Positions 1-48,152 of a stretch of DNA of 48,152 bases are shown here, piece after piece. Below the pieces are notes generated by a model, which made no database searches, was not told the origin of the DNA, and saw only the letters and a list, made by a program, of their open reading frames with translations. This DNA is from an uncultured Selenomonadales bacterium (GTDB lineage Bacteria > Bacillota > Negativicutes > Selenomonadales > Selenomonadaceae). The stretch's first letter is position 1. Every line of letters starts with the position of its first letter. The stretch spans positions 1 through 48,152 of the forward strand of contig CAMVJN010000001.1 of assembly GCA_947167825.1 (NCBI GenBank), in the 5' to 3' direction. The translations under genes were made by a program, and so were the position numbers.

Positions 1-118
1 GTCCCCTCGACGGGTTGATGTACTGCGATAATTTGCGCCATGTATTCTCCTGCTGTGCGCGTTCGTCGTACATTTGCGCTATAATGCGGCGTTTCTTCCG
101 CAGCGCGTCACCGTCCAT
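1..118 (-). CDS. Portal protein, N-terminal 39 codons only, truncated by the window edge.
   Basis: The reverse-complement translation MDGDALRKKRRIIAQMYDERAQQENTWRKLSQYINPSRG aligns with the N-terminus of the 565-aa portal at 44673..46370. Confidence 0.7.
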   Translation of the reverse strand, partial: MDGDALRKKRRIIAQMYDERAQQENTWRKLSQYINPSRG

Positions 119-149
119 GAGTGCCGCTTGTGTTGCCTTGTCCATACCA

Positions 150-413
150 TCACGCCCCTAAAAGGGTTTTCTTGATCGTCCCCGCAGCGTCAGCCGCTAG
201 CGCCCCCTGCGTCTTGTCCGTATTCAGCCCACGACGGAGCCGCCTTTGCATTTCCAGCCGGGAGCCGTTATCTTCTGCCGTCTGCGTAGCCACCGAACCC
301 GGAGCGGAAGTCTTGACAGACGGAGCCGCGACAGCCGCCGCACGGCTTCCCCCGCCGCCAAACAGGCTACTAAACACACCGCCAAACAACTGCAAGTCAA
401 ACTTGAAATCCAT
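150..413 (-). CDS. Small conserved packaging-module protein lying between terL and the portal.
   Basis: It is a homolog of 46373..46657, sharing DFDLQLFG and a Gly run. AAAGGAG lies upstream of the ATG at 413, and the longer ORF-track start at 431 is less likely. Confidence 0.5.
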   Translation of the reverse strand: MDFKFDLQLFGGVFSSLFGGGGSRAAAVAAPSVKTSAPGSVATQTAEDNGSRLEMQRRLRRGLNTDKTQGALAADAAGTIKKTLLGA

Positions 414-427
414 ATCACAAACTCCTT

Positions 428-1741
428 TCAATATCGCGCCAATGCGTCGTATTCTTCTTCTTCCGGCTCGTACTGACTAACACCCGCAAATACAGGCATT
501 GCAAATGTTAAGGCGAGACTGTCGGCATAGTCCGGGCTTTTGCCGATCTTCTCTTTGATTTTGTCTTTAGGTTCCAGAATGATTTTCCCGTTCCGTGCAA
601 ATTGATACTCGACAACAGACAACTCGCTTTTGAGTGTCGGCTCGTTTGGCAGCGCCCCGCCGTCTTCCAGCCATTTGCGAAGCTTGAAATACATTTCCGC
701 CCGTAGGTTGGCGTATCTGTCCGTATCCTGCGGAGAGCCGCCGAAATTGACCTCTGTTACCCGGTAATGCAACTGCCGCACACGGTCAACCACGCCCGCG
801 CCCATAGCTCCAACGTCTACAAACACGGCCTGCGGGTTATACGTGTTTATCGCGTTGATAAGAACGTCAGCCGCCTGCATCGTGTCTAATCCCCTGTGCA
901 CTTGCTGACGCTGACACCATAGCCCCTTACGCACGGTCAACACGGTAGCATCATCACCAAAACGCGCCACATCAAGGCCGAGAATCACGGGAGCGCCTGC
1001 AACGTCAGCTTCCGTCAATTCCCGCTTGCTTGCCGCCGTTACAAGGTCAATCGGAATCACAACATCAGACGCCGACGCGCTGAAATCGCAGTATAATTCC
1101 TGCCGTATTGCCATAGGCGTCATGTCTTTCTGCATATCCTCCAACTCGTCCGGCGGAATAATGCCCGTATCAGCGACGGTATACAAGCAGGAAAACCATG
1201 CAGGATCGTTTAAAGCCCGTTGATAGGTCTCGTAAAATTGATTCTGCCCTTTCGGCGTCCCGATGAATACCGCCCAGCCCTCGCGGTCAGACAATGCAGG
1301 GCGTAAAACCTCGTCCCATAACTCTTTTTTAATCTGCGCGTACTCGTCCAATATTGCCCCATCCCAGTATCCGCCGCGCAGTGCGTCGGGATGGTCAGCG
1401 CCGATAATGTAGATTCTTGCGCCGCTTCTTGGTGGATATGCGCTTGGCAATTCTATATACAATTCGCTTTCATTCACGCGCCGCCCCGGAATCACGCTGG
1501 AATAATATTTCAGGTATTCCCAAGCAATCATTTTCGCTTGATTGCGAAACGGTGCTACATATGCATAACGCGGAGCCTCTCGTTTGCAGAGCAGCGCCTG
1601 CTTAAGCATTTGATTAACTGTGCCGACAGTTTTCCCGAAGCGCCTGTGACAAACGAGCACTGCGAAACGGTGAGAATCCAACGCCGGGTGTATCACGCTT
1701 TCCCAGATAGGCCGCGGCGTGTATGGTATTTTTATACTCAT
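428..1741 (-). CDS. terL: Terminase large subunit.
   Basis: This 437-aa ORF has a Walker-A-like CHRRFGKT and a nuclease-half GLDVARFGDD. It sits after terS with an ATGA overlap and is paralogous to 47074..48152. Confidence 0.9.
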   Translation of the reverse strand: MSIKIPYTPRPIWESVIHPALDSHRFAVLVCHRRFGKTVGTVNQMLKQALLCKREAPRYAYVAPFRNQAKMIAWEYLKYYSSVIPGRRVNESELYIELPSAYPPRSGARIYIIGADHPDALRGGYWDGAILDEYAQIKKELWDEVLRPALSDREGWAVFIGTPKGQNQFYETYQRALNDPAWFSCLYTVADTGIIPPDELEDMQKDMTPMAIRQELYCDFSASASDVVIPIDLVTAASKRELTEADVAGAPVILGLDVARFGDDATVLTVRKGLWCQRQQVHRGLDTMQAADVLINAINTYNPQAVFVDVGAMGAGVVDRVRQLHYRVTEVNFGGSPQDTDRYANLRAEMYFKLRKWLEDGGALPNEPTLKSELSVVEYQFARNGKIILEPKDKIKEKIGKSPDYADSLALTFAMPVFAGVSQYEPEEEEYDALARY

Positions 1742-2145
1742 TTGTCGCTGTCCTCCGGCTTGTCAGCTTTAGAGCCCCATTCTTTAGAGCCCCATTCAAA
1801 CGAGAGCTTGCCGCTGCCGCCGCTTATCTCTGTGTCGCGCTTATCTTTCCAGTCGTTTGGGCGCTTGTTCTTGAGGAAAAATATTTGTGCTGTGATGTTA
1901 CCGGAAACTGCAGCGGAGAAAAGAGCGTTTTCCACAAGATCAACAGAAGCGTCAGCGCCTCTTTTTATAGCGTCCGATATATCTTTCGATTTATCACGCC
2001 AAATAAACAACGTAGACCTTGCAATCCCCATATTGTGGGCTATTTCTCCAAGGCTTAAGCCTTGGCTTGCCCAATCTTCAATCATTTGCAGCTTGTCAGG
2101 CGCTTCCCATTCATCAAAGCTTGCATTATTCATCCGCTTCCCCAT
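1738..2145 (-). CDS. terS: Terminase small subunit with an HTH.
   Basis: It carries the HTH GLSLGEIAHNMGIARSTLFIWR and the terS-like FFLKNKRPNDWKDKR. AAAGGTGG precedes the ATG at 2145, and the ORF is open from 2184. Confidence 0.8.
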   Translation of the reverse strand: MGKRMNNASFDEWEAPDKLQMIEDWASQGLSLGEIAHNMGIARSTLFIWRDKSKDISDAIKRGADASVDLVENALFSAAVSGNITAQIFFLKNKRPNDWKDKRDTEISGGSGKLSFEWGSKEWGSKADKPEDSDK

Positions 2146-2192
2146 TGTCAACACCACCTTTAAAGCTGGTTTACATAATCGCATACGGTTTA

Positions 2193-2265
2193 CTTTTGAG
2201 AAAAAGAATCTAGAAAAAAAGACTCTCGAAGAGAGCCCTTTTTTCTAGATTCTTTTTCTCAAAAG
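2193..2265. repeat. Perfect 27-bp inverted repeat with a 19-nt spacer that holds its own small CTCTC/GAGAG palindrome.
   Basis: The arm 2193..2219 (CTTTTGAGAAAAAGAATCTAGAAAAAA) is the exact reverse complement of 2239..2265. Confidence 0.9.
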
Positions 2266-2278
2266 CGGCTGTAAACGA

Positions 2279-2310
2279 TTAAAAAATAACCGCTGACAAA
2301 ATCAGCGGTT
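2279..2310 (-). terminator. Rho-independent terminator after the RHH gene.
   Basis: A 9-bp stem pairs AACCGCTGA with TCAGCGGTT around a 5-nt loop, followed on the minus strand by ATTTTTTAA. Confidence 0.75.
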
Positions 2311-2393
2311 AATAATAGGAGGTTTTCCTATGGATTATTTGCTATGAACATAATAGCACAAATTTCTTGCGCTTATTGCTGCAATAACGACTA

Positions 2394-2606
2394 TCAAGTA
2401 TCTTTATATTTGTCAATATCCTGTAAATCTGTTGAAATATACTTCTCCACTGCGGCAGTTACAAACGCAACCATTGACAGGCCGCGCTTATCGGCATATC
2501 CGCGCCACACGTCCCGGACGCCTTTTTTTACCTGGAGCGTAATTTTTTCATAGTTCTCGCGGTTATAGCCGTCAATGTATCTCATTTTCGCCTCGCTTGC
2601 TGGCAT
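2394..2606 (-). CDS. Ribbon-helix-helix (Arc/CopG-like) DNA-binding protein.
   Basis: MPASEAKMRYIDGYNRENYEKITLQVKKG... matches the RHH-family N-terminal pattern. GGGGGTGGAG lies upstream of the ATG at 2606. Confidence 0.6.
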   Translation of the reverse strand: MPASEAKMRYIDGYNRENYEKITLQVKKGVRDVWRGYADKRGLSMVAFVTAAVEKYISTDLQDIDKYKDT

Positions 2607-2634
2607 TGTCTCCACCCCCTTCCTGTTATATACC

Positions 2635-2663
2635 ATTATATACTATGACGGGATATAATTCAA
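2635..2663 (-). promoter_or_regulatory. Sigma-70-type promoter for the RHH gene.
   Basis: On the minus strand there is a TTGAAT -35 (2663..2658), a 17-nt spacer and a TATAAT -10 (2640..2635). Confidence 0.55.
2642..2658 (+). promoter_or_regulatory. Degenerate copy (13 of 17) of the 17-mer putative operator.
   Basis: ACTATGACGGGATATAA compared with TATATGACGTGCTATAA. It lies in the spacer of the minus-strand promoter. Confidence 0.4.
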
Positions 2664-2698
2664 GCAAAACTTTTTTCAAAAAAATTTCAAAATACCCC

Positions 2699-2727
2699 TT
2701 GACATAAAATATATGACGTGCTATAAT
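2699..2727 (+). promoter_or_regulatory. Consensus sigma-70 promoter driving the plus-strand island.
   Basis: TTGACA (2699..2704), an exactly 17-nt spacer and TATAAT (2722..2727). Confidence 0.7.
2710..2726 (+). promoter_or_regulatory. 17-mer TATATGACGTGCTATAA, a putative operator overlapping the spacer and -10 of the plus promoter.
   Basis: It is an exact repeat of 2793..2809. Confidence 0.5.
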
Positions 2728-2792
2728 GCAATCAGAAAGCAAGAGAGAAAGAAAACAGCGGAGAACGGAAAGAAAAATCAGCACCATATAAT

Positions 2793-2809
2793 TATATGAC
2801 GTGCTATAA
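2793..2809 (+). promoter_or_regulatory. Second exact copy of the 17-mer TATATGACGTGCTATAA, located in the 5' leader.
   Basis: It is an exact repeat of 2710..2726, 83 bp downstream, directly before the RBS of the small ORF. Confidence 0.5.
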
Positions 2810-2826
2810 AGAGGAGGCAAACCAAC

Positions 2827-2931
2827 ATGACACCAGCCGCGCAAGCCGAAACCCTGCAAAAACTCGCAATGCTGATTACCACAATGGCAGCAGCATTTGC
2901 CGGAATCACATTTGAGATTTTAGTAAAATAA
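2827..2931 (+). CDS. Small hydrophobic peptide of 34 aa.
   Basis: It is too short for the ORF track. AAAGAGGAGG lies 7 nt upstream of the ATG, and the product is MTPAAQAETLQKLAMLITTMAAAFAGITFEILVK. Confidence 0.45.
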   Translation: MTPAAQAETLQKLAMLITTMAAAFAGITFEILVK

Positions 2932-2948
2932 AAAGGAGGAAAAAGACA

Positions 2949-3431
2949 ATGGCGAAAATGATGAATCTGCAAGACCTGATCGCGAAGGCAAACGGCAAGA
3001 ACGAGGACGTGAAAAAGGAACTTCGGCGCGAGTACAAAAAAGCCGCAGCGAAAGCCCATCCCGACCACGGCGGAAGCGCGGAGCAGATGGCGAAACTGAA
3101 CGAGGAATACAAGACAAAAGAAGCCCTCTTGGGACTGGATGAAGAACTCCGGCAGGCGGTCGAAAAAATTCTCCCGATTCCCGGTATCAATATTGAAATC
3201 TGCGGCTCTTGGGTATGGGTCAGCGGCGACACAAAGACCAACAAGGACGAGATCAAGGCCGCCGGGTATCGGTGGGCAAGAAAGAAGGCCATGTGGTACT
3301 ATCGCAAAGAGGACGACGCGCAACCATGGCACCGCCGGAAAGGAGCCTATAAAGATATGGGATATATTCGCGACAAGTACGGAAGCGAAGAACTCAAAAC
3401 CAGTTACAGCAACGCACGCTTGACAGCATAA
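2949..3431 (+). CDS. J-domain (DnaJ-like, HPD motif) protein with a C-terminal phage/plasmid-type domain.
   Basis: LRREYKKAAAKAHPDHGGSAEQMAKLNEEYK carries HPD at 3057..3065. AAAGGAGG forms the RBS. Confidence 0.75.
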   Translation: MAKMMNLQDLIAKANGKNEDVKKELRREYKKAAAKAHPDHGGSAEQMAKLNEEYKTKEALLGLDEELRQAVEKILPIPGINIEICGSWVWVSGDTKTNKDEIKAAGYRWARKKAMWYYRKEDDAQPWHRRKGAYKDMGYIRDKYGSEELKTSYSNARLTA

Positions 3432-3511
3432 CGCAGAGTGGCGCCCCTTCGGGGGCGGTAATGCGGGCAAAGGCGGTCACAACCCCGCAAAATAAAAGGG
3501 AGGTATTAAAT

Positions 3512-3706
3512 ATGTATAGCGTATCAATTTACACCCGGCCACACTTCGAGGAGACGCCGGAAGGAATCATTACAAAATACTCCGTCACTGTTACGGACTG
3601 CTACGGCGTAGACTTAGCAAAAACTGGATTCCTGCCCAAAGTAGAAGCAATGCAAAATTTTAGGGCAATCAATAAACACTATAAAAAAGTTTTGAGGAGG
3701 AATTAA
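3512..3706 (+). CDS. Hypothetical protein of 64 aa.
   Basis: AAAGGGAGG lies upstream of the ATG at 3512, and the gene is packed tightly between its neighbours. Confidence 0.55.
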   Translation: MYSVSIYTRPHFEETPEGIITKYSVTVTDCYGVDLAKTGFLPKVEAMQNFRAINKHYKKVLRRN

Positions 3707-3708
3707 AA

Positions 3709-4359
3709 ATGACGAACACAGAAAAGATCATGGAAAAAATCAGGGCACTGATGGAGAAAACTGTCGAGAACGGAGCGACGGAGCAGGAGGCAATCGAAGC
3801 CGCGAAAGCCGCCCAAAGGCTCATGGCGAAATACAAAATCAGCGAAGTCACGGCGGAGAAAAAGGAAGAAATTGATTCAACCGAAATGGACATTTCCCGC
3901 CAATGGCAAATTATCCTCGCAAACGTCCTTGCAAAAAATCTTTGCTGTCGCTGCATACAGACCCACCCGGAGAAAAGAAAGGTTCGTTTCGTGGTCATGG
4001 GAAAAGAGGCAGATCGCAAAGTCTTTGAAAAAATGTATGAATCATTCTTTATCCTCATCTACAAGGGCGCGAAAGAGGCGAAGGCGAAGGCAAAAGCGGA
4101 GCACGGCCACACCCACGACGTAGAAAGCGCATATGCCGCCGGGTTCATACAGGCGATTGACGAGGCGATGGGAGAGCAATGCAGGGCACTGGCGCTTGTT
4201 GTCCCGGAAGACGTAAACCTTGCAACGCATAGGCGGTTCCCGAGCCTTGGCCGGGCAAGGGCGTGGAGAATCGACGGAAACAGCGCAACGCGCACGGCAC
4301 GCGCCGACGGCTACAGCGACGGGCGGAGCGCCGCAGGACAAAAGAGAATTGCAGGATAG
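3709..4359 (+). CDS. DUF2786-type protein, a family common on phages and plasmids.
   Basis: The N-terminal KIRALMEKTVENGATEQEAIEAAKAAQRLMAKYKI matches the DUF2786 signature as I recall it. Confidence 0.65.
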   Translation: MTNTEKIMEKIRALMEKTVENGATEQEAIEAAKAAQRLMAKYKISEVTAEKKEEIDSTEMDISRQWQIILANVLAKNLCCRCIQTHPEKRKVRFVVMGKEADRKVFEKMYESFFILIYKGAKEAKAKAKAEHGHTHDVESAYAAGFIQAIDEAMGEQCRALALVVPEDVNLATHRRFPSLGRARAWRIDGNSATRTARADGYSDGRSAAGQKRIAG

Positions 4360-4371
4360 GAGGCGGACACA

Positions 4372-4551
4372 ATGACGAAACAAGAGAAAGGGCGCATAAT
4401 TGAGAACATTGAATCAATAATAGAGAGAATAAAGGACACGCGAACCGAAATATGGCAAGCGAACATAAAGACCCTTGCAGACGAATACGCATATATGAGC
4501 ATGGGCGATGCTTGCGAACATTTAAGAGGCGTGATTAGATATTTGAACTAA
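4372..4551 (+). CDS. Hypothetical protein of 59 aa.
   Basis: It is too short for the ORF track. TAGGAGG lies upstream of the ATG at 4372, and I verified a 60-codon frame ending in TAA at 4549..4551. Confidence 0.5.
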   Translation: MTKQEKGRIIENIESIIERIKDTRTEIWQANIKTLADEYAYMSMGDACEHLRGVIRYLN

Positions 4552-4631
4552 GCCGAAACGCCCTCCGGGGCGTCTGCCGGGAATGGCCGCCCGGTACTGA
4601 TGAGGCAGGCCAAACAAAAGGAGGAATAGAA

Positions 4632-5126
4632 ATGCTGGATTTTAAAAAAATGAAAGCGACGCTTGAAGCCGAAAAAAATCGGCTGAAAATGGTAATCGAA
4701 GCGCAAGAAGCAGTTATCCCGTATCTGGAAAAATTTGACGGAAAAATCATCAACAAAAAACTGGTTGATTATATCAACGAACTTGAGCCAATCCGCGCAT
4801 ATTTTCACGGCGAAAAAGAAAGAAAGCAACTGGTCATATACCACAAAAATTTACCATACAATTACAATACCGTTTTGTGGGAATTTGTAGATATGGTATC
4901 AAATGACAAACGATTCGATCACAAAAAATTTTCCGCTGTCATGCGGAGGAGAATCCTAAATACCAGAGCCGACTTAACCGCCATAGAATCCGATCTTGCA
5001 GACGGCGAAAAACGCGCACAAGAATTTAACTATGTGCAGCAGTATTATATCCAGCTTGCAAAAGGCTTTTCATACTTCATCCGGGGGGAATACGATCATG
5101 ATTTTAAGATTGGCTGGATAGGATAA
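4632..5126 (+). CDS. Hypothetical protein of 164 aa, visibly AT-rich relative to its neighbours.
   Basis: AAAGGAGG forms the RBS, and the composition is K/N/Y-rich with many A/T runs. I recognise no family. Confidence 0.65.
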   Translation: MLDFKKMKATLEAEKNRLKMVIEAQEAVIPYLEKFDGKIINKKLVDYINELEPIRAYFHGEKERKQLVIYHKNLPYNYNTVLWEFVDMVSNDKRFDHKKFSAVMRRRILNTRADLTAIESDLADGEKRAQEFNYVQQYYIQLAKGFSYFIRGEYDHDFKIGWIG

Positions 5127-5161
5127 CGGGACGAATTGTCTGAATCCGACTGGGCAAAACG

Positions 5162-5686
5162 CTAAAAAACCCGAACGACCTGGGCCTGCGCCGCGCATTG
5201 TATGGCGTAGGCCCTTATGTCGTCCAGGACTGCATAATATGTCCGCTCCGCAATATGCAATTCGTCCATTGTTATGACGCGGCTTTTCCGCTGTCCCTCG
5301 TATCGTCGGCGGAATATTGCATTGCGAATCGAATCCTCACGACACCAGACGCGAACCGCCCGAACCACCTGCAGCCACCGCTCCGGCCACTCGACCGGGC
5401 GGCCGTCCACGAAAACCTTTGGAACCTCCGCCGCGTGGCGTATCGCCTGGGAAGCCGTCGGGTCCGGGATGTAACTATGCCCGGTATGTTCGCCGCTTAA
5501 ATTACTACTGGGCGACAGCTTCGCTTCCTTGACCGCCTCGGCAATCTGCCGCTCGTGTCTGATCATGTACTCAATTTTTCTGATATTCGCGTCTCGTGAT
5601 TGTCTCTGCAATATCTCTCGCCTCCATAGACGGCTCTCTCGCCGTCTTTTTTTGCGTACGAATATAATCATCGTGTCATGGTACAA
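5162..5686 (-). CDS. Putative late-gene transcriptional activator (RinA/ArpU-like, with a sigma region-4-like HTH).
   Basis: The C-terminal ITMDELHIAERTYYAVLDDIRAYAIQCAAQ looks like an HTH. The gene sits at the end of the early operon, upstream of terS. The true start is uncertain. Confidence 0.5.
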   Translation of the reverse strand: MYHDTMIIFVRKKRRRESRLWRREILQRQSRDANIRKIEYMIRHERQIAEAVKEAKLSPSSNLSGEHTGHSYIPDPTASQAIRHAAEVPKVFVDGRPVEWPERWLQVVRAVRVWCREDSIRNAIFRRRYEGQRKSRVITMDELHIAERTYYAVLDDIRAYAIQCAAQAQVVRVF

Positions 5687-5713
5687 AAGCGGCTAAAAAT
5701 GGCGTTTCCGCGA

Positions 5714-5818
5714 CTAACGGCTACCCTTAAACATTTCTGATAATGCAACAACGATAACAGCACCGACAAACAGCGCAATCATTTCTTGCCAGTCAATATG
5801 AATTGATAATTCAATCAT
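5714..5818 (-). CDS. Tiny membrane peptide of 34 aa.
   Basis: GGAAGGGGTG lies upstream of the ATG, and the core LFVGAVIVVAL is hydrophobic. Confidence 0.3.
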   Translation of the reverse strand: MIELSIHIDWQEMIALFVGAVIVVALSEMFKGSR

Positions 5819-5940
5819 CAGCCGCACCCCTTCCCGACTTCTACAATCAGCCTGTCAAGATACCACCGCGCTGATTGCCTCGATTGTTTCGATTCGCCCC
5901 ATACAGTAATGCGCCGGGTGATTTACGTTATCATTCTCCA

Positions 5941-6330
5941 TTACAATCTTCCCCTTTTACGATTCTTTTTGTTTACGCGCCGCTGTGCCTCGTCCCGCAT
6001 TTCCGCGTCAATGCCAAGCACTTCCTCCAGCGTCGTGATTGCCGTTATCACGTCGGCGGATTCCTCTGCAATATCTGTGTCTGTATCATCATCCACGCCG
6101 TCCGCTAAATCGTCGAGATTGTTCCGTGTCGTCACTTCGCGCAATACCGCCGCTTTCAGCTCGTCCAGTTCCTCGTTGATTTTCGCAAAATGCTGCTTGA
6201 CAGTCTGCCCCTTGGTCGCCCCGTGCTCGTCACGCACGCAAGGAAGCGGGCGCGGACAGACGTATTGCTCGTTGCCAATCTCATACCCGTGCGCCTCGGC
6301 GTATTTTCTCATTATTTCATCCCCGCTCAT
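5941..6330 (-). CDS. MazG-like nucleotide pyrophosphohydrolase (putative).
   Basis: It has the pattern INEELDELKAAV ... EESADVITAITTLEEVLGID and a C-terminal KKNRKRG. Confidence 0.5.
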   Translation of the reverse strand: MSGDEIMRKYAEAHGYEIGNEQYVCPRPLPCVRDEHGATKGQTVKQHFAKINEELDELKAAVLREVTTRNNLDDLADGVDDDTDTDIAEESADVITAITTLEEVLGIDAEMRDEAQRRVNKKNRKRGRL

Positions 6331-6341
6331 TTCCGCGCCTC

Positions 6342-6548
6342 CTACGCCCTACCCAAAACGTCTAGCACAAAATTTTTCTCGGCGCACGCGATTTCGTCGG
6401 CCTTTTTTATAATTTCCTGTCGTGTTTTTGTGTCCATTGCGTCCATATTTCCGCATTGCGTATCTAACCCGACAACAGAAAAAATCAGCATGTCCAATTC
6501 TCGTCTTTTTGCGTCAAGTTTCTCATACGCGCTCTTGACCGTATTCAT
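6342..6548 (-). CDS. Hypothetical protein.
   Basis: It lies in the operon with coupled overlaps to its neighbours. Confidence 0.55.
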   Translation of the reverse strand: MNTVKSAYEKLDAKRRELDMLIFSVVGLDTQCGNMDAMDTKTRQEIIKKADEIACAEKNFVLDVLGRA

Positions 6549-6715
6549 TTCCGCGCCTCCTTTAGTGCCGCCTCTAACTCAATGATCGCATATTCATCTA
6601 TTGTTTTCTCGTGCTCTGTGATATACAGCAACGCACCCCTAGACCGCAGTATCGCCCACAGCGCGGCTTTTGACTCCGCCTCGGACAACCCGTCAATCCG
6701 TTCCTTTATGTCCAT
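6545..6715 (-). CDS. Hypothetical protein.
   Basis: The internal ATG at 6715 is preceded by GGGAGGGG. Confidence 0.5.
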   Translation of the reverse strand: MDIKERIDGLSEAESKAALWAILRSRGALLYITEHEKTIDEYAIIELEAALKEARK

Positions 6716-6875
6716 CGTCAGCCAGCCCCTCCCATTCTCCTGCCGCCTCTCTGCGCTCAATCAATTCAGACACGGCGGCGTAAACGTCAGCATAGAACTC
6801 CGATTTTTCCTTCAAAGAATTTGCCATCATGTGCAAAGCAAGTAACTGTATGCTCGAAATACGTTCAACGCCCAT
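6693..6875 (-). CDS. Hypothetical protein.
   Basis: The ATG at 6875 lies immediately after the upstream stop. Confidence 0.5.
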   Translation of the reverse strand: MGVERISSIQLLALHMMANSLKEKSEFYADVYAAVSELIERREAAGEWEGLADDGHKGTD

Positions 6876-6877
6876 CG

Positions 6878-7039
6878 TCAGCCCTCCCACTCGTCCTTTA
6901 GCTCGTCAATCAGCCGCGAAATCTGGCTTCTCGTCATTTTGTCGAGATCGTACCAGTCCAAATCGTAGCCAAGTTTGAGTATTAAATCCCGTGCGTACTC
7001 AATTTGCGCCGCCGTCGCTTGGCGTTCGTCTTTAGTCAT
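6878..7039 (-). CDS. Hypothetical protein of 53 aa.
   Basis: It is too short for the ORF track. Its ATG overlaps the rusA stop, and the product is MTKDERQATAAQIEYARDLILKLGYDLDWYDLDKMTRSQISRLIDELKDEWEG. Confidence 0.45.
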   Translation of the reverse strand: MTKDERQATAAQIEYARDLILKLGYDLDWYDLDKMTRSQISRLIDELKDEWEG

Positions 7040-7457
7040 TATAATCGTCCTCCCTGATCAGTATATCCGCTTTGTCGCCTTTGTCACTAAACCGTTTGAA
7101 AACGATCAGCCTCGTAACCTGCGAATCATCAGCCCAACAAATGCCTTTCAGCGCATCCAGTATCGCTTTCGCGTGATTGTCGGCGTCGCCCGTGTTTTTT
7201 CCAACTGGCTTTATAACATTATGCCGCGCCGCCAATTTTTTCCCCTTCGTATAGCTTTTGGGAATGTCAAAATATAAATCAATCCAGCAACTAACCGCCC
7301 CTTCCAGCGGTTTTTTTTCGCGCATAGCCGCCTTTGCAGCAATCGTCACCGCCGTTTTGTAGTCCCGGCACCGCTTCGGCGTGTACGTCCCCCGAGCCGT
7401 AACTCTAGGCCGCGCCATTGGGACAGGGCGACCGGGAACGGAAAATTCAATCGTCAT
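7032..7457 (-). CDS. rusA: RusA-family Holliday junction resolvase.
   Basis: It has PRVTARGTYTP and the catalytic-region motif GDADNHAKAILDALKGICWADDSQV. Confidence 0.85.
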   Translation of the reverse strand: MTIEFSVPGRPVPMARPRVTARGTYTPKRCRDYKTAVTIAAKAAMREKKPLEGAVSCWIDLYFDIPKSYTKGKKLAARHNVIKPVGKNTGDADNHAKAILDALKGICWADDSQVTRLIVFKRFSDKGDKADILIREDDYND

Positions 7458-7460
7458 GTT

Positions 7461-7544
7461 TCAGCCCCCTTTTTGCATCATAGAATACACAAAGCCAGCA
7501 CCAATCAACCAGCCAAAAATAAAACCTATTTGAAACTGTGACAT
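7461..7544 (-). CDS. Tiny hydrophobic peptide of 27 aa.
   Basis: AGGGGG forms the RBS and the product is MSQFQIGFIFGWLIGAGFVYSMMQKGG. It overlaps the 3' end of the upstream ORF by 19 nt. Confidence 0.25.
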   Translation of the reverse strand: MSQFQIGFIFGWLIGAGFVYSMMQKGG

Positions 7545-7735
7545 TTTGTCAGCCCCCTTGTCCGTAGAAATTCTTCAAGCCCCCACAATGTAGGAACCAT
7601 CAAACAACAACTCTGAATCAACATCCTTCCCTCCTTCCGATTAAACGGACAATCACAATCTTGCGTTTCTTTTTTATGTTCTTCGCACCACCGCTCCACC
7701 GTCAGCGCGGCTTGCACCACGTCCTCACGCGTCAT
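7526..7735 (-). CDS. Hypothetical Cys-containing protein.
   Basis: GGGAGGTGAG lies upstream of the ATG at 7735. Confidence 0.5.
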   Translation of the reverse strand: MTREDVVQAALTVERWCEEHKKETQDCDCPFNRKEGRMLIQSCCLMVPTLWGLEEFLRTRGLTKCHSFK

Positions 7736-7737
7736 TT

Positions 7738-8040
7738 TCACATTCTCACCTCCCACGCATCCTCAAGTCCTGGATAAAGCGCGTTTAGATTCTCGCGGAT
7801 ATTCTCAACCTTTGTCTTGCCTTGGTTTATATCCTCTGCCGAAAATTGCATCCCGGTCAAAAACTTCAATAGCCGCGCCTCGCCAAAGCCGAAAACACTA
7901 TGAAGCACCCACGCCGCCAGCGTGTATGTCGTGACCGTCGCTTCAAGATTGACGTGTTCCGCCACAACGTCCCGGGCGTTTCTTACAAACGCCTCCGCCC
8001 CGCCTTTTTTCGCTAAAGCCCGCCGCTCTTTTCGATTCAT
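7738..8040 (-). CDS. Hypothetical protein.
   Basis: This 100-aa ORF is coupled to both neighbours. Confidence 0.55.
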   Translation of the reverse strand: MNRKERRALAKKGGAEAFVRNARDVVAEHVNLEATVTTYTLAAWVLHSVFGFGEARLLKFLTGMQFSAEDINQGKTKVENIRENLNALYPGLEDAWEVRM

Positions 8041-8591
8041 GCCTTCGCCCTCTTTGCCTCCGCAAGCTGGATAACCTTGCCGCTTAATGCTTGCTGTTGT
8101 TTCTGAGGCAGCCGGTCCAGCACTTCCAGATTTTCCCGTTCCGTTTTCTGTTTATCGCAAATCTCGTTATACATCCGCATGAATTGAGCGCGGCATGCTG
8201 GCATATCGCTCTCTTCCATGAAGCAAATTGCCCGTTTGCCGCCATAGTTTTTTAGAGTGTACTCAACTTCCGGGCATGAAAATTCCCATTTCCTGTCCAT
8301 GCCATTCATTCGTGCCTGCCGCATGACTTCGCCCCACGCCTCCGCCGCAGCAGGCACGGCCTTTCCATCAGCGGTAATCTTAATTGAATTTGCTGCCTCC
8401 ATGATCTGCGAGACAGCAGGAAAATACGCCAACGTATCAAGCAGTTTCATCATAGCCGCCTCAATCTCAGACGGAGCAAGCCGCGACAAAGCACGCGCAT
8501 AGATAATCAGCGTATCTTCTTTTACATGGGAACTGGGAAACGCCATCAAGTACGGTTTTAAGACCCTAACAACATCTGCTTCCTTCGTCAT
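8037..8591 (-). CDS. Putative helicase-loader-like replication accessory protein (G39P-like, tentative).
   Basis: It follows the initiator gene, with GGAGGG upstream of the ATG at 8591. LKPYLMAFPSSHV...LAPSEIEAAMMKLL resembles the loader N-domain from memory. Confidence 0.45.
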   Translation of the reverse strand: MTKEADVVRVLKPYLMAFPSSHVKEDTLIIYARALSRLAPSEIEAAMMKLLDTLAYFPAVSQIMEAANSIKITADGKAVPAAAEAWGEVMRQARMNGMDRKWEFSCPEVEYTLKNYGGKRAICFMEESDMPACRAQFMRMYNEICDKQKTERENLEVLDRLPQKQQQALSGKVIQLAEAKRAKA

Positions 8592-9462
8592 TCTTATTAC
8601 CCTCCAAACTTTCAAGCATAGATATAGCCCGATCTGCAATATCGGCCTTTTCGCTGTATATTGTTTCCTGAGGAATTTCATCTTCCCATCGTCGCTGATT
8701 CAGCCACGTCGCCGGATTCGGGATGAATTGCCCTCCGTCTTTTTTCCACTGTCGAGAAAGAGACGCTGCACGAACCGCGCGAATCATCGTTTCATGAAGC
8801 TCCTGCGTAGGCTTGATTTTCAAATAAGCTTTTTCAGCAGCGCCTTTCCCGGTCTTGTTAGGGTAGGCATCCCAAAACTCCTTGAATCTTCTTTTCCACA
8901 AGTTTTCCACAGGCTTGCCCTCGCGCGCGTGAGACTGTGCGTCAGCACACTCGACACTTGATTCAGGATTCAGAGAATGGGGATTCAAGGAAGAGGGATT
9001 CAGGGATTCAGAGAATGGGGATTCAGCATGGCTCGACAACGCCTTTTCATGGCTAGGCAACACCTTGGTCTTGCCTAGGTCTTGCCTAGGCATTTCCTTT
9101 CCACTGCATTCAGTATTTTCAAGTGTTTCATCCTTTTCATCGTAAGGAGGTATGATACTCTTTGCTTCTCTTGGGTGTGGATTTTGGTGACGTGTAAAGG
9201 TTATGACTTGTACATACCTTTTCCCGGCTATGCAGTACCTTTTAATGAAATTTCGTGAATCAAGATCATTCAAAAGAGAATCGACGTCAAAATTATCATA
9301 GGGAAAAATCTCAGCTTTGATTTTTTTCGGTCGATCCTCCAAGCGCCCCTCACGATCTGCAAGCAACCATAAACCAATAAACAAAAGCCTTCCCTCTGGG
9401 CTAATTTCAGCCAAATCCTCATTCATAAAAAACCCAGGCTTTATATTTCTCGCTCTAGCCAT
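8566..9462 (-). CDS. Phage replication initiator / replisome organiser.
   Basis: It has the conserved N-terminus MARARNIKPGFFMNEDLAE...LFIGLWLLADREGRLEDRP...HQNPH and the C-terminal FWDAYPNKTGKG...NPATWLNQRRWEDE. DNA iterons lie in its linker. Confidence 0.65.
   Translation of the reverse strand: MARARNIKPGFFMNEDLAEISPEGRLLFIGLWLLADREGRLEDRPKKIKAEIFPYDNFDVDSLLNDLDSRNFIKRYCIAGKRYVQVITFTRHQNPHPREAKSIIPPYDEKDETLENTECSGKEMPRQDLGKTKVLPSHEKALSSHAESPFSESLNPSSLNPHSLNPESSVECADAQSHAREGKPVENLWKRRFKEFWDAYPNKTGKGAAEKAYLKIKPTQELHETMIRAVRAASLSRQWKKDGGQFIPNPATWLNQRRWEDEIPQETIYSEKADIADRAISMLESLEGNKNDEGSRCC
8960..9089. repeat. Iteron cluster inside the initiator gene, a putative origin of replication.
   Basis: There are six GATTCA(G/A) copies, including an exact 22-mer repeated at 8966..8987 and 9004..9025. 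The tandem 11-mer GTCTTGCCTAG occurs twice (9068..9089), with an inverted CTAGGCAA at 9053..9060. Confidence 0.5.
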
Positions 9463-9474
9463 AACGCCACCCCA

Positions 9475-9861
9475 TCAATACGGAATATCATCATTCCCGC
9501 CGAAGTCTCCGCCATCGTCCTGCCGTCTGCTGTCCGCAAACTCGATATTGTCCACCAATACGTCCGTCGTGTAGTGCTTCACGCCGTCCTTCTCATAGCT
9601 GCCGGTCTGCAAGTTGCCCTCGACCAAGATTTTTTTGCCTTTGAAAAGATACTTCTCCGCAAATTCCGCCGTCTTTCCCCACGCTATCAGCGTCGGAAAG
9701 TCTGCTTGCTGCTGGCCGTCCTTTGCCTTCCTGCGATCTACCGCCAGTGTCATTCGAGCGTATACCTTCCCGCTGTTCGTCTGCCTCACGTCCGGGTCCT
9801 TCGTCAACCGGCCGCAAAGAATTACACTGTTCAAAATACTTCCTCCCTTCGCCCCCGGCAT
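9475..9861 (-). CDS. ssb: Single-stranded DNA-binding protein.
   Basis: It has an OB-fold pattern (VILCGRLTKDPDVRQT...ADFPTLIAWGKTAE) and an acidic tail ending DDIPY. The ATG at 9861 overlaps the upstream stop as TAATG. Confidence 0.9.
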   Translation of the reverse strand: MPGAKGGSILNSVILCGRLTKDPDVRQTNSGKVYARMTLAVDRRKAKDGQQQADFPTLIAWGKTAEFAEKYLFKGKKILVEGNLQTGSYEKDGVKHYTTDVLVDNIEFADSRRQDDGGDFGGNDDIPY

Positions 9862-10688
9862 TACACCGGGGGCTTTAAGTTTTTCATGTGGGCTTTCATA
9901 GCCGCTGGCCTTGTCCATTGACGTTGATATTGCCGCCATTCTCGCGGGTATTCTTTCCATTCGCGTGGTTGATATAGCTGTGCAAAAGGCAACGCCCCAG
10001 CCCAAAATATTGTTTGCAAGCGTTCTTCATTCTCGCTCATATCGTCACCGATCAGCGCATAACAACGGATTTTATTTTGACTAAATCCCGCCTTGACTAG
10101 CTTCTCGCACGCTTTCAGAAAAGGCTTTATTCTTGGCTTGCTATCGCAAGCCAACCACAAATCAAATATCCGCAAGTTTCGCATTTCTTCAACGTCCCAA
10201 TCCGTCAAAAACTCGCTTTCAAGTCCCCCCCTAAAAGACACTTGCTTTTGTGTTTTCAACATATCGTAGACGCGCCGCTTGTGCGCCTTGCTGCACGCAA
10301 GAAAATTATTGTCTTGAATAATATTCCCAACGGCGAAATTTTCGATTTCCCGCAAGCGTCCTTCGCGTTTCGGGACAAAACAGAAAGCGCAGTTATTTAT
10401 ACAGCCTCGGCTTGTTACCGTCACTCCGTGCTTTAGATACAACCCCGGAACAAAATCGCCTGTGCAAGGATCGTCAAAAGCAACGCCGCCTATTTTTACA
10501 GGCTTGTCCGTCACATCTTGCCAACAATCCCTAAGCCATTTACCGCGCTCAATATCCCAAGTGAACGTAACGACAATGTGTACTTCGTCATGTTCTGGGA
10601 CAAACAGCCCCGGCACATCGTAAAACGCCAAATCATCAACGGGCGTTAAGTTTGTTTTTCGTGCAAATACCCGCAAGATTCGTTTCAT
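9861..10688 (-). CDS. Radical SAM domain protein of unknown function.
   Basis: It has a CxxxCxxC cluster in TSRGCINNCAFCFVPKREG and is 275 aa long. Confidence 0.75.
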   Translation of the reverse strand: MKRILRVFARKTNLTPVDDLAFYDVPGLFVPEHDEVHIVVTFTWDIERGKWLRDCWQDVTDKPVKIGGVAFDDPCTGDFVPGLYLKHGVTVTSRGCINNCAFCFVPKREGRLREIENFAVGNIIQDNNFLACSKAHKRRVYDMLKTQKQVSFRGGLESEFLTDWDVEEMRNLRIFDLWLACDSKPRIKPFLKACEKLVKAGFSQNKIRCYALIGDDMSENEERLQTIFWAGALPFAQLYQPREWKEYPREWRQYQRQWTRPAAMKAHMKNLKPPV

Positions 10689-11557
10689 TTCCGTGCAGCC
10701 TCATCCAGCGCCGCATCCAAAATCTCATCATCATCATTGGTTGTTGCGTTTTTTGCAATAACCTCTCCCGTCTCTTTATCAACAGCCTCGGCCTCAATCA
10801 CCGTCTCGTCCGGCATATCCGCCATGTTGACTTCCAATCCGCTCTTGATCGTCTCGTCCTGTGAAACGGCTCTCACAAATTCTGTTTTTATCGGCGCATA
10901 TTTCAGTGATTGCTTTAATACGGTTTTCTTGGCCATGCTGTCGAAGTTTGTGTTCCACGGAGAAAAGGAGCTATTTGCCGCTTTGGAGTATTTATTTTTG
11001 TGAGCAACCACATCTTCTTTGCTCATAACCTCAAATCCATAGCCGCCCGATTTCGTATGCCATACGGCGTAGTACAGAATCACCGCGCCCCTATCCTTCA
11101 AAGCTGGAATGTGTTTCAGCTTCGGCGTCAATCCCAGCTCATACTCGAACGTGTCATTCTCATGCACTTCATGCGCCTGAATATCCGTTATCTCCCCGCT
11201 CCTATACGCAAGGTCAATCAATCCTTTTGCTCCAAGGACAAACTGAACCTCATCGACGCCCTTGTTTTTGAACGGAATCAAGTACGCTTGCCCCAACGGG
11301 GTATTGGGTTCCAACCCAAGTTGTGCGGCCTGCATCATAGCTCCAAGAAAACTTTTCGGCGTGCATTGCGCAAGCGTTGGATTCGTACTCATGGCCGTCA
11401 GCACCATGCGCGTAAACCGCTCCGGCGTAATGACCGAAGGCAGCGCCTTCTGTATCTCGCCCTGCATGGAGACGATCAAATCCTTCATACTCTTTTGCGG
11501 CTTCGCCGCCGCCTGTGTGGTCGCCTGTGTAATTGCTCCGCCTTTAATGTTTGCCAT
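10685..11557 (-). CDS. recT: RecT-family single-strand annealing recombinase.
   Basis: It matches typical RecT sequence (PERFTRMVLTAMSTNPTLAQCTPKSFLGAMMQAAQLGLEPN...AYLIPF). Confidence 0.9.
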   Translation of the reverse strand: MANIKGGAITQATTQAAAKPQKSMKDLIVSMQGEIQKALPSVITPERFTRMVLTAMSTNPTLAQCTPKSFLGAMMQAAQLGLEPNTPLGQAYLIPFKNKGVDEVQFVLGAKGLIDLAYRSGEITDIQAHEVHENDTFEYELGLTPKLKHIPALKDRGAVILYYAVWHTKSGGYGFEVMSKEDVVAHKNKYSKAANSSFSPWNTNFDSMAKKTVLKQSLKYAPIKTEFVRAVSQDETIKSGLEVNMADMPDETVIEAEAVDKETGEVIAKNATTNDDDEILDAALDEAARK

Positions 11558-11867
11558 TGTTTTTCTCCTCCTCTGGATAATTTTCTTCTAATATTTCCCC
11601 TATGGTTTGACCTGTTAAATCGCATGCACAATAAACATCGTAGGAATCATATCCGCTTTCGATACTCGAAGCCCCGCGCCTTGCGTAGTCAACTGCTTCA
11701 TCAACAGATATATAATTCCCAAAATCTCCGCTCTGATACGCCGTGCAATCCTCGGTGCAATACCTAGGACACATTAGCCTATGCTTCCTTCCGATTGCCT
11801 GTACTCGTCTACATGCCTTTAAGTGTATGCAATCTTCCATGACCTCAAACACATCCTCACCCCGCAA
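11544..11867 (-). CDS. Hypothetical Cys-rich protein.
   Basis: This 107-aa ORF is coupled to both neighbours. Confidence 0.55.
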   Translation of the reverse strand: MRGEDVFEVMEDCIHLKACRRVQAIGRKHRLMCPRYCTEDCTAYQSGDFGNYISVDEAVDYARRGASSIESGYDSYDVYCACDLTGQTIGEILEENYPEEEKNNGKH

Positions 11868-12795
11868 TCTTCAAAACCCTAGTGGGATTCCCCACCTTTG
11901 AATACTGCTGCCATACGTCCGGCCTCTCCGCCTTCAGCCGCTTGCTGTCAATCGTCGTGCGCCCGGCTTGCGTTTTCCATGTTACCCTTCGACCCTCGGC
12001 AGTCGTCCCAATCTCGGCGTCGCCAAGCATAGCCCGCAGCTTGTTTTCCTGCTCGTCGATCTGCGACTTGATATTCTTCGCGCTCTCTTTCAGACCGTCC
12101 AACGCCAGGAAAATTTTGTCGGCCTCACTCGGCAATTCGATAGCCTGACCGCCGCCGCTAAACTTCTCCGCCAATGCCTGCGTGCAGCTCTCGGAGCCGT
12201 CCACGTCCGGCATTTCCTGCGCCTCGACCTTCCGCCAAAACTCCGCCTCGGCTTCAAGCAGAGCGGAAATATCGTCCTCGTTCCGCGGTATCTCTTTCCA
12301 TACAAAGTGATTGCCGCCGATCAGCGCCGCAATGTACCACGTCTTTGCCCCTGTGACCGCCATGTAGTGCTGGCATTGGACGTAGTACGCATCAGGCACA
12401 TTGTCCCCGTCCCAAGCTTTCGCCGCGAAACCGTTTGCCGTCTTGCATTCAAGCCCGGCATCCTCACCCACGACAAGCCGATCAACCGACGCCAACAGAT
12501 AAGGGATATCGTCGTGCTGTAAGAGACCCCGACGTACAACCTTCTTTCCCGTGCGAATTGTAAACTCTTTTGCAACGACTTCTTCCAACGTCGTACCCCA
12601 ATACACATACTCATTGTCACTCAAATCCTCCGGCTCCGCCTGCCCCGTTTTCTCTAGCCAAAGCTGGAACGGAGACTTCCAGTGATTCAGCCCGACGATC
12701 ACAGACGCATCCGAGCCGCCGATTCCTTTGTTTCTTGCCGCCAACCATGCGGCCTTGTCCTGCATCTGCTCGACCGTCATAATCAATTTTGCCAT
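11857..12795 (-). CDS. YqaJ-like (lambda Exo-type, PD-(D/E)XK) recombination exonuclease.
   Basis: It has GIGGSDASVIVGLNHWKSPFQLW, VDRLV...GLECKT and YYVQCQHYMAVTG, and it is partnered with recT. Confidence 0.9.
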   Translation of the reverse strand: MAKLIMTVEQMQDKAAWLAARNKGIGGSDASVIVGLNHWKSPFQLWLEKTGQAEPEDLSDNEYVYWGTTLEEVVAKEFTIRTGKKVVRRGLLQHDDIPYLLASVDRLVVGEDAGLECKTANGFAAKAWDGDNVPDAYYVQCQHYMAVTGAKTWYIAALIGGNHFVWKEIPRNEDDISALLEAEAEFWRKVEAQEMPDVDGSESCTQALAEKFSGGGQAIELPSEADKIFLALDGLKESAKNIKSQIDEQENKLRAMLGDAEIGTTAEGRRVTWKTQAGRTTIDSKRLKAERPDVWQQYSKVGNPTRVLKIAG

Positions 12796-12971
12796 TCGTC
12801 TGACCTCCCATCGTATGCCTCGTCAGCCTTCCGGCACAGTTTTTCCCATTCGCTTTCCCGTCCCGGCTCGTCGTCGTCCGGCCAATAGGAATCAAGCAGC
12901 ATTTTGTTTTCTAATTCATTGTTCACGTTCAAAACCTCCTTTTGTTTCCACGCCTGCCGTGCCTGCCGCAT
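12783..12971 (-). CDS. Hypothetical acidic protein.
   Basis: This 62-aa ORF lies within the operon. Confidence 0.5.
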   Translation of the reverse strand: MRQARQAWKQKEVLNVNNELENKMLLDSYWPDDDEPGRESEWEKLCRKADEAYDGRSDEWQN

Positions 12972-13432
12972 TATGCAATCCTAGTTTGTAAAGCCGCCGC
13001 CGCCGCAAACACTTCCGAAAGCTCCTGCAAATCAGCGTACTTCTTTTGAAATTCCCGAAGCTCTGCAAGCGCGGTTTGCAAAAGGCTTTCCCGCAAATGT
13101 TCGTTTCCCATGGCTGAAATAATGGAAATATACGAATGCTTTTCTTCCGTCGCCCGGACAAAAGCGCGTACAGTTTTTGGCGCTTCATCCGCTACATGCT
13201 CGACCGTAACTGTCAAGCTGCGAAGGATTGCTCCCGCCTGCGTTTCGCGATACTTTTCCGCCGCCTTTTTATTGTCCCATTCAAAGCAGTTATGCAGCGG
13301 CGCGTTTTTCGGCGTTGATTCCTTGACAATAATCTCCGGCGATACCTTTCCATGCTTCTTCTCAAGCCCTTCGATAAACTCCCCTGCAACTTGCGCTTTT
13401 ACAGGCATTGCAAATTTCCATGAGTAAATCAT
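12971..13432 (-). CDS. Conserved hypothetical phage protein.
   Basis: AAAGGGGG lies upstream of the ATG at 13432, and the protein contains the motif CFEWDNKKAAEKYRETQA. Confidence 0.6.
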   Translation of the reverse strand: MIYSWKFAMPVKAQVAGEFIEGLEKKHGKVSPEIIVKESTPKNAPLHNCFEWDNKKAAEKYRETQAGAILRSLTVTVEHVADEAPKTVRAFVRATEEKHSYISIISAMGNEHLRESLLQTALAELREFQKKYADLQELSEVFAAAAALQTRIA

Positions 13433-13460
13433 TTCAAAACCCCCTTTGATATAATCTTGA

Positions 13461-13716
13461 CCCCACCAGCCACACCTAGCCACGCCCCGCCTCAACCTAA
13501 CAAGCCACGCCTAACCCGGACATACCACACCTGCCTTGCCCAACCATAACCTGCCTCGCCCCGCTCGGCCACGCCCCGCCTTACCTGCCATGCCAAAACC
13601 CGCCATGCATCAACCAACCGTAACAAAACTGACCTAGCCTCGCCTGCCTTGCCTAGCCTTGCCTAGCCCCGCCATACCTAACCGTGCCATACCGAGCCTC
13701 GCCCCGCCTGCCAAAA
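13461..13716. repeat. Non-coding, G-poor array of degenerate GCC-based short repeats.
   Basis: I counted 29 GCC trinucleotides. Nearly every G on the plus strand sits inside a GCC. The tandem CCTTGCCTAG occurs twice at 13647..13666, and the 14-mer GCCACGCCCCGCCT occurs at 13479 and 13568. Confidence 0.8.
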
Positions 13717-14364
13717 TCAAGCTACATGGAAACGTCCATAAGTGCCATCTTTGGAAGGACGCCATTCACCAATCCCGTTTGCGAATCCGCCAAGATTAAG
13801 GATATTCGTAATCTGCTCCGCCGAAATTGCTTGTTCGTTGTATGTGATTTCAAGCGTAACGCTCCACTCCGTAAACTCCGGGCGGTATCGAATATCCGCC
13901 GTCCCCTGCCCAATACGAACCATATCCTCACGGATAACAGGCGGTGCCCCTTCGATTTCCGCAAACTCCCCGGCAATATGGAAAGCTCCGCGAAGCGTCG
14001 TTTTCTTGTCAACCGCGCCTTGCTGATACGCCGCGTCGATTGCACTTGACTTGAACGCCAATACCGGGAAACCAAAACGACCTTTCTGCACCGCCGCCAT
14101 GATTTCATCATCCGTCATGGAATCAAACTCCGGCTTTTCGGAAAGCCAATACAAAGCCGCTGCAAAATCAACCATAGGACGCTTTGCGTCTTTGCCAGTC
14201 GTTGCCTTCTTCATTTGCTTGTAAAGCATTTCCTTTTTCGCCTTTTCGCTCCATGCGTGAACGATCAGCGGCGAATCTCCGACCAGTTTCAAAGAAAACC
14301 TTTTCAGCTTGATACCCGGAATCGAGATTGCCATTTCCTCTTTTGCTTTTTTCGTTGTTGCCAT
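13717..14364 (-). CDS. Conserved hypothetical phage protein of 215 aa.
   Basis: It has a good RBS (AAAGGAG) and the C-terminal motif GIGEWRPSKDGTYGRFHV. I do not recognise the family. Confidence 0.7.
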   Translation of the reverse strand: MATTKKAKEEMAISIPGIKLKRFSLKLVGDSPLIVHAWSEKAKKEMLYKQMKKATTGKDAKRPMVDFAAALYWLSEKPEFDSMTDDEIMAAVQKGRFGFPVLAFKSSAIDAAYQQGAVDKKTTLRGAFHIAGEFAEIEGAPPVIREDMVRIGQGTADIRYRPEFTEWSVTLEITYNEQAISAEQITNILNLGGFANGIGEWRPSKDGTYGRFHVA

Positions 14365-14436
14365 TGTTCAAAACTCCTTTTCATGTTATAATTTAATTGT
14401 TCAAAACTTCTTTTAGGCTTGACGTGTTGGCCCACG

Positions 14437-14742
14437 TCAGGCCTTTTTTCTTTTTCCGCGGTTCCTCGAATACTCCCGCCACCAGTCAAGGCACGCTTGG
14501 CACATCGTATGCCCTTCGGCTGCCTTTTCCCTGCGGCACTTTACGCAAATGCCTTTTGCCTTGTACCACTCCCGCGTCTCTTTTGCCTCGGCGGAAATCT
14601 TCTCCTTATACTTTTGATACCGTTTGCGCTGATATGCATTTGCCCTTGACCTATACGCCTTGTAGCCACAGGCCGCACAGAGCTTTCGATTCAGCGCGGC
14701 GTTTTCCGGCAGCGGCTCACCACAGACCTCGCAATATCTCAT
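14437..14742 (-). CDS. Zinc-ribbon-like Cys-rich protein.
   Basis: It contains CEVCG...CAACG and CVKC...CQAC pairs. The start is the ATG at 14742. Confidence 0.55.
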   Translation of the reverse strand: MRYCEVCGEPLPENAALNRKLCAACGYKAYRSRANAYQRKRYQKYKEKISAEAKETREWYKAKGICVKCRREKAAEGHTMCQACLDWWREYSRNRGKRKKA

Positions 14743-14837
14743 GCCAATACCCCCAAAAGGAACCAAGCCTCGACCAAAAAAGCTGCAATCAATACCGCAT
14801 CTTTCCCCTCATCCGTCAAGCTGTCCCAAATCTTCAT
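14739..14837 (-). CDS. Tiny hydrophobic peptide of 32 aa.
   Basis: GGAGTG forms the RBS, and an ATGA overlap couples it to the downstream gene. Confidence 0.3.
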   Translation of the reverse strand: MKIWDSLTDEGKDAVLIAAFLVEAWFLLGVLA

Positions 14838-15157
14838 GCTACTTTCACTCCTTCCGGTATTTCATACGCATCCATTCCCCGTGCTTGCCAATGCTCATAT
14901 CGGCAGCCGCGGCTCCGCCTCCATCCCGGGGCAAACAACACGGCGTCGCAAGACTTCATCAGATTCGTTGCCATTCGCAAGATCGTGTAATCGTCCAAGT
15001 CCTGGAAGTCCTTGAAATACTCCAACGGATTGACAATCACAAAATCATACTCGCCTTCCCTGCGCCACAACTCTTCATACAGTTTCGCCAGCGCAGCCGC
15101 TTTCTCGCGGTTCTCCTGCCGCCCGCCGAACGGGTGTGAAAGATAAATTCTTCGCAT
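14834..15157 (-). CDS. DUF4406 / nucleoside 2-deoxyribosyltransferase-like protein (tentative).
   Basis: The pattern is IYLSHPFGG...NP...CDAVLFAPGWRRSRGCRYEH. Confidence 0.5.
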   Translation of the reverse strand: MRRIYLSHPFGGRQENREKAAALAKLYEELWRREGEYDFVIVNPLEYFKDFQDLDDYTILRMATNLMKSCDAVLFAPGWRRSRGCRYEHWQARGMDAYEIPEGVKVA

Positions 15158-15172
15158 TACATCCCCCTCCAA

Positions 15173-15286
15173 TCACATTTTCCCCAGCGTCCACGACGCC
15201 CAAATACCAACCCAAAGCCCGAACGTCAGACCGGCAAGAAAGCCGAGCATCGAAGCCGTCAGGATAAACCGCAAAAAATTATCCAT
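15173..15286 (-). CDS. Small membrane protein of 37 aa.
   Basis: MDNFLRFILTASMLGFLAGLTFGLWVGIWASWTLGKM. Its ATG overlaps the upstream stop. Confidence 0.4.
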   Translation of the reverse strand: MDNFLRFILTASMLGFLAGLTFGLWVGIWASWTLGKM

Positions 15287-15494
15287 CGTTATCACCCAAT
15301 GCATCCGCCCAACACTGGCCGCAATGCCCAAGTTCAAAAACGCGCTCCGTGTCCTCATATCCACAAACATCTTTATTGACTGCTTTCAATCCGGCATCAT
15401 GAGGACAAGCGCCGTTTTCAATAACTTCTTCAAAAAACGTCGGGGAGTTTACACGCAACATTTTCAAAGCTTCGACAACCTTCTTCTTACTCAC
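15279..15494 (-). CDS. Hypothetical Cys-containing protein.
   Basis: A GTG start at 15494 is preceded by GGAGGGG. Confidence 0.5.
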   Translation of the reverse strand: MSKKKVVEALKMLRVNSPTFFEEVIENGACPHDAGLKAVNKDVCGYEDTERVFELGHCGQCWADALGDNDG

Positions 15495-15584
15495 GTTGTT
15501 ACCCCTCCAAACCTGCCCAACCGGGCCCAGCCTCACGCCACCATGCCATGCGCCGCCTCAACTCACCACGCCTAGCCTGCCATG
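15495..15584. repeat. Second, shorter GCC-repeat intergenic tract.
   Basis: There are 10 GCC trinucleotides in 90 nt, with the same G-poor character as 13461..13716. Confidence 0.6.
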
Positions 15585-15797
15585 TTATGTCATGACGTTC
15601 TCAATCTGCTCCATCGAAATCCCTGTAGCCTGCGCGAATCGTTGCGGATAATAAATGTACTGCCCGCGCCCGAACCGCGCTTTCTTCGGCTGGATATATA
15701 CGCCCCAATCGACCGTCTTTGTGCGGAGCAAATGCCTCACGGTTTCTTGCGGCTGGTTCAGTAGCCGCGCCACGCCTTCCGTCCGTAACTGCTTCAT
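15585..15797 (-). CDS. Small HTH DNA-binding protein (excisionase/MerR-like, tentative).
   Basis: It is 70 aa long, and EGVARLLNQPQETVRHLLR looks like an HTH. Confidence 0.5.
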   Translation of the reverse strand: MKQLRTEGVARLLNQPQETVRHLLRTKTVDWGVYIQPKKARFGRGQYIYYPQRFAQATGISMEQIENVMT

Positions 15798-15834
15798 GTT
15801 GTCACCTCCACGATTCGCCGTATCACATAATCGG

Positions 15835-16386
15835 CTATGCCCAAGCCCAAGAAAAACCTTTATGCGTATGTCGTTTCCCGTTGCAACAATCGCTTATATG
15901 GGCTTGGTTTCCGTGAATCTGCCTTGCCGCTTCGCTTGCGCTTTCGTATATCTCCAACAATTCTCCATGCCCAAAACATTTGACACGTCTTTTCTGCTTT
16001 TCTACTGCTGCCATAATTGATTTTGTAACCGCTTTTCGCATATTGTCAGTAAACACCGTCAGTCCTGTTTTCCATGAATGTTTTTGATTTTCTGACGGAG
16101 TACACCACTCTATATTATCAACATGATTATTTGTCTTGATCCCGTCTTTATGGTTAATCCACTTCTTCCCTTCGGCATTTTTAAGAAACGCCAAAGCGAC
16201 CAATTTATGAACATGAATTGTTGTTTTTTTATGTTCTGCGGTACATAGACCTACCGAATAATAACCGCGAGTAACTGACGGTTTAAGGATTTTTGAGTTA
16301 TGCCTAACCCGGCCATAATCGCTTACTTCATACTCTTGCAAGCCTTCAATCGGCACCCTTTTCCAAGATTCCGTCACCATCAACAA
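15835..16386 (-). CDS. HNH homing endonuclease (NUMOD4 + HNH_3 type).
   Basis: It has WKRVPIEGLQEYEVSDYGRVR, HKLVALAF, INHKDGIKTNNHVDNIEW and a C-terminal IENR-like GFSW. It is AT-rich relative to its neighbours. Confidence 0.85.
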   Translation of the reverse strand: MLMVTESWKRVPIEGLQEYEVSDYGRVRHNSKILKPSVTRGYYSVGLCTAEHKKTTIHVHKLVALAFLKNAEGKKWINHKDGIKTNNHVDNIEWCTPSENQKHSWKTGLTVFTDNMRKAVTKSIMAAVEKQKRRVKCFGHGELLEIYESASEAARQIHGNQAHISDCCNGKRHTHKGFSWAWA

Positions 16387-17416
16387 CCTCCTTTATACGT
16401 TTTATAACCCAATTTGCCACAGGTTGCGCCATTCCGTTGCCTAGTGCTTTGTACCTCGCCGTGTCCGAACAAGTCTTGTCGTCGATCAGCGTATAATTAT
16501 CTTCTAGCCCCTGCAATCTTTCTGCTTCCAGCGGCGTCAAGCGTCGCACGGTTTTTTGACATACAAGCGTTTCGCTTCCGCCGCCCATTCCGCCGCCGCT
16601 TTCTTTCTGTGCCCCAGCTACGGTGTCTTTGCGAAACGCCCCAAAGCTAGATTCCACAAATACCTCGTCGGCGTGCGTCATGTCGTAGACGGCGACCGTC
16701 GGTCTCTGTGTCCCGCTACATTCCGCCGTCAACGTCGCGGCCGTCTCGATTGCATAGCCGATGCTTGCGGTTGGACCATTCCCCGCCTTGAACCCTGCGG
16801 CGATTATATCCGGGCCGCGATCCACACACGGCGAACCGTCTGCCCTTGCCGTCAGACTTCGGGCTTTATCGGGGACGAACAGCACCTGATCATTCGTATT
16901 TGCCGCCAGTGTCAGGCTTCGCTCCCTGCTGACAAGAGCACCTTTCCCCCCCCCCGGCGCATCCGGCGCGCATCCGTACGACGCTTGCGCCTCCAGCACC
17001 ACTTTCAGTTCCGTCGGCAAATCCTTCTCGCGCCGCTCTGCTCTCCGAAGAATCCCCTCGCACGCTCTCGCGCTCAAATAATATTTCTCCGGCACTGTGT
17101 CCTGTAAAATCTGCGACAAGAAAGATTCGACGGCGACGTTGGGGGACGCCCCAATATTGCGCGTCAAGCACTCTCCAGGCAAGCGAACCGCCATCCCATT
17201 CGACCATTCCGGCGTCTGCCCATTTGTTATTCGCAGGCATTGGAATCTCGGCCTCTGTGATCTCTTCAAGCACGGCTCTAAAATCCAATCCTTTGTTACT
17301 GCTAAACGCTCCGGGCACGTTTTCCCAAACGAAAAATCTTGGAGCCTGTCCCCCACTGGCACGCCGCATATCTCGAACAAGTCTAATTGCATCTCGGAAC
17401 AATCCGCTACGTTCAC
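16346..17416 (-). CDS. C5 cytosine DNA methyltransferase, C-terminal part (target-recognition region, motifs IX-X). It lies in the +1 frame relative to 16890..17690.
   Basis: It contains RRLTPLEAERLQG, YKALGNGMAQPV and KYYLSARACEGILRRAERR. Confidence 0.8.
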   Translation of the reverse strand: MNVADCSEMQLDLFEICGVPVGDRLQDFSFGKTCPERLAVTKDWILEPCLKRSQRPRFQCLRITNGQTPEWSNGMAVRLPGECLTRNIGASPNVAVESFLSQILQDTVPEKYYLSARACEGILRRAERREKDLPTELKVVLEAQASYGCAPDAPGGGKGALVSRERSLTLAANTNDQVLFVPDKARSLTARADGSPCVDRGPDIIAAGFKAGNGPTASIGYAIETAATLTAECSGTQRPTVAVYDMTHADEVFVESSFGAFRKDTVAGAQKESGGGMGGGSETLVCQKTVRRLTPLEAERLQGLEDNYTLIDDKTCSDTARYKALGNGMAQPVANWVIKRIKEVVDGDGILEKGAD

Positions 17417-17690
17417 CCTTCAATCCCTCCTGCTTTCCCGCGACGGATAAATCCTGGCATGGGCTTCCCGCGCAGACAATATCCACAGGCCACAACTTCG
17501 CGCCGTCCAGCTTCGTAATGTCGCCAAGCTGAACCGTGTTCGGGAAATGCTTTGCCGTCACCGCGCACGGGAAAGGCTCAATCTCGCTTGACCAAATCGG
17601 CTCGACTCCTGCGTGTTGTGCCGCAAGCTGCCAGCCGCCGATTCCATCGAACAAACTTCCTAGCGTCAAAATCTCGCACCATCCTTTCAT
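16890..17690 (-). CDS. C5 cytosine DNA methyltransferase, N-terminal catalytic part (motifs I-VIII).
   Basis: It contains LFDGIGG, GSPCQD, FVWENVPG and GVPQRRRRIFLVADF. Confidence 0.85.
   Translation of the reverse strand: MKGWCEILTLGSLFDGIGGWQLAAQHAGVEPIWSSEIEPFPCAVTAKHFPNTVQLGDITKLDGAKLWPVDIVCAGSPCQDLSVAGKQEGLKGERSGLFRDAIRLVRDMRRASGGQAPRFFVWENVPGAFSSNKGLDFRAVLEEITEAEIPMPANNKWADAGMVEWDGGSLAWRVLDAQYWGVPQRRRRIFLVADFTGHSAGEILFERESVRGDSSESRAAREGFADGTESGAGGASVVRMRAGCAGGGERCSCQQGAKPDTGGKYE
16946..16955. repeat. Homopolymer C10 on the plus strand (G10 in coding sense) inside the methyltransferase frame overlap.
   Basis: Counted directly from the sequence. Confidence 0.95.
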
Positions 17691-17917
17691 GCGCCCTGCG
17701 TGGCGGGGGATTTACACTTTGGGTGTAGTTCCTCGCCAAAAAAAATATTCATATCATACGACGGGAACGCTCTTTTGAATTTCTGCAAGAAGTCGCGGCT
17801 CAAATTACGCTCTCCATATTCTACTTTTTCGTAGAAAGACTTTGAAACGCCTAGCCGCGTCGCCATCTCATTTTGAGAAAGCCCATTTTCCAGCCGAAAC
17901 CGCTTTAATGTTTCCAC
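17687..17917 (-). CDS. Cro-like XRE-family HTH regulator.
   Basis: A GTG at 17917 follows AAAGGAGG. The HTH is LSQNEMATRLGVSKSFYEKVEYGER, and the gene is divergent from the repressor. Confidence 0.75.
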   Translation of the reverse strand: METLKRFRLENGLSQNEMATRLGVSKSFYEKVEYGERNLSRDFLQKFKRAFPSYDMNIFFGEELHPKCKSPATQGA

Positions 17918-17939
17918 TTTTGCGCCTCCTTTCTTTATC

Positions 17940-18036
17940 ACACTCACAGTGTAGCACACATAGAGTGTAATTGCAATACCCAAATTTTATTTTTTTACAC
18001 TCATTGCGTAATTCCTAGAAATTGCACTTTTCGTGT
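17940..18036. promoter_or_regulatory. Genetic-switch region with four 13-bp ACAC-N5-GTGT-type operators and divergent promoters.
   Basis: Operator sites are 17940..17952 (ACACTCACAGTGT), 17956..17968 (ACACATAGAGTGT), 17997..18009 and 18024..18036. The minus-strand promoter has TTGCAA (17976..17971), 17 nt, then TACACT (17953..17948). The plus strand has an extended -10 TGATATTAT at 18036..18044. Confidence 0.55.
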
Positions 18037-18067
18037 GATATTATCCTATTAAAGGAGGCGATTATAT

Positions 18068-18457
18068 ATGATGCTCAAAGAATTAAGGGACACACGGAAT
18101 TTGACACAAGCAGAACTTGGGGACGCTCTAAACATATCCCCCTCTACAATCGGAATGTACGAACAAGGACGACGCGAACCAAGCCTTGACGTACTCCAAA
18201 AACTCGCCGACTATTTCCACGTCACCACCGACGAACTTCTAGGCCGGGACGCGCCGAAGCCTATCATGGAGGAAATGACGCGCCTCTTGCTTGCGCCCCC
18301 GGACGGCGTGGCAAACCCGACCAAGGAAATGCTGGACGACTATTCCAGTCTGTCGGCGGAGGGCAAAGAAAAAGCGCGTTCCTACATTAAATACCTCGCA
18401 AGCGAGGACAAGGAAGCGCGCATCAAAAAAGACTATGGGAAATCAACAACGGCATAG
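18068..18457 (+). CDS. cI-like XRE-family repressor.
   Basis: The HTH is LTQAELGDALNISPSTIGMYEQGRREPS. It lies next to the integrase and is divergent from cro. Confidence 0.8.
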   Translation: MMLKELRDTRNLTQAELGDALNISPSTIGMYEQGRREPSLDVLQKLADYFHVTTDELLGRDAPKPIMEEMTRLLLAPPDGVANPTKEMLDDYSSLSAEGKEKARSYIKYLASEDKEARIKKDYGKSTTA

Positions 18458-18474
18458 ACTAGGGAGGGGAAACC

Positions 18475-19491
18475 ATGAGAAACCCTAACGGCTACGGCTC
18501 CATCTACAAACTCCACGGCGCACGCCGAAAGCCTTTCGCCGTCTGTGTCACGGCAGGCCGGAAACCGGATGGCCGTCTCGTGCGGAAATATATCGGCTAT
18601 TACGAGACGCGGCGGGACGCGCTTTCTGCCCTTGCAGCCTATAACGATAACCCGTTCGACGTTCGCGCTCGTGACGTTACTCTTTTGGAGCTATGGGAGA
18701 AGTGGAAAGAGTATCGAACCGGGCGCGGGAAGAAGCTGCCGGACAACTACAAAAACGCCTTTCGTCATTGCGCCGCTCTCCACAACAAACGATTTATAGA
18801 CATAACCACAGCGCAAATCCAAGCCACTGTGGATAACGTATCATCCATGCCACATACCGCCGTCCATGTTCGGATGGTTTTCGGGCTGCTATATAAGTAC
18901 GCTAAAATCATAAACCTTACAGCGTCAAACCGAGCGCAAGGCGTAGAAGTCCCCAAACTCCCAAAAAGCACAAAGCACAAGCCTTTTTCCGCGGACGAAT
19001 TGAAAAAGCTATGGCAAGACACAGACGACTTCGGCGTCCAGCTTGCCCTTGTCTATTGTTATACCGGCCTGCGTCCATCCGAGCTAATAGAAATGCGCCG
19101 CGAGAACGTACACCTGAAAGAAAGATATATGATCGGCGGAATGAAAACCGAGGCGGGAATCAACCGCTGCATACCCATAGCGGAAAAGATTGTCCCGCTG
19201 ATTGAAGGCTTTCTGGCCCGCCCGTCCGAATATCTATTGACCGCCCCGGACGGGACACACCCGCAGGATTTACAAGCGTTGACCTATAGATATTGGAGGA
19301 AGTCAAAATCCAAAATTGTCCTGGACCACTACCCGCACGACGGACGCCACACTTGCGAAACAATGCTGGACAATGCCCACGTCGCAAAGCGCACAATCCA
19401 GCTCATAATCGGCCACGCCGGGGGAGACGTTGACGCTTTATATACCCACAAGACGCAAGCCCAGTTAATACAGGCGATCAACAAGATATAA
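18475..19491 (+). CDS. int: Tyrosine recombinase / phage integrase.
   Basis: It has TGLRPSEL, HDGRHTCETML, IGHAGG and LYTH catalytic-region motifs, and an N-terminal SAM-like domain. Confidence 0.95.
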   Translation: MRNPNGYGSIYKLHGARRKPFAVCVTAGRKPDGRLVRKYIGYYETRRDALSALAAYNDNPFDVRARDVTLLELWEKWKEYRTGRGKKLPDNYKNAFRHCAALHNKRFIDITTAQIQATVDNVSSMPHTAVHVRMVFGLLYKYAKIINLTASNRAQGVEVPKLPKSTKHKPFSADELKKLWQDTDDFGVQLALVYCYTGLRPSELIEMRRENVHLKERYMIGGMKTEAGINRCIPIAEKIVPLIEGFLARPSEYLLTAPDGTHPQDLQALTYRYWRKSKSKIVLDHYPHDGRHTCETMLDNAHVAKRTIQLIIGHAGGDVDALYTHKTQAQLIQAINKI

Positions 19492-19699
19492 TTGCATACA
19501 CGTTGCATACAAAAAAGCCCGCAGTCTCAATGACTACGGGCTTTCGTCGTTAATCTATTTTTAATTTATAGCAGTTTTCCGTTATTTCTGTAAACAACTG
19601 CAACTACTGTATTCTCAAGCGGTCAAGGATATTTTTTCTTGTTCGTTATTCGTTCTAAAACGGGCTTCTTTTTTCTTCGTTGCATACAAGCTGCATACA
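19492..19699. other. attP-like junction with paired TTGCATACA direct repeats flanking an AT-rich core.
   Basis: TTGCATACA occurs at 19492, 19503 and 19680, and CTGCATACA at 19691. The 12-mer CGTTGCATACAA is exact at 19501..19512 and 19678..19689. Confidence 0.45.
19515..19552 (+). terminator. Probable terminator after int.
   Basis: AAGCCCG and CGGGCTT form a 7-bp stem around a 15-nt loop, followed by a weak T tract (TCGTCGTT). Confidence 0.5.
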
Positions 19700-19703
19700 A
19701 ATT

Positions 19704-19740
19704 AACTTAAAAAATGGGGATGGTTTTCGCCATCCCCATT
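19704..19740 (-). terminator. Rho-independent terminator ending the prophage B accessory operon.
   Basis: An 11-bp stem pairs AATGGGGATGG with CCATCCCCATT, followed by TTTTTT on the minus strand. Confidence 0.8.
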
Positions 19741-19743
19741 CTC

Positions 19744-20136
19744 TTACATCTTGGAAAGCATTTCTTTGATGATTTCCTTATCGTGTCCCTGCGCTTCCTG
19801 CATCAAGCCTTCGAGTTTGTCGCGCATACCGTCCCGGCTGTAACCGTCACGGCTGACAAACTGTCCGTTCATGCCGCGCCCTCTGCGATAGCTATTGCCC
19901 TCGTCGTAGGAACCGCGATAGCTCATGCCGTCCTCGGAATATCCATCCATCGGACGACGGAAGCTGTTACCGCCATCGAAGCGTTCCATAGCTTCAATCG
20001 TTTTGATTTTTGTAATGCCGCTGACCGCAGCTTTCGCGGTTTCAACGGCGCTCTTGTCTTTGAAGTGTCCCTGCTCCGCATATTCGCGAAGAACCTCATG
20101 GAACATCTCGCAGATTTTGTCCATAACCTTGTCCAT
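19744..20136 (-). CDS. Hypothetical protein with a helical N-terminal half and a G/R/Y/S/D-rich low-complexity middle.
   Basis: This 130-aa protein contains GGNSFRRPMDGYSEDGMSYRGSYDEGNSYRRGRG. Confidence 0.65.
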   Translation of the reverse strand: MDKVMDKICEMFHEVLREYAEQGHFKDKSAVETAKAAVSGITKIKTIEAMERFDGGNSFRRPMDGYSEDGMSYRGSYDEGNSYRRGRGMNGQFVSRDGYSRDGMRDKLEGLMQEAQGHDKEIIKEMLSKM

Positions 20137-20148
20137 CGTATCACCCCT

Positions 20149-20616
20149 TTACCGCGTAATCGCCAAGTCAGGCCGCGAGAAGATGATGTTCGCGTCCTGT
20201 ACCAAAATTGGCTGATTGCTTGTGTTCCGAACCGTCACCGTCTGGCAGCATCCCTGGAAAATCGCCGCGTTGATTGCACGGCTCACATTGAAATACTGCT
20301 CCACGGCTGCGGGCGTTACAATCATTGTCGAAGCCGGAAGCGTCGCGCCGTCGATAGCGATTGCCAAGGAGATCGCTTCAACCGTTCCGCCTGTCGGCAC
20401 GGCAATGTTTGCACCGAAATCCACAAGATAATTCGCGGTCTTTCCGCGCTGGCACTGACAGCCGAAAATGTTCGGGACGTACCCGCGCAAGAGGAAGCTG
20501 CCCGTGTCGTCGCGGTGAAGAATCAAGCCGCGATTGCACGGAACCGGGCTTTCCGTGAATACAACGGATTCCCCCGGATTTACCGTTTGAATATCAACGT
20601 TGCTGTACTCTGCCAT
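20149..20616 (-). CDS. Hypothetical beta-rich, Cys-containing protein. A possible BclA-C/C1q-like fold is a guess only.
   Basis: The ATG at 20616 follows GGGGGTG. The product is 155 aa. Confidence 0.65.
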   Translation of the reverse strand: MAEYSNVDIQTVNPGESVVFTESPVPCNRGLILHRDDTGSFLLRGYVPNIFGCQCQRGKTANYLVDFGANIAVPTGGTVEAISLAIAIDGATLPASTMIVTPAAVEQYFNVSRAINAAIFQGCCQTVTVRNTSNQPILVQDANIIFSRPDLAITR

Positions 20617-20631
20617 GTACGACACCCCCAA

Positions 20632-21483
20632 TCAGGCGCCGCAACCACAGCCATAATTTACAGGGGCGCAGCAATTCGGATTTTGTACCATATACGCAGG
20701 TACAGGATTCGGATTCAGACGCGCCAAAAGATTCGCCGTCTGCGCCTCGTTGTTCGCGAGAATCTGCGCCGTCTGCGCGGTCTGACTTGCCGCCCCCTTC
20801 AAAGCTGCAATCTCCGCCGCTTGGTCGGCGACCTTCTGCTTGAAGCTGTCAAGTTCAAGCTGGCACAGCTTGTCCATTACGGACTGGAAGCCCTGCCGCT
20901 GGCCATCCAAGAGCGCCTGCGTGTTTCGCGTCTGATTCTCGATAACGTCACGGATTCCATTGGACACCGCCGCACGGTCAGCACAAGCCTCGGTCGCCAC
21001 GGTATATTTGAGGTCAGCCGTCGCCGCTCGGTTCTCGCAGCAGCACTGCTGCAACGCCATCGCAAGGCTGTTCATCTGCTGATTCGTCGCGCTCTGATTC
21101 GTGTAAAGCGTGCTGTTGATAGCGTCCTTCGCGCCCGTAATTGCCTGTGCCGTCGCATACTGGCCGTTTGTGACTGCCGCCGTAATTGCCGCATCGCCGG
21201 AGCAACGAGCGACCGCCGCATCCGCAAAGCCGTTGCCGACCTGCGACTGCAAAGCCGCAATGCCGGACTGCGTGGCCTGCTGGTCAAAGCCGCGCTGCAT
21301 ATCAGCAACCGCGCCGTTGTTGCCAAATCCGCCGTTGCCCCATCCGCCGCCAAAAGCAAACAGGAACAGGATAAGCACCCACCAAGCGCCGTCTCCGCCC
21401 CAGCCGAAGCCTCGGCCACCGTTGCCGCCGTTCAGTACAGCCGCAACATCCGCGGCAGTCATGCCGCCGTCTGTCATACTCAT
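20632..21483 (-). CDS. Gly-rich membrane-anchored coiled-coil protein with Cys clusters.
   Basis: It has the N-terminal GGNGGRGFGWGGDGAWWVLILFLFAFGGGWGNGGFGNNG, an internal QQCCCENR and the C-terminal NPNCCAPVNYGCGCGA. GGAGGT forms the RBS. Confidence 0.7.
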   Translation of the reverse strand: MSMTDGGMTAADVAAVLNGGNGGRGFGWGGDGAWWVLILFLFAFGGGWGNGGFGNNGAVADMQRGFDQQATQSGIAALQSQVGNGFADAAVARCSGDAAITAAVTNGQYATAQAITGAKDAINSTLYTNQSATNQQMNSLAMALQQCCCENRAATADLKYTVATEACADRAAVSNGIRDVIENQTRNTQALLDGQRQGFQSVMDKLCQLELDSFKQKVADQAAEIAALKGAASQTAQTAQILANNEAQTANLLARLNPNPVPAYMVQNPNCCAPVNYGCGCGA

Positions 21484-21526
21484 ATTGATTACCTCCGATT
21501 GATTTATTTATATCTGGCCAGATATA

Positions 21527-21703
21527 TCACGCTTTGCGCCCCATGATTTGCGAGGCCATTTGCGAAAGCTGATTGTATTGCTGTTGTGTCATTTGCCCGC
21601 TATTCAAAAGTTCCTGCACTGTTTGGCGCGGGTCCTTCTGCATCTTGGCAAAATTCGCGGCGAAGTTCTGAAACTGTTGGAGCATATTCATAGGGTTATT
21701 CAT
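21527..21703 (-). CDS. Small Q-rich protein of 58 aa.
   Basis: It is too short for the ORF track. An ATGA overlap couples it to the upstream gene, and the product starts MNNPMNMLQQFQNFAANFAKMQKDPRQTVQELLNSGQMTQQQYNQLSQMASQIMG. Confidence 0.45.
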   Translation of the reverse strand: MNNPMNMLQQFQNFAANFAKMQKDPRQTVQELLNSGQMTQQQYNQLSQMASQIMGRKA

Positions 21704-22026
21704 TCCTTCTTCGCCTCCCCCAACGCCTCTAAAACCTTGTTCAGTTTATCCTGCAAACTGGAAAATTCTTCCCGCGTGACAGTGCTTCCGTCCGCCGGAG
21801 CGGCCTGCACGATTTCCTTAAACTCAAACTTCCGCATTTGTTGAGGCAGCCCGTTCGGGGCCGTGGTTTTGAGCCAAAAAATACAGGCGTCAAAATCAAT
21901 CAACGCTACCGTCGAGCCAGCGGCTACCGGGTACATTTGCGCTCCGCCCTCGCCGTTGACCGGCACGAGCATAATCTGATTTTGCGTCTGCTGCATAGGG
22001 TTAAACATATTATTAGGGTATGCCAT
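21700..22026 (-). CDS. Hypothetical protein.
   Basis: This 108-aa ORF directly follows the stop of the upstream gene. Confidence 0.6.
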   Translation of the reverse strand: MAYPNNMFNPMQQTQNQIMLVPVNGEGGAQMYPVAAGSTVALIDFDACIFWLKTTAPNGLPQQMRKFEFKEIVQAAPADGSTVTREEFSSLQDKLNKVLEALGEAKKE

Positions 22027-22410
22027 TTATACATCGTCCTCCTTCGACCAATAATAGATTGGCGTCTCTGCTTCGCTGTCCCATGTATCGTAATGATCAC
22101 CGTCAACGACTGTGACGACGTGAGAGCCTGTGCCTAAAAGGAAGCGCCCCGAAGGATGATCGCGGCAAAACTCGGCTACGGTGTAGCAGTCCGGGCACGT
22201 ATCCGGCAGTGTGTGTCGTTTATAGCCGTGCTCCTTCAAGAACGCTCCCCAAACAGGATTAGAAGAAGGCATATCAAACATTTTGTACCCCTGCGTCACA
22301 ACGCCAAGGTACGCAGTTTGCCAGTCAATATCCATCAGTTTCGATATTGCGCGAACCACGCAATCACCGACGATATTCTGCGCCGGGTTTGGATTGTATA
22401 AAACAAACAT
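22027..22410 (-). CDS. Hypothetical protein with a possible papain-like Cys/His arrangement.
   Basis: It has GDCVVRAIS near the N-terminus and GSHVVTVVDGDHYDTWDS near the C-terminus. It is the first gene after the terminator at 22471..22501. Confidence 0.6.
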   Translation of the reverse strand: MFVLYNPNPAQNIVGDCVVRAISKLMDIDWQTAYLGVVTQGYKMFDMPSSNPVWGAFLKEHGYKRHTLPDTCPDCYTVAEFCRDHPSGRFLLGTGSHVVTVVDGDHYDTWDSEAETPIYYWSKEDDV

Positions 22411-22470
22411 ATTGTCTCACCCGAAGGGAATTATCTCATATCAAATACGATCTAAAGTCTCTGTAAAGAC

Positions 22471-22501
22471 AAGAAAAAAGGCGGCTCATTTCGAGCCGCC
22501 C
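22471..22501 (-). terminator. Rho-independent terminator separating the lysis-side genes from the accessory cluster.
   Basis: GGCGGCTC and GAGCCGCC form the stem, followed by TTTTTTCTT on the minus strand. Confidence 0.75.
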
Positions 22502-22731
22502 GTTAGTGCTTTCCCTATTATAATGTATGCTTCGTGCAATCGTGTTTTTACATAGTTCATACCGCAATGCAGATCAAGCGAGATTTTTACGACTGTCTCG
22601 GCTTTGAGTATATGCCGATTCAATATTTCTTCCTGCTCCGGCGTTAGCTTTGCCTCGTACACAATCGCATTGTACTCGCTCCGCGTCGCGCATTTCAAAT
22701 ACGCACGCGCCGCTTTGCAGTCTGGGTTCAT
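22486..22731 (-). CDS. Small HTH protein (sigma region-4/LuxR-like, tentative).
   Basis: It contains LTPEQEEILNRHILKAETVVKISLDLHCGMNYVKTRLHEAY. Confidence 0.5.
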   Translation of the reverse strand: MNPDCKAARAYLKCATRSEYNAIVYEAKLTPEQEEILNRHILKAETVVKISLDLHCGMNYVKTRLHEAYIIIGKALTGGSK

Positions 22732-22746
22732 AAAAATTCCCCCTCA

Positions 22747-23211
22747 TTATTTTGCTACCGCTACCCCTACGGCAACAAGGCACAAGACTTCCCATAGATT
22801 TCTTTGGTTCCGCAGCCGCCCCTCAATTTTGTCCCGCTCCTGCTCGGATTTCTTGAATGATTCCCGCGCACTCTGCAACTCTGCGTTGGCTGTCCTCAAC
22901 GATTCGTCTAGCCGCTTCGTTTCCGTTTGCAGCGCGGCCAACTGCACTTTCAGCGTTTCCAGTTCTTTCCTCGATTCGCTCAATGACAACGACGCTTCGT
23001 TCAAGTCCAGATTGGATTCGTTCAGCAGATTCAACAGCTCGTTGTTGTTCTGCTCCAGCGCGGTCAAGTGATTGCTCAACGTCTCTAGCTCTGTCTCGCT
23101 GATTTGATACATCCGGCTCTCGGAGCAGATACCAACAGACGGCCAGAATAAAAATAAAAACGCCGCAATAAGCGACGCACTTAAAAACTTTGTTTTCTTC
23201 CACATCTTCAC
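22747..23211 (-). CDS. Secreted or anchored coiled-coil protein with an N-terminal signal sequence and a C-terminal TM segment.
   Basis: The N-terminus is KFLSASLIAAFLFLFWPSVGICSES, followed by a long heptad-like region. The C-terminus is LWEVLCLVAVGVAVAK. Confidence 0.65.
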   Translation of the reverse strand: MKMWKKTKFLSASLIAAFLFLFWPSVGICSESRMYQISETELETLSNHLTALEQNNNELLNLLNESNLDLNEASLSLSESRKELETLKVQLAALQTETKRLDESLRTANAELQSARESFKKSEQERDKIEGRLRNQRNLWEVLCLVAVGVAVAK

Positions 23212-23217
23212 GCCTCC

Positions 23218-23418
23218 CTATATCGTAATTTCCTGCGACAAATCCCAAGGCGGCTTGCCGATATACAGCACGTTCGAATCGGCGGCAATATCCGTGTACG
23301 GGAAAATATCGGAGATTCTCTCCAAAACAGGCACAGAGATTTCTGCCGCTCCGTCGATTGCCGCCCTTACGAGCCGCATTTCGTTATCTGAAAGCGGGGC
23401 GTTTGACTTGACAATCAT
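23218..23418 (-). CDS. Hypothetical protein.
   Basis: This 66-aa ORF is adjacent to the endolysin stop. Confidence 0.55.
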   Translation of the reverse strand: MIVKSNAPLSDNEMRLVRAAIDGAAEISVPVLERISDIFPYTDIAADSNVLYIGKPPWDLSQEITI

Positions 23419-23419
23419 A

Positions 23420-23968
23420 TCAATACCCCGAAAGATAATCGGTTACGCCCCGCGCAATCGCTCGGGCGAACTCGTCCTGCTCGTCACGCAAAAGAACTGC
23501 GTCGTCGGGATGGTCGATAAAAGCCATCTCGACAAGGACGGCGGGCATATCGGTTCCGTTCAAAACGGCAAGGTCGGTGCGTGCTTTCAATCCCCGGTCA
23601 TAAGTGCCAAGGCTATCGACAATCTGATTCTGGATGCACCCGGCAAGTTTATGCCCTTCCATGTCGCTTGGATAGGTCAGCGTTTCCGTCCCGTTGGCGA
23701 CGCCGTTGAAAGCGTTACAGTGGATAGAGATAAACAAATCCGCGCCCCACTCGTTTGCCGTCTCGTAGATTTTCCGAAGGCTTTCATGCTGCAAAGATTT
23801 GACTTCGCACCCCGCTTCCGTCAGATACTTTTCGACAAGCCGACCGACAGCCGCGGCAATCTCGTTTTCATACAGCCCCATTTCCTCGTTGACCGCGCCC
23901 GGGTCATAGTCCGATGTGCCTTTCAGTTCCAGTTGATCATGTCCGGGATTTACGAATACTTTCGTCAT
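23420..23968 (-). CDS. N-acetylmuramoyl-L-alanine amidase (Amidase_3) endolysin.
   Basis: It has VFVNPGHD, ADLFISIHCNAF and MPAVLVEMAFIDHPDD. GGAGGTG lies upstream of the ATG at 23968. Confidence 0.9.
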   Translation of the reverse strand: MTKVFVNPGHDQLELKGTSDYDPGAVNEEMGLYENEIAAAVGRLVEKYLTEAGCEVKSLQHESLRKIYETANEWGADLFISIHCNAFNGVANGTETLTYPSDMEGHKLAGCIQNQIVDSLGTYDRGLKARTDLAVLNGTDMPAVLVEMAFIDHPDDAVLLRDEQDEFARAIARGVTDYLSGY

Positions 23969-23981
23969 GTTCACACCTCCG

Positions 23982-24308
23982 TCAAGGATTCTCGCCGCCC
24001 GGCGAATTGAATTTACTGTTGATATAGTGCTTCGCAAGGTCAACGCCCGCCAGCGTCAGCAAACCGGAAATTGCCGCTACACAGGCTCCAAGCCCTTGCC
24101 ATATAGAGCCGAGGTCGAATTTCAGCCCGTAGAAACCATTGGCGTAATACCCAACGCCCCACGAAAGCAGAACGAAAAGGATAAAGAATAAAATTAAAAC
24201 GCCGATGAGAATAATCAATTTCTCAAGATGGCGTTTGCTCCAATCGGCCATATTCAAGATTTCCTGCTTCAATTTGCTAATTATTCTCAATAAGACACCC
24301 CATTCCAT
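23982..24308 (-). CDS. Holin with two predicted TM segments.
   Basis: It has LIILIGVLILFFILFVLLSWGV and IWQGLGACVAAISGLLTLAGV, and it lies directly upstream of the endolysin. An alternative start exists at 24251. Confidence 0.65.
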   Translation of the reverse strand: MEWGVLLRIISKLKQEILNMADWSKRHLEKLIILIGVLILFFILFVLLSWGVGYYANGFYGLKFDLGSIWQGLGACVAAISGLLTLAGVDLAKHYINSKFNSPGGENP

Positions 24309-24407
24309 CCAAACGCATTATAAGCCGCATAGACGGACTTTTAATAGCCGCGCATAAGTTTATATACGCGGCTATCGTTTCGTCCGTCCTTGCCATGTTT
24401 CTCGCGG

Positions 24408-24674
24408 TCATTTTTCGGCGTACTCGAACCGAACCATTTTCATCAACTCGTCAAGCCGCGCGTGCGCCGATTTTGACCTCTGGTCGATTTCGGCAACTTT
24501 CAGATCGAGCAAGTGATGCGCGTCCTCGATTTTTTGCAACTGGTTGTCCATCCTCCGTAGCGTATCGTCAAGCCGAAGAATAGCTTCGTTCAACGGTTTC
24601 AAAACCGCGAAATGAAACGCCGTCGCGCAAAGCCCCGCCACTGATACAACCTGCCCCATCATTTCCCAGTTCAT
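24408..24674 (-). CDS. Membrane-anchored coiled-coil protein of the lysis module.
   Basis: It has an N-terminal hydrophobic segment followed by a coiled coil. Confidence 0.5.
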   Translation of the reverse strand: MNWEMMGQVVSVAGLCATAFHFAVLKPLNEAILRLDDTLRRMDNQLQKIEDAHHLLDLKVAEIDQRSKSAHARLDELMKMVRFEYAEK

Positions 24675-24677
24675 GCG

Positions 24678-24839
24678 TCATTCCCCCACGCCGACGATTT
24701 CCTCATACTTCTGCTGCGTGATTTTCCCTTTCGCAACGTATTCCAACAGGATATCGTTGACCGCCGGCTTTCTCGAGGCCGGAACCTCGTCCCATGTTTT
24801 CGTACCCGCAACCAGCCTGTCTGCCCAGATTTTATTCAT
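24678..24839 (-). CDS. XkdX/CD1375-like small protein of 53 aa.
   Basis: It is too short for the ORF track. MNKIWADRLVAGTKTWDEVPASRKPAVNDILLEYVAKGKITQQKYEEIVG resembles small proteins that follow fibre genes in Firmicute phages. Confidence 0.45.
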   Translation of the reverse strand: MNKIWADRLVAGTKTWDEVPASRKPAVNDILLEYVAKGKITQQKYEEIVGVGE

Positions 24840-24853
24840 ATCAGTTTCCTCCC

Positions 24854-25210
24854 TCAACCTTCCAAAATCTCATCCAATTCGCACAGCGCATCCTTCACTT
24901 CTTCCAGTCCTGCATCCAGTTCACAGAGCGCGTCCCCGGTCGTGGCCTCGACCTCGTTCATCCCGGCGACAATCATTTCGCCGCCGTCTACCTCGACCGC
25001 GTAGGCTTCGGGCATTGCCACGCCGTCCACCTGAATTTCCGTGTGTCCCGGCAGATTGTAGGGCTTGCCGTTGACGGCTATCCCCTGCTTGGGGTAGGGA
25101 AACTTCACAGCGACAAAAGCGCCGCTCTCCGGCTTATAGCGGATGTAGTTCACCTTGTCGCACAAGGCGATTACCTCTCCGCCGCTCACTATCTTGTACA
25201 TGAACATCAT
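24854..25210 (-). CDS. Hypothetical fibre-associated protein.
   Basis: It is 118 aa long and lies downstream of the fibre genes. Confidence 0.55.
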   Translation of the reverse strand: MMFMYKIVSGGEVIALCDKVNYIRYKPESGAFVAVKFPYPKQGIAVNGKPYNLPGHTEIQVDGVAMPEAYAVEVDGGEMIVAGMNEVEATTGDALCELDAGLEEVKDALCELDEILEG

Positions 25211-25260
25211 ACTCCTTTCTGCGCGTTGTTATTGCTGCAATAAGAATTAAGACTTTCGGC

Positions 25261-25668
25261 TTAATTTTTCGCCTCCTTCGCGCCGACCAATCCAGCAATA
25301 TGATTAAGGTCATCGAGCGGCGCATTATAAAACGCATCGTCCCAAAGCCAATAATCCTGATGGTCTTTCCTGCGGTATTTTTCTGCCGTCTCGTCGCTCC
25401 ATACCGCTTCCCACTTCGGCGTGGTCTCACGGTGATACCCGCCGAGCTTTTTGATAATGGCGTGGGACAGCTTGCCCCGCGCCGCGCCGTTCCCGTCGTC
25501 GTCACGCGCAAAGTGTTCGTGGCTGGCGTAGCTTCGGGCGACGCATACGGGCTTTCCGTCGTGGTACAGGATGCCGTCGTCACGTTTTTCAAGCGGCGTA
25601 CCCCACGGGATATTGAATTCTCCGCCGATGCCTTTGCGGCGGTAGCGTTTTATGGTTGTGTATGTCAT
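25261..25668 (-). CDS. Hypothetical protein.
   Basis: It is 135 aa long and lies immediately downstream of the tail fibre. Confidence 0.6.
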   Translation of the reverse strand: MTYTTIKRYRRKGIGGEFNIPWGTPLEKRDDGILYHDGKPVCVARSYASHEHFARDDDGNGAARGKLSHAIIKKLGGYHRETTPKWEAVWSDETAEKYRRKDHQDYWLWDDAFYNAPLDDLNHIAGLVGAKEAKN

Positions 25669-25677
25669 GGTTGCCTC

Positions 25678-28600
25678 CTATACCTTGAAAGCGGGGGCAA
25701 GGGCATACGAAAGATCAGCATTGTTGTCGCTGACTGTGCCGTTGGTATAGACATAACAGAAGCGAGACGAGTAGTAAAAAGAAGGCGAACACTCCCACCA
25801 AGACGCAGCGGTAGAATTATCTGAATGTTTGTACTTTATTTTTGCATTGCCATTTTTATAGTACGCCATCTGCGATTGGTGGTTTTGCTCGTACTGGTTA
25901 GCGGCTGTTCTCGTGCCGAAAATCTCAAACTCGGCAAGGAGCGATATCGCATCAACAACCGCCGTTACATTTGCGTCTACGTTGGACGAATCGCCTTTGT
26001 TATCCACATAATGCGTCCGCAGGCGAATAACGCTTCGCAAATCGTTTGGAAGCGCCGCTAATAATGTGTCCTCCACTGGGTTTGTCAACGTCGCCTCTGT
26101 TGCATCGTAGCCGACATTTGATTTAGTCTTGACAGCACCATAGCCGCTTGGCTGCGTAGATGTCGCACCGAGAATGTCGTAACGCAAGTCACAGCCTTTC
26201 CATCCGCCATAGTTCGAGCCGTAGGTCGGTGAGCTCATCCAGTGGTTCATGTTGAACATTTTAGTGCCTTGCGAAGCTGAGCTTGTGTTATATTTACTAT
26301 CGCATAATGCAACATCCTTGCCGCTAGTCAAGGCTGACTTGAATCCGCCAAAGATAATATTATTATCAGCTACGTTGTTATCCTTGTGGTTAAAGCCCAA
26401 GATAAACACACAAATAGATTGATTAGAAAGCGTTAGTTTGTCACCGATTTTGCCGTTTAGCGTGATTTCCTTGCAGTCGCCAATATCCCAATAGTTCTCA
26501 CCCGTCCCAGCTTGCGCCACTTGCGAAATAGTCGCCCAACTATTTTCATCCAGCACGTTCGAGATAAGCTGCACCGCCACCGCGCACGTCGCATCCGTCG
26601 GAGCCAACCAATTCGTTCCTGCCGCCACGCTGACCGTGACCGTCACGTTGCCCGTGGCCACCGCCGTGACCGTAATGGTATTGCCGGACAAACTGACCGT
26701 CGCGATAGAAGTATCGGACGATACCGCCGATATTGCGCCGTCGCCCGTGCGCGTGACCGTGATTGTATCGGAGAGAGTGGACGTGTCCAAAGAGATGGTC
26801 GTCGGGCTGATGGAGAGGCTGCCTGCCGCTTTCGCAATGCTCCAAGTAGCAGTTTTCGCCAGTGTCGTCCCGTCCATCCATGTTACATTCTGATTGATAA
26901 GGGAGAATGTAATCGTGTAAGTCCCCGCGTTCGTCGCGGACAAATCCCCCGTTGCAGATATGATCGTGCTGTCGTAGGTGGAGATTGTCGGAGATTGCGC
27001 CGTTCCGTCGTAGGTAAACGACGAAGTAGTAAGCGAAGGAACCGCCACCGTCGCGGGAATGATACTCCAATTCGTCGCCTTCGGAGCCGTCGTCGTATCG
27101 CTCCAAACGTAATTGGTGATACTGGTAAGGCTCAAAATGACTGTGTACGTTCCCACGTTCGTCGCCGTTGCGTTGCCGGAAAGCGTTACCTCGTCTGTGT
27201 CGTAGGAGCTGATTGTCGGCCCCTGTGCCGTCCCGTCGTAAGTGTAGGTCGTTCCCGTGACTGTCGGGACAGTGACGACCTTCGGCGCGATACTCCAAGC
27301 TGCCGTCTTGTCTGCCGTCGTCGTGTCCGTCCACGTCAGCGACGCGGATTTCAAATGGAATACGACGTTGTAGCTTCCCGCGTCCGTCTGCGTGTCGCCG
27401 GTGACTTCGATAAGCAGCGGGTCGTAAGCGGAGATTGTCGGAGACTGTGCGGAGCCGTTGTAGGTCTTGCTTGTGTTCGTAACCGTCGGGACAGCCACCG
27501 TCGCAGACGAGATTTCCCACGTCACGCTCTTGGCTGTAATGGTCGTGTCACTCCATTGGTAATTGGCCGTCGGCGTGAATGTCGCCGTGTACGTCCCCGC
27601 CTCTGTCGCCGAGGTCATGCCGCCGATGGTCAGCTCCGTCGGGTTGTAATCATCCCACGTCGGAGACTGCACAGTACCGTCAAAAACAAGCGCGGAAGCC
27701 TGCGAGGGAATGTCCTCGATAGCCGCCCGCCCGATAGTCCATGTCTGCGTCCGTGTTTCCGTTGTGCCGGTGTCCCACCAATAATATGTCGGTTTCGGCG
27801 TCATGGTCACGGTATAGGTTCCGGCGTTCGTCGCCGCCAGCGTGCCGCTGACCGTCAGCTTTTGCGCCTCGAAGAATATATCCCACGTCGGCTCCTGCTC
27901 CGTGCCGTCGTAGGTCAGCGTCCCTTCCTGCGTTGGGAAGCCGACCGCCGCCTCCGCCACCTTGTCCATCGTGATTTTCGCGTAGTATTTCGCTTCGGTA
28001 TTTGCCGCCGCCGCTTCCGTTGCCGACGTAGCCGCCGCCCCTGCGGAGTTTGCCGCCGCCGTAGCAGAGGCCGCCGCAGCAGCAGCACTATCCGCCGCAT
28101 CGTCCGCCGCGTCCGTGGCAAGCTCCGCTTTCGTCGTGGCCGTAGCCGCGCTTGCCTGTGCGGACGTTGCCGCCGCCTGTGCCGCCGTTGCGTTGGTTCC
28201 CGTGTTCGTCGCCGCCGTAAGAATCTGCGGATAGAGATTCGATACCACGCTTTCTGCCGCCGTAGCCGCGCTTGCGTCCGTGGCCGCGCTTGCCGCGCTC
28301 GACGCCGCCGACGTTGCGCTTGCGTCTGCCGCAGCTTCAGATACCGCCGCATTCGTTTCCGAGGCCGCCGCGTTCGTCGCGCTCGTTGCCGCCGCCGTCT
28401 GACTGGCAAGGGAAGCAGCCGCCGAAGCCGCTGCGTTGGTTTCAGACGCCGCCGCGTTCGTTTCCGATACCGCCGCCGCAGCCGCAGAGGCCGCCGCGTT
28501 GGTTTCCGAGAGAGCGGCCGCCGCTTCACTTCCTGCCGCGTTGGAAGCCGATTGTGCCGCCTCGTCCTTGTATTCGCGGACGTGATTAATGTCATAGATC

Positions 28601-29007
28601 ACGGACGCGGAAGGTAAATCGTCGGTCACGTCCACCTTGACAGCGCGGGCAACTTGCTCCGCAAGCTGCTGTATCATCATTACCTCTCTGTCCATTTCGT
28701 CCTCTACGTCGTTGGCAAAGAACGGGCCGAGGTTTTCAAGGTTTAGATTCTGCTCGTTCGGCAATTCGCGCAGTATGGTTATTTTCCTGTCCTCCGGCAA
28801 CGGTTCGCCGGTTCGAGGATAGGTCACGGTTTTTGCCGTCGTGTTGATCGTGTAGTTTGTCGTAAGCTCCGACACGTTCTCTTCGTTGGTTACATACACG
28901 CCGACGTACTCGCCATCGTCCTCGTTGAGGGCAAAGGTGAACGGAAATACTGTCGTACTCCCGTTGCCCTGATAGACGTTCTTGACGGTCTGATTTTGCA
29001 CACTCAT
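25678..29007 (-). CDS. Tail fibre / receptor-binding protein of 1109 aa.
   Basis: It has a fibre-type N-terminus (VYQGNGSTTVFPFTF) and an Ala-rich repeat region (SETNAAAS). These are followed by five roughly 80-aa Y(D/N)G(T/S)xQxPT repeats, an Ig-like segment and a distinct C-terminal domain. Confidence 0.85.
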   Translation of the reverse strand: MSVQNQTVKNVYQGNGSTTVFPFTFALNEDDGEYVGVYVTNEENVSELTTNYTINTTAKTVTYPRTGEPLPEDRKITILRELPNEQNLNLENLGPFFANDVEDEMDREVMMIQQLAEQVARAVKVDVTDDLPSASVIYDINHVREYKDEAAQSASNAAGSEAAAALSETNAAASAAAAAVSETNAAASETNAAASAAASLASQTAAATSATNAAASETNAAVSEAAADASATSAASSAASAATDASAATAAESVVSNLYPQILTAATNTGTNATAAQAAATSAQASAATATTKAELATDAADDAADSAAAAAASATAAANSAGAAATSATEAAAANTEAKYYAKITMDKVAEAAVGFPTQEGTLTYDGTEQEPTWDIFFEAQKLTVSGTLAATNAGTYTVTMTPKPTYYWWDTGTTETRTQTWTIGRAAIEDIPSQASALVFDGTVQSPTWDDYNPTELTIGGMTSATEAGTYTATFTPTANYQWSDTTITAKSVTWEISSATVAVPTVTNTSKTYNGSAQSPTISAYDPLLIEVTGDTQTDAGSYNVVFHLKSASLTWTDTTTADKTAAWSIAPKVVTVPTVTGTTYTYDGTAQGPTISSYDTDEVTLSGNATATNVGTYTVILSLTSITNYVWSDTTTAPKATNWSIIPATVAVPSLTTSSFTYDGTAQSPTISTYDSTIISATGDLSATNAGTYTITFSLINQNVTWMDGTTLAKTATWSIAKAAGSLSISPTTISLDTSTLSDTITVTRTGDGAISAVSSDTSIATVSLSGNTITVTAVATGNVTVTVSVAAGTNWLAPTDATCAVAVQLISNVLDENSWATISQVAQAGTGENYWDIGDCKEITLNGKIGDKLTLSNQSICVFILGFNHKDNNVADNNIIFGGFKSALTSGKDVALCDSKYNTSSASQGTKMFNMNHWMSSPTYGSNYGGWKGCDLRYDILGATSTQPSGYGAVKTKSNVGYDATEATLTNPVEDTLLAALPNDLRSVIRLRTHYVDNKGDSSNVDANVTAVVDAISLLAEFEIFGTRTAANQYEQNHQSQMAYYKNGNAKIKYKHSDNSTAASWWECSPSFYYSSRFCYVYTNGTVSDNNADLSYALAPAFKV

Positions 29008-29026
29008 TTTGCCTCATCCTTTCGCT

Positions 29027-32000
29027 TTATTTTCTTTCCTTCTTGGGCCTGCGCCGGAACAGGTCTCCCAGTTCCGGGGTCATGCCGTTAAATGCAATAT
29101 CGAACAGATTCCAAAATACTTTCGTGATCTGCATAGGAGCGCCGGACGTGAGGCTTGCGAAATTGGTCACAACTTCAACCTTTTCCGCCGTTGATTTTTT
29201 GTCGCTCTTGACCGCACGAACTGCGGAAATGCCTTTGTTGACCGTGGATTCAATAGCAGACATACGATAATCAAATTCGTGCATTCCTGCGGCAGCTCCG
29301 ACAATTCCGCTTGCAGCCTGTCCGAAGGGGCCAAACATTGAAAACGTCTGGCTTTTTAATTCTTTGATAAGGTTCGGCCATCCGTCCTCATCATCCACAC
29401 CGAAAGGATTCTCCAACGCAAAAGCAAGCGAAAGCATTGCTTGCATAATGAATTTACCCATCACATACGAGGCGACGGTTGAGAACGCTTCGGCTTTCTG
29501 CCCGTCTGTCCATTGGTTCGCAGCGTATCGTTCCATGCGTAAAAACTCATTGAGCCGCGCATTGAAGAAACTTTGGAACATGGTAATAGGCTTATATGCC
29601 TTGCTTCGCTGCATAGAAGAAACTTCCGTGTTTCTGGAAGAACCTTTGACGCGCCGGACAACTGTATCGGCAAAGTCAATCGCTTCCTGCTCCGTCGCTC
29701 CTTCGTTTAGCTTCTTGTTATACGCTTGAATCCAGTTCGGTATCGCCGTCGCGTTGTCTGTGTAAGCAAACATTTTCGTCGTGGTTTCCCGAACGACTTT
29801 TTCCCATTTGCGCTCTTTGTTTTCGCTGATAATATCGCGAATTGTCACATCTGGGATAAGGCTTCGCTCCTTCATGTACGCAGACTTTGAGAAAACGAAA
29901 TCCTGCATTTCTTTTTGTTTGCTTGGATTGAACCATTTCATCATATACCGCCCAAGGGCGCTGATATTGTCAGCCATCGTGTACCCATCGACGGCGTTTC
30001 CATACAGGAAAGCGTCTGCACCGTTTTGGGTCGTTACTTTCAAACTGCACATAATCAGCGAATTTGCCGTCTTTGAAGTCAGCCAGCCTGTAGCATTTAC
30101 CATAGATTGCTCGAACGCTGATAGAGCTTTGCTGTTTTGCCCGTCTGCCGAGACTTCAAGCAGTTCCTTGAAAAGATTCATGCGGGAAATGCCGACCTTG
30201 CTTTTCAGCATGGCGTAAACGTCCTGATCGTTCAGCACGCGCCGAAAATCGCTCATAGCCTCGCGCCAGCACAAATCATGGATTGATTCGTAAATCGAGC
30301 TTCTTTCTGTACCAAGGCGAAGGTCTACGGCGTATCTTGCGTTTGTCCTTGCCTTTGACGCGCTTGTGTTGGTGTGGTAGGTGCGGATTCGCCGCCCTTG
30401 CAGTTCTTCATCCGGTTGCACTTCCGCCGAGGCAGGATGTGATCCTGTTTCCCCGTACCGCATCAACGGGAAATAACCGCCCTGCAATACGACTTGTTCA
30501 CCGCCGATATTCAATACAACGGGTGTTGCTTCAACCTTCTTTGGTGCAAAGCCTTTCGTGCGCCTGTCAAGCTCTACCCGTTCTGCCCAATTCATCCCCG
30601 CCGCGTTGATTTTCCGCTGTGCGTACTCAACATCTTCCTTTGTCAGCAATTTGCCGAGGAAGTTCATTAAGTTTTGCCGCGTCTGCTCCCGCGCTTCTTC
30701 ACGCATGGCTTTTAATTCTTTTTGGTTTACGGCAAGGGATTCGTCGGGCATTACCCAAAGCGTGCTGTTCTCAAAGCCGACAGGGACAGTCTCGCAAATG
30801 CGCTGTGAGTTTTCCTTGTTGCCGAGGTTTATCAGCATACGGACAAGGGTATGCTTTGTAACCGATTCCCCTAGTTCCTCATAATAGATTTTTTCGTTCG
30901 CCGCATTCTCCGCCGCCTTGTCTGGTAACCACTTTTTGAGCGCGTCCGTTTCCGCCTTGTCGTAGGCTTCCCGCATATCGTATTCGCGATCTTGGCAACG
31001 CTTCATAAGGTTGTTCCAATGCTGCGAAAACCACCCGTAACGCCCGCCGTCCAGCATTTCGCAGAAAGTGTCCATCGTTTCAAGACCGGCAAGCCATTCT
31101 TCTATCTTGCTCGGCTTTGATACCTTGTTCGGGTCGGGCTTCCAAAGCGTTTTCAGCTTGGAGAGGCGTTCAATGATACCCGCTTTTGTTTCCTTCCACG
31201 CCTCTTTGGAGGCGAACATATCCGCTCCCTTTTGCGCCTTGACAATAGCCTTGATATTCTTGACCGCGTTGACAACATCTTCGTACTGCTCCAACGTCAG
31301 CGCGTTCGTGTCGCTGATCGGAGTAGAGCCTTCCAAAATCCACGGCGCGATGTCCACGCAGTCAAACTGCCCTTCCATAGCCGCCGCGTACTCTTGGAGC
31401 GTCTTGAACTCCGAGGCCGCCGCCGCTTCCTTGTGCTTGGCATTGGCAATCCCCATGCGGTCGAAAAGCAGACTGATTGCCCCGAAGTGGGTATCATTCA
31501 GCCACGATTCCCGCTTCAGGCTGACTTGCTTTTTGAGGAATTTTTCGTACTGCTTTTGACGCCGTGCAATCTTCATGCTTTCCGCCGCCATAGCGTGCCA
31601 GTAGGCTTGCAGGTTCTTCTGCGTCAACGCCTCGTCGAATTTCTTTTGCGCCAAGAGTTTTGCAGACTTCATAGCGGCATTGCGTTCCGCCGTTATGAAT
31701 TTATTTGTGCGCGTCGCTTCCTTGACGTTCATTTTGGTAAGGTCAGCCCGTGCCGCGTTCTTTGCCTGCTGCTTCCGCGCCGCCGCAACCTCAGCATTGA
31801 CATTCCGCTGCTCCGCACGTTCCTCGGCTTTTCGCTCGTTGGCCTCCTGCCGTTCTTTTGCCTTCGCAGCGTATTCCTCGATAAGCTGCTGCTCGATGCC
31901 GATCAAAAGTGCTTCATCCTCATTGTAAAGGGATTCGCGAATCATAGCCTCGTAATTGTTTCGCTCGTCCTGCATCGTCAATTCCTGGACGCGCTCGTTG

Positions 32001-35000
32001 ATTCGCTGCTTCACGGCCTCGGCTTTCGTCGGGCTTTTCTCGATATCCTGCATCATTTCGTCCGCGCTGGAATATCCGTATTGCTCCGCCGTCAGCTCCG
32101 CCCGGAACAAAAATTCTTCGCTGCCTGCCGCGCTTGTCTCTGCGTAATTCTTTTTGACATCGGCCAGTTTTTCCTTGATTTCGTCGCACGCCGCGATATG
32201 GCGTTCAATGTCGGCCAGCCGTTCGCCTTCGGCCTGCATAGCTTCGGCTTCTTCCGCCGTCGTCGGCATCCAGCCTTCAACTTGCGGCGCGTTTACGTCG
32301 CCGGAAACAAGCTGCCGCGCCATTTCCCACAGTTCCGTTTTCGTCGGCTTGCGTTTGTTCGCAGCGTAAAAATCACGATACCACTGTGCATTATTGGAAA
32401 CGCGCCCCGTGGTTCCGTCCTGATTCTGAACAATATCAACGCCCTGCCCAATACCGCTTTCAAGGGTATTGATAGCCGGCTGCAAAACCTCGTCGGCTTG
32501 CCGCTGATAGTCTTTCTTGACCTCGCCAAGACCTTTTGTCCAGTTCTTCGGATTGACGGCCGCCGCCAAATGTGCGACTTCGTTCTCCACTGGATTCGTG
32601 TCGGCAGGGAACGCACGGTCAATGAAATTCTCGTCAGTCCAGATACCGACGCTTTCCTGCTGATTCCGCAATTCTCTGAACCGCGCAGCGTCCTTTTTGT
32701 TGTACCCGCACGCATAGACCGGCCGCTTGCTGACTTCATCCTCGACCATAGGCCGGATTTCGTCTTTGAATTTCTTGATTTCTTTGCGCCGCTCTTTCGT
32801 GTAGTTCACAAGGGAGCGTCGCGTCAGAATATCGACGGCCTTTTCCCGTGCCTTTTCAATGTAGTCCTCGACCTTCGCCCGCGTCTCGTCGCTCATGTTC
32901 TCGGTGATTGCGTCCGGCAGCTTGGCGAAGTACCCGTTGACACGCTCCATGTGGGCAATATCATCCTCGGCGGCAAGCATACGATCAAAGACTTCGCGCA
33001 CGTCGTCGGTCAGCTCCGCGTAGTTTTCGCTCCGTTGGATTGTCGCGTAGATTGCTTTCAACCACTTCGCGAAATTGCGGAACACGCGGCGCAGCTCGTA
33101 AGACGGAGACTTGCCCTCCATGATGTAAGTCTCGCCAGCCTCCGCCAGTTTTTCATGCGCCTTGCGTCGTCCATCAAGATCGGCGTTCGCCCATTCCTCC
33201 CGCGTCATGCCGGCGTAAGAAAGCAGCGTTTCAAAGTCTTTTACAGTCTGCTCCGAAGCGTTGCCGCTTTGGACCATGTTCCACATTTGTTCGACAAAAA
33301 AATGCCAAGTCTCGTGAATAACGGTAGAGGCGTCCGCGCCTTTGAACATGGTAACGACGTTATCGTAGGGATTGTATTTGCCCTTGATTTCGCCGTTAGT
33401 CTGCATAAGCGATTTCATGGCATCAAAAAAGCCGCCCTCTTTAGAGCGGCTCTTGGCCTGTTTAGTGTTCTGTTCTTCTGCGTCGGCAAAAATTTCGTCC
33501 TGTTTTTGGGAATATGGAATTTCCTTCCCGTCAAACACAATAATCGCGTCAGACTGATGTGGCGAAGGCGTGCCGTCGTTTTGCCGCTCCAACAATGCCT
33601 TTGCAAATTGCGCCCGTTTAAGTGCGGCCTTGTCGCCCTTGCGCCTTGCCTCTTTTATATGCTTCTCGACCGTGGCAATCTCGTTTTGTATTTTTGCGCG
33701 TCTTGCGGTTTCCCGGGCTTCCTGCTCGCCGCCAAGACGACGGTAAAGGTCATAGTCCGAGCTGGAAGAATCCAGTTCCGACGATAGCGCCGCTGCGGCG
33801 CCCGCATCTTCGCTTTGAGCGATACGCTGAATTTCTTCCGCAATCAACTTGCGTGCCGTCGTTCGCGCTCCCCCTGCGGCAAAACGCTCTACGGCTTGGA
33901 TGATATGTTGGATTTCATGGGTTAATGTTTCCTTTATGCGTTCAGGTTCATTTCGCATAAGATTCTCATTGAGTTCGATAAAAGGAGAATCGTCTTGCAG
34001 CGTGCCGGCCCTGCCGCGCTTTCCATTGTCTCCGCCAAAATCGTTCGGGTAAATCTTAATATTACGCAAAAAGGGATATGCCTTATACAATTTTGGATTT
34101 TTATATATTTCTTTCAGCGTAACTTGATGATCGTCGTCTCCCAAAAGCGGAGTAAAATCAATGCCTTCAAAATTGTCCTTGATTTCAAAGCGCCATTTGT
34201 TGTCCAGTCCCTTAAACCAGCCCGTAGCTTTATAAATCTCGTCCGCGGACTTGCCTTCCGATTCCATTGTTTGCGCTTCGGTCAGCTTTATTTTATCCGC
34301 AGTTTTGGCGTTTTCTCCGGCAAATTGACCGTAACCGGCCTGCACTTCGCCATTCTCGCCGCGTCGGACTTTGTAGCTTTGCATAATGGCAAGCGCATAG
34401 TCGGGATTGAGGTTTTCCGCAAAGCGTTTCAGCAATTCGACTTGCCCCATAGCAAGCTGCTTGCCAACGCCCGCCTCGGCAAACTCGGAAATGATACGAT
34501 TTTCCTCTGCCTTAAATTGGTCCCGAAGTTCCGCGTACCTTTCCTGCGCTTGCTTGATTCTTTCCTGCTCCGCCTGCTCTTTCTTCGGCGTATAGCCGCC
34601 GTCCTCAAAAGCCGTGCCGTCCTTGACTTCCTGGAAAAATCCGTCAAACGCCGCGCACGTCGCTTCAAAATTGCCCAGCTTTACGTCAACCGTATCGCCG
34701 GAAGCAGCAGCTTTCTCGATATCCTCGACAGACACGCCAAGACTTTCCGCAACCTTCTCCGCGCCCTTTTCCTGCGCGTACCCGGCCAACGCCTCGCCGT
34801 CCACATAGACAGTCTGATTCTGTAGATTGTCGTTGATAACAGCACCGGCATATTTCGGGTTAATGCCAGTTTCTTTGATACGATTGATTGTGCTTTCAAC
34901 GTGTTCCGTCATTTCAGTATAGACTTCGCGCTGCATTGCACGCTCGATACTGCGATCAAGTTTATGGTCAAGGGCAAGGTGCATCCCGCCAGCCCCTGTG

Positions 35001-35815
35001 CCAAGAGTAGCACCAATCAAGCCGCTGTAAGTAGCACTGCTGTGTATATCGCCAAGCTGGTTCCAAATAATATTTGCGATTTCTTCCGGCGACTTGTCAG
35101 CGTTTTCCGCCCAAATCTTTGAAAGCTGTTCTGGGTATTCCTGCAAATACTCCGTGATTCCTTCTGTCAAAGCATCTTCCGCAACATGACGGAGCCTTTG
35201 CTTCAACATGGAATTTGCCGGAAATGCTTTTGTCAGCTTGCTAAATCCGATAAATTCAAGCGGAGTTTGAACGGCAGCGTTAAAAGCGGCAGCTTTCCCC
35301 GCCGTCTCTACGTCAATTCCCTGTTCACGCAGTTCTTTGTATTCCTCACCGCCAATCTGCAAAGCCATTGCAGGAAGCGTACCATAGCCGCCAGTGGCAA
35401 GGCCGACCGCAAGCTGACCGCCAAGCTGTCCTGCACCTTGCGCTAGGTCATAGGCGAAACGCTCCGCGCTGCTGTCTGCCCGTACTTCATACGGCTGCAA
35501 AAACTCGGCATCTGCGGCATCGTCCAAAAGCTGACGTGCGCCTTCGTCCATTTGCATACGCTCCGGGTGGGCTTCATTTAACTGTGCCTCATTTACGTCA
35601 CGGAGCCATTGAACGCCGCGAAGTACACCGCGGGGGACAGACATAAAACCGTTATAGACAGACTTCCCAAGATTCAACGCTTTGTCGGAGGCAGTCTGCT
35701 TTTGCTGAAAATCCATTGTGTCATATACAGACAGCAGACTTCCTACATTGCTTGTCACAGGCGCGTATTGCTCGCTGGATTCCAAACGCTTCTCATATTC
35801 CTCAACGCTCAACAT
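29027..35815 (-). CDS. Giant internal virion / polyvalent-type protein of 2262 aa with a metallopeptidase-like HExxH.
   Basis: HEIQH lies at 33905..33919 and a second HETWH at 33302..33316. Gly-rich hydrophobic segments occur at both ends. It sits after the other internal virion proteins of a podovirus-like module. Confidence 0.75.
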   Translation of the reverse strand: MLSVEEYEKRLESSEQYAPVTSNVGSLLSVYDTMDFQQKQTASDKALNLGKSVYNGFMSVPRGVLRGVQWLRDVNEAQLNEAHPERMQMDEGARQLLDDAADAEFLQPYEVRADSSAERFAYDLAQGAGQLGGQLAVGLATGGYGTLPAMALQIGGEEYKELREQGIDVETAGKAAAFNAAVQTPLEFIGFSKLTKAFPANSMLKQRLRHVAEDALTEGITEYLQEYPEQLSKIWAENADKSPEEIANIIWNQLGDIHSSATYSGLIGATLGTGAGGMHLALDHKLDRSIERAMQREVYTEMTEHVESTINRIKETGINPKYAGAVINDNLQNQTVYVDGEALAGYAQEKGAEKVAESLGVSVEDIEKAAASGDTVDVKLGNFEATCAAFDGFFQEVKDGTAFEDGGYTPKKEQAEQERIKQAQERYAELRDQFKAEENRIISEFAEAGVGKQLAMGQVELLKRFAENLNPDYALAIMQSYKVRRGENGEVQAGYGQFAGENAKTADKIKLTEAQTMESEGKSADEIYKATGWFKGLDNKWRFEIKDNFEGIDFTPLLGDDDHQVTLKEIYKNPKLYKAYPFLRNIKIYPNDFGGDNGKRGRAGTLQDDSPFIELNENLMRNEPERIKETLTHEIQHIIQAVERFAAGGARTTARKLIAEEIQRIAQSEDAGAAAALSSELDSSSSDYDLYRRLGGEQEARETARRAKIQNEIATVEKHIKEARRKGDKAALKRAQFAKALLERQNDGTPSPHQSDAIIVFDGKEIPYSQKQDEIFADAEEQNTKQAKSRSKEGGFFDAMKSLMQTNGEIKGKYNPYDNVVTMFKGADASTVIHETWHFFVEQMWNMVQSGNASEQTVKDFETLLSYAGMTREEWANADLDGRRKAHEKLAEAGETYIMEGKSPSYELRRVFRNFAKWLKAIYATIQRSENYAELTDDVREVFDRMLAAEDDIAHMERVNGYFAKLPDAITENMSDETRAKVEDYIEKAREKAVDILTRRSLVNYTKERRKEIKKFKDEIRPMVEDEVSKRPVYACGYNKKDAARFRELRNQQESVGIWTDENFIDRAFPADTNPVENEVAHLAAAVNPKNWTKGLGEVKKDYQRQADEVLQPAINTLESGIGQGVDIVQNQDGTTGRVSNNAQWYRDFYAANKRKPTKTELWEMARQLVSGDVNAPQVEGWMPTTAEEAEAMQAEGERLADIERHIAACDEIKEKLADVKKNYAETSAAGSEEFLFRAELTAEQYGYSSADEMMQDIEKSPTKAEAVKQRINERVQELTMQDERNNYEAMIRESLYNEDEALLIGIEQQLIEEYAAKAKERQEANERKAEERAEQRNVNAEVAAARKQQAKNAARADLTKMNVKEATRTNKFITAERNAAMKSAKLLAQKKFDEALTQKNLQAYWHAMAAESMKIARRQKQYEKFLKKQVSLKRESWLNDTHFGAISLLFDRMGIANAKHKEAAAASEFKTLQEYAAAMEGQFDCVDIAPWILEGSTPISDTNALTLEQYEDVVNAVKNIKAIVKAQKGADMFASKEAWKETKAGIIERLSKLKTLWKPDPNKVSKPSKIEEWLAGLETMDTFCEMLDGGRYGWFSQHWNNLMKRCQDREYDMREAYDKAETDALKKWLPDKAAENAANEKIYYEELGESVTKHTLVRMLINLGNKENSQRICETVPVGFENSTLWVMPDESLAVNQKELKAMREEAREQTRQNLMNFLGKLLTKEDVEYAQRKINAAGMNWAERVELDRRTKGFAPKKVEATPVVLNIGGEQVVLQGGYFPLMRYGETGSHPASAEVQPDEELQGRRIRTYHTNTSASKARTNARYAVDLRLGTERSSIYESIHDLCWREAMSDFRRVLNDQDVYAMLKSKVGISRMNLFKELLEVSADGQNSKALSAFEQSMVNATGWLTSKTANSLIMCSLKVTTQNGADAFLYGNAVDGYTMADNISALGRYMMKWFNPSKQKEMQDFVFSKSAYMKERSLIPDVTIRDIISENKERKWEKVVRETTTKMFAYTDNATAIPNWIQAYNKKLNEGATEQEAIDFADTVVRRVKGSSRNTEVSSMQRSKAYKPITMFQSFFNARLNEFLRMERYAANQWTDGQKAEAFSTVASYVMGKFIMQAMLSLAFALENPFGVDDEDGWPNLIKELKSQTFSMFGPFGQAASGIVGAAAGMHEFDYRMSAIESTVNKGISAVRAVKSDKKSTAEKVEVVTNFASLTSGAPMQITKVFWNLFDIAFNGMTPELGDLFRRRPKKERK

Positions 35816-35833
35816 ATCGGAACAACCCTTTCT

Positions 35834-38068
35834 TTAATCACGATACCCGGATATATCCTTCAGCTTCATAAGGTCCTCGCCGGTCATATACGCATAGTTC
35901 CCGTCTGCGCTTTCAAGCACATATCCGTCGTCACCGGTCTGCCTGATCGTGTCGTACCCGTTCGCCGCAAGGATTCTATATGGCAAGATTACGTTTTCTT
36001 CCGTATTCATCCATGTGCCGCGATCTACATATTGGCCGCCGTGATATTCGTCTGTAAAGGCTTTTGCCACTCGGTCTGCTAGTTCTTCCTCCCAGCCGGA
36101 AAACAGGCTTCCTTTGTTATCTGCCAGCATTTTGTAATACTGGAAACGTGCAATCCGTTTGAACGTGCGATTAAACGACTTTTTATCCTCAATCATTCTG
36201 TCGTCTATATCACAGTATGCCTTGATATCGTCATACGGTATCGCCCATTCGCCTTTATTGTTTTTGTAGTCTTTCAGCAGTTTTTGGAGCTTGTTGATTT
36301 CCGTTGCCGAAGTAATACCGCGCTCCGCGCAATATTGAGTAATTGCGGCCGCATCCACGCGCCCCATAGATATTTCGTCTCGCACAAGCTCCATATCTGT
36401 TTCGTTGACTTTTTCAGACGGCTGCCGCCGCGCTCCTTGCTGTGCCGCCCGTTCGTTCCTGCGCTCCACTGCGGCCACTGTTTTTTCAAGCTCTATTCTG
36501 ACGTGGTTATTTACGCTTCCGTTGGCATAGGCGTATTTATTTATAATCGCTTGGTATTGGTCTACGTCATCGACGCCATGATTCATCAGGTCTTGCATCT
36601 CGTCATGTGCTCTTGAAATGATAGCGTTATCCGCGGCCTTTATTTCCGTCATGCGCTTTTGATGAAGCGCCCACGCTTTTTGTGCCTGTTCCTCAACCTC
36701 CAGATCAGACATTTCCTGCATCGTCTGTCTGTCCATGCGGATAACGTACCCGATTTGATATCCGCCAATTTCCTGATCGTCAGAGTGGATAATGCACCCG
36801 TCGCCGCGCACTTCGTTTCCGTTCTCGTCCACATAGTCCTTTGCGCTTGACGAATTGCCGTAATAGCCGCCGTTGCCGTCAGCCATGACAACGTGCTCCG
36901 CATTGTCAAAATCGGAAATATCGTCGCCCTCGGAGAAGTAGACGAGAACATCACCTTCATTTACTTTCCCGCCGTTGTACCGCTCAATCGTTGCGCTGTC
37001 GGAGTTTTGCGCCAGCCGGCAAAGCACGCCGCAATTTACAACGTCGCTGTTATCTGCCGTCAGTTTTGCAAAAGGCTTTGTCAAAGCGACGACGGCCTCA
37101 ACGCATCCGTTCCGGCCATCAGGCATCGTCAATCCAAGTCTTGAATCGTAATGGCTAAAGCGCGTCGTAGCGTTCCCGCTGTTTGCGTATAGATTGCTGA
37201 AATAGTTTCTGTAATCGTCAAGCGTCGCGTTTTCGCCGCCAAGCTGCACCCATAAATCATTTGCCTGCTTGAAATCGTGCGCGTCTTTCTGCCGCTTGCC
37301 AAGCATAGACAAAACAGATACGCGGGTTTTTGGGTCAAGATAATCGGAATACTTTACGGCAAGCTGCCCCATGCGTGCGTAATCTTCCATCTTCATCGAC
37401 AAAGACAATGCGTCCGCTACAATCTGCCCTTTGAAAATCCGTTTCTGTTGCTCGATCATTTCCTTGCCGTATTGACCGTACCGAGCTTCAATAAAGCCTT
37501 CGGCGCGATTCAAGCCTTGGTCTATCGACATATCCGTATAGCCGCCGTCCGCCGCCGTCTGTATGCACGTCGCCAACTGATTGTTAAACTGCGTTTCATG
37601 GTAGGCGTCCGTCTCGGCCATCTGATATTTCATCATGTGTTCCCGGCGCGTGTTGTTGTCTCGCTCCGTGTAGATTGTGAACGCCTGCCCGGCCTTGCCG
37701 TAATTGATAAACTGCCCGTACTTTTTCCGCACTTTCTCCAATGCCTTGACGTGCAGCTTGTCATAGTCCTCGACCACATTCAGAGCGTTTTCCTGCTTTT
37801 TCTGCATCAGCTCCGCCGTGCCTTCGGACATAAGGCGGTTGTACTCGTTGTTGGCCTCCATGACTTTGCCCTGGTCGTATTGTTCGCGCCAATTATTGAA
37901 ACCGGCGACAATCACGTTGGCCGTGTCTGCGTTCACCTTTGCTAAATCAGCATTGGCGCGGGCAAGCATCTTTTGGCCGGAGTTGTCTGCTTGCAGATTT
38001 GCGGGCCTTGTATAGTGTTGATACGGCGCTTCAAGCTGGCCGCGAGATTGATACGGCGAGAAGTTCAT
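35834..38068 (-). CDS. Internal virion protein of 744 aa with a putative NlpC/P60- or CHAP-like cysteine hydrolase segment.
   Basis: GRNGCVEAVVAL ... EHVVMADGNGGYYG suggests a Cys/His pair. The call also rests on gene position. Confidence 0.6.
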   Translation of the reverse strand: MNFSPYQSRGQLEAPYQHYTRPANLQADNSGQKMLARANADLAKVNADTANVIVAGFNNWREQYDQGKVMEANNEYNRLMSEGTAELMQKKQENALNVVEDYDKLHVKALEKVRKKYGQFINYGKAGQAFTIYTERDNNTRREHMMKYQMAETDAYHETQFNNQLATCIQTAADGGYTDMSIDQGLNRAEGFIEARYGQYGKEMIEQQKRIFKGQIVADALSLSMKMEDYARMGQLAVKYSDYLDPKTRVSVLSMLGKRQKDAHDFKQANDLWVQLGGENATLDDYRNYFSNLYANSGNATTRFSHYDSRLGLTMPDGRNGCVEAVVALTKPFAKLTADNSDVVNCGVLCRLAQNSDSATIERYNGGKVNEGDVLVYFSEGDDISDFDNAEHVVMADGNGGYYGNSSSAKDYVDENGNEVRGDGCIIHSDDQEIGGYQIGYVIRMDRQTMQEMSDLEVEEQAQKAWALHQKRMTEIKAADNAIISRAHDEMQDLMNHGVDDVDQYQAIINKYAYANGSVNNHVRIELEKTVAAVERRNERAAQQGARRQPSEKVNETDMELVRDEISMGRVDAAAITQYCAERGITSATEINKLQKLLKDYKNNKGEWAIPYDDIKAYCDIDDRMIEDKKSFNRTFKRIARFQYYKMLADNKGSLFSGWEEELADRVAKAFTDEYHGGQYVDRGTWMNTEENVILPYRILAANGYDTIRQTGDDGYVLESADGNYAYMTGEDLMKLKDISGYRD

Positions 38069-38074
38069 TGTTTG

Positions 38075-38806
38075 TCACCATCCCTTGCCGCGTGAACCTA
38101 GATTCCACGTTGGCCTTGTTGCTCCAAAACTCCCTGCTATTCCTCTTGTGCTTTGCGCCGGGTCGTAAACGGCTGACCCGTACACCGTACTTCCGCCTCC
38201 GTCGGACGATGAACCACCGCCGCCGAAGCCGGACAGATTGCTTGCAAGGCTGAACGCGCCTCCGAGCCATGCGTTCATTTCCGCACGCTTGCCGGCCGCC
38301 CTTGCGCTTTCGGCAGACGCCCTCGCGCCTCCTGCGTTCGCCTGATTCTGCCGTGCGTAAAAATCGTATTTATTGGATTTGTTGGAGTAGTCCGTGGCTT
38401 TTCCAAAAGTTGCATAAGCGCCCTGCATACCGTTGTATAGCTGCGTCGCAGTGTCGCGGTCAATATCCCACCTTGTATCTGCAAGGGCATTCAATGCGCT
38501 TCCTGTGGCCGTGATATTGGACGCGCTGATTTTCGCTTTCTGCTGGCCTTCCCGCAGGAGCATTTGACGGCGGCGCATTTCCGTGTTCTCCGTGGCAACG
38601 CGCGCTTCTTCCTGCGCCTGCTTGTTTGCCCGTTCGGCGTTCTTTGCCTGTGCTTCCGCTTCGGCCTGCTGCATTTTTGCCTGTGCCTCGTATTGCGACG
38701 CCTGCGCTTCGTACTGCCGCGCCTGCGCCTCGGCCTGCTCCCGCGCCGCCCTGCCTTGCAGGAACGCAGCGCCAATCGTGCCGATAATCAATCCGGCCAT
38801 GCCCAT
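38075..38806 (-). CDS. Internal virion protein with an N-terminal TM segment and a Q/A-rich coiled coil.
   Basis: The ATG at 38806 follows GGGGAGAG. The protein contains GLIIGTIGAAFL and AEAQARQYEAQASQYEAQAKMQQAEAEAQ. Confidence 0.55.
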   Translation of the reverse strand: MGMAGLIIGTIGAAFLQGRAAREQAEAQARQYEAQASQYEAQAKMQQAEAEAQAKNAERANKQAQEEARVATENTEMRRRQMLLREGQQKAKISASNITATGSALNALADTRWDIDRDTATQLYNGMQGAYATFGKATDYSNKSNKYDFYARQNQANAGGARASAESARAAGKRAEMNAWLGGAFSLASNLSGFGGGGSSSDGGGSTVYGSAVYDPAQSTRGIAGSFGATRPTWNLGSRGKGW

Positions 38807-38807
38807 A

Positions 38808-39275
38808 TCATTCACTCTCCCCGAACGTAAACTTATGATATAAGTTTCCGTATAAACCATAAGGACGCGGAGGATATACCTTCGCGCCCATCCATTTCAG
38901 CCACTTTATTGTGTCGTCGTTTCCCTTGTCCACATAATTGTACAGATAGTCCCAGTCTTTCATAAACGCTCGTATGCCTTTCAGCGTCCATTTGCCCGTG
39001 TAGATTTTATGCTTTGCCGTTTCCGTTGTCGCAAGCATCCATATTTGTCCGACGTTCTCAAAGGGGTTATCTCTCACAACGCCAAAAGCCGCCATAGGCA
39101 CTCCGTCACGCTTGCAGATATACGCGCATTCTGACAGCCTCAAACTTCGCAAACAGGCTTTTTCGATATTCCCGCCGATTGCCCCAATAATTTCGCGCCG
39201 ATCTTCGTCACGCATCATGGAAGCCAGTTCTTTCATGTCGGATTCCGTAGGCGTCGTATATACATAATCAGCCAC
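38808..39275 (-). CDS. Small virion-module protein (T7 gp13/DUF2833-like, tentative).
   Basis: It is 155 aa long, with a C-terminal NDDTIKWLKWMGAK pattern. Confidence 0.45.
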   Translation of the reverse strand: MADYVYTTPTESDMKELASMMRDEDRREIIGAIGGNIEKACLRSLRLSECAYICKRDGVPMAAFGVVRDNPFENVGQIWMLATTETAKHKIYTGKWTLKGIRAFMKDWDYLYNYVDKGNDDTIKWLKWMGAKVYPPRPYGLYGNLYHKFTFGESE

Positions 39276-41550
39276 CGGGAAGCACCTCCGGGATAATCGA
39301 AAGCACCGTCATGGGGAACGGCGCGTCCTGCTTTATCGTCAGCATCAGCGTATCTTCGTAATTCGCCTGCGGCAGCGTAATCTTCTTCTTGCCGCTGTAA
39401 AGCGCCACAGGCGTTCCCCACGCCTCCGTGCTGCGCCATTTGATTTCATCCATGGCGTTATCCGCAAAGCCAAATTTGCCGCCGACCGTCTCTTTGAACA
39501 TGACCATCATGTTTTGGATTCGTTTCTTCCTGCTGCCCCATGTGCCGTCCTGCCCGGACATTTCCACCGGCAACGTCTGAATCACCGTGTCATATTCAAG
39601 GCCGACGGATATTTTGGAATACGCATGGTCGAGCGTCAGAGTGCCGTTGTTGGCCACCGTCGTATCTGCCAGCTTATGCCCGTCGGCAAGGACCTGAACT
39701 GTTTTTCCTGCCAGCCATGTAAGGCCAGGAATCGTGCTGACTGCGGAGCCGGAGTAAGAAAGGCCGCTGTCTACATAAAACTGGTCTGCTGTGTCGTCGG
39801 AAATAAACCGCGCCGACATTTGCTCCACGCAATAATCATTCCCGCGCTTTATGACCGCCCAAAGCTCGTCCTCGTTGTTGCCGGATATGGAGCATACGTC
39901 GATAAACTGCCCCTGCGTCGTGTGCCTGTGCCATGCGTAAACGTCCTGCTCTTTTACATACGTCATGCCCAAAAGAACGCCGTCCTCGCGCACACACCAT
40001 ACAACGGAATCAGGGATTTGCTGATACGTCATGCCGACGATGCTGTGGCCTTCAAACAAATGCGACGCCAAAATAGACACGTCGTCGCCCGTGTATTTGT
40101 CTACGTCATAGCTATATGCCAAGTCTCGGACAATGCCGCCGTGCTGCTGGACGTAGACGATTCGCCCGCCGATAACCACCGGCGTAAGGTCGTTGATACC
40201 GCGATATTCCTGCGCCCGTGCCTGCTGGTTCGTCGGCGTGAAGTTTTCTCCGCCGCCCGATACCCGATACTCGCCGCCGCTCGTCAGCATGACGATCTCG
40301 CCAAAAGAAACGATTGCCTTGATACCATTCATTTGCCCGCTGGCAAGCGTGCCGGTGATTGCATCATCATCCGCAAGCGGAACAGACTGCCCGAAATTGT
40401 AATAATCGCCGCTCTTGCTTGCCCAATATGTTTGCGGCTGCGCCTTGCTCCCGGCAAATACAAGTCTGTCCTCAAAGAAACCAATCGCCTGCGGATAGCC
40501 TGCCGTCTCGCTCCACGCCTGCAACGCAAAATCTTTTGTGGCCGTCGCCGCGCCAAGCCGCTTTGTGACTGTAGCATCCACAGACGTTGGGGTATTGTAA
40601 TTCGTGATCTGCGCTATGCCATAGTAGTCTTTGGCAAAGGCTTGTATCGTCACATATCCGCGCTGGTTCTCATCCTCGCCCGTGCGTTTCTCTGTATTAA
40701 ACTCCGTGCTGGTCACGCGGTAATCTCGAATCACATCATCGTCATTGGTAAATGTCATGTTGTAATTCTGCGAACGGTTGCCGCTTTGCTGTTTGATTTG
40801 CACCCATGCGCCGGAATCACTCCGTTTTTCAACGATAAACGAGCCGTCCCAAAAGCCAAAGGATTCAACATAGACTGTGCCGCCGGGGACGCAAGAGACT
40901 TGCAAAGTGTCCTCGTTCGGCTTTCCTTTTTGATATTGTCCCGGGACGGTGTGGCCTATATTGATAGACTGCCCAACCATCGACGACGAGAAATAACTGT
41001 CACTTGTCGTAAGCGTAATATTGGTTCCCGTTGTCGCTGACGGCGTAATTGTTATATCCGTTGTGTTCGGGTCGTCAAATGGACCGTTTGTAATATCCAT
41101 GACCGTATACGACCAGGACGTATTACTGTATCTCGTCAACGTCGCGGGCGGATGGTTCGGATGGACAAGAAACAATACGTCCGCCGACTGCGTATATTTT
41201 ATTTTCGGCAGCTCCGCCTCTGTGTACGGCGTGCTGACTTCCACAGGGCTGCTCCCGGACGTGATGATACCGCCCTGTGTAAAAAAGCGCACTTTCCCTG
41301 CCGTAAACTCCAAGATATAGTTCTGCTCCGTATTGTACGAGAACGGAATCAGCCGCGCCTTTCGGTTCGACTTCGTACCCGTGATATATCGAAAGCCAGG
41401 TCTCCGCGTCACGCCGCCGTAACGGAGCACAACTGCATTTTGGAGCACAGCGGCGCCAACATCATATTTTTGTAAGTCTGTCCTCCCGTAAAGGGCGGGG
41501 GTAAGCTCCCCGCCCGCAAAGGAGGGTTTTAATTGGTACATCCCCATCAC
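39268..41550 (-). CDS. Tail tubular protein B / nozzle-like protein of 760 aa.
   Basis: The N-terminus FAGGELTPALYGRTDLQKYDVGAAVLQNAVVLRYGGVTRRPGFRYI matches the podovirus tail pattern as I recall it. Confidence 0.6.
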   Translation of the reverse strand: MMGMYQLKPSFAGGELTPALYGRTDLQKYDVGAAVLQNAVVLRYGGVTRRPGFRYITGTKSNRKARLIPFSYNTEQNYILEFTAGKVRFFTQGGIITSGSSPVEVSTPYTEAELPKIKYTQSADVLFLVHPNHPPATLTRYSNTSWSYTVMDITNGPFDDPNTTDITITPSATTGTNITLTTSDSYFSSSMVGQSINIGHTVPGQYQKGKPNEDTLQVSCVPGGTVYVESFGFWDGSFIVEKRSDSGAWVQIKQQSGNRSQNYNMTFTNDDDVIRDYRVTSTEFNTEKRTGEDENQRGYVTIQAFAKDYYGIAQITNYNTPTSVDATVTKRLGAATATKDFALQAWSETAGYPQAIGFFEDRLVFAGSKAQPQTYWASKSGDYYNFGQSVPLADDDAITGTLASGQMNGIKAIVSFGEIVMLTSGGEYRVSGGGENFTPTNQQARAQEYRGINDLTPVVIGGRIVYVQQHGGIVRDLAYSYDVDKYTGDDVSILASHLFEGHSIVGMTYQQIPDSVVWCVREDGVLLGMTYVKEQDVYAWHRHTTQGQFIDVCSISGNNEDELWAVIKRGNDYCVEQMSARFISDDTADQFYVDSGLSYSGSAVSTIPGLTWLAGKTVQVLADGHKLADTTVANNGTLTLDHAYSKISVGLEYDTVIQTLPVEMSGQDGTWGSRKKRIQNMMVMFKETVGGKFGFADNAMDEIKWRSTEAWGTPVALYSGKKKITLPQANYEDTLMLTIKQDAPFPMTVLSIIPEVLPGG

Positions 41551-42146
41551 ACAAACCTCGCTGCAATAAATGTGTTCAGCTCCGGCGTTTTTACGTTTTG
41601 CTCGTTTTCAGCATCAGCCGCCGCATACAGGAAAAGCCGTTCATATTCGTTCGTCGCCATTTGTACGATCTGCGCGTTTCCGGTCAGCTTGAACGCGATA
41701 CTCGACGCCAGCTTCCAGGACAAAGCCTCGCAGAATTGCTCGTCAAACATTTCAGCGTCTTTGATATCCGCCGTGTACTCAGCAATCACTCGCGGCTCGT
41801 TGGTATAGATGATCATACCGCCTGCGTCGCTGACAATCTGATAGCTGACAAACTCCGGCAGCGGCCTCAAATGACCGTCCGGCAAAACAGAGTAAATCTT
41901 CCGCAAATAGCAACAGTCCGCAGGATATCTATAAGCATATAGATAATCTTGCGGACTGTCTACCATTGCGGCAAGCTCCACTCTCCGCGTCGCCCACGGC
42001 CACGGATAACGGCGAAGGACAACGCGCCGGTCATGCTCAAAAAACTGGTTGCATCTCCGCGCCGCCTCCGACGCTTCTGACAGTGCCTCTATGGGGCTTT
42101 CGCCTATGCGGCTCAATGCCATGTTGCAAATTCCGATCTTATCCAT
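41547..42146 (-). CDS. Head-tail adaptor / tail tubular protein A-like protein.
   Basis: The start is MDKIGICNMALSRIGESPIEALSEASEAARRC at 42146, and the call also rests on gene order. Confidence 0.45.
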   Translation of the reverse strand: MDKIGICNMALSRIGESPIEALSEASEAARRCNQFFEHDRRVVLRRYPWPWATRRVELAAMVDSPQDYLYAYRYPADCCYLRKIYSVLPDGHLRPLPEFVSYQIVSDAGGMIIYTNEPRVIAEYTADIKDAEMFDEQFCEALSWKLASSIAFKLTGNAQIVQMATNEYERLFLYAAADAENEQNVKTPELNTFIAARFV

Positions 42147-42366
42147 TGTTTTTTGCCTTTGCTTTCGCCATGCGGGACTTCTTCGGCTCGTCCTTTTTCG
42201 GCTTTTCGGTATCTTCCTTCGGCTTCTCGACAGGCTTTTGGGCCGGCTTGTCAATCAGCTCGAAATGATCAGGAAGCGTGACGGCCGAAGGAAACTCGAC
42301 CGTCTCTCCCTTCTTGTAATAGCGATTGTCGAAAAAGCACGTCACCTTGACAACGTACCGCATCAC
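42139..42366 (-). CDS. Hypothetical protein with a Lys/Pro/Glu-rich tail.
   Basis: It is 75 aa long and coupled to both neighbours. Confidence 0.5.
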   Translation of the reverse strand: MMRYVVKVTCFFDNRYYKKGETVEFPSAVTLPDHFELIDKPAQKPVEKPKEDTEKPKKDEPKKSRMAKAKAKNNG

Positions 42367-42752
42367 ATATCAACCTTGATACCGTTCTGCATAGCCGCAA
42401 AAAGCTCGCCGCCTACGGGGGAAGTGGCTGCTGCTTTGAGGCGGATATAACGGTTGCTCGGCTTAATCGGCGCGTGAAACTGCGCCAGCGTGCAAGGCTT
42501 CGTCGTCTGCGGCGCACTTGCCGGAACGGTGATCGTCACCTCGTTTACCGGGGCCGCAAACGTATCGGTCGCCGCCGACTGAAGCGTAAAGCTGTCAATG
42601 CTTCCGCTCGTCAGCTTCTTCGTCAGCTTTGCGTCGATATACAGCGGGGACAAAAAGCCGCCTTTGGAGCCGAGGTCTACAATCGGCCCCGTGATGGCGG
42701 TTCCAAGCTCCGCCGTGTTGATGAGGGTATTTTCTGCGTCAATGTATGCCAT
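42363..42752 (-). CDS. Possible capsid decoration/cement protein.
   Basis: This beta-rich 129-aa ORF lies directly after the major capsid gene. Confidence 0.4.
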   Translation of the reverse strand: MAYIDAENTLINTAELGTAITGPIVDLGSKGGFLSPLYIDAKLTKKLTSGSIDSFTLQSAATDTFAAPVNEVTITVPASAPQTTKPCTLAQFHAPIKPSNRYIRLKAAATSPVGGELFAAMQNGIKVDM

Positions 42753-42773
42753 TTCCTTTTACCTCCAATCTTT

Positions 42774-43781
42774 TTACACAAGCTGCGATTCCGTGTTGAG
42801 GATTGCGTCGCAGCGCAGGACAGGAACGCCCCAGAAGTGGGTAATCTTCTTCCCGCCGTACTCGTCAATCGTCAGGCGCACGTTGGATTTCTTCGACGCG
42901 ATAATGTCAAGATACGTCTGCACCTTGCGATTCGCGAAGATTGCCAGCTTCACCTTGTCCGGGTTCTCGATCTGATTGTACGCCTTGATCATGTTTTCGA
43001 TGAAGGCGTCGGCGTCGTTGGTCGTAAGCGCCGTAGTGTCGATATTCGCCACGCGGACGACATAGCGCGGGTCACGAACGGCAAGACCCATATCCCAGTT
43101 GTACTGCGATTCGTAGCCGTAGAACTCGCCGCCGTCTGCGTCGTACATCTTCACGCGGCCATTGTCACGATATTTGAATCCTGCGCTCGTCCCTTTCGGG
43201 AAAATGCCATACACGGTGTCGTAGCCAAGACCGACAAGCCACAGAGAAGTAAGTGCGTTGCCCGTGCCGCCTGCGTCGATAATCTGGTCTGCCCAAATGG
43301 GCTCCTGATCTTGCTTGCTGTAGTAGTAAGCAGAGAGCCCGGTGAACTTCGCGGGCGTGGCTTTCTCGTCGCCGTAAAAGAACGTCGCCGCCATTTCCTG
43401 ATTCATTGCTTCCTGCTGCGCCACGTTCTCGGACAAGCGCCAGTTGTTGTCGTTGCCGTTGATTTGCAACAGCTTTTCGTCAACCTTTGCCAGTGCCTCC
43501 ATACCGCCACAAGTAAAAGATACCTGCTTGCTCTTCGATTTCGTCGGCTTTACGCCTCGGTTGATAAGACGCCAAGCGACCTGCGGAAGCTCCGCACGCA
43601 TAAGCGCGACCTCCTGCGTCCCGTCGTTGCACTGCTTGAAGGGAAGAACGTCAAGGATACGATTTGTCTGCGCCTGCAGCTCGATGATCTTCTGATTGAC
43701 ATACTCGCCCTTCGCCCCGAATCTCGCCGCCCAGTCATGCAGGGTGACAAAATCCACTCCAATTGCTGCCATGTTTACCAC
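42774..43781 (-). CDS. Major capsid protein.
   Basis: It is 335 aa long and follows the scaffold gene. Its sequence pattern (PQVAWRLINRGV, FYGD, DPRYVVRVANI) is typical of podovirus-type HK97-fold capsids. Confidence 0.75.
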   Translation of the reverse strand: MVNMAAIGVDFVTLHDWAARFGAKGEYVNQKIIELQAQTNRILDVLPFKQCNDGTQEVALMRAELPQVAWRLINRGVKPTKSKSKQVSFTCGGMEALAKVDEKLLQINGNDNNWRLSENVAQQEAMNQEMAATFFYGDEKATPAKFTGLSAYYYSKQDQEPIWADQIIDAGGTGNALTSLWLVGLGYDTVYGIFPKGTSAGFKYRDNGRVKMYDADGGEFYGYESQYNWDMGLAVRDPRYVVRVANIDTTALTTNDADAFIENMIKAYNQIENPDKVKLAIFANRKVQTYLDIIASKKSNVRLTIDEYGGKKITHFWGVPVLRCDAILNTESQLV

Positions 43782-43800
43782 TGTCCTTTCTCTGACTTAA

Positions 43801-44409
43801 TTAGTATTTGCTATTCTGAAACAACAAATCTGCGGCGCTCTTGGCCTGCGGCGCGGGCTTGCTGTCAGGAGCCGTATCTTCTTTGAGATACCCGCCGATA
43901 GTTTGCAGGAATCTCTGAAACTCCGGGGCATACGCGATACCGCTTTCAATCAGCATAGGCATCAGCCGCCCCGTGTCGTCGAATGTATCGACCGCCAATT
44001 TTGCGGCGGTCAGTTTGTCAGGCGAGGAAAGCCCTTCCTTGTGGCAGGCCTCCACCCATCTGTTTTTCTGCTGCTCCGCCTGACGCATGGTGTCCATCAT
44101 AATGTTGGAATGGAGCTGAACAAGCTTATCTGCCTGCTCCTGCGTCAAGCCGATTCCTTTGGCAATCTCGGAAAATTGCCCCTCGATCTCCGGCGTCATG
44201 GTCAGACCTTCCGGCAAATGAAACTCATACTTTTCAGGGATTGCTGGGGCTTCCTCGTTTGTCGCTTTTGAAGCGACATTTTCATGTGTTGCACCCTCCG
44301 GCGCGGGCGGAAAATTGAACGGATTTTCCGCTGCGGGAGCTGCAGCCTCCGTGACCGGCCCTGCCGTTTGTGTCGTTTCCACTGCCGCCGTAGTGCCTTC
44401 TTCTGCCAT
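43801..44409 (-). CDS. Scaffolding protein.
   Basis: It has an acidic/Ala-Pro-rich N-terminus and a helical C-terminus, and it lies between the portal module and the capsid gene. Confidence 0.6.
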   Translation of the reverse strand: MAEEGTTAAVETTQTAGPVTEAAAPAAENPFNFPPAPEGATHENVASKATNEEAPAIPEKYEFHLPEGLTMTPEIEGQFSEIAKGIGLTQEQADKLVQLHSNIMMDTMRQAEQQKNRWVEACHKEGLSSPDKLTAAKLAVDTFDDTGRLMPMLIESGIAYAPEFQRFLQTIGGYLKEDTAPDSKPAPQAKSAADLLFQNSKY

Positions 44410-44672
44410 TATTCTTCCTCCTGTTCTTGTCTTTTCTTATGCTCTCGGAGCATCTTATATTCCAGCGCGAGGCCGTCAGTCCCGACCGCCTCCACGCCGC
44501 GAATCATGCGAAGAATATCCTCTCCCACGGAGCGCCGCCCCAAAGAGTAGAAGTCCGTCGCAAAATTCCCTGTGCCGCCCAACGCGCCAGCCCCGCAAAG
44601 GTCAAGCAGTTCAGCGACGAATTGCCGCCCATTCTCTGTGGACATTTGCCAAGCCAGATTATCAGCGTCCAT
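44409..44672 (-). CDS. Small head-module protein (Bbp19-like, tentative).
   Basis: This 87-aa ORF lies between the portal and scaffold genes. Confidence 0.4.
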   Translation of the reverse strand: MDADNLAWQMSTENGRQFVAELLDLCGAGALGGTGNFATDFYSLGRRSVGEDILRMIRGVEAVGTDGLALEYKMLREHKKRQEQEEE

Positions 44673-46370
44673 TTACATTCCCCCCATGATGGAACCAATC
44701 GACCGCTCGTCGGGATTGATCTCGGACATAAGCCGCGCAGCCTCAACGCCGTCTTTGAGCGGGCCGGCCATAGCCGCCGCATTTTCAAGCTGCTTCTGCT
44801 GTTGCTGTGCCGCCGCTCTGTCCTGCCGCATCTTTGCCACGTCGTCCTCGTCCCGGAGTACGCTTTCCGGCGTGCCGGTATATTGCGCGTGCTTTCTGAT
44901 CGTGGCGTCGAGGTCGAGGTTGTCCATGATATCCGGCGATATACCCGCAAGGTTTCCGGCCAAAGCAAGCGTCTTTTCCATTGCCGGAGCTGCCACAGCC
45001 TTCTGCGCCTGCGCCAAGAGGGAAATAAACTCCGCCTTGATTGTCCCCTCCTGCCCCTGCAATTCCTGCGGCATAGGCGGGAAAAGCCCATTGCGAAGGC
45101 AAATCTCAAACGCCCTCTTGGTCAGCGGAGCAAGTACCTCGTTGTGCATTTGCTCCAACACGGGCGAAAGCATAAGCAGTTTTTCCTCGTGCCTTTCCGC
45201 AACTTCCCGCGCCGTCATTTCCGGCGTGTCATTGTTTGCCAGCATCACAAACAAATCATTGAAAAAAGCAGCCCCGATTTGAGACTGCTTAAACTGTATC
45301 GTTTGTAAGACTTCCTCGCGGCTCCCCGTCGCCTCAAACAAAGGCCGGATTCCCGCCCCGATTGTCGGGTCAGGGACAAGCGTCATTTTGCCCGGCAAGC
45401 GGTTGACTTTCCCAACGGAAGCGGGGACGATCATCGGCGGATTCGCCCGGTTCTCCAATAGCTGCATATTGACTGTTTCCAGCTTTTGAAGCTGCATGCA
45501 GTTCCCGAGGGCATTATGTCCCGGCCCCGTCCCGTATATCCCGTTTGCTATCGTCGTCCAGCGCGGCATCAGGAATGGACATTCATTGAAGCCGGATATC
45601 TTCAGAAACTTCTCCTGCGCCGTGCTCTCGAAGTAGTACGACCGCCACGGGAAATTACCAACGCCGAAAGCGTCCGGGTCATAGTTCGGGTTGCGCTCGA
45701 TAAGCATTTGAATCTCAAAGTCTGACTTCTCGTCATTTTGGTTGTAGGCCGTCTTGACCGCCTCGGAAACAACGTCAAGGCCAAACTCCTCGACCATTTG
45801 CCACGCCTTTAGGCGCATCTTTCGCGCCAGCTTTGCCATCCGCCCCCGCGCGTCCACGTCTCCGGCGTATTCTCCGCAAGTGTACGGCCTGCACCATATC
45901 GCCGTCCCGAGGTCTTCCAACATCAGCGCCCCCGCCGTGCCGAATTGCGAAAGCTCCGCCTCGATCTGCAGCAGGGTATTGTATACGTTTGACTTTGCAT
46001 AAATATCCATCAGGATTTCTTTGCAATCATCTAACCATAGTTTGACAGTATGATATGAGGCCAGCTCTTGGTCAGCCAGCCCCAACTCAAACCACGGCCT
46101 TGAGGGGGAAGTCAGGCCGCTATGCAACCCCGCCGCACATTTGCCGTGCGCCTCCATGGGGTACGGGTCAAGAAGAAAATAATCTCGCCGTTTGCCCTCG
46201 CTTGTGCGGTTGTCCTCGTCAAAACGTCCCCGGGCAGGATTGATGTACCGGGAAAGCTGTCGCCAGGTGTGCTCCTGCTGCTGTCTCTCCTCGTACATCT
46301 GCGCCACAATGCGCCGTTTCTTTTTGAGTAAATCCGCGTCAGCGAGAACGGCCTGCAAAAGCCCGTCCAT
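44673..46370 (-). CDS. Portal (head-to-tail connector, T7 gp8-like family).
   Basis: It is 565 aa long, and WRQLSRYINPARGRF...LLDPYPMEAHGKCAAGLHSGLTSPSRPWFEL is typical of podovirus connectors. Confidence 0.85.
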   Translation of the reverse strand: MDGLLQAVLADADLLKKKRRIVAQMYEERQQQEHTWRQLSRYINPARGRFDEDNRTSEGKRRDYFLLDPYPMEAHGKCAAGLHSGLTSPSRPWFELGLADQELASYHTVKLWLDDCKEILMDIYAKSNVYNTLLQIEAELSQFGTAGALMLEDLGTAIWCRPYTCGEYAGDVDARGRMAKLARKMRLKAWQMVEEFGLDVVSEAVKTAYNQNDEKSDFEIQMLIERNPNYDPDAFGVGNFPWRSYYFESTAQEKFLKISGFNECPFLMPRWTTIANGIYGTGPGHNALGNCMQLQKLETVNMQLLENRANPPMIVPASVGKVNRLPGKMTLVPDPTIGAGIRPLFEATGSREEVLQTIQFKQSQIGAAFFNDLFVMLANNDTPEMTAREVAERHEEKLLMLSPVLEQMHNEVLAPLTKRAFEICLRNGLFPPMPQELQGQEGTIKAEFISLLAQAQKAVAAPAMEKTLALAGNLAGISPDIMDNLDLDATIRKHAQYTGTPESVLRDEDDVAKMRQDRAAAQQQQKQLENAAAMAGPLKDGVEAARLMSEINPDERSIGSIMGGM

Positions 46371-46372
46371 GG

Positions 46373-46657
46373 TTACTCACCGAGCAGACGTTTTGCAATC
46401 GACGCGGCCGCGCTGGAGACGTTCGACGAAGAAAGGGCGCCGCCCATCCCTGCCCCGGTGTTCGTGCTTCGACGCCCGCGGGCCTGTGCAAGCCTCTTCC
46501 GGGTTTCCTGCCGCTCGGTGTCCGTTGCGCTCTCGACCTGGACCGCCGACGACGACGGAGCCGCTGCTTGGTAGACAGGCTTCTCGACCTCGACCGTTCG
46601 GACTTCTCCGCCGCCACCACCACCGAAGCCAAAAAGCTGTAAATCAAAATCATACAT
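46373..46657 (-). CDS. Small conserved packaging-module protein, paralog of 150..413.
   Basis: It has the DFDLQLFGFGGGGGG N-terminus. Confidence 0.5.
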   Translation of the reverse strand: MYDFDLQLFGFGGGGGGEVRTVEVEKPVYQAAAPSSSAVQVESATDTERQETRKRLAQARGRRSTNTGAGMGGALSSSNVSSAAASIAKRLLGE

Positions 46658-46663
46658 AAAATA

Positions 46664-47074
46664 TCATCCCTTCCTTCCGATCGCCTTTCGGATATTCCCA
46701 CGAATGCGCTCACTATACCCTTCGCTTTCCGGGTCCCCGTAAGAACCCGCCGCATGCCTCGTACTGACAGCACCACCAAGTTTTGACGCCTCCACCCTTG
46801 CGGCAGCGTCCACGTCGTCAAAATACATTTTTTCCTTGTCGGCTTTTAATTTATTGTATTCTTCATCCGTATATAAACTTTCCCCGCTCTCCTCGTCCCA
46901 CCGAGTAGGCGGTTTATACTTTGTTGGCTGTCTCGTTGCGTGTGCCGTTTCCAACACTTTATTTGCTGTTTTTTTGTACTGATCAAATGATAACGGGCCG
47001 CTTTTATTTGTCTTGGAAAATGCGTCGTAATACTTTCGCACTGTTTCGTCGTTATATCCATAATACCAGCCCAT
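46664..47074 (-). CDS. Hypothetical protein present only in prophage B.
   Basis: This 136-aa ORF has no counterpart between terL and the small ORF in prophage A. Confidence 0.55.
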   Translation of the reverse strand: MGWYYGYNDETVRKYYDAFSKTNKSGPLSFDQYKKTANKVLETAHATRQPTKYKPPTRWDEESGESLYTDEEYNKLKADKEKMYFDDVDAAARVEASKLGGAVSTRHAAGSYGDPESEGYSERIRGNIRKAIGRKG

Positions 47075-48152
47075 TAATATTCCTCCCTTATATAATCTGC
47101 CAGTGGGTCATATTGTTCTTCGTTCTCGTCCCGGTATGCGTCCCACTTGGACGGTATATGTATCGGCATGGCAAACGTCAAAGCTAGACTGTCAGCCAGG
47201 TCAGGCGACTTGCCAATCTTTTCCTTGATCTTCGCCTTCGGTTCCAGGATGATTTTGCCGTTGCGGGCAAACGAATACTCAACGACGGAAAGCTCGCTCT
47301 TGAGCGTCGGCTCGTTCGGCAGCGCCCCGCCGCCCTCAAGCCACGCACGAACCTTAAAATACATCTCCGCCCGTAGGTTGGCGTATTTCTCCGTATGCTG
47401 CGGAGAGCCGGCAAAATTGACCTCCGTCACGTTGTAATGGAGCTGCCGCGCCCGGTCAATGACCGCCGCCCCCATGGCTCCAACGTCAACGAACACGGCG
47501 TCGGGCTTGTATGTGTTGATTGCATTTATCAAAACGTCCGTCGCCTGCATCGTGTCGAGCCCTCGGTATACGGCGGGCTTGTAGCAGTGTAGCCCCTTAC
47601 GGACAGTCAGCACAGTGGAATCGTCGCCGAATCTTGCAATATCCATACCTATTATAATAGGCGCCCCGGCTACGTCGGCCTCGGTCAGCTCTCTCTTGAC
47701 TGCCTCCGATACCAAGTCAATCGGTATCACCACGTCAGACGCCGACGCGCTGAAATCGCAATATAGCTCCTGCCGGATTGCCATAGGCGTCATGTCACGC
47801 TCCATGTCCTGCAATTCGTCTGGCGGTATGATGCCCGTCTCGTCAACGCGGTACAGGCATGAGAACCACGAGCTATCCGTCAAAGCTCTCTGGTACATAT
47901 CAAAGAACTGGTTTTGTCCCTTGGGGGTCCCGATGAACACAGCCCAGCCTTCGCGGTCAGACAACGCAGGGCGAAGAACCTCGTCCCATAGCTCTTTTTT
48001 AATCTGCGCGTACTCGTCAAGGATTGCCCCATCCCAGTATCCGCCGCGCAGGGCGTCGGGGTGATCGGCGCCGATGATGTATATTCTCGCGCCGCTCCTT
48101 GGTGGATATGCGCTTGGCAATTCTATATACAATTCGCTTTCATTCACGCGCC
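47074..48152 (-). CDS. terL: Terminase large subunit, with its 5' end truncated by the window edge.
   Basis: It is colinear with residues of about 90-437 of the 428..1741 product, and the reading frame is open to the window end. Confidence 0.9.
   Translation of the reverse strand, partial: RVNESELYIELPSAYPPRSGARIYIIGADHPDALRGGYWDGAILDEYAQIKKELWDEVLRPALSDREGWAVFIGTPKGQNQFFDMYQRALTDSSWFSCLYRVDETGIIPPDELQDMERDMTPMAIRQELYCDFSASASDVVIPIDLVSEAVKRELTEADVAGAPIIIGMDIARFGDDSTVLTVRKGLHCYKPAVYRGLDTMQATDVLINAINTYKPDAVFVDVGAMGAAVIDRARQLHYNVTEVNFAGSPQHTEKYANLRAEMYFKVRAWLEGGGALPNEPTLKSELSVVEYSFARNGKIILEPKAKIKEKIGKSPDLADSLALTFAMPIHIPSKWDAYRDENEEQYDPLADYIREEY

What the first reader, a model, noticed from the sequence alone, without database searches (positions are those of the whole stretch)
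13433..13716. 284-bp non-coding, G-poor array of GCC-based pentamer-like repeats in a tightly packed early operon
Seen: genes in this operon mostly overlap or abut, yet 13433..13716 has no plausible ORF. Between 13461 and 13716 I count 29 GCC trinucleotides, typically spaced 5 nt apart (for example GCCTC GCCTG CCTTG CCTAG CCTTG CCTAG CCCCG CC). Nearly every G on the plus strand sits inside a GCC. Longer units recur: GCCACGCCCCGCCT at 13479 and 13568, GCCTCGCCCCGC at 13553 and 13696, and the tandem CCTTGCCTAG twice at 13647..13666. Two repeat blocks flank a more AT-rich centre (about 13605..13630). On the sense (minus-strand) RNA this is a GGC-repeat, C-poor tract with several GGGG runs. An antisense transcript would instead be C-rich and G-poor, which is the established signature of a Rho utilisation site. 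Other possibilities are a protein-binding array (centromere-like, second origin or regulator sink) or a structured or G-quadruplex RNA. I know of no described element that matches it.
Basis: seen in the sequence. Interest (0 to 1): 0.65.

Follow-up and report, generated by a model that had tools for sequence, protein, structure and literature searches.

The report
Phage VIPR guide-RNA repeat array
The G-poor "GCC pentamer" tract encodes an array of VIPR guide RNAs (GGY-NN repeats) next to the gene for their Cas7-like partner protein; this phage RNA-guided DNA-silencing system was first described in two 2026 preprints, so the tract is real and very probably functional, but it is no longer an unknown kind of element.

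Summary
Window 13433-13716 has no credible ORF, holds 29 GCC (window mean 8.4 per 284 nt) and shows a sharp period of 4.9-5 nt.

The genes here run on the minus strand, so the sense RNA is (GGY-NN)n.

The upstream gene, 13717-14364(-), encodes a 215-aa protein that:
- matches the solved SUSP1 Vipr protein (PDB 36pp; profile E 2e-9);
- keeps its GGY-binding residues;
- folds as a Cas7-type RAMP.

In 62 of 77 loci carrying a homologue, from at least seven phyla, a GGY period-5 array lies within about 1.6 kb on the same strand; none lies on the opposite strand. Separately, BLAST with the tract found the same array, with homologues of both proteins, in Mycobacterium phage Quico. A 153-aa partner gene, 12971-13432(-), co-occurs in 68 of 78 loci.

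This is a VIPR locus (Viral Interference Programmable Repeat; bioRxiv 10.64898/2026.04.26.720920 and .720927). In that system Vipr protomers bind each GGY and the NN pairs read double-stranded DNA with a one-base skip.

The tract parses into about five units separated by GGCA|GG junctions, and a sixth solitary unit sits at 15514-15581(-).

The Rho, centromere, origin and G-quadruplex readings are not supported. Expression, processing sites and targets remain untested.

Verdict: new member of a known kind.

The parts
13717..14364 (-). vipr gene: 215-aa RAMP (Cas7-like) protein, predicted to bind the GGY motifs of the repeat RNA
   Evidence: phmmer against PDB 36pp_D 'SUSP1 Vipr protein' gives E 2.7e-7; the profile gives E 2.1e-9, with the G-loop GIGEWRP aligned to GVGDWRP. 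The AF2 model has pLDDT 77. Its Foldseek top hits are all Cas7/Csm3/Cmr4/Cas7-11/type VII RAMPs. It belongs to phrog_4652, function unknown.
13458..13712 (-). main vrRNA array: about 46 GGY-NN pentamers on the sense strand, starting 4 nt after the vipr stop codon
13645..13708 (-). unit U1: 12 perfect GGY-NN pentamers plus GGCA. NN = GG GA TC AT AC TA AT GG TA AA TA AA
   Evidence: Boundaries are inferred from the GGCA|GG junctions.
13586..13644 (-). unit U2: 11 pentamers in register plus GGCA.
13552..13585 (-). unit U3: 6 pentamers plus GGCA (short unit)
13532..13551 (-). unit U4: GGTTAT GGTTG GGCAA plus GGCA (very short unit or fragment)
13458..13531 (-). unit U5: 12 pentamers (3 degenerate), then GGCT and two more pentamers. 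It is followed by the ribosome-binding site and ATG of the next gene.
12971..13432 (-). 153-aa conserved partner gene (vap-like accessory; phrog_15946)
   Evidence: A tblastn homologue lies beside the vipr homologue in 68 of 78 loci, including QUICO_58. The AF2 model has pLDDT 88: an alpha/beta N-terminal domain plus a 40-residue C-terminal helix. There is no significant structural or Pfam match; the weak Foldseek hits are winged-helix DNA binders, E 0.7 or worse.
15514..15581 (-). solitary upstream vrRNA-like unit U0: GGCA, then 12 pentamers (9 with GGY), then GGCA. It begins 3 nt after the stop codon of the HTH gene 15585-15797.
   Evidence: This is the only other place in the 48-kb window, on either strand, with at least 7 of 12 in-register GGY. 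Sequence. The mechanically listed ORF 15279-15536 most likely starts at GTG 15494, behind GGAGGGG.

Best explanation
The tract is the guide-RNA array of a phage-borne VIPR system.

Proposed mechanism:
1. It is transcribed with the minus-strand early operon. The transcript is (GGY-NN)n.
2. The transcript is cut into units of about 55-65 nt. Here these are five units in the main array, separated by GGCA|GG junctions where the register slips by one base, plus one solitary unit 1.8 kb upstream.
3. The adjacent 215-aa Vipr protein, a minimal Cas7-like RAMP, polymerises along each unit at one protomer per pentamer. It buries G1, G2 and Y3 and exposes the two variable bases.
4. The exposed NN pairs of about 12 consecutive repeats read a double-stranded DNA target in a gapped code (NN-x-NN-x...). 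The skipped base usually falls on the codon wobble position.
5. The bound filament blocks transcription of the target, typically a competing phage, prophage or satellite.
6. The conserved 153-aa neighbour is the accessory (vap-like) component.

Status of each step:
- Shown here: repeat anatomy, strand, homology and fold of the protein, conserved three-part synteny, and array content that differs between close relatives.
- Taken from the two VIPR preprints: RNP formation, filament structure, the one-base-skip code and repression.
- Inferred for this locus: transcription, cutting at the GGCA|GG junctions, and the nature of the target.
For: 1. Protein
- The 215-aa product matches the solved SUSP1 Vipr protein (E 2.7e-7, profile E 2.1e-9).
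- In that alignment SUSP1 R138, D177, W178 and R179 fall on window R161, E200, W201 and R202. In the structure paper these residues hold G1 and G2 and contact Y3. A weaker N-terminal stretch puts H17 on H36.
- H36, R161, W201 and R202 are invariant in 43 homologues.
- The model has an RRM-like core, a long beta-hairpin 143-164 in the position of the thumb, and a C-terminal glycine-rich loop. Foldseek returns only CRISPR RAMPs at the top.

2. RNA
- A logo from 1860 in-register pentamers of 203 units in these loci gives G1 95%, G2 88%, Y3 95% pyrimidine (0% G), and N4/N5 0.09 and 0.04 bits. This is the published YNNGG/GGY-NN rule.
- Constant-register units are 8-15 pentamers long, mode 10-11. 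The published range is 9-16.

3. Linkage
- 62 of 77 loci with a Vipr homologue carry such an array on the gene's strand and 0 carry one on the other strand. Hosts include Clostridia, Selenomonadales, Actinomycetota, Alphaproteobacteria, Bacteroidota, Gemmatimonadota and Chloroflexota.
- The first array lies upstream of the gene in 9 loci, directly downstream in 26 and after the partner gene in 27.
- Mycobacterium phage Quico was found independently by BLAST of the tract itself. It has the array in an unannotated gap followed by homologues of both proteins.

4. Array variability
- Phages whose Vipr is 83-86% identical have the same flanks and the same GGCAGGC punctuation but entirely different NN content and unit number.

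5. Context
- The window is a temperate phage: integrase, terminase, portal, RecT/YqaJ. It has no CRISPR-like repeats.
- No unit has a self-target at 80% NN match or better, as reported for VIPR.
Against: - There is no direct RNA evidence for this phage. The only RNA-type run holding part of the tract is a metatranscriptome with one low-depth contig of a 95%-similar relative that covers only the 3' end of the array.
- The units lack the roughly 40-nt structured 3' tail described for the characterised type II systems. They abut directly, so the processing mechanism is unknown.
- Two units (U3, U4) are shorter than the published 9-16 repeats, and U2 has lost GGY in 5 of 11 pentamers.
- No natural target was found. 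Full-length one-base-skip patterns of U0, U1 and U5 gave no exact match in IMG/VR. The full and 10-repeat U1 patterns gave none in JGI metagenomes.
- Sequence similarity to SUSP1 Vipr is significant only over the C-terminal 60 residues.
Confidence: 0.9

Rival explanations
1. Rho utilisation site. A plus-strand (antisense) transcript would be 46% C and 14% G, and would load Rho to stop antisense transcription through the early operon.
For: The plus-strand composition is indeed C-rich and G-poor.
Against: - A rut site needs C-richness. It does not need a strict 5-nt register with two invariant bases and two information-free bases.
- The composition follows trivially from GGY repeats on the other strand.
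- The same array travels with a RAMP gene across phyla whose dependence on Rho is not uniform (established knowledge, not tested here), and its position relative to neighbouring genes changes.
- No promoter-like site drives plus-strand transcription into the tract from the left.
Confidence: 0.03
2. Double-stranded DNA protein-binding array: a partition centromere, a second replication origin with iterons, or a titration sink for a phage regulator.
For: Dense short direct repeats in a non-coding gap resemble iteron or centromere arrays.
Against: - A 5-bp repeat is half a helical turn and shorter than the footprint of known iteron or centromere binders (7-bp heptads for omega, 10-11 bp for ParR or Rep iterons; established knowledge).
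- The array is strictly co-oriented with the vipr gene: 62 on the same strand, 0 on the other.
- The variable NN content differs completely between close relatives. A site that must be recognised by one DNA-binding protein would not be expected to do that.
- No ParA/ParB or Rep gene is linked to it.
Confidence: 0.03
3. Self-structured or G-quadruplex RNA acting without a dedicated protein, for example as a processing or stability element.
For: The sense RNA is G-rich with several GGGG runs.
Against: - GGGG runs occur only where NN is GG. NN = GG makes up only 5.6% of repeats across loci, so G-tracts are not the conserved feature.
- No inverted repeats were found.
- No Rfam family matches.
- The conserved feature is GGY every 5 nt, which a solved Vipr-RNA structure explains.
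Confidence: 0.02
4. RNA decoy, sponge or antitoxin. The repeat RNA only sequesters the adjacent protein, as in type III toxin-antitoxin ToxI/ToxN or CsrB/CsrA, and has no guide function.
For: A tandem repeat RNA next to the gene of its binding protein is also the layout of type III TA loci. No target was found for any unit.
Against: - The protein is a RAMP, not an endoribonuclease toxin of the ToxN, CptN or TenpN families.
- A pure sponge has no need for NN positions that stay information-free yet differ between relatives.
- The homologous SUSP1 and P. fulva systems have been shown to use NN for DNA recognition.
Confidence: 0.03
5. Decayed remnant of a coding gene.
For: None beyond the absence of an ORF.
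Against: Relatives carry the same kind of non-coding array here rather than a gene. A 5-nt periodicity is incompatible with codon structure.
Confidence: 0.01

Closest known systems
VIPR systems (Viral Interference Programmable Repeat): Vipr protein plus vrRNA. Type II examples are Escherichia phage SUSP1 and a Pseudomonas fulva prophage (bioRxiv 10.64898/2026.04.26.720920; structures in 10.64898/2026.04.26.720927; PDB 36pp)
   Same: - A ~20-kDa RAMP protein with conserved GGY-contact residues.
- Sense-strand GGY-NN pentamer repeats in the intergenic regions flanking the gene, in units of about 12 repeats.
- One conserved accessory gene.
- Phage-borne, with one solitary guide plus a multi-guide array.
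- No self-targets.
   Different: - Only the C-terminal third of the protein is recognisably similar in sequence.
- The units have no ~40-nt pseudoknotted 3' tail. They abut at GGCA|GG junctions with a one-base register slip.
- The accessory protein (153 aa, phrog_15946) could not be matched to the published vap1-6, because their sequences are not in the held text.
- The host is a gut or rumen Clostridia-type bacterium, not a Gammaproteobacterium.
[quoted passage not shown]
   Same: The legend says adjacent vrRNAs share a 1-nt overlapping position, so that the end of one marks the start of the next. That fits the 4-nt GGCA|GGC junctions, seen 202 times in the related loci.
   Different: The figure and the type assignment are not available to me, so the identity of the two patterns is inferred and not verified.
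Class 1 CRISPR effector backbone (Cas7/Csm3/Cmr4 on crRNA)
   Same: Same protein fold. One protomer per fixed RNA step, with a thumb that flips bases out.
   Different: - The step is 5 nt rather than 6.
- The protein reads the sequence of three of the five bases.
- The guide is non-contiguous.
- There are no CRISPR repeats, no cas1/cas2 and no other cas genes in the window.
TRAP-trp leader RNA (11 (G/U)AG triplets separated by 2-3 nt)
   Same: A conserved triplet plus a 2-nt spacer gives a 5-nt RNA period read by one protein subunit per repeat (established knowledge).
   Different: TRAP is an unrelated 75-aa ring protein. Its spacers carry no information and it regulates attenuation, not DNA targeting. 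This is analogy only.
Type III toxin-antitoxin RNA arrays (ToxI)
   Same: A tandem repeat RNA encoded beside its binding protein and cut into units.
   Different: ToxI has 36-nt repeats, the protein is an RNase toxin, and there is no internal 5-nt code.

Membership tests
VIPR system | Vipr protein: a small (~20 kDa) RAMP with an RRM core, a glycine-rich loop and a thumb | tested here: met
   215 aa. The AF2 model has a beta1-alpha core, a long hairpin at 143-164 and the C-terminal loop GFANGIGEWRP. The 19 Foldseek matches with E of 1e-3 or better are all CRISPR RAMPs.
VIPR system | Sequence homology to an experimentally characterised Vipr | tested here: met
   PDB 36pp_D, SUSP1 Vipr: E 2.7e-7 for the single sequence and 2.1e-9 for the profile. 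The significant part is residues 149-211; the N-terminal stretch is only weakly aligned.
VIPR system | Residues that hold G1, G2 and Y3 in the SUSP1 structure (H17, R138, D177, W178, R179) | tested here: met
   They align to H36, R161, E200, W201 and R202. H36, R161, W201 and R202 are invariant in 43 homologues. Position 200 is E or D (pattern). The H17/H36 pairing rests on a weak alignment segment.
VIPR system | vrRNA made of tandem YNNGG (GGY-NN) repeats, with GGY conserved and NN hypervariable | tested here: met
   Window: 12 of 12 in-register GGY in U1. Logo over 1860 pentamers: G 95%, G 88%, Y 95%, N4/N5 0.09 bits or less. NN content differs entirely between phages whose Vipr is 83-86% identical.
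VIPR system | 9-16 repeats per vrRNA | tested here: inconclusive
   U0, U1, U2 and U5 have 11-12 repeats. U3 and U4 have 6 and 3. Unit borders are inferred from register slips and not from RNA ends.
VIPR system | Conserved structured 3' tail after the repeat tract (type II) | tested here: not met
   Units abut at GGCA|GG with no spacer of about 40 nt. The preprint states that other types have different architectures, including tail-less staggered arrays. This therefore argues against type II, not against VIPR.
VIPR system | Arrays lie in the intergenic regions flanking vipr, on the same strand | tested here: met
   The array starts 4 nt after the vipr stop codon. Across 77 loci, 62 have an array on the same strand and 0 on the opposite strand.
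VIPR system | Minimal locus with one accessory (vap) gene | tested here: inconclusive
   A conserved 153-aa partner is present in 68 of 78 loci. Its identity with one of vap1-6 cannot be checked. Its fold has no significant match; the weak hits are winged-helix proteins.
VIPR system | Mostly phage- or prophage-borne; no CRISPR array or other cas genes | tested here: met
   Integrase, terminase, portal and RecT/YqaJ are in the window. No CRISPR-like tandem repeats.
VIPR system | vrRNAs are expressed and co-purify with Vipr | not testable with these tools
   Only one low-depth metatranscriptome contig of a relative touches the array's 3' end.
VIPR system | NN pairs match natural DNA targets under the one-base-skip rule; no self-targets | tested here: inconclusive
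   - No self-target above 67-73% NN match.
- No exact full-length match in IMG/VR or JGI metagenomes.
- The first 8 repeats of U1 match, in frame, the conserved GESITYMG motif of SPO2-type phage DNA polymerases: 35 of 40 hits, against 3 hits for the same NN pairs in shuffled order. The remaining 4 repeats do not match.
Rho utilisation (rut) site | C-rich, G-poor RNA on a strand that is actually transcribed, giving Rho-dependent 3' ends | tested here: inconclusive
   The composition criterion is met on the plus strand. No promoter-like site was found for that strand and no transcript data exist. The strict 5-nt GGY register is not a rut property.
CRISPR array | Direct repeats of 24-40 nt separated by unique spacers, with cas genes | tested here: not met
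   The repeat period is 5 nt. TRF and the repeat finder show no 24-40-nt repeat/spacer pattern.
Known RNA families (Rfam 15) | A covariance-model match | tested here: not met
   Nothing reaches gathering score on the tract. Only chance-level lncRNA matches appear at E of 0.8 or worse.

The most novel reading that the evidence does not exclude
This locus and its roughly 6,500 unnamed relatives may form a VIPR lineage whose biology goes beyond what the preprints characterised.

- The guides are tail-less and separated only by a GGCA|GG one-base register slip. That implies a processing or measuring mechanism different from the pseudoknot-capped type II guides, for example cleavage by Vipr itself or by a host RNase at the slip.
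- The accessory protein (phrog_15946) has a fold with no solved relative.
- At least one guide, U1, may be aimed at the conserved GESITYMG motif of SPO2-type DNA polymerases of rival Firmicutes phages.

The lineage also reaches cluster F mycobacteriophages, a tractable laboratory system in which the array is currently unannotated.
Probability: 0.3. Interest if true: 0.5.

Novelty: new member of a known kind. Interest (0 to 1): 0.35.

Why it matters
The tract is not an oddity of one phage. It is an instance of a recently discovered class of RNA-guided DNA recognition, so its correct annotation is "vrRNA array + vipr + accessory gene".

What this gives in practice:
- A simple sequence rule finds such arrays without any protein search: at least 7 of 12 in-register GGY on one strand, next to a phrog_4652 gene.
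- The family is very widespread and unnamed: 6,529 clusters in the large protein collection, none with a functional name.
- There are concrete, testable unit boundaries for a tail-less array type.
- The same module is flagged in Mycobacterium phages Quico and Florinda, where standard laboratory phage genetics could test it.

For the phage itself, the six guides are most likely weapons or shields against competing mobile elements in the gut or rumen community.

Tried and rejected
- Rfam, at gathering score and at E up to 10, found nothing on the tract.
- My early ideas, before the literature hit, were a TRAP-like ring binder, a type III TA antitoxin RNA, a Chi-like cluster, and an assembly signal for a protein binding 5 nt per subunit. 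I dropped them once the neighbouring protein matched Vipr.
- The hammerhead and twister ribozymes at 3432-4614 are not part of a ribozyme-interspersed vrRNA array. The DNA between them is coding and has no GGY register.
- Target search, local: I compared all 203 units against about 0.5 Mb of held loci (1.0 Mb counting both strands) under skip 0, 1, 2 and 3. There was no difference between the rules, because the database is far too small.
- Target search, collections:
  - Exact full-length NNx patterns of U1, U5 and U0 in IMG/VR: 0 hits.
  - U1 full and 10-repeat patterns in JGI metagenomes: 0 hits.
  - A 10-repeat unit of phage Quico in IMG/VR: 0 hits.
- The half-patterns of U1 gave the DNA-polymerase lead.
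  - Other units do not converge on those contigs.
  - Four human-gut Heliusvirales polymerase genes do not carry the match, at 15/24 or less.
  - I therefore keep it only as a lead.
- Public reads: only low-depth DNA metagenome contigs and one metatranscriptome contig were found. They give no transcript ends.
- The 153-aa partner has no Pfam, PDB-sequence or significant Foldseek match.
- Type assignment (I-VII) failed because the preprint's supplementary tables are not held.

Full report
**Observation**

The tract 13433-13716 lies between two minus-strand genes, 13717-14364 and 12971-13432. It has no credible ORF.

- Composition is C 131, A 68, T 45, G 40.
- There are 29 GCC, against a window mean of 8.4 per 284 nt. 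This is the maximum of the whole window.
- 29 of the 40 G sit in GCC.
- GCC-to-GCC spacing is 5 nt in 16 cases, 10 nt in 4 and 15 nt in 3. The Fourier peak is at 4.9 nt.
- On the minus strand, up to 12 of 12 consecutive in-register pentamers begin with GGY. Block shuffles never exceed 5, and the whole plus strand never exceeds 3.

**Strand and anatomy**

The operon is on the minus strand, so the sense RNA reads (GGY-NN)n. The register slips by one base at recurring GGCA|GG junctions. This explains the period of 4.9 and divides the tract into units:

| Unit | Coordinates | Content |
|---|---|---|
| U1 | 13708-13645 | 12 perfect pentamers + GGCA |
| U2 | 13644-13586 | 11 pentamers, five degenerate (the AT-rich centre) + GGCA |
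| U3 | 13585-13552 | 6 pentamers + GGCA |
| U4 | 13551-13532 | fragment + GGCA |
| U5 | 13531-13458 | 12 pentamers, then GGCT and two more pentamers |

A sixth, solitary unit U0 lies at 15581-15514. It starts with GGCA|GGC three bases after the stop codon of the HTH gene. It is the only other place in the 48 kb that reaches at least 7 of 12 in-register GGY.

**Comparative evidence**

A search with the upstream 215-aa protein returned 9 viral loci, 67 genome loci and 1 metagenome contig.

- A strict chain detector found a GGY period-5 array on the gene's strand in 62 of 77 loci and on the opposite strand in none.
- The first array lies upstream of the gene in 9 loci, directly downstream in 26, and behind one intervening gene in 27.
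- Hosts span Clostridia, Selenomonadales, Actinomycetota, Alphaproteobacteria, Bacteroidota, Gemmatimonadota and Chloroflexota.
- BLAST of the tract itself independently hit an unannotated 400-nt gap in Mycobacterium phages Quico and Florinda. The gap is followed by genes 36% and 25% identical to the window's 215-aa and 153-aa proteins.
- The 153-aa gene accompanies the 215-aa gene in 68 of 78 loci.

The conserved module therefore has three parts: protein A, protein B and a sense-strand pentamer array. Their order is free.

**Identification**

The 215-aa protein has no Pfam family and belongs to phrog_4652, function unknown. It does match PDB 36pp, "SUSP1 Vipr protein" (E 2.7e-7; profile E 2.1e-9).

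A literature search led to two 2026 preprints that define VIPR systems:

- a ~20-kDa ancestral RAMP (Vipr) and vrRNAs of 9-16 YNNGG repeats, in which GGY is conserved and NN hypervariable;
- one protomer bound per repeat, with GGY sequestered and NN pairing with double-stranded DNA under a one-base-skip rule;
- transcriptional repression of rival phages, prophages and satellites;
- seven types with different accessory (vap) genes and array layouts, including "staggered" arrays whose units overlap by 1 nt.

**Membership tests**

- Fold: the AF2 model (pLDDT 77) has an RRM-like core, a long hairpin and a glycine-rich C-terminal loop. Its Foldseek matches are Cas7, Csm3, Cmr4, Cas7-11 and type VII backbones.
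- Contact residues: SUSP1 R138, D177, W178 and R179 align to R161, E200, W201 and R202. H17 aligns, weakly, to H36. These residues are invariant or conservatively substituted in the family.
- RNA logo: over 1860 pentamers, G 95%, G 88%, Y 95%, with 0.09 and 0.04 bits at N4 and N5.
- Unit length: the mode is 10-11 pentamers.
- Variability: arrays of phages with 83-86% identical Vipr share flanks and GGCAGGC punctuation but no NN content, and they differ in unit number.
- Context: the window is a temperate phage without CRISPR repeats.
- Self-targeting: no unit matches the window itself above about 70% NN.

The one feature not met is the structured 3' tail of the type II systems. Here the units abut, which fits the published "staggered" layout. 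The 4-nt junction GGCAGGC occurs 202 times in the related arrays.

**What remains open**

- Expression. No usable RNA data exist. One metatranscriptome contig of a relative covers the partner gene's 5' part and the last 85 nt of the array, then diverges. No promoter or terminator is predicted in or beside the tract, which is consistent with co-transcription with the operon.
- Processing. Cutting at GGCA|GG is inferred only.
- Accessory protein. It has a confident model (pLDDT 88) but no significant structural or family match. The weak hits are winged-helix DNA binders, in line with the DNA-binding vap proteins the preprint describes for some types.
- Targets.
  - Exact full-length one-base-skip patterns found nothing.
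  - The first eight NN of U1 gave 40 IMG/VR hits. Of these, 35 lie in frame on the conserved motif GESITYMG of SPO2-type family-A DNA polymerases of Firmicutes phages.
  - The same NN pairs in shuffled order gave 3 hits.
  - Against this lead, the last four repeats do not match, other units do not converge on those contigs, and four gut Heliusvirales polymerases lack the match.
  - I rate this a lead, not a finding.

**Rivals**

- The antisense Rho-site idea rests only on composition, which is the mirror image of GGY repeats.
- DNA-level arrays are unlikely for three reasons: a 5-bp period is too short for known duplex binders, the array is strictly co-oriented with vipr, and its content is not conserved.
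- G-quadruplexes are incidental, because GG is only 5.6% of NN.
- A pure sponge or antitoxin role does not explain information-free but ever-changing NN positions.
- Together I give these rivals about 0.1.

**Verdict**

This is a real, functional element that is correctly explained as a VIPR guide-RNA array with its vipr and accessory genes. It is a new member of a kind described in 2026, not a new kind. Residual novelty lies in the tail-less, GGCA-punctuated unit structure, the uncharacterised 153-aa partner, and the presence of the module in cluster F mycobacteriophages.

Noticed in passing
window 3432-3488 (+) and 4551-4614 (+): A Twister-P5 ribozyme (55.5 bits) and a type II hammerhead ribozyme (62.2 bits), both well above Rfam gathering scores. 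They sit in intergenic gaps of a plus-strand gene block. The DNA between them is coding, and they are not associated with GGY repeats.
   Followed up: partly
window 15514-15581 (-): A solitary sixth vrRNA-like unit directly after the HTH gene 15585-15797. It overlaps the mechanically listed start of ORF 15279-15536, whose real start is probably GTG 15494 behind GGAGGGG.
   Followed up: yes
L010 = Mycobacterium phage Quico NC_028751 37290-37685; also Florinda NC_028889 37490-37731: An unannotated ~400-nt gap in the early lytic operon of cluster F (Cheoctovirus) phages is a GGY-NN array. QUICO_57 and QUICO_58, annotated as hypothetical, are homologues of the Vipr and 153-aa partner proteins.
   Followed up: partly
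L078 2060-2179; L228 1514-1677; L227 1134-1218; L023, L027, L029; L033, L065, L074: Many relatives carry extra vrRNA units or a second array: after the partner gene, before vipr, or on both sides. Array number and position are fluid around a fixed gene pair.
   Followed up: partly
window 428-1741 (-) and 47074-48147 (-): Two ORFs with terminase large-subunit N and C domains lie at the two ends of the window. With the integrase (18475-19491) and a T7-type portal (44673-46370), the window looks like a whole temperate phage genome, possibly a circularly closed contig.
   Followed up: no
These may be origin iterons within the replication gene.
   Followed up: no
window 14834-15172 (-): A DUF4406 / nucleoside 2-deoxyribosyltransferase-like gene lies upstream in the same operon. 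The gut phages whose DNA polymerase was examined also carry such a gene next to the polymerase.
   Followed up: no
L079-L118 (IMG/VR contigs): The gapped pattern GGnGAnTCnATnACnTAnATnGG selects the motif GESITYMG of SPO2-type phage family-A DNA polymerases in 35 of 40 hits, with varied wobble bases. This shows how a one-base-skip code can track a conserved peptide across divergent genes.
   Followed up: partly

Follow-up and report, generated by a model that had tools for sequence, protein, structure and literature searches.

The locus described here is best read as a real two-subunit C5 DNA methylase whose split configuration would go back to a length change of one G at a slippery junction; we assign this reading a rough probability of 0.55. 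It belongs to a temperate phage and lies in a 48,152-nt stretch of DNA, referred to throughout as the window. The first chain, alpha, carries the catalytic motifs as far as motif VIII, while the second, beta, carries the recognition modules with motifs IX and X, and the two together are probably active as an enzyme. Their ORFs overlap by 527 nt (16890..17416), because all members of the family, whether fused or split, contain a conserved +1-frame ORF, here called X, within the methylase gene.

The coordinates of the features are collected in Table 1. An earlier note on this DNA had described a C5 methylase encoded in two overlapping frames, and both the motifs and the profile matches agree with that description. 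The alpha ORF contains LFDGIGG, GSPCQD, ENV and QRRRR (motifs I, IV, VI and VIII) and matches PF00145 over profile positions 3-160 (E 7e-37). The beta ORF (ORF2) contains RRLTPLEAERLQG and ALGNGMAQPV (motifs IX and X) and matches the same profile over positions 269-323 (E 6e-8). The PF00145 motifs are shared out between the two ORFs in a layout of the M.AquI type, one ORF bearing motifs I-VIII and the other, which overlaps it, motifs IX-X. The alpha ATG overlaps the stop codon of an upstream Cro-like gene (ATGA). The variable region contains repeated S/T-L-T-A-like segments, and alignment indicates that modules have been gained and lost among relatives, giving the region a modular appearance.

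Table 1. Features of the methylase locus, in window coordinates.
Feature	Position	Strand	Remarks
Alpha ORF, 266 aa	16890..17690	(-)	C5-methylase motifs I, IV, VI and VIII, then an 84-codon tail
Beta ORF, 356 aa, +1 frame	16346..17416	(-)	X domain, recognition (TRD) modules, motifs IX and X
X-encoding part of beta, about 157 codons	16946..17416	(-)	+1 frame over the alpha coding region
AGGAGG, Shine-Dalgarno-like site	17426..17431	(-)	9 nt upstream of the X/beta GTG start
GTG, putative start of X/beta	17414..17416	(-)	read from the sequence
Motif VIII of alpha, PQRRRRIF	17121..17144	(-)	same bases read NVAVESF in X
+1-frame selection stretch	16989..17120	(-)	codon periodicity follows X, not alpha
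G10 tract (C10 on the + strand)	16946..16955	(-)	three-way junction
Motif IX (RRLTPLEAERLQG) to motif X (ALGNGMAQPV)	16418..16546	(-)	

The C10 run inside the overlap is the sole homopolymer of at least nine bases in the window. It lies within the reading frame and its length sets that frame, being read as A-GGG-E.. in the alpha frame and as P-GGG-K in the beta frame. As the earlier note had predicted, removal of one G produces a single 447-aa ORF containing ...AGCAGGGKGALVSRERS..., in which alpha is joined to the C-terminal half. Alignment with intact homologs, a check suggested at that time, places the frame junction exactly at the tract, because the homologs P0001, P0002, P0004 and P0005 contain an exact VVRMRAGCAGGGKGALVSRERSLTLAANTNDQVLF, and the alignment reveals neither a distant junction nor a decayed locus. 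Across this junction, fused homologs read ...AGCAGGGKGALVS... A G run of at least ten is not rare by itself and is reached in 10 of 100 dinucleotide-preserving shuffles.

X extends over the alpha region from just 3' of motif IV to beyond motif VIII, and in the window it includes QLDLF, GKTCPE and ESFLSQILQDTVPEKYYLSARACEGILRRAERREKDLP. This embedded ORF behind the overlap was missed by the earlier note. A conserved +1 ORF of ~150 codons is present in all 71 of the 71 relatives, at 36-80% identity, and across relatives it ends at the position of the tract. Reading outward from motif VIII in these relatives, the +1 frame meets no stop for at least ~90-100 codons on the 5' side and for ~50-70 on the 3' side, and the +2 frame is shut within 3-54 and 4-39 codons, respectively. 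Judged from the reading frames of the family, the overlap is no by-product of a frameshift, as the +1 ORF is found throughout, and by the same comparison its length is beyond chance.

The embedded ORF also bears the marks of selection. Over the stretch 16989..17120, diversity by alpha-frame codon position is about 0.5 at the first position, about 0.25 at the second and about 0.1 at the third. Diversity at four-fold sites is 0.11 in this stretch versus 0.57 in the N-terminal 80 codons, and alpha synonymous sites are frozen in the X-coding part. Single synonymous sites after motif VIII are invariant across 47-49 sequences, and the codon periodicity turns to the +1 frame for ~45 codons past that motif. 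Chance or codon bias was also considered as the origin of the long ORF. The scarcity of codon pairs able to create +1 stops in the upstream part could account for some of the openness there, but neither factor explains the frozen synonymous sites or the shift in periodicity.

The GTG codon that would start X and beta follows a Shine-Dalgarno-like site, and at least 36 of 49 relatives have an ATG or GTG after a purine-rich, Shine-Dalgarno-like site at the homologous position, pointing to a second chain with a translation start of its own. A programmed frameshift after motif VIII was considered as the main source of the +1 peptide and rejected, because +1 selection and the conserved start with its Shine-Dalgarno-like site appear ~90-100 codons before motif VIII, which is also where the beta proteins begin.

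What X contributes to the enzyme is not revealed by comparison with known domains. X has no match in Pfam, PF00145 included, and against PDB sequences it gives one chance-level match with a single sequence and none with a profile. Motif IX is located downstream of X and outside it, so the embedded polypeptide does not supply this motif. The AlphaFold model of X is of low confidence (pLDDT 58), and that of beta alone (pLDDT 51) is confident only in the C-terminal helices of X and in the motif IX/X region. A Foldseek search of the beta model against the PDB matches the motif IX/X region only, with E above 0.4, and these single-chain models say nothing about assembly or the role of X.

The family occurs naturally in two forms. 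The fused form consists of a single-chain methylase and free X, and the split form consists of alpha (motifs I-VIII) and a beta made up of X, recognition modules and motifs IX/X. The split form is found in 12 genomes that have no G/C run of 7 or more, including Anaerotignum sp. MB30-C6 (a complete genome), Fusibacter paucivorans DSM 12116, Lacrimispora defluvii and Anaerovorax. These tract-less genomes encode an alpha of 220 aa and an overlapping +1 beta of 446-549 aa, with frozen synonymous sites in the overlap. A profile search with X matched 5015 representative clusters, many of them 260-600 aa long with X at residues 1-126. Beta-type protein clusters number in the thousands, one of them with 333 members, and the PF00145 match of those tested (10 of 10) is confined to its C-terminal part. 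Over 83-97% of its own length, ORF2 of the window aligns colinearly with natural beta proteins, and the colinearity runs through the junction, (D/K)xPGGGKGAL.

These comparisons bear directly on the three explanations offered in the earlier note: a homopolymer error, an ON/OFF switch and a two-subunit enzyme. The last is the best supported of them, with the same layout in the 12 tract-less genomes and in thousands of beta clusters. The gene is not, however, simply divided between motifs VIII and IX as in M.AquI, the example cited in that note, since the overlap is due to the X embedded in the +1 frame of every family member.

Both frames are seen among the close relatives of the window. At the orthologous site in its sub-clade, the fused alleles are G8C, G5CGGC, G5AGGC and G9A and the split alleles are G9C, G10 (the window) and G5AC, with close relatives that differ by one G being fused or split accordingly; the alleles compared belong to different lineages at 70-87% identity and not to one population. 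G9C is found in two lineages, one of them identical in two independent samples/assemblies, and the downstream frame is intact in all split forms of the sub-clade. In the ten codons just 5' of the tract, most of the variation falls on third positions of the alpha frame and VVRMRAGCA is preserved, which suggests that the sub-clade has historically been mostly in the fused state and that its split alleles are recent. The split state separates this conserved peptide from the GGGKGALVS segment that normally comes next.

A sequencing or assembly error in the homopolymer is somewhat unlikely. The true tract would then be G9, and the gene would encode an ordinary fused 447-aa methylase that retains the embedded X. 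Several sequencing platforms are prone to errors in long G/C homopolymers, the fused query recovers mostly fused relatives, and the alpha frame conserves the peptide just 5' of the tract. No second copy of the phage that might confirm G10 was found in public collections: a degenerate-pattern scan of viral, metagenome and genome collections for a twin phage with another tract length returned other lineages only, with zero matches in genome contigs, and neither ORF1 nor the fused 447-aa protein had an exact match, ORF2 being known only from this contig. An error is nevertheless the less likely account, because G9C split alleles recur at the same site in independent assemblies and because the beta obtained from the G10 reading follows natural beta subunits colinearly, down to the Pro that precedes GGGKG. 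No further homopolymer trouble was noticed in a non-systematic look at the window.

Classical ON/OFF phase variation, in which G9 would be ON as a single chain, G10 would be OFF with alpha and beta inactive, and the population would switch its self-methylation, is unlikely. Poly-G runs of at least 7 are ~15-fold enriched on the methylase coding strand versus its flanks (0.386 vs 0.026 per kb), and runs of 8 or more are ~27-fold enriched in methylase genes. The homopolymer is preserved where neighbouring synonymous sites have diverged. Frame switches occur at such runs elsewhere in relatives (L039, L058, L065, L071, L074 and L048), a G12 in the cultured phage Saumur likewise coincides with one, and at most of these other positions the shift is incompatible with a sensible two-chain enzyme. 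At the tract of the window, in contrast, the shifted frame is the natural beta frame, and loss of function is not expected from the split because tract-less split enzymes are conserved in many species. The switch proposed earlier is thus borne out insofar as close relatives one G apart flip between the fused and split forms, but the flip changes chain connectivity and is not obviously an ON/OFF event.

Slippage during transcription or translation on the G10 tract, by which one allele would yield alpha, beta and some full-length alpha-TRD-IX/X chain, is very improbable. Other bacterial and phage genes provide established cases of RNA polymerase slippage on long homopolymers, and +1 re-pairing of Gly-tRNA (GGG to GGG) from the alpha to the beta frame would give exactly the fused protein. 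A conserved stimulatory element is absent, however, the length and position of the tract vary among relatives, many of which have no tract, and slippage is superfluous for explaining the data. A G_GGA_AAG slippery heptamer at the tract was set aside, as it falls in the unused +2 frame. A decaying pseudogene is hardly tenable: the frameshift does affect a gene whose closest full-length relatives are intact, but it is the only one and lies at the natural junction, and apart from it neither frame is interrupted, all motifs are retained and the X ORF is intact (72% identity to P0121).

Under the preferred reading of a two-subunit methylase, the family would consist of three modules: a catalytic core, alpha, in frame 0 with motifs I-VIII; X, a small protein or domain whose +1-frame coding sequence overlies the alpha region and has a putative internal ribosome-binding site of its own; and a C-terminal module of recognition segments and motifs IX/X. 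Because X and the alpha linker end at the same spot, a single-base change would decide the partner of the C-terminal module. Joined to alpha, this module would give the fused form and free X, and joined to X it would give alpha and beta. In the window, the junction would be the G10 run, with the gene in the split state, and alpha and beta would be made separately, most likely assembling into an active methylase like M.AquI. The G run would ease the change by slipped-strand mispairing, and related phages would therefore flip between forms, at a rate that we infer rather than observe. More tentatively, the locus may represent a large three-piece C5 family in which X, overprinted on alpha for >100 codons, is required either in trans or in cis, and in which poly-G contingency switches rewire the chain that carries the recognition half, giving phage populations mixed architectures and possibly mixed activities or specificities.

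To our knowledge, the natural two-polypeptide C5 methylases usually cited are only M.AquI and M.EcoHK31I. The family described here would make the two-polypeptide idea a widespread architecture, represented by thousands of protein clusters among Firmicutes and Negativicutes phages and mobile elements. Its overlap would rank among the longer dual-coding stretches with selection on both frames in bacterial viruses. It may also explain many methylase annotations marked as 'frameshifted' or 'truncated', along with many 'hypothetical proteins' of 130-160 aa, and it cautions that 'correcting' a homopolymer to merge frames during gene calling can destroy real biology. The locus offers a testable system for the contribution of a hidden overlapping gene to an enzyme, and for a homopolymer that toggles subunit connectivity versus one that switches the enzyme off. 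It is also relevant to the way temperate phages adjust their self-methylation in the face of host restriction.

A search of an available collection of papers found no description of this alpha/X/beta architecture, which is not proof of absence. The multispecific methylases of the Bacillus phages SPR, phi3T and rho11s are likewise phage-borne C5 enzymes; they have several tandem recognition modules between motifs VIII and IX, in the region that also looks modular here, and we know of no overlapping ORF or split in them. It is established that C5 methylases can consist of two polypeptides and that fragments of them can complement one another (PMC3404938, PMC2836561). In M.AquI, motifs I-VIII are found on the large chain and motifs IX-X, with part of the variable region, on the second, and neither chain is dispensable (PMC3404938). 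The alpha and beta of the window divide the enzyme at the same place as this enzyme from Agmenellum quadruplicatum, but the beta of the window starts about 157 codons before this point, in the frame +1 to alpha, and carries a conserved extra N-terminal domain, X, that is not reported for M.AquI. The two enzymes also differ in that no sequence relation is detectable beyond the common PF00145 motifs and in that the close relatives of the window enzyme are single-chain.

M.EcoHK31I requires a second polypeptide encoded wholly within another frame of the methylase gene, from an internal start (PMC2836561). Fused members of the family, with their free X, share this gene layout. The beta of M.EcoHK31I supplies motif IX, whereas X lacks all ten motifs and occupies the position where a segment from motif VIII to the recognition domain would be expected; in the window, moreover, X is not free but fused to TRD-IX-X. 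A further parallel lies in phase-variable genes. Phase variation by simple sequence repeats is familiar from the mod genes of Haemophilus, Neisseria and Helicobacter and from the poly-G contingency genes of Campylobacter. The window family resembles these in having a homopolymer within the coding sequence, in one-unit differences among close relatives and in the enrichment of tracts. In cellular Type I/III systems, such switches turn a methylase ON/OFF or alter its specificity, whereas the predicted effect here is a changed chain connectivity in a phage C5 methylase, because the shifted frame is itself used naturally as a second frame.

The methylase of the window is encoded by two overlapping reading frames: alpha (ORF1, motifs I to VIII) and beta (ORF2, in the +1 frame). 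Their 527-nt overlap contains a tract of ten G residues on the coding strand. The ORF coordinates and motifs given in the earlier note proved correct, as did the overlap and the C10 run. The tract is the sole homopolymer of at least nine bases in the window, and computationally removing one G yields a 447-aa ORF; equally long runs arose in 10 of 100 dinucleotide-preserving shuffles, so tract length alone is not improbable. A fused-protein query retrieves thousands of relatives, many of them single chains of 400-650 aa covering 96% of the query. The nearest (P0001, P0002, P0004 and P0005, aligned at 76-79% identity) all include VVRMRAGCAGGGKGALVSRERSLTLAANTNDQVLFVPDKARSLTAR without a mismatch, placing the frame junction precisely at the tract, with no other break in the gene.

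Coordinates of features in the window and of homopolymer runs in homologous loci (L-numbers)
Sequence	Feature	Position	Strand	Details
Window	HNH endonuclease	15835..16386	-	AP2/NUMOD4-like N-terminus; PHROG 59, E 4e-42; downstream of methylase
Window	ORF2/beta, 356 aa	16346..17416	-	RRLTPLEAERLQG and ALGNGMAQPV; PF00145 profile positions 269-323, E 6e-8
Window	Beta variable region	16346-16945		Tract to motif IX
Window	C10 (coding-strand G10)	16946..16955		Alpha/beta frame junction
Window	ORF1/alpha, 266 aa	16890..17690	-	LFDGIGG, GSPCQD, ENV, QRRRR; PF00145 profile positions 3-160, E 7e-37
Window	X start, GTG	17416		9 nt past AGGAGG
Window	Cro-like gene, divergent	17687..17983		Stop overlaps methylase ATG (ATGA)
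Window	CI-like regulator	18068..18457		Lysogeny module
Window	Integrase	18475..19491		Lysogeny module
L039	Poly-G run of 7-10	3166-3173		Frame switch exactly at run
L048	Poly-G run of 7-10	2671-2679		Frame switch exactly at run
L058	Poly-G run of 7-10	3321-3329		Frame switch exactly at run
L065	Poly-G run of 7-10	3318-3326		Frame switch exactly at run
L071	Poly-G run of 7-10	3336-3343		Frame switch exactly at run
L074	Poly-G runs of 7-10	3319-3326, 3694-3700, 4583-4591		Frame switch exactly at run
L047	Poly-G run of 7-10	4408-4417
L055/L056	Poly-G run of 7-10	5420-5427
L066	Poly-G runs of 7-10			Five runs
L121 (phage Saumur)	G12	2128-2139		ON453901.1, ~41015-41026
L010	Downstream-gene G7/G8	3815-3822
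L016/L017	Downstream-gene G7/G8	4687-4693
L032	Downstream-gene G7/G8	5502-5508
L058	Downstream-gene G7/G8	4692-4698
L060	Downstream-gene G7/G8	4310-4316
L062	Downstream-gene G7/G8	3073-3079
L114	Poly-C	3834-3844
L095	Poly-C	3948-3955
L061	Poly-C	3834-3841
L078	Adjacent G8, C, G12	1062-1082		IMG/VR contig

The alpha coding region is overprinted by a conserved +1-frame ORF, X, which also forms part of beta. In 71 distinct relatives, drawn from viral contigs, metagenomes and genomes and sharing 36-80% identity, the +1 frame stays open for ~90-100 or more codons upstream of motif VIII and 50-70 downstream. The +2 frame runs into a stop within 3-54 codons on the upstream side and 4-39 on the downstream side, and the +1 peptide is strongly conserved (FLSQILQ..VPEKYYLS.KAC.GILRRA.ERGKELP.EL..ALE.Q.). 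When 49 relatives, almost all of the fused form, are aligned by codon, periodicity is normal over the first 80 codons (diversity ~0.5 at third positions and 0.57 at four-fold sites), and the ~45 codons past motif VIII show diversities of ~0.5, 0.25 and 0.1 at positions 1, 2 and 3 (four-fold sites 0.11). As judged from the alignment, this flipped periodicity is the signature of +1-frame selection. Farther upstream, individual synonymous sites invariant in 41-49 sequences correspond to residues conserved in the +1 frame, for example QLxLF; frozen synonymous sites also occur in the alpha/beta overlap of split genomes that have no tract. X spans ~150-160 codons and ends within a few codons of the window's G-tract position, and at least 36 of the 49 relatives have an ATG or GTG start at the homologous position, 6-10 nt past a purine-rich AGGAGG- or AAAGGGG-like site.

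X has no match in a Pfam search and nothing significant in PDB sequence searches (best E 0.31). Gene callers already annotate it as a hypothetical protein of 125-165 aa, mostly on short contigs. AlphaFold is confident only for the C-terminal helices of X (residues ~100-147) and the motif IX/X region, and a Foldseek search with the predicted structure added nothing. In four predicted proteins of 233-254 aa (P0130, P0137, P0171 and P0211), X follows directly on methylase motifs I-IV as the result of frame shifts at differing upstream points, indicating that chimeric gene models are frequent in this methylase family.

Among 91 distinct loci, 51 are fused (frame 0 continuous from motif VIII to IX, leaving X free), 13 are split (the X frame continues into motifs IX/X), 11 contain several shifts and in 16 no motif IX lies within range. 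Of the split loci, twelve belong to one clade of genomes and MAGs including Anaerotignum sp. MB30-C6 (a complete chromosome), Lacrimispora defluvii and Anaerovorax sp. IOR16; Fusibacter paucivorans DSM 12116 has the same layout. No G/C run of at least seven bases occurs in the methylase genes of these split-form genomes. In the clade, alpha is a 220-aa ORF ending 32-39 codons past motif VIII, and beta is a +1-frame ORF of 446-549 aa that starts ~100 codons into alpha and is made up of X followed by recognition modules and motifs IX/X. When run against 1.84 billion representative proteins, the X profile matches 5015 clusters, 3727 of them with E no greater than 1e-10. Many are 260-600 aa long with X at residues 1-126, and all ten X-profile clusters tested have the C-terminal PF00145 segment alone. 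An ORF2 query returns many beta-type proteins covering 83-97% of its length, one cluster having 333 members. Together, the split clade, these clusters and the ORF2-like proteins indicate that split alpha/beta genes with a long dual-coding overlap are a natural design, both common and conserved.

Natural beta proteins and ORF2 are colinear through the tract (P0243, ...KESPGGGKGALIRNEQSLSL...; P0252, ...KDVPGGGKGPLIS...; window, ...PDAPGGGKGALVSRERSLTL...), where G10 reads CCG GGG GGG GGG, or P-G-G-G, in the beta frame. A DNA census of the orthologous site, confined to the window's sub-clade, finds fused alleles with G8C (L001, L003/4, L006, L122), G5CGGC (L002), G5AGGC (L123) and G9A after GCG (L005). 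Split alleles have G10 (window), G9C (L118, and one allele in two samples, L119 and L120) and G5AC (L084), and in each the beta frame is open to the contig end. In a related lineage the run lies four codons upstream of this site, at RMR-GG-C, where G8 in L050 is fused and G9 in L048 joins X to the downstream frame. These one-G differences mark the site as a hotspot where lineages move between architectures. In the ten codons before the tract, differences between sub-clade lineages fall chiefly on third positions of the alpha frame, with VVRMRAGCA preserved, a pattern suggesting that the sub-clade was mostly fused and that its split alleles are young.

Such a history is compatible with neutral flipping that occurs often, with the OFF state of a phase-variable gene or, in the window only, with one miscalled base. 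The slippage switch proposed in the earlier note is partly right, as a toggle of connectivity, since lineages differ by one G at the site; the effect is not obviously ON/OFF. Coding-strand G runs of at least seven occur at 0.386 per kb in the methylase genes versus 0.026 per kb in 340 kb of flanks (~15-fold), and runs of at least eight at 0.159 versus 0.006. Frame switches coincide with other runs in relatives, at S-T-G-G after motif IV and in repeated M-S-T-T-G-G-Q recognition segments, and lie at or beside the run in most of the listed poly-G loci. Shifts at these other positions are not expected to give a working two-chain enzyme, so contingency-locus behaviour of the whole family is plausible, and this keeps the ON/OFF alternative alive. 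That G10 is a sequencing error has about one chance in five; no second copy of the window's phage was found in viral, metagenome or genome collections.

Several further repeats were observed. In the cultured Clostridium phage Saumur, the methylase gene is out of frame at a G12 located between motifs VI and VIII. The CDS annotated as 'DNA-cytosine methyltransferase' (WAK79596.1) begins in the X frame and enters the methylase frame at G12, and the N-terminal 191-aa part has no methylase annotation. Immediately after the methylase, several viral contigs have another gene with a conserved G7/G8 run (CATATCCGA-Gn-AAGTTCGGGATCACC), possibly a second gene that bears a tract. In Selenomonadales MAGs and one viral contig, the methylase genes contain poly-C runs of C8 to C11 on the coding strand (..TATG-Cn-TCATGGCGCGTGG..) at a conserved spot. 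An assembly problem seems to account for the double G run of L078, which follows a methylase fragment in G+C-rich sequence on a contig divided into two loci (L068 and L078).

The window is a temperate phage. With lysogeny genes before it and the HNH gene, a RecE-like exonuclease and a replication initiator after it, the methylase heads the early operon; genes for the tail and the head-tail connector are found on the opposite side. The ATGA overlap with the Cro-like gene indicates probable translational coupling. The HNH gene shares 41 nt with the end of the beta ORF, and HNH genes also adjoin the methylase in L122 and L123, an arrangement suggesting a mobile endonuclease associated with the methylase gene. 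The beta variable region consists of short modules (..SLTLAANTNDQ.., ..SLTARADGSP.., ..ATLTAECSGTQ..) gained and lost among relatives in protein alignment A1, in which a common module, ..PTLNARMGTGGNQVP.., is absent from the window. This points to a multispecific methylase with shuffled recognition modules.

In the proposed mechanism the enzyme consists of the alpha core, X and a third module of recognition segments with motifs IX/X; translation of X would begin at an internal start within alpha. The helical C-terminal part of X (..LSQIL....KYYLS.KAC.GILRRA..) occupies the chain place between motif VIII and the recognition domain of ordinary C5 methylases, and would serve as a structural or docking element joining the two halves. 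The C-terminal module would be tethered to alpha in the fused form and to X in the split form; in the window, G10 would select the split form, and slipped-strand mispairing could restore the fused one. The two-subunit enzyme raised in the earlier note is the best fit, in a fuller version that includes the conserved overprinted ORF. The main interest lies in the overprinted ORF and the two interconvertible architectures, neither of which was found described in the literature searched. An active split form is inferred from the fact that split genes lacking a tract are conserved, from M.AquI and from the fragment complementation known for other C5 methylases (PMC3404938), and M.EcoHK31I offers a precedent for the embedded-frame layout (PMC2836561).

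Follow-up and report, generated by a model that had tools for sequence, protein, structure and literature searches.

A conserved six-gene phage cassette that may encode a late-made, membrane-tethered protein assembly

Six co-oriented genes, here called P1 to P6, form a conserved unit that recurs across phage genomes and is a real cassette. We analyzed them in a stretch of 48,152 nucleotides from an uncultured Selenomonadales bacterium (hereafter, the window). Our preferred explanation, to which we give a probability of roughly 35%, is that the cassette encodes an autonomous assembly of P4 and P5 that would be made late, tethered to a membrane and matured by P1 and P2.

The conservation of the unit is apparent in a sample of 101 loci that we fetched with P5 as the sole query. 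All six genes are present in the same order in 71 of these loci, and most of the remaining loci are cut at contig ends or fragmented by TAG recoding; P3 is present in 80 loci and P6 in 99. An earlier note on this DNA had proposed a self-contained module and suggested a co-occurrence check across genomes, and the recurrence of the six families in fixed order bears the proposal out. The same note saw no resemblance to virion, lysis or lysogeny functions; the six products indeed match no such family, and no profile library names any of them. Its descriptions of Cys-rich and low-complexity products also hold (Cys/His pattern in P1, Gly and Cys in P4, beta-rich character with Cys in P5, a low-complexity tract in P6). 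The cysteines of P1, P4 and P5 are 80-100% conserved, and the conserved positions of P2, P3 and P6 include no Cys.

In the window, we confirmed six open reading frames of the sizes previously described, all on the minus strand and closely packed from 22410 to 19744. Their spacing fits a single operon. P1 (22027-22410) abuts P2 (21700-22026), which overlaps P3 (21527-21703) by 4 nt; P4 (20632-21483) is 15 nt from P5 (20149-20616), which is 12 nt from P6 (19744-20136), and the 43 nt between P3 and P4 are the sole larger gap. As the earlier note had it, strong terminators bound the genes. Both are on the minus strand: the one before the cassette (22479..22501), which overlaps the stop codon of an upstream gene, U1, has 10 pairs (7 GC) and then a T-run (-18.3 kcal/mol by RNAfold), and the one that closes the cassette (19709..19744) has 15 pairs and a T-run (-22.9 kcal/mol by RNAfold). 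These are the top two hairpin-plus-T-run sites within 18-24.5 kb. The former hairpin is kept in loci L056, L057, L058, L060 and L061, and a terminator-like hairpin is found 3' of P6 in 43 of the 61 loci where the gap exceeds 30 nt.

The extended -10-like element that had been noticed upstream of P1 is present as well. It reads TGAGATAAT in the sequence (22430..22438, minus strand), lies 19 nt upstream of the P1 ATG, and has a ribosome-binding site, GGGTGAG (22416-22422, minus strand), downstream; there is no -35 element at the canonical distance from it. A lone promoter match is no proof, and we set beside it four related loci (L056, L057, L060 and L061) that repeat the layout of a terminator, a GTCTTTGCAAAGAC-like element, TGnNATAAT and a GGGTGA ribosome-binding site, with the TGnNATAAT motif and its spacing kept. 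Upstream of the -10 element is a conserved, imperfect palindrome, GTCTTTACAGAGAC (22457..22470, minus strand), which occurs once in the whole window, is perfect in L056 (GTCTTTGCAAAGAC) and is similar in L057 and L061; it is a possible binding site for a regulator. U1 (22486..22731, minus strand) is the last gene of the lysis/late unit and encodes 81 aa with a sigma-70 region-4-like helix-turn-helix, for which the matches, to Sigma70_r4_2 and a PHROG sigma-factor family, are weak. It is directly upstream of P1 in 16 loci, all of the window-like lineage, and is a candidate cassette-associated regulator. In this lineage, the cassette would have its own promoter and terminators together with this small helix-turn-helix protein.

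Between the cassette and the integrase gene (18475-19491, with matches to profile families) lies the likely attP region (19491..19699), which two tandem pairs of TGTATGCAAC-like repeats border. There are 7 matches to such repeats in the window versus 2.25 expected by chance, and four of the 7 fall at 19491-19511 and 19679-19699. The tandem repeats are candidate integrase arm sites, and we infer the attP assignment as likely. It had been suggested that the genes lie at a prophage end next to att. The placement of att is reasonable, given the repeats flanking the spacer between integrase and cassette, but the contig is an unintegrated, circularly assembled phage genome and not an integrated prophage. 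As a separate observation, the window cassette is insulated by its terminators and has a sigma-70-type -10 element, from which the genes could also be expressed in a prophage.

The cassette is common among gut and rumen phages, and the hosts include both diderm Selenomonadaceae and monoderm Lachnospiraceae, with Anaerovibrio lipolyticus, Selenomonas and Butyrivibrio among them. The carriers include temperate phages of podovirus-like type, siphoviruses that encode a DNA polymerase of their own, and large phages with TAG recoding; a cultured carrier, the isolate Butyrivibrio phage Ceridwen, is lytic. On the lysis side of these genomes, the cassette is placed after the lysis genes next to int, or between tail and lysis genes; on the packaging side, between an HNH/TerS-like gene and TerL, or between TerL and portal; and among head and tail genes, after the major capsid protein, between portal and capsid protein (Dulem virus 35) or between tail tube and tape measure (L003). 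It follows the lysis genes in the window, in Ceridwen and in a prophage of Vescimonas fastidiosa, and a terminator intervenes in the window and Ceridwen. Of 70 loci, 63 have an upstream neighbor on the same strand as the cassette, and in 43 this neighbor is no more than 30 nt away, too close for a promoter or terminator to fit between. The context of the cassette is a late operon.

These observations bear on the idea, put forward in the earlier note, that the genes serve lysogenic conversion. They would then be a moron expressed from the prophage, whose products form a structure in the membrane or on the surface of the lysogen that serves superinfection exclusion or adhesion. The terminators and conserved extended -10 of the window lineage argue for this idea, as does the place beside attP and int, and the prophage of V. 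fastidiosa shares the end-of-prophage position. P4 is a predicted membrane protein, and there is a precedent in HK97 gp15, the product of a late-region moron and an inner-membrane exclusion protein. The window cassette resembles this moron in that it has its own -10 and terminators, lies between conserved modules and encodes a membrane protein, and cassette position varies among related phages. However, the cassette is larger than such morons, with six genes where they have one or two, and the lysogenic-conversion framing does not generalize. Most carriers have the cassette merged into late operons, with no signals of its own and no insulation from late genes, and in some phages it is placed among head, tail or packaging genes. 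Many carriers have their own DNA polymerase and no integrase within the 20 kb fetched, Ceridwen has been observed in the lytic cycle only, and some carriers, including this isolate, look virulent. Exclusion that is specific to a receptor or envelope also fits poorly with hosts that range from diderm to monoderm and with P4 homologues in crAss-like and Bacteroides phages and one Methanomassiliicoccales-assigned virus. PADLOC gave no matches, and a reading as a known defense system finds no support. We consider lysogenic conversion an unlikely explanation of the cassette.

The similarity of the six proteins between carrier lineages is nearly equal to that within lineages (ratio 1.03-1.26; 64% versus 66% for P5). 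These comparisons and the varied genomic positions show that the cassette is horizontally mobile and autonomous, moving between phages. Pairwise identities of the cassette proteins correlate weakly with one another (Spearman -0.05 to 0.42); genes are therefore exchanged between cassettes, and the correlations do not demonstrate co-evolution of partners.

P5 (155 aa, counted from the ATG used by homologues; phrog_20016) is the most conserved cassette protein, with a mean pairwise identity of 63%. Its AlphaFold2 model is all-beta (pLDDT 80, pTM 0.76) and contains 5 conserved Cys. Foldseek matches in the PDB are F-BclA-CTD, ExsFA, BxpB and BclA (E 1e-6 to 1e-5), and P5 is accordingly predicted to fold as a jelly roll of the C1q/TNF type, with BclA-CTD and ExsF/BxpB as its nearest relatives in structure. 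There is no sequence-level family match in the profile libraries searched, and a PDB profile search gave ankyrin-repeat matches at residues 31-86, a stretch that overlaps the least confident part of the model (residues 21-60). The closest structural matches are small, stand-alone gut-phage proteins of 130-143 aa in BFVD that are called 'BclA-like' (TM 0.73-0.90, up to 30% identity); these are themselves predictions and give no functional anchor for P5.

In the Bacillus exosporium, BclA/F-Anchor docks on a trimer of ExsF (BxpB) (PMC12357932). The cassette resembles this system in that P5 is a predicted stand-alone jelly roll of about 155 aa (TM-score 0.66-0.72), its gene adjoins that of the fiber-like P4, whose N-terminus bears a short hydrophobic motif that is conserved and in part Pro-rich, and the products are Cys-rich, lack signal peptides and would be synthesized in cytoplasm that lysis later opens. 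However, identity of P5 to the ExsF/BclA-type matches is 10-14%, with no family-model match; P4 is helical and non-collagen, lacks an exosporium leader and has a hydrophobic membrane helix; and the carriers are phages of largely non-sporulating hosts. Docking of P4 onto P5 is putative, and P5 does not covary with the N- or C-terminal sequence type of P4 (difference 0.004-0.008).

In P4 (283 aa; phrog_16490), a conserved N-terminal motif is followed by a single hydrophobic helix at residues ~33-45 between Gly-rich flanks (alignment A3). Charges flanking this helix show no bias toward either membrane topology. Residues 57-255 are proline-free and rich in Ala, Gln, Thr and Asn (22% Ala, 13% Gln), and contain repeats whose indels make them variable in length; the reading of this region as a helical rod rests on composition, and heptad periodicity is unclear. 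There is also a CCC motif, the C-terminal tail is rich in Pro and Cys, and about 10 Cys are conserved overall. N-termini are of two motif types, type 1 (L-S-A-A-D-V-A-A-V-M-x-G) and, in about a third of the proteins, MVMPVAPMYGG.

In a rival reading, P4 and P5 would be parts of the virion, as a head or neck fiber or a capsid decoration, and P1 would be a maturation protease. The cassette is co-oriented, and often translationally coupled, with packaging, head or tail genes, and the placements in Dulem virus 35 and L003 fit this reading. C1q-like heads are common on phage fibers, P4 and P5 have GC3 values (0.67-0.69) similar to those of the capsid and portal genes, and depositors have annotated crAss-like homologues as 'spike' or 'viral fiber'. 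However, the podovirus-like, siphovirus and very large carriers have unrelated capsid and tail proteins, and P5 is nevertheless about as similar between lineages as within them. No cassette protein tracks carrier lineage, whereas a part that binds capsid or tail would be expected to co-adapt. The strongly hydrophobic helix in P4, the cassettes that follow lysis genes and the lack of a match to any PHROG structural family also argue against a virion accessory, which we think is improbable.

P1 (127 aa; phrog_3754) has no Pfam, NCBIfam or PDB sequence match. Its AlphaFold2 model (pLDDT 92) has a papain-like alpha+beta fold, and Cys17, His97 and Asp108 are 97-100% conserved. Foldseek matches are weak and not significant (E at least 0.07, TM 0.44-0.49), with Josephin-2 at the top, the C39 peptidase domains of ComA and PCAT1, UfSP2 and deubiquitinases, and, lower in the list, TssM and viral tegument-like deubiquitinases. 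From its model, P1 seems to be a minimal papain-fold Cys/His/Asp enzyme. As in the C39 domains of bacteriocin ABC transporters and Josephin-type enzymes of clan CA, the catalytic-type Cys starts a helix, His and Asp are on following strands, and the protein is small. Unlike them, it has no transporter fusion, about 90% of its members contain an additional CPxC motif, and its natural fusion partner is P2, to which it is joined in P0417 and P0465. P2 (108 aa; phrog_21718), as read from alignment A4, has a Q/N/P/Y-rich N-terminus, a conserved beta-rich domain of ~60 aa and a C-terminal helix, with no Pfam or PDB match. P3 (58 aa) matches PHROG family phrog_22984, is Q/N/M-rich and probably helical, and has conserved residues P4, P25, G36, Q40 and Q42 (one-letter code). 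In P6 (130 aa; alignment A5), the N-terminus and conserved C-terminal end are helical and the G/R/Y/S/D-rich tract between them is variable and probably disordered; it has no family or PDB match.

We propose that the cassette is expressed chiefly in the late phase of lytic growth and that its products probably form one protein assembly tethered to the cytoplasmic membrane. P4 would be both tether and rod, with the hydrophobic helix as anchor, a long helical region that varies in length, and Cys clusters (CCC, CC and CxC) that may cross-link chains or bind metal. P5 would be its Cys-bearing, C1q/BclA-like partner, probably trimeric, on the model of the ExsF/BxpB trimer that docks fiber proteins. 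P1, with P2, would process or couple components of the assembly, and it may cleave P4, for which the conserved segment at the N-terminus, directly before the Gly-rich hydrophobic helix, is a candidate target. P3 and P6 may be low-complexity cofactors. Because the proteins are Cys-rich and lack signal peptides, assembly is probably cytoplasmic, with action on the membrane at lysis or afterwards. Several observations count against this proposal: the weak identity correlations between cassette proteins, the lack of covariation between P5 and the sequence types of P4, the non-significant fold matches of P1 and its lone homologues in other phages, the ankyrin-repeat matches of P5, the unclear heptad periodicity of P4, and the terminators and -10 element of the window cassette.

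P1 could also act on P4 to a different end, in that a C39-like P1 would remove the N-terminal segment of P4 and expose its Gly-rich hydrophobic peptide, giving a holin-, fusogen- or bacteriocin-like lysis accessory. ComA and PCAT1 are among the nearest folds to P1, and the type-1 N-termini of P4 resemble the double-glycine leader pattern LSxxELxxIxGG, which is our own reading and no tool result. In the T4 class III holin T and the i-spanin Rz, a single membrane helix separates a short N-terminal tail from a large C-terminal domain that contains Cys; P4 is broadly organized in this way too, and lysis genes adjoin the cassette in many lineages. However, P4 has no sequence or profile similarity to these proteins, some cassette-bearing phages infect monoderm hosts, and holin-like, amidase and spanin-like genes are already present elsewhere in the window. 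The N-termini of P4 match no leader or bacteriocin model, even at E up to 10, which leaves the bacteriocin-like activity raised in the earlier note unsupported. The second N-terminal type of P4, the lack of an ABC transporter, immunity gene or outer-membrane lipoprotein partner, and the non-significant matches of P1 also weigh against a primed membrane-active protein, and we find it quite doubtful.

Alternatively, P1 might be a cysteine peptidase that acts on the host, deubiquitinase-like or otherwise, in host take-over or counter-defense, and the other genes might be loosely linked passengers. Josephin-2 is its top fold match, and correlations among the cassette genes are weak. P1 homologues also occur without the cassette in early regions of Bacillus Tsamsa-like phages, where they adjoin a Ser/Thr kinase and an Ocr-like gene, and in GBK2, and there are homologues in Lak megaphages; given the lone homologues in Tsamsa-like phages and GBK2, P1 may have a role independent of the cassette. 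However, the fixed order, near-obligate co-occurrence of six genes and P1-P2 fusions argue for a functional unit, the remaining five products are structural or low-complexity in character, and the cassette is in late, not early, regions. We find host take-over or counter-defense quite doubtful. A module that alters the host spore surface, another earlier guess, is highly improbable: the best solved neighbors of P5 are exosporium proteins, a fold-level likeness that stands, and the products share the Cys-rich, low-complexity composition of spore coat and exosporium proteins, but A. lipolyticus, Selenomonas and Butyrivibrio hosts do not sporulate, there is no collagen-like repeat, exosporium leader or sequence-level family match, and the jelly-roll fold is equally common in phage fiber tips.

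Regarding the membrane-tethered P4-P5 assembly that we favor, remote versions of the cassette are found in crAss-like and Bacteroides phages. They contain the P4 homologue, a Cys-bearing beta protein (a weak P5 match, E 4e-4), a coiled-coil protein, an R/D/Y-rich small protein (a P6 match, E 1e-4) and a small HExxH protein. If this last protein is a protease, a proteolytic partner would be a recurring component.

The six genes of the cassette form a conserved unit. In the window, all six lie on the minus strand and have the sizes reported in an earlier note made from the sequence: P1 (22027-22410, 127 aa), P2 (21700-22026, 108 aa), P3 (21527-21703, 58 aa), P4 (20632-21483, 283 aa), P5 (20149-20616, 155 aa, with the ATG used by homologues taken as its start) and P6 (19744-20136, 130 aa), numbered in the order of transcription. 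The genes abut or overlap, with the sole exception of a 43-nt gap 5' of P4, so they are expected to form a single operon. We fetched loci with P5 alone, 16 from species-representative genomes and 80 from IMG/VR, and ran iterated HMMs for each of the six proteins over all ORFs of these loci. Among 101 P5-bearing loci, 71 carry P1-P2-P3-P4-P5-P6 complete and in that order, which bears out the idea that the six families co-occur as a unit across genomes. The two halves are swapped in two loci, a recognizable P3 is the sole missing member in eleven, and the rest are truncated at contig ends. The same block is found in the isolated Butyrivibrio phage Ceridwen and in a prophage on the Vescimonas fastidiosa chromid; a search of plasmids returned nothing beyond this prophage.

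Part of the apparent fragmentation of the cassette reflects TAG-to-Gln recoding in large phages. On contigs of 59-205 kb, the P4 and P5 genes have in-frame TAG codons exactly where homologues have Gln, from which the recoding was deduced (L003 9257-10465, and also L030, L031, L036, L044 and L059). In a prophage of a Selenomonadaceae MAG (L007 4197-6403), the P4 gene is split by a 331-aa ORF (4863-5858) whose N-terminus is GIY-YIG-like; the ORF probably represents the insertion of a homing endonuclease or an intron.

The earlier note had placed a terminator on each side of the cassette, and these two are the top terminator-like hairpins within 18-24.5 kb (fold energies of -18.3 and -22.9 kcal/mol). 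The TGAGATAAT extended -10-like element that it had pointed out is present at 22438-22430, a single consensus match that has little meaning alone. Four related loci share the order of a terminator, a GTCTTTGCAAAGAC-like palindrome, TGnNATAAT and a GGGTGA ribosome-binding site. A search for an operator that the cassette promoter might share with other parts of the phage found the palindrome only once. Read from these sequence signals, the cassette appears to have its own promoter and terminator in the window's lineage. This insulation is a trait of that lineage, as is U1 (22486-22731, minus strand), an 81-aa protein with a sigma-region-4-like helix-turn-helix that is encoded directly 5' of P1 in 16 loci. 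We also examined the spacer between U1 and P1 in the intergenic regions of L007, L008, L010, L015, L025 and L026. One sub-lineage has a palindrome and an extended -10 element, and another has two TAGCG-N-TTTT direct repeats; the palindrome and the repeats could be sites for a dedicated regulator.

On its upstream side, the cassette is preceded by a holin-like gene, an Amidase_3 endolysin, a coiled-coil protein and then U1. The coiled-coil protein (22747-23211, minus strand, 154 aa) starts with a signal-like segment that terminates in Cys, continues into a long coiled coil and finishes with a membrane helix at its C-terminus; it weakly matches an Rz-like spanin family of PHROG, a collection of phage protein families. 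One possibility is a unimolecular spanin, in which case the host would be a diderm (Negativicutes). The other side has, on the plus strand, genes for an integrase and an XRE repressor. The spacer between the integrase gene and the cassette (19491-19699) is flanked by two tandem pairs of TGTATGCAAC-like direct repeats, which have 7 matches in the window versus 2.25 expected. The repeats are probably integrase arm-type sites, and the spacer is likely attP.

The remainder of the window is a podovirus-like late region encoding a terminase, a portal, a protease or scaffold, a major head protein, a tail protein, an internal virion protein and a 2262-aa protein; this region has no tape measure. The GC3 of the cassette falls inside the phage's own range, so composition does not mark the cassette as foreign. 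The contig is a circular, unintegrated genome, and at its ends the sequence continues into another copy of the large terminase gene. The complete copy (428-1741, minus strand) is 79% identical to the second (47074-48152, minus strand), which is cut by the contig end. The ends share an exact 55-nt repeat (1428-1482 and 48098-48152) and are 78.6% identical between 495-1482 and 47165-48152. It looks like a circular genome that was assembled round into a related strain variant.

The genomic position of the cassette varies. It follows the lysis genes and adjoins the integrase gene in the window, in L025, L056, L064 and L076 and in the Vescimonas prophage, and it occupies the interval between tail and lysis genes in L054, L057, L058, L061 and L085. 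It is also carried by a large group of phages that encode a helicase along with a DNA polymerase and an RNA polymerase of the YonO-like type. In these it is found 5' of the HNH gene, behind the capsid gene, between TerL and portal, or in the interval that separates TerL from an HNH/TerS-like pair. In Dulem virus 35 it lies between the portal and capsid protein genes, and in TAG-recoded phages it separates a YomU-like tail tube from the tape measure. The upstream neighbor is co-oriented in 63 of 70 loci and at most 30 nt away in 43 of these 70. Of the 61 loci in which there is space for a terminator-like hairpin behind P6, 43 have one. According to its published description, Ceridwen was observed in lytic growth only. 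Taken together, the varied positions, the co-oriented neighbors, the P6 hairpins and the lytic Ceridwen indicate that the block is mobile and, for the most part, read together with late genes.

We therefore consider it unlikely that the cassette is generally a moron expressed from the prophage for exclusion or adhesion. Such a role matches the window's own signals, and as a genetic element the window copy does behave like a moron. However, it is a poor fit to the family as a whole, given how many cassettes closely follow an upstream gene. The earlier proposal of a lysogenic-conversion module thus fits the signals of the window's lineage and the position next to the integrase gene, but not a family that is mostly read with late genes.

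The cassette also crosses carrier lineages. Similarity between temperate podovirus-like and polymerase-encoding siphovirus lineages is close to that within them (ratios of 1.03-1.26 across the cassette proteins, with P5 identities of 64% versus 66%), which is evidence against components tailored to one specific capsid or tail. A virion fiber or decoration, although favored by gene position, is accordingly a doubtful explanation, and the hydrophobic helix of P4 also speaks against it. The hosts on genome records are both diderm (Selenomonadaceae, Anaerovibrio) and monoderm (Butyrivibrio, Blautia, Christensenellaceae, Vescimonas), and the named ones include Anaerovibrio lipolyticus DSM 3074, Selenomonas sp. 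and Butyrivibrio sp.

P4 homologues reach further, to crAss-like phages, a Bacteroides uniformis phage and viruses assigned to Methanomassiliicoccales. The crAss-like and B. uniformis phages have a remote version of the cassette. In the two loci of this Bacteroidota type, four more genes come after the P4 homologue. These encode a Cys-bearing beta protein with a weak P5 match (E of 4e-4), a coiled-coil protein, an R/D/Y-rich small protein that matches P6 (E of 1e-4) and a small HExxH protein labeled by the depositor as a 'PolyVal metallopeptidase'; Pfam gave no support for this label, and only the HExxH motif itself was seen. In a virus assigned to Methanomassiliicoccales, a lone P4 homologue has a DGR reverse transcriptase and an integrase as neighbors. 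The remote version and the lone homologue were observed at L105 4521-7005, L106 4503-7748 and L107 5878-6759. In polymerase-encoding phages (L091 10906-15067 and related loci), several paralogues with an N-terminal ELYHYGVKGMKWGVRK motif and variable C-termini surround TerL.

The families are large: P4 has at least 7,977 relatives, P5 has 5,972, and those of P1 form about 2,500 clusters at 50% identity. Five of the six cassette proteins match PHROG families, all of unknown function, in line with the earlier observation that none resembles virion, lysis or lysogeny functions. Searches of Pfam, NCBIfam, PADLOC and PDB sequences gave no match naming any of P1-P6. In particular, single-sequence and profile searches of PDB sequences with P1, P2, P4 and P6 returned nothing meaningful, and a member-by-member Pfam scan of 31 P2 homologues gave no match. 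We also set aside a known anti-phage defense system, as neither P1-P6 nor U1 matched any PADLOC-DB model at E up to 1.

The model of P1 (pLDDT 92) is a small alpha+beta fold with Cys17 at the start of a helix and His97 and Asp108 on strands. These three residues are 97-100% conserved, and the order of secondary structures is consistent with a papain-like fold, making Cys17 a candidate catalytic residue. Foldseek matches are weak (best E of 0.066, TM below 0.5) though consistent, comprising Josephin-2, the C39 domains of ComA and PCAT1, UfSP2 and deubiquitinases. Peptidase C39 is associated with an ABC transporter, but no cassette locus encodes a transporter, P1 matches no Pfam or NCBIfam family, and ten P4 N-termini searched against NCBIfam at E up to 10 matched no double-glycine leader. 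These results do not support P1 as a C39 peptidase acting on a double-glycine substrate. P1 residues 72-75 (22186-22197) and those downstream form a conserved TCPDCYTVxEFC segment that locally resembles the CPHC active-site segment of glutaredoxin, a similarity that is not significant. The CPxC motif is kept in about 90% of P1 homologues, hinting at a possible redox or zinc site beside the Cys/His/Asp triad.

A profile search of 1.84 billion representatives for fusions of the P1 domain found only P1-P2 fusions and one tandem P1, and no informative foreign domain. The natural P1-P2 fusions (P0417, 272 aa; P0465, 290 aa) have P1 domains that lack CPxC, and in P0498 (299 aa) the P1 domain is duplicated in tandem. 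An apparent P1-P4 fusion, P0338, looks like a deletion or assembly artefact. Relatives of P1 occur alone in the early regions of Bacillus Tsamsa-like phages, and also in GBK2 and Lak megaphages. A counter-defense function centered on P1 seems improbable to us, and we give equally little weight to a membrane-active protein that is primed by a protease.

P4 has a short conserved N-terminal motif of two flavors, Gly-rich flanks around a single hydrophobic helix, and a proline-free region rich in Ala, Gln, Thr and Asn with repeat indels. Its cysteines lie in CCC, CC and CxC clusters, and its tail is PxPAYxVxNP-Cys. A search for heptad periodicity gave no clear 3.5-residue signal. Spanins require an outer-membrane lipoprotein partner and are restricted to phages of diderm hosts; the cassette encodes no such partner and also occurs in phages of Butyrivibrio, Blautia and Vescimonas, so P4 does not conform to an i-spanin. 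P2 consists of a Q/N/P/Y-rich head, a beta domain of ~60 aa and a helix, and P6 has a G/R/Y/S/D tract between two helical ends.

The AlphaFold2 model of P5 (pLDDT 80.4, pTM 0.76) is a compact ten-strand jelly-roll beta sandwich. It has 81 matches in the PDB at E up to 1e-3, led by 9h38, 7r1m, 8d02, 9h3d and 1wck (TM 0.6-0.73), and its best solved neighbors are F-BclA-CTD, ExsFA, BxpB, ExsF and BclA (E of 1e-6 to 1e-5). The best predicted neighbors, in BFVD, are stand-alone proteins of 130-143 aa from uncultured gut phages (TM up to 0.9). P5 is thus predicted to adopt a C1q/TNF-like jelly roll, the fold of the BclA C-terminal domain superfamily. By sequence, P5 matches no Pfam or NCBIfam family, and phmmer and profile searches of PDB sequences returned ankyrin repeats and GabT only, with no BclA, ExsF or C1q. 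The ankyrin match spans residues 31-86 (E of 4e-9 on a 24-repeat chain) and overlaps residues 21-60, the least confident part of the model. Because Pfam Ank does not match P5 and the rest of the protein is modeled confidently as beta, these matches probably reflect additive, motif-level resemblance to chains with many repeats, and they stand as a caveat on the fold.

P5 differs from an exosporium fiber of the BclA type, which combines a leader, collagen-like GXY repeats and a C1q-like head; P5 is 155 aa without such repeats, and P4 also lacks them. At 63% mean identity it is the most conserved cassette member, unlike a receptor-binding head. It is closer in its stand-alone size to anchors of the ExsF/BxpB type, which are stand-alone trimers that dock the N-terminal peptide of a fiber protein in the clefts between subunits (PMC12357932). 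However, ExsF/BxpB belongs to the exosporium of spore-forming hosts, and the range of cassette hosts makes a spore-related role highly improbable. The earlier guess of an exosporium thus anticipated the closest structural neighbors of P5, but not a spore function.

In our view, a self-contained assembly best fits these parts, although we would put its probability at only about one in three. In such an assembly, P4 would serve as the rod and as the tether to the membrane, with its cysteine clusters providing cross-links or binding metal. By analogy with ExsF/BxpB, P5 would be its partner, probably trimeric, used for fiber docking. P1 with P2 would act as a processing or coupling enzyme, and P3 and P6 would serve as low-complexity cofactors. 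The P1-P2 fusion points to a physical partnership. None of P1-P6 has a signal peptide, and anaerobic Firmicutes tend to keep cysteine out of exported proteins, so the cysteine-rich parts are probably cytoplasmic until lysis. Together with the late-operon context, this suggests that they act as the lytic cycle ends or later. However, some results count against the assembly. In a co-variation test of P5 docking on either end of P4, P5 identity was equal within and between P4 N- and C-terminal types; identity correlations between the cassette proteins are weak; and cleavage of P4 by P1 received no support from leader models.

A more specific version of the assembly is correspondingly more tentative. 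It would be an undescribed phage-borne system, spread horizontally among gut and rumen viruses, in which a papain-fold enzyme primes a cysteine-knotted, membrane-tethered helical protein or couples it to a C1q-like trimer. Built in the cytoplasm of the infected cell and deployed when that cell lyses, the product would resemble an exosporium nap or a spike, and its role would be independent of the carrier's virion type and the host's envelope type. It might control membrane rupture or, released at lysis, affect the fate of progeny in the gut. Neither the profile libraries nor limited literature searches yielded a described counterpart as a functional system, and the parts resemble known folds only; apart from the Ceridwen paper, which contains no virion proteomics, the literature search returned only general papers on decoration proteins.

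Phage genomes commonly contain conserved cassettes whose function is unknown. This one offers experimental handles, namely P1 Cys17, the predicted P5 fold, the P1-P2 fusion and cultivable carriers, which include Ceridwen, Bacteroides phage C3_41T2LP and prophages of Anaerovibrio lipolyticus DSM 3074, Butyrivibrio sp. INlla21 and Vescimonas fastidiosa MM35. If the function proves ordinary, such as a fiber or lysis accessory, several thousand hypothetical proteins could still receive an annotation. A unit that is conserved, mobile and independent of carrier lineage implies a general, undescribed benefit to gut and rumen phages.
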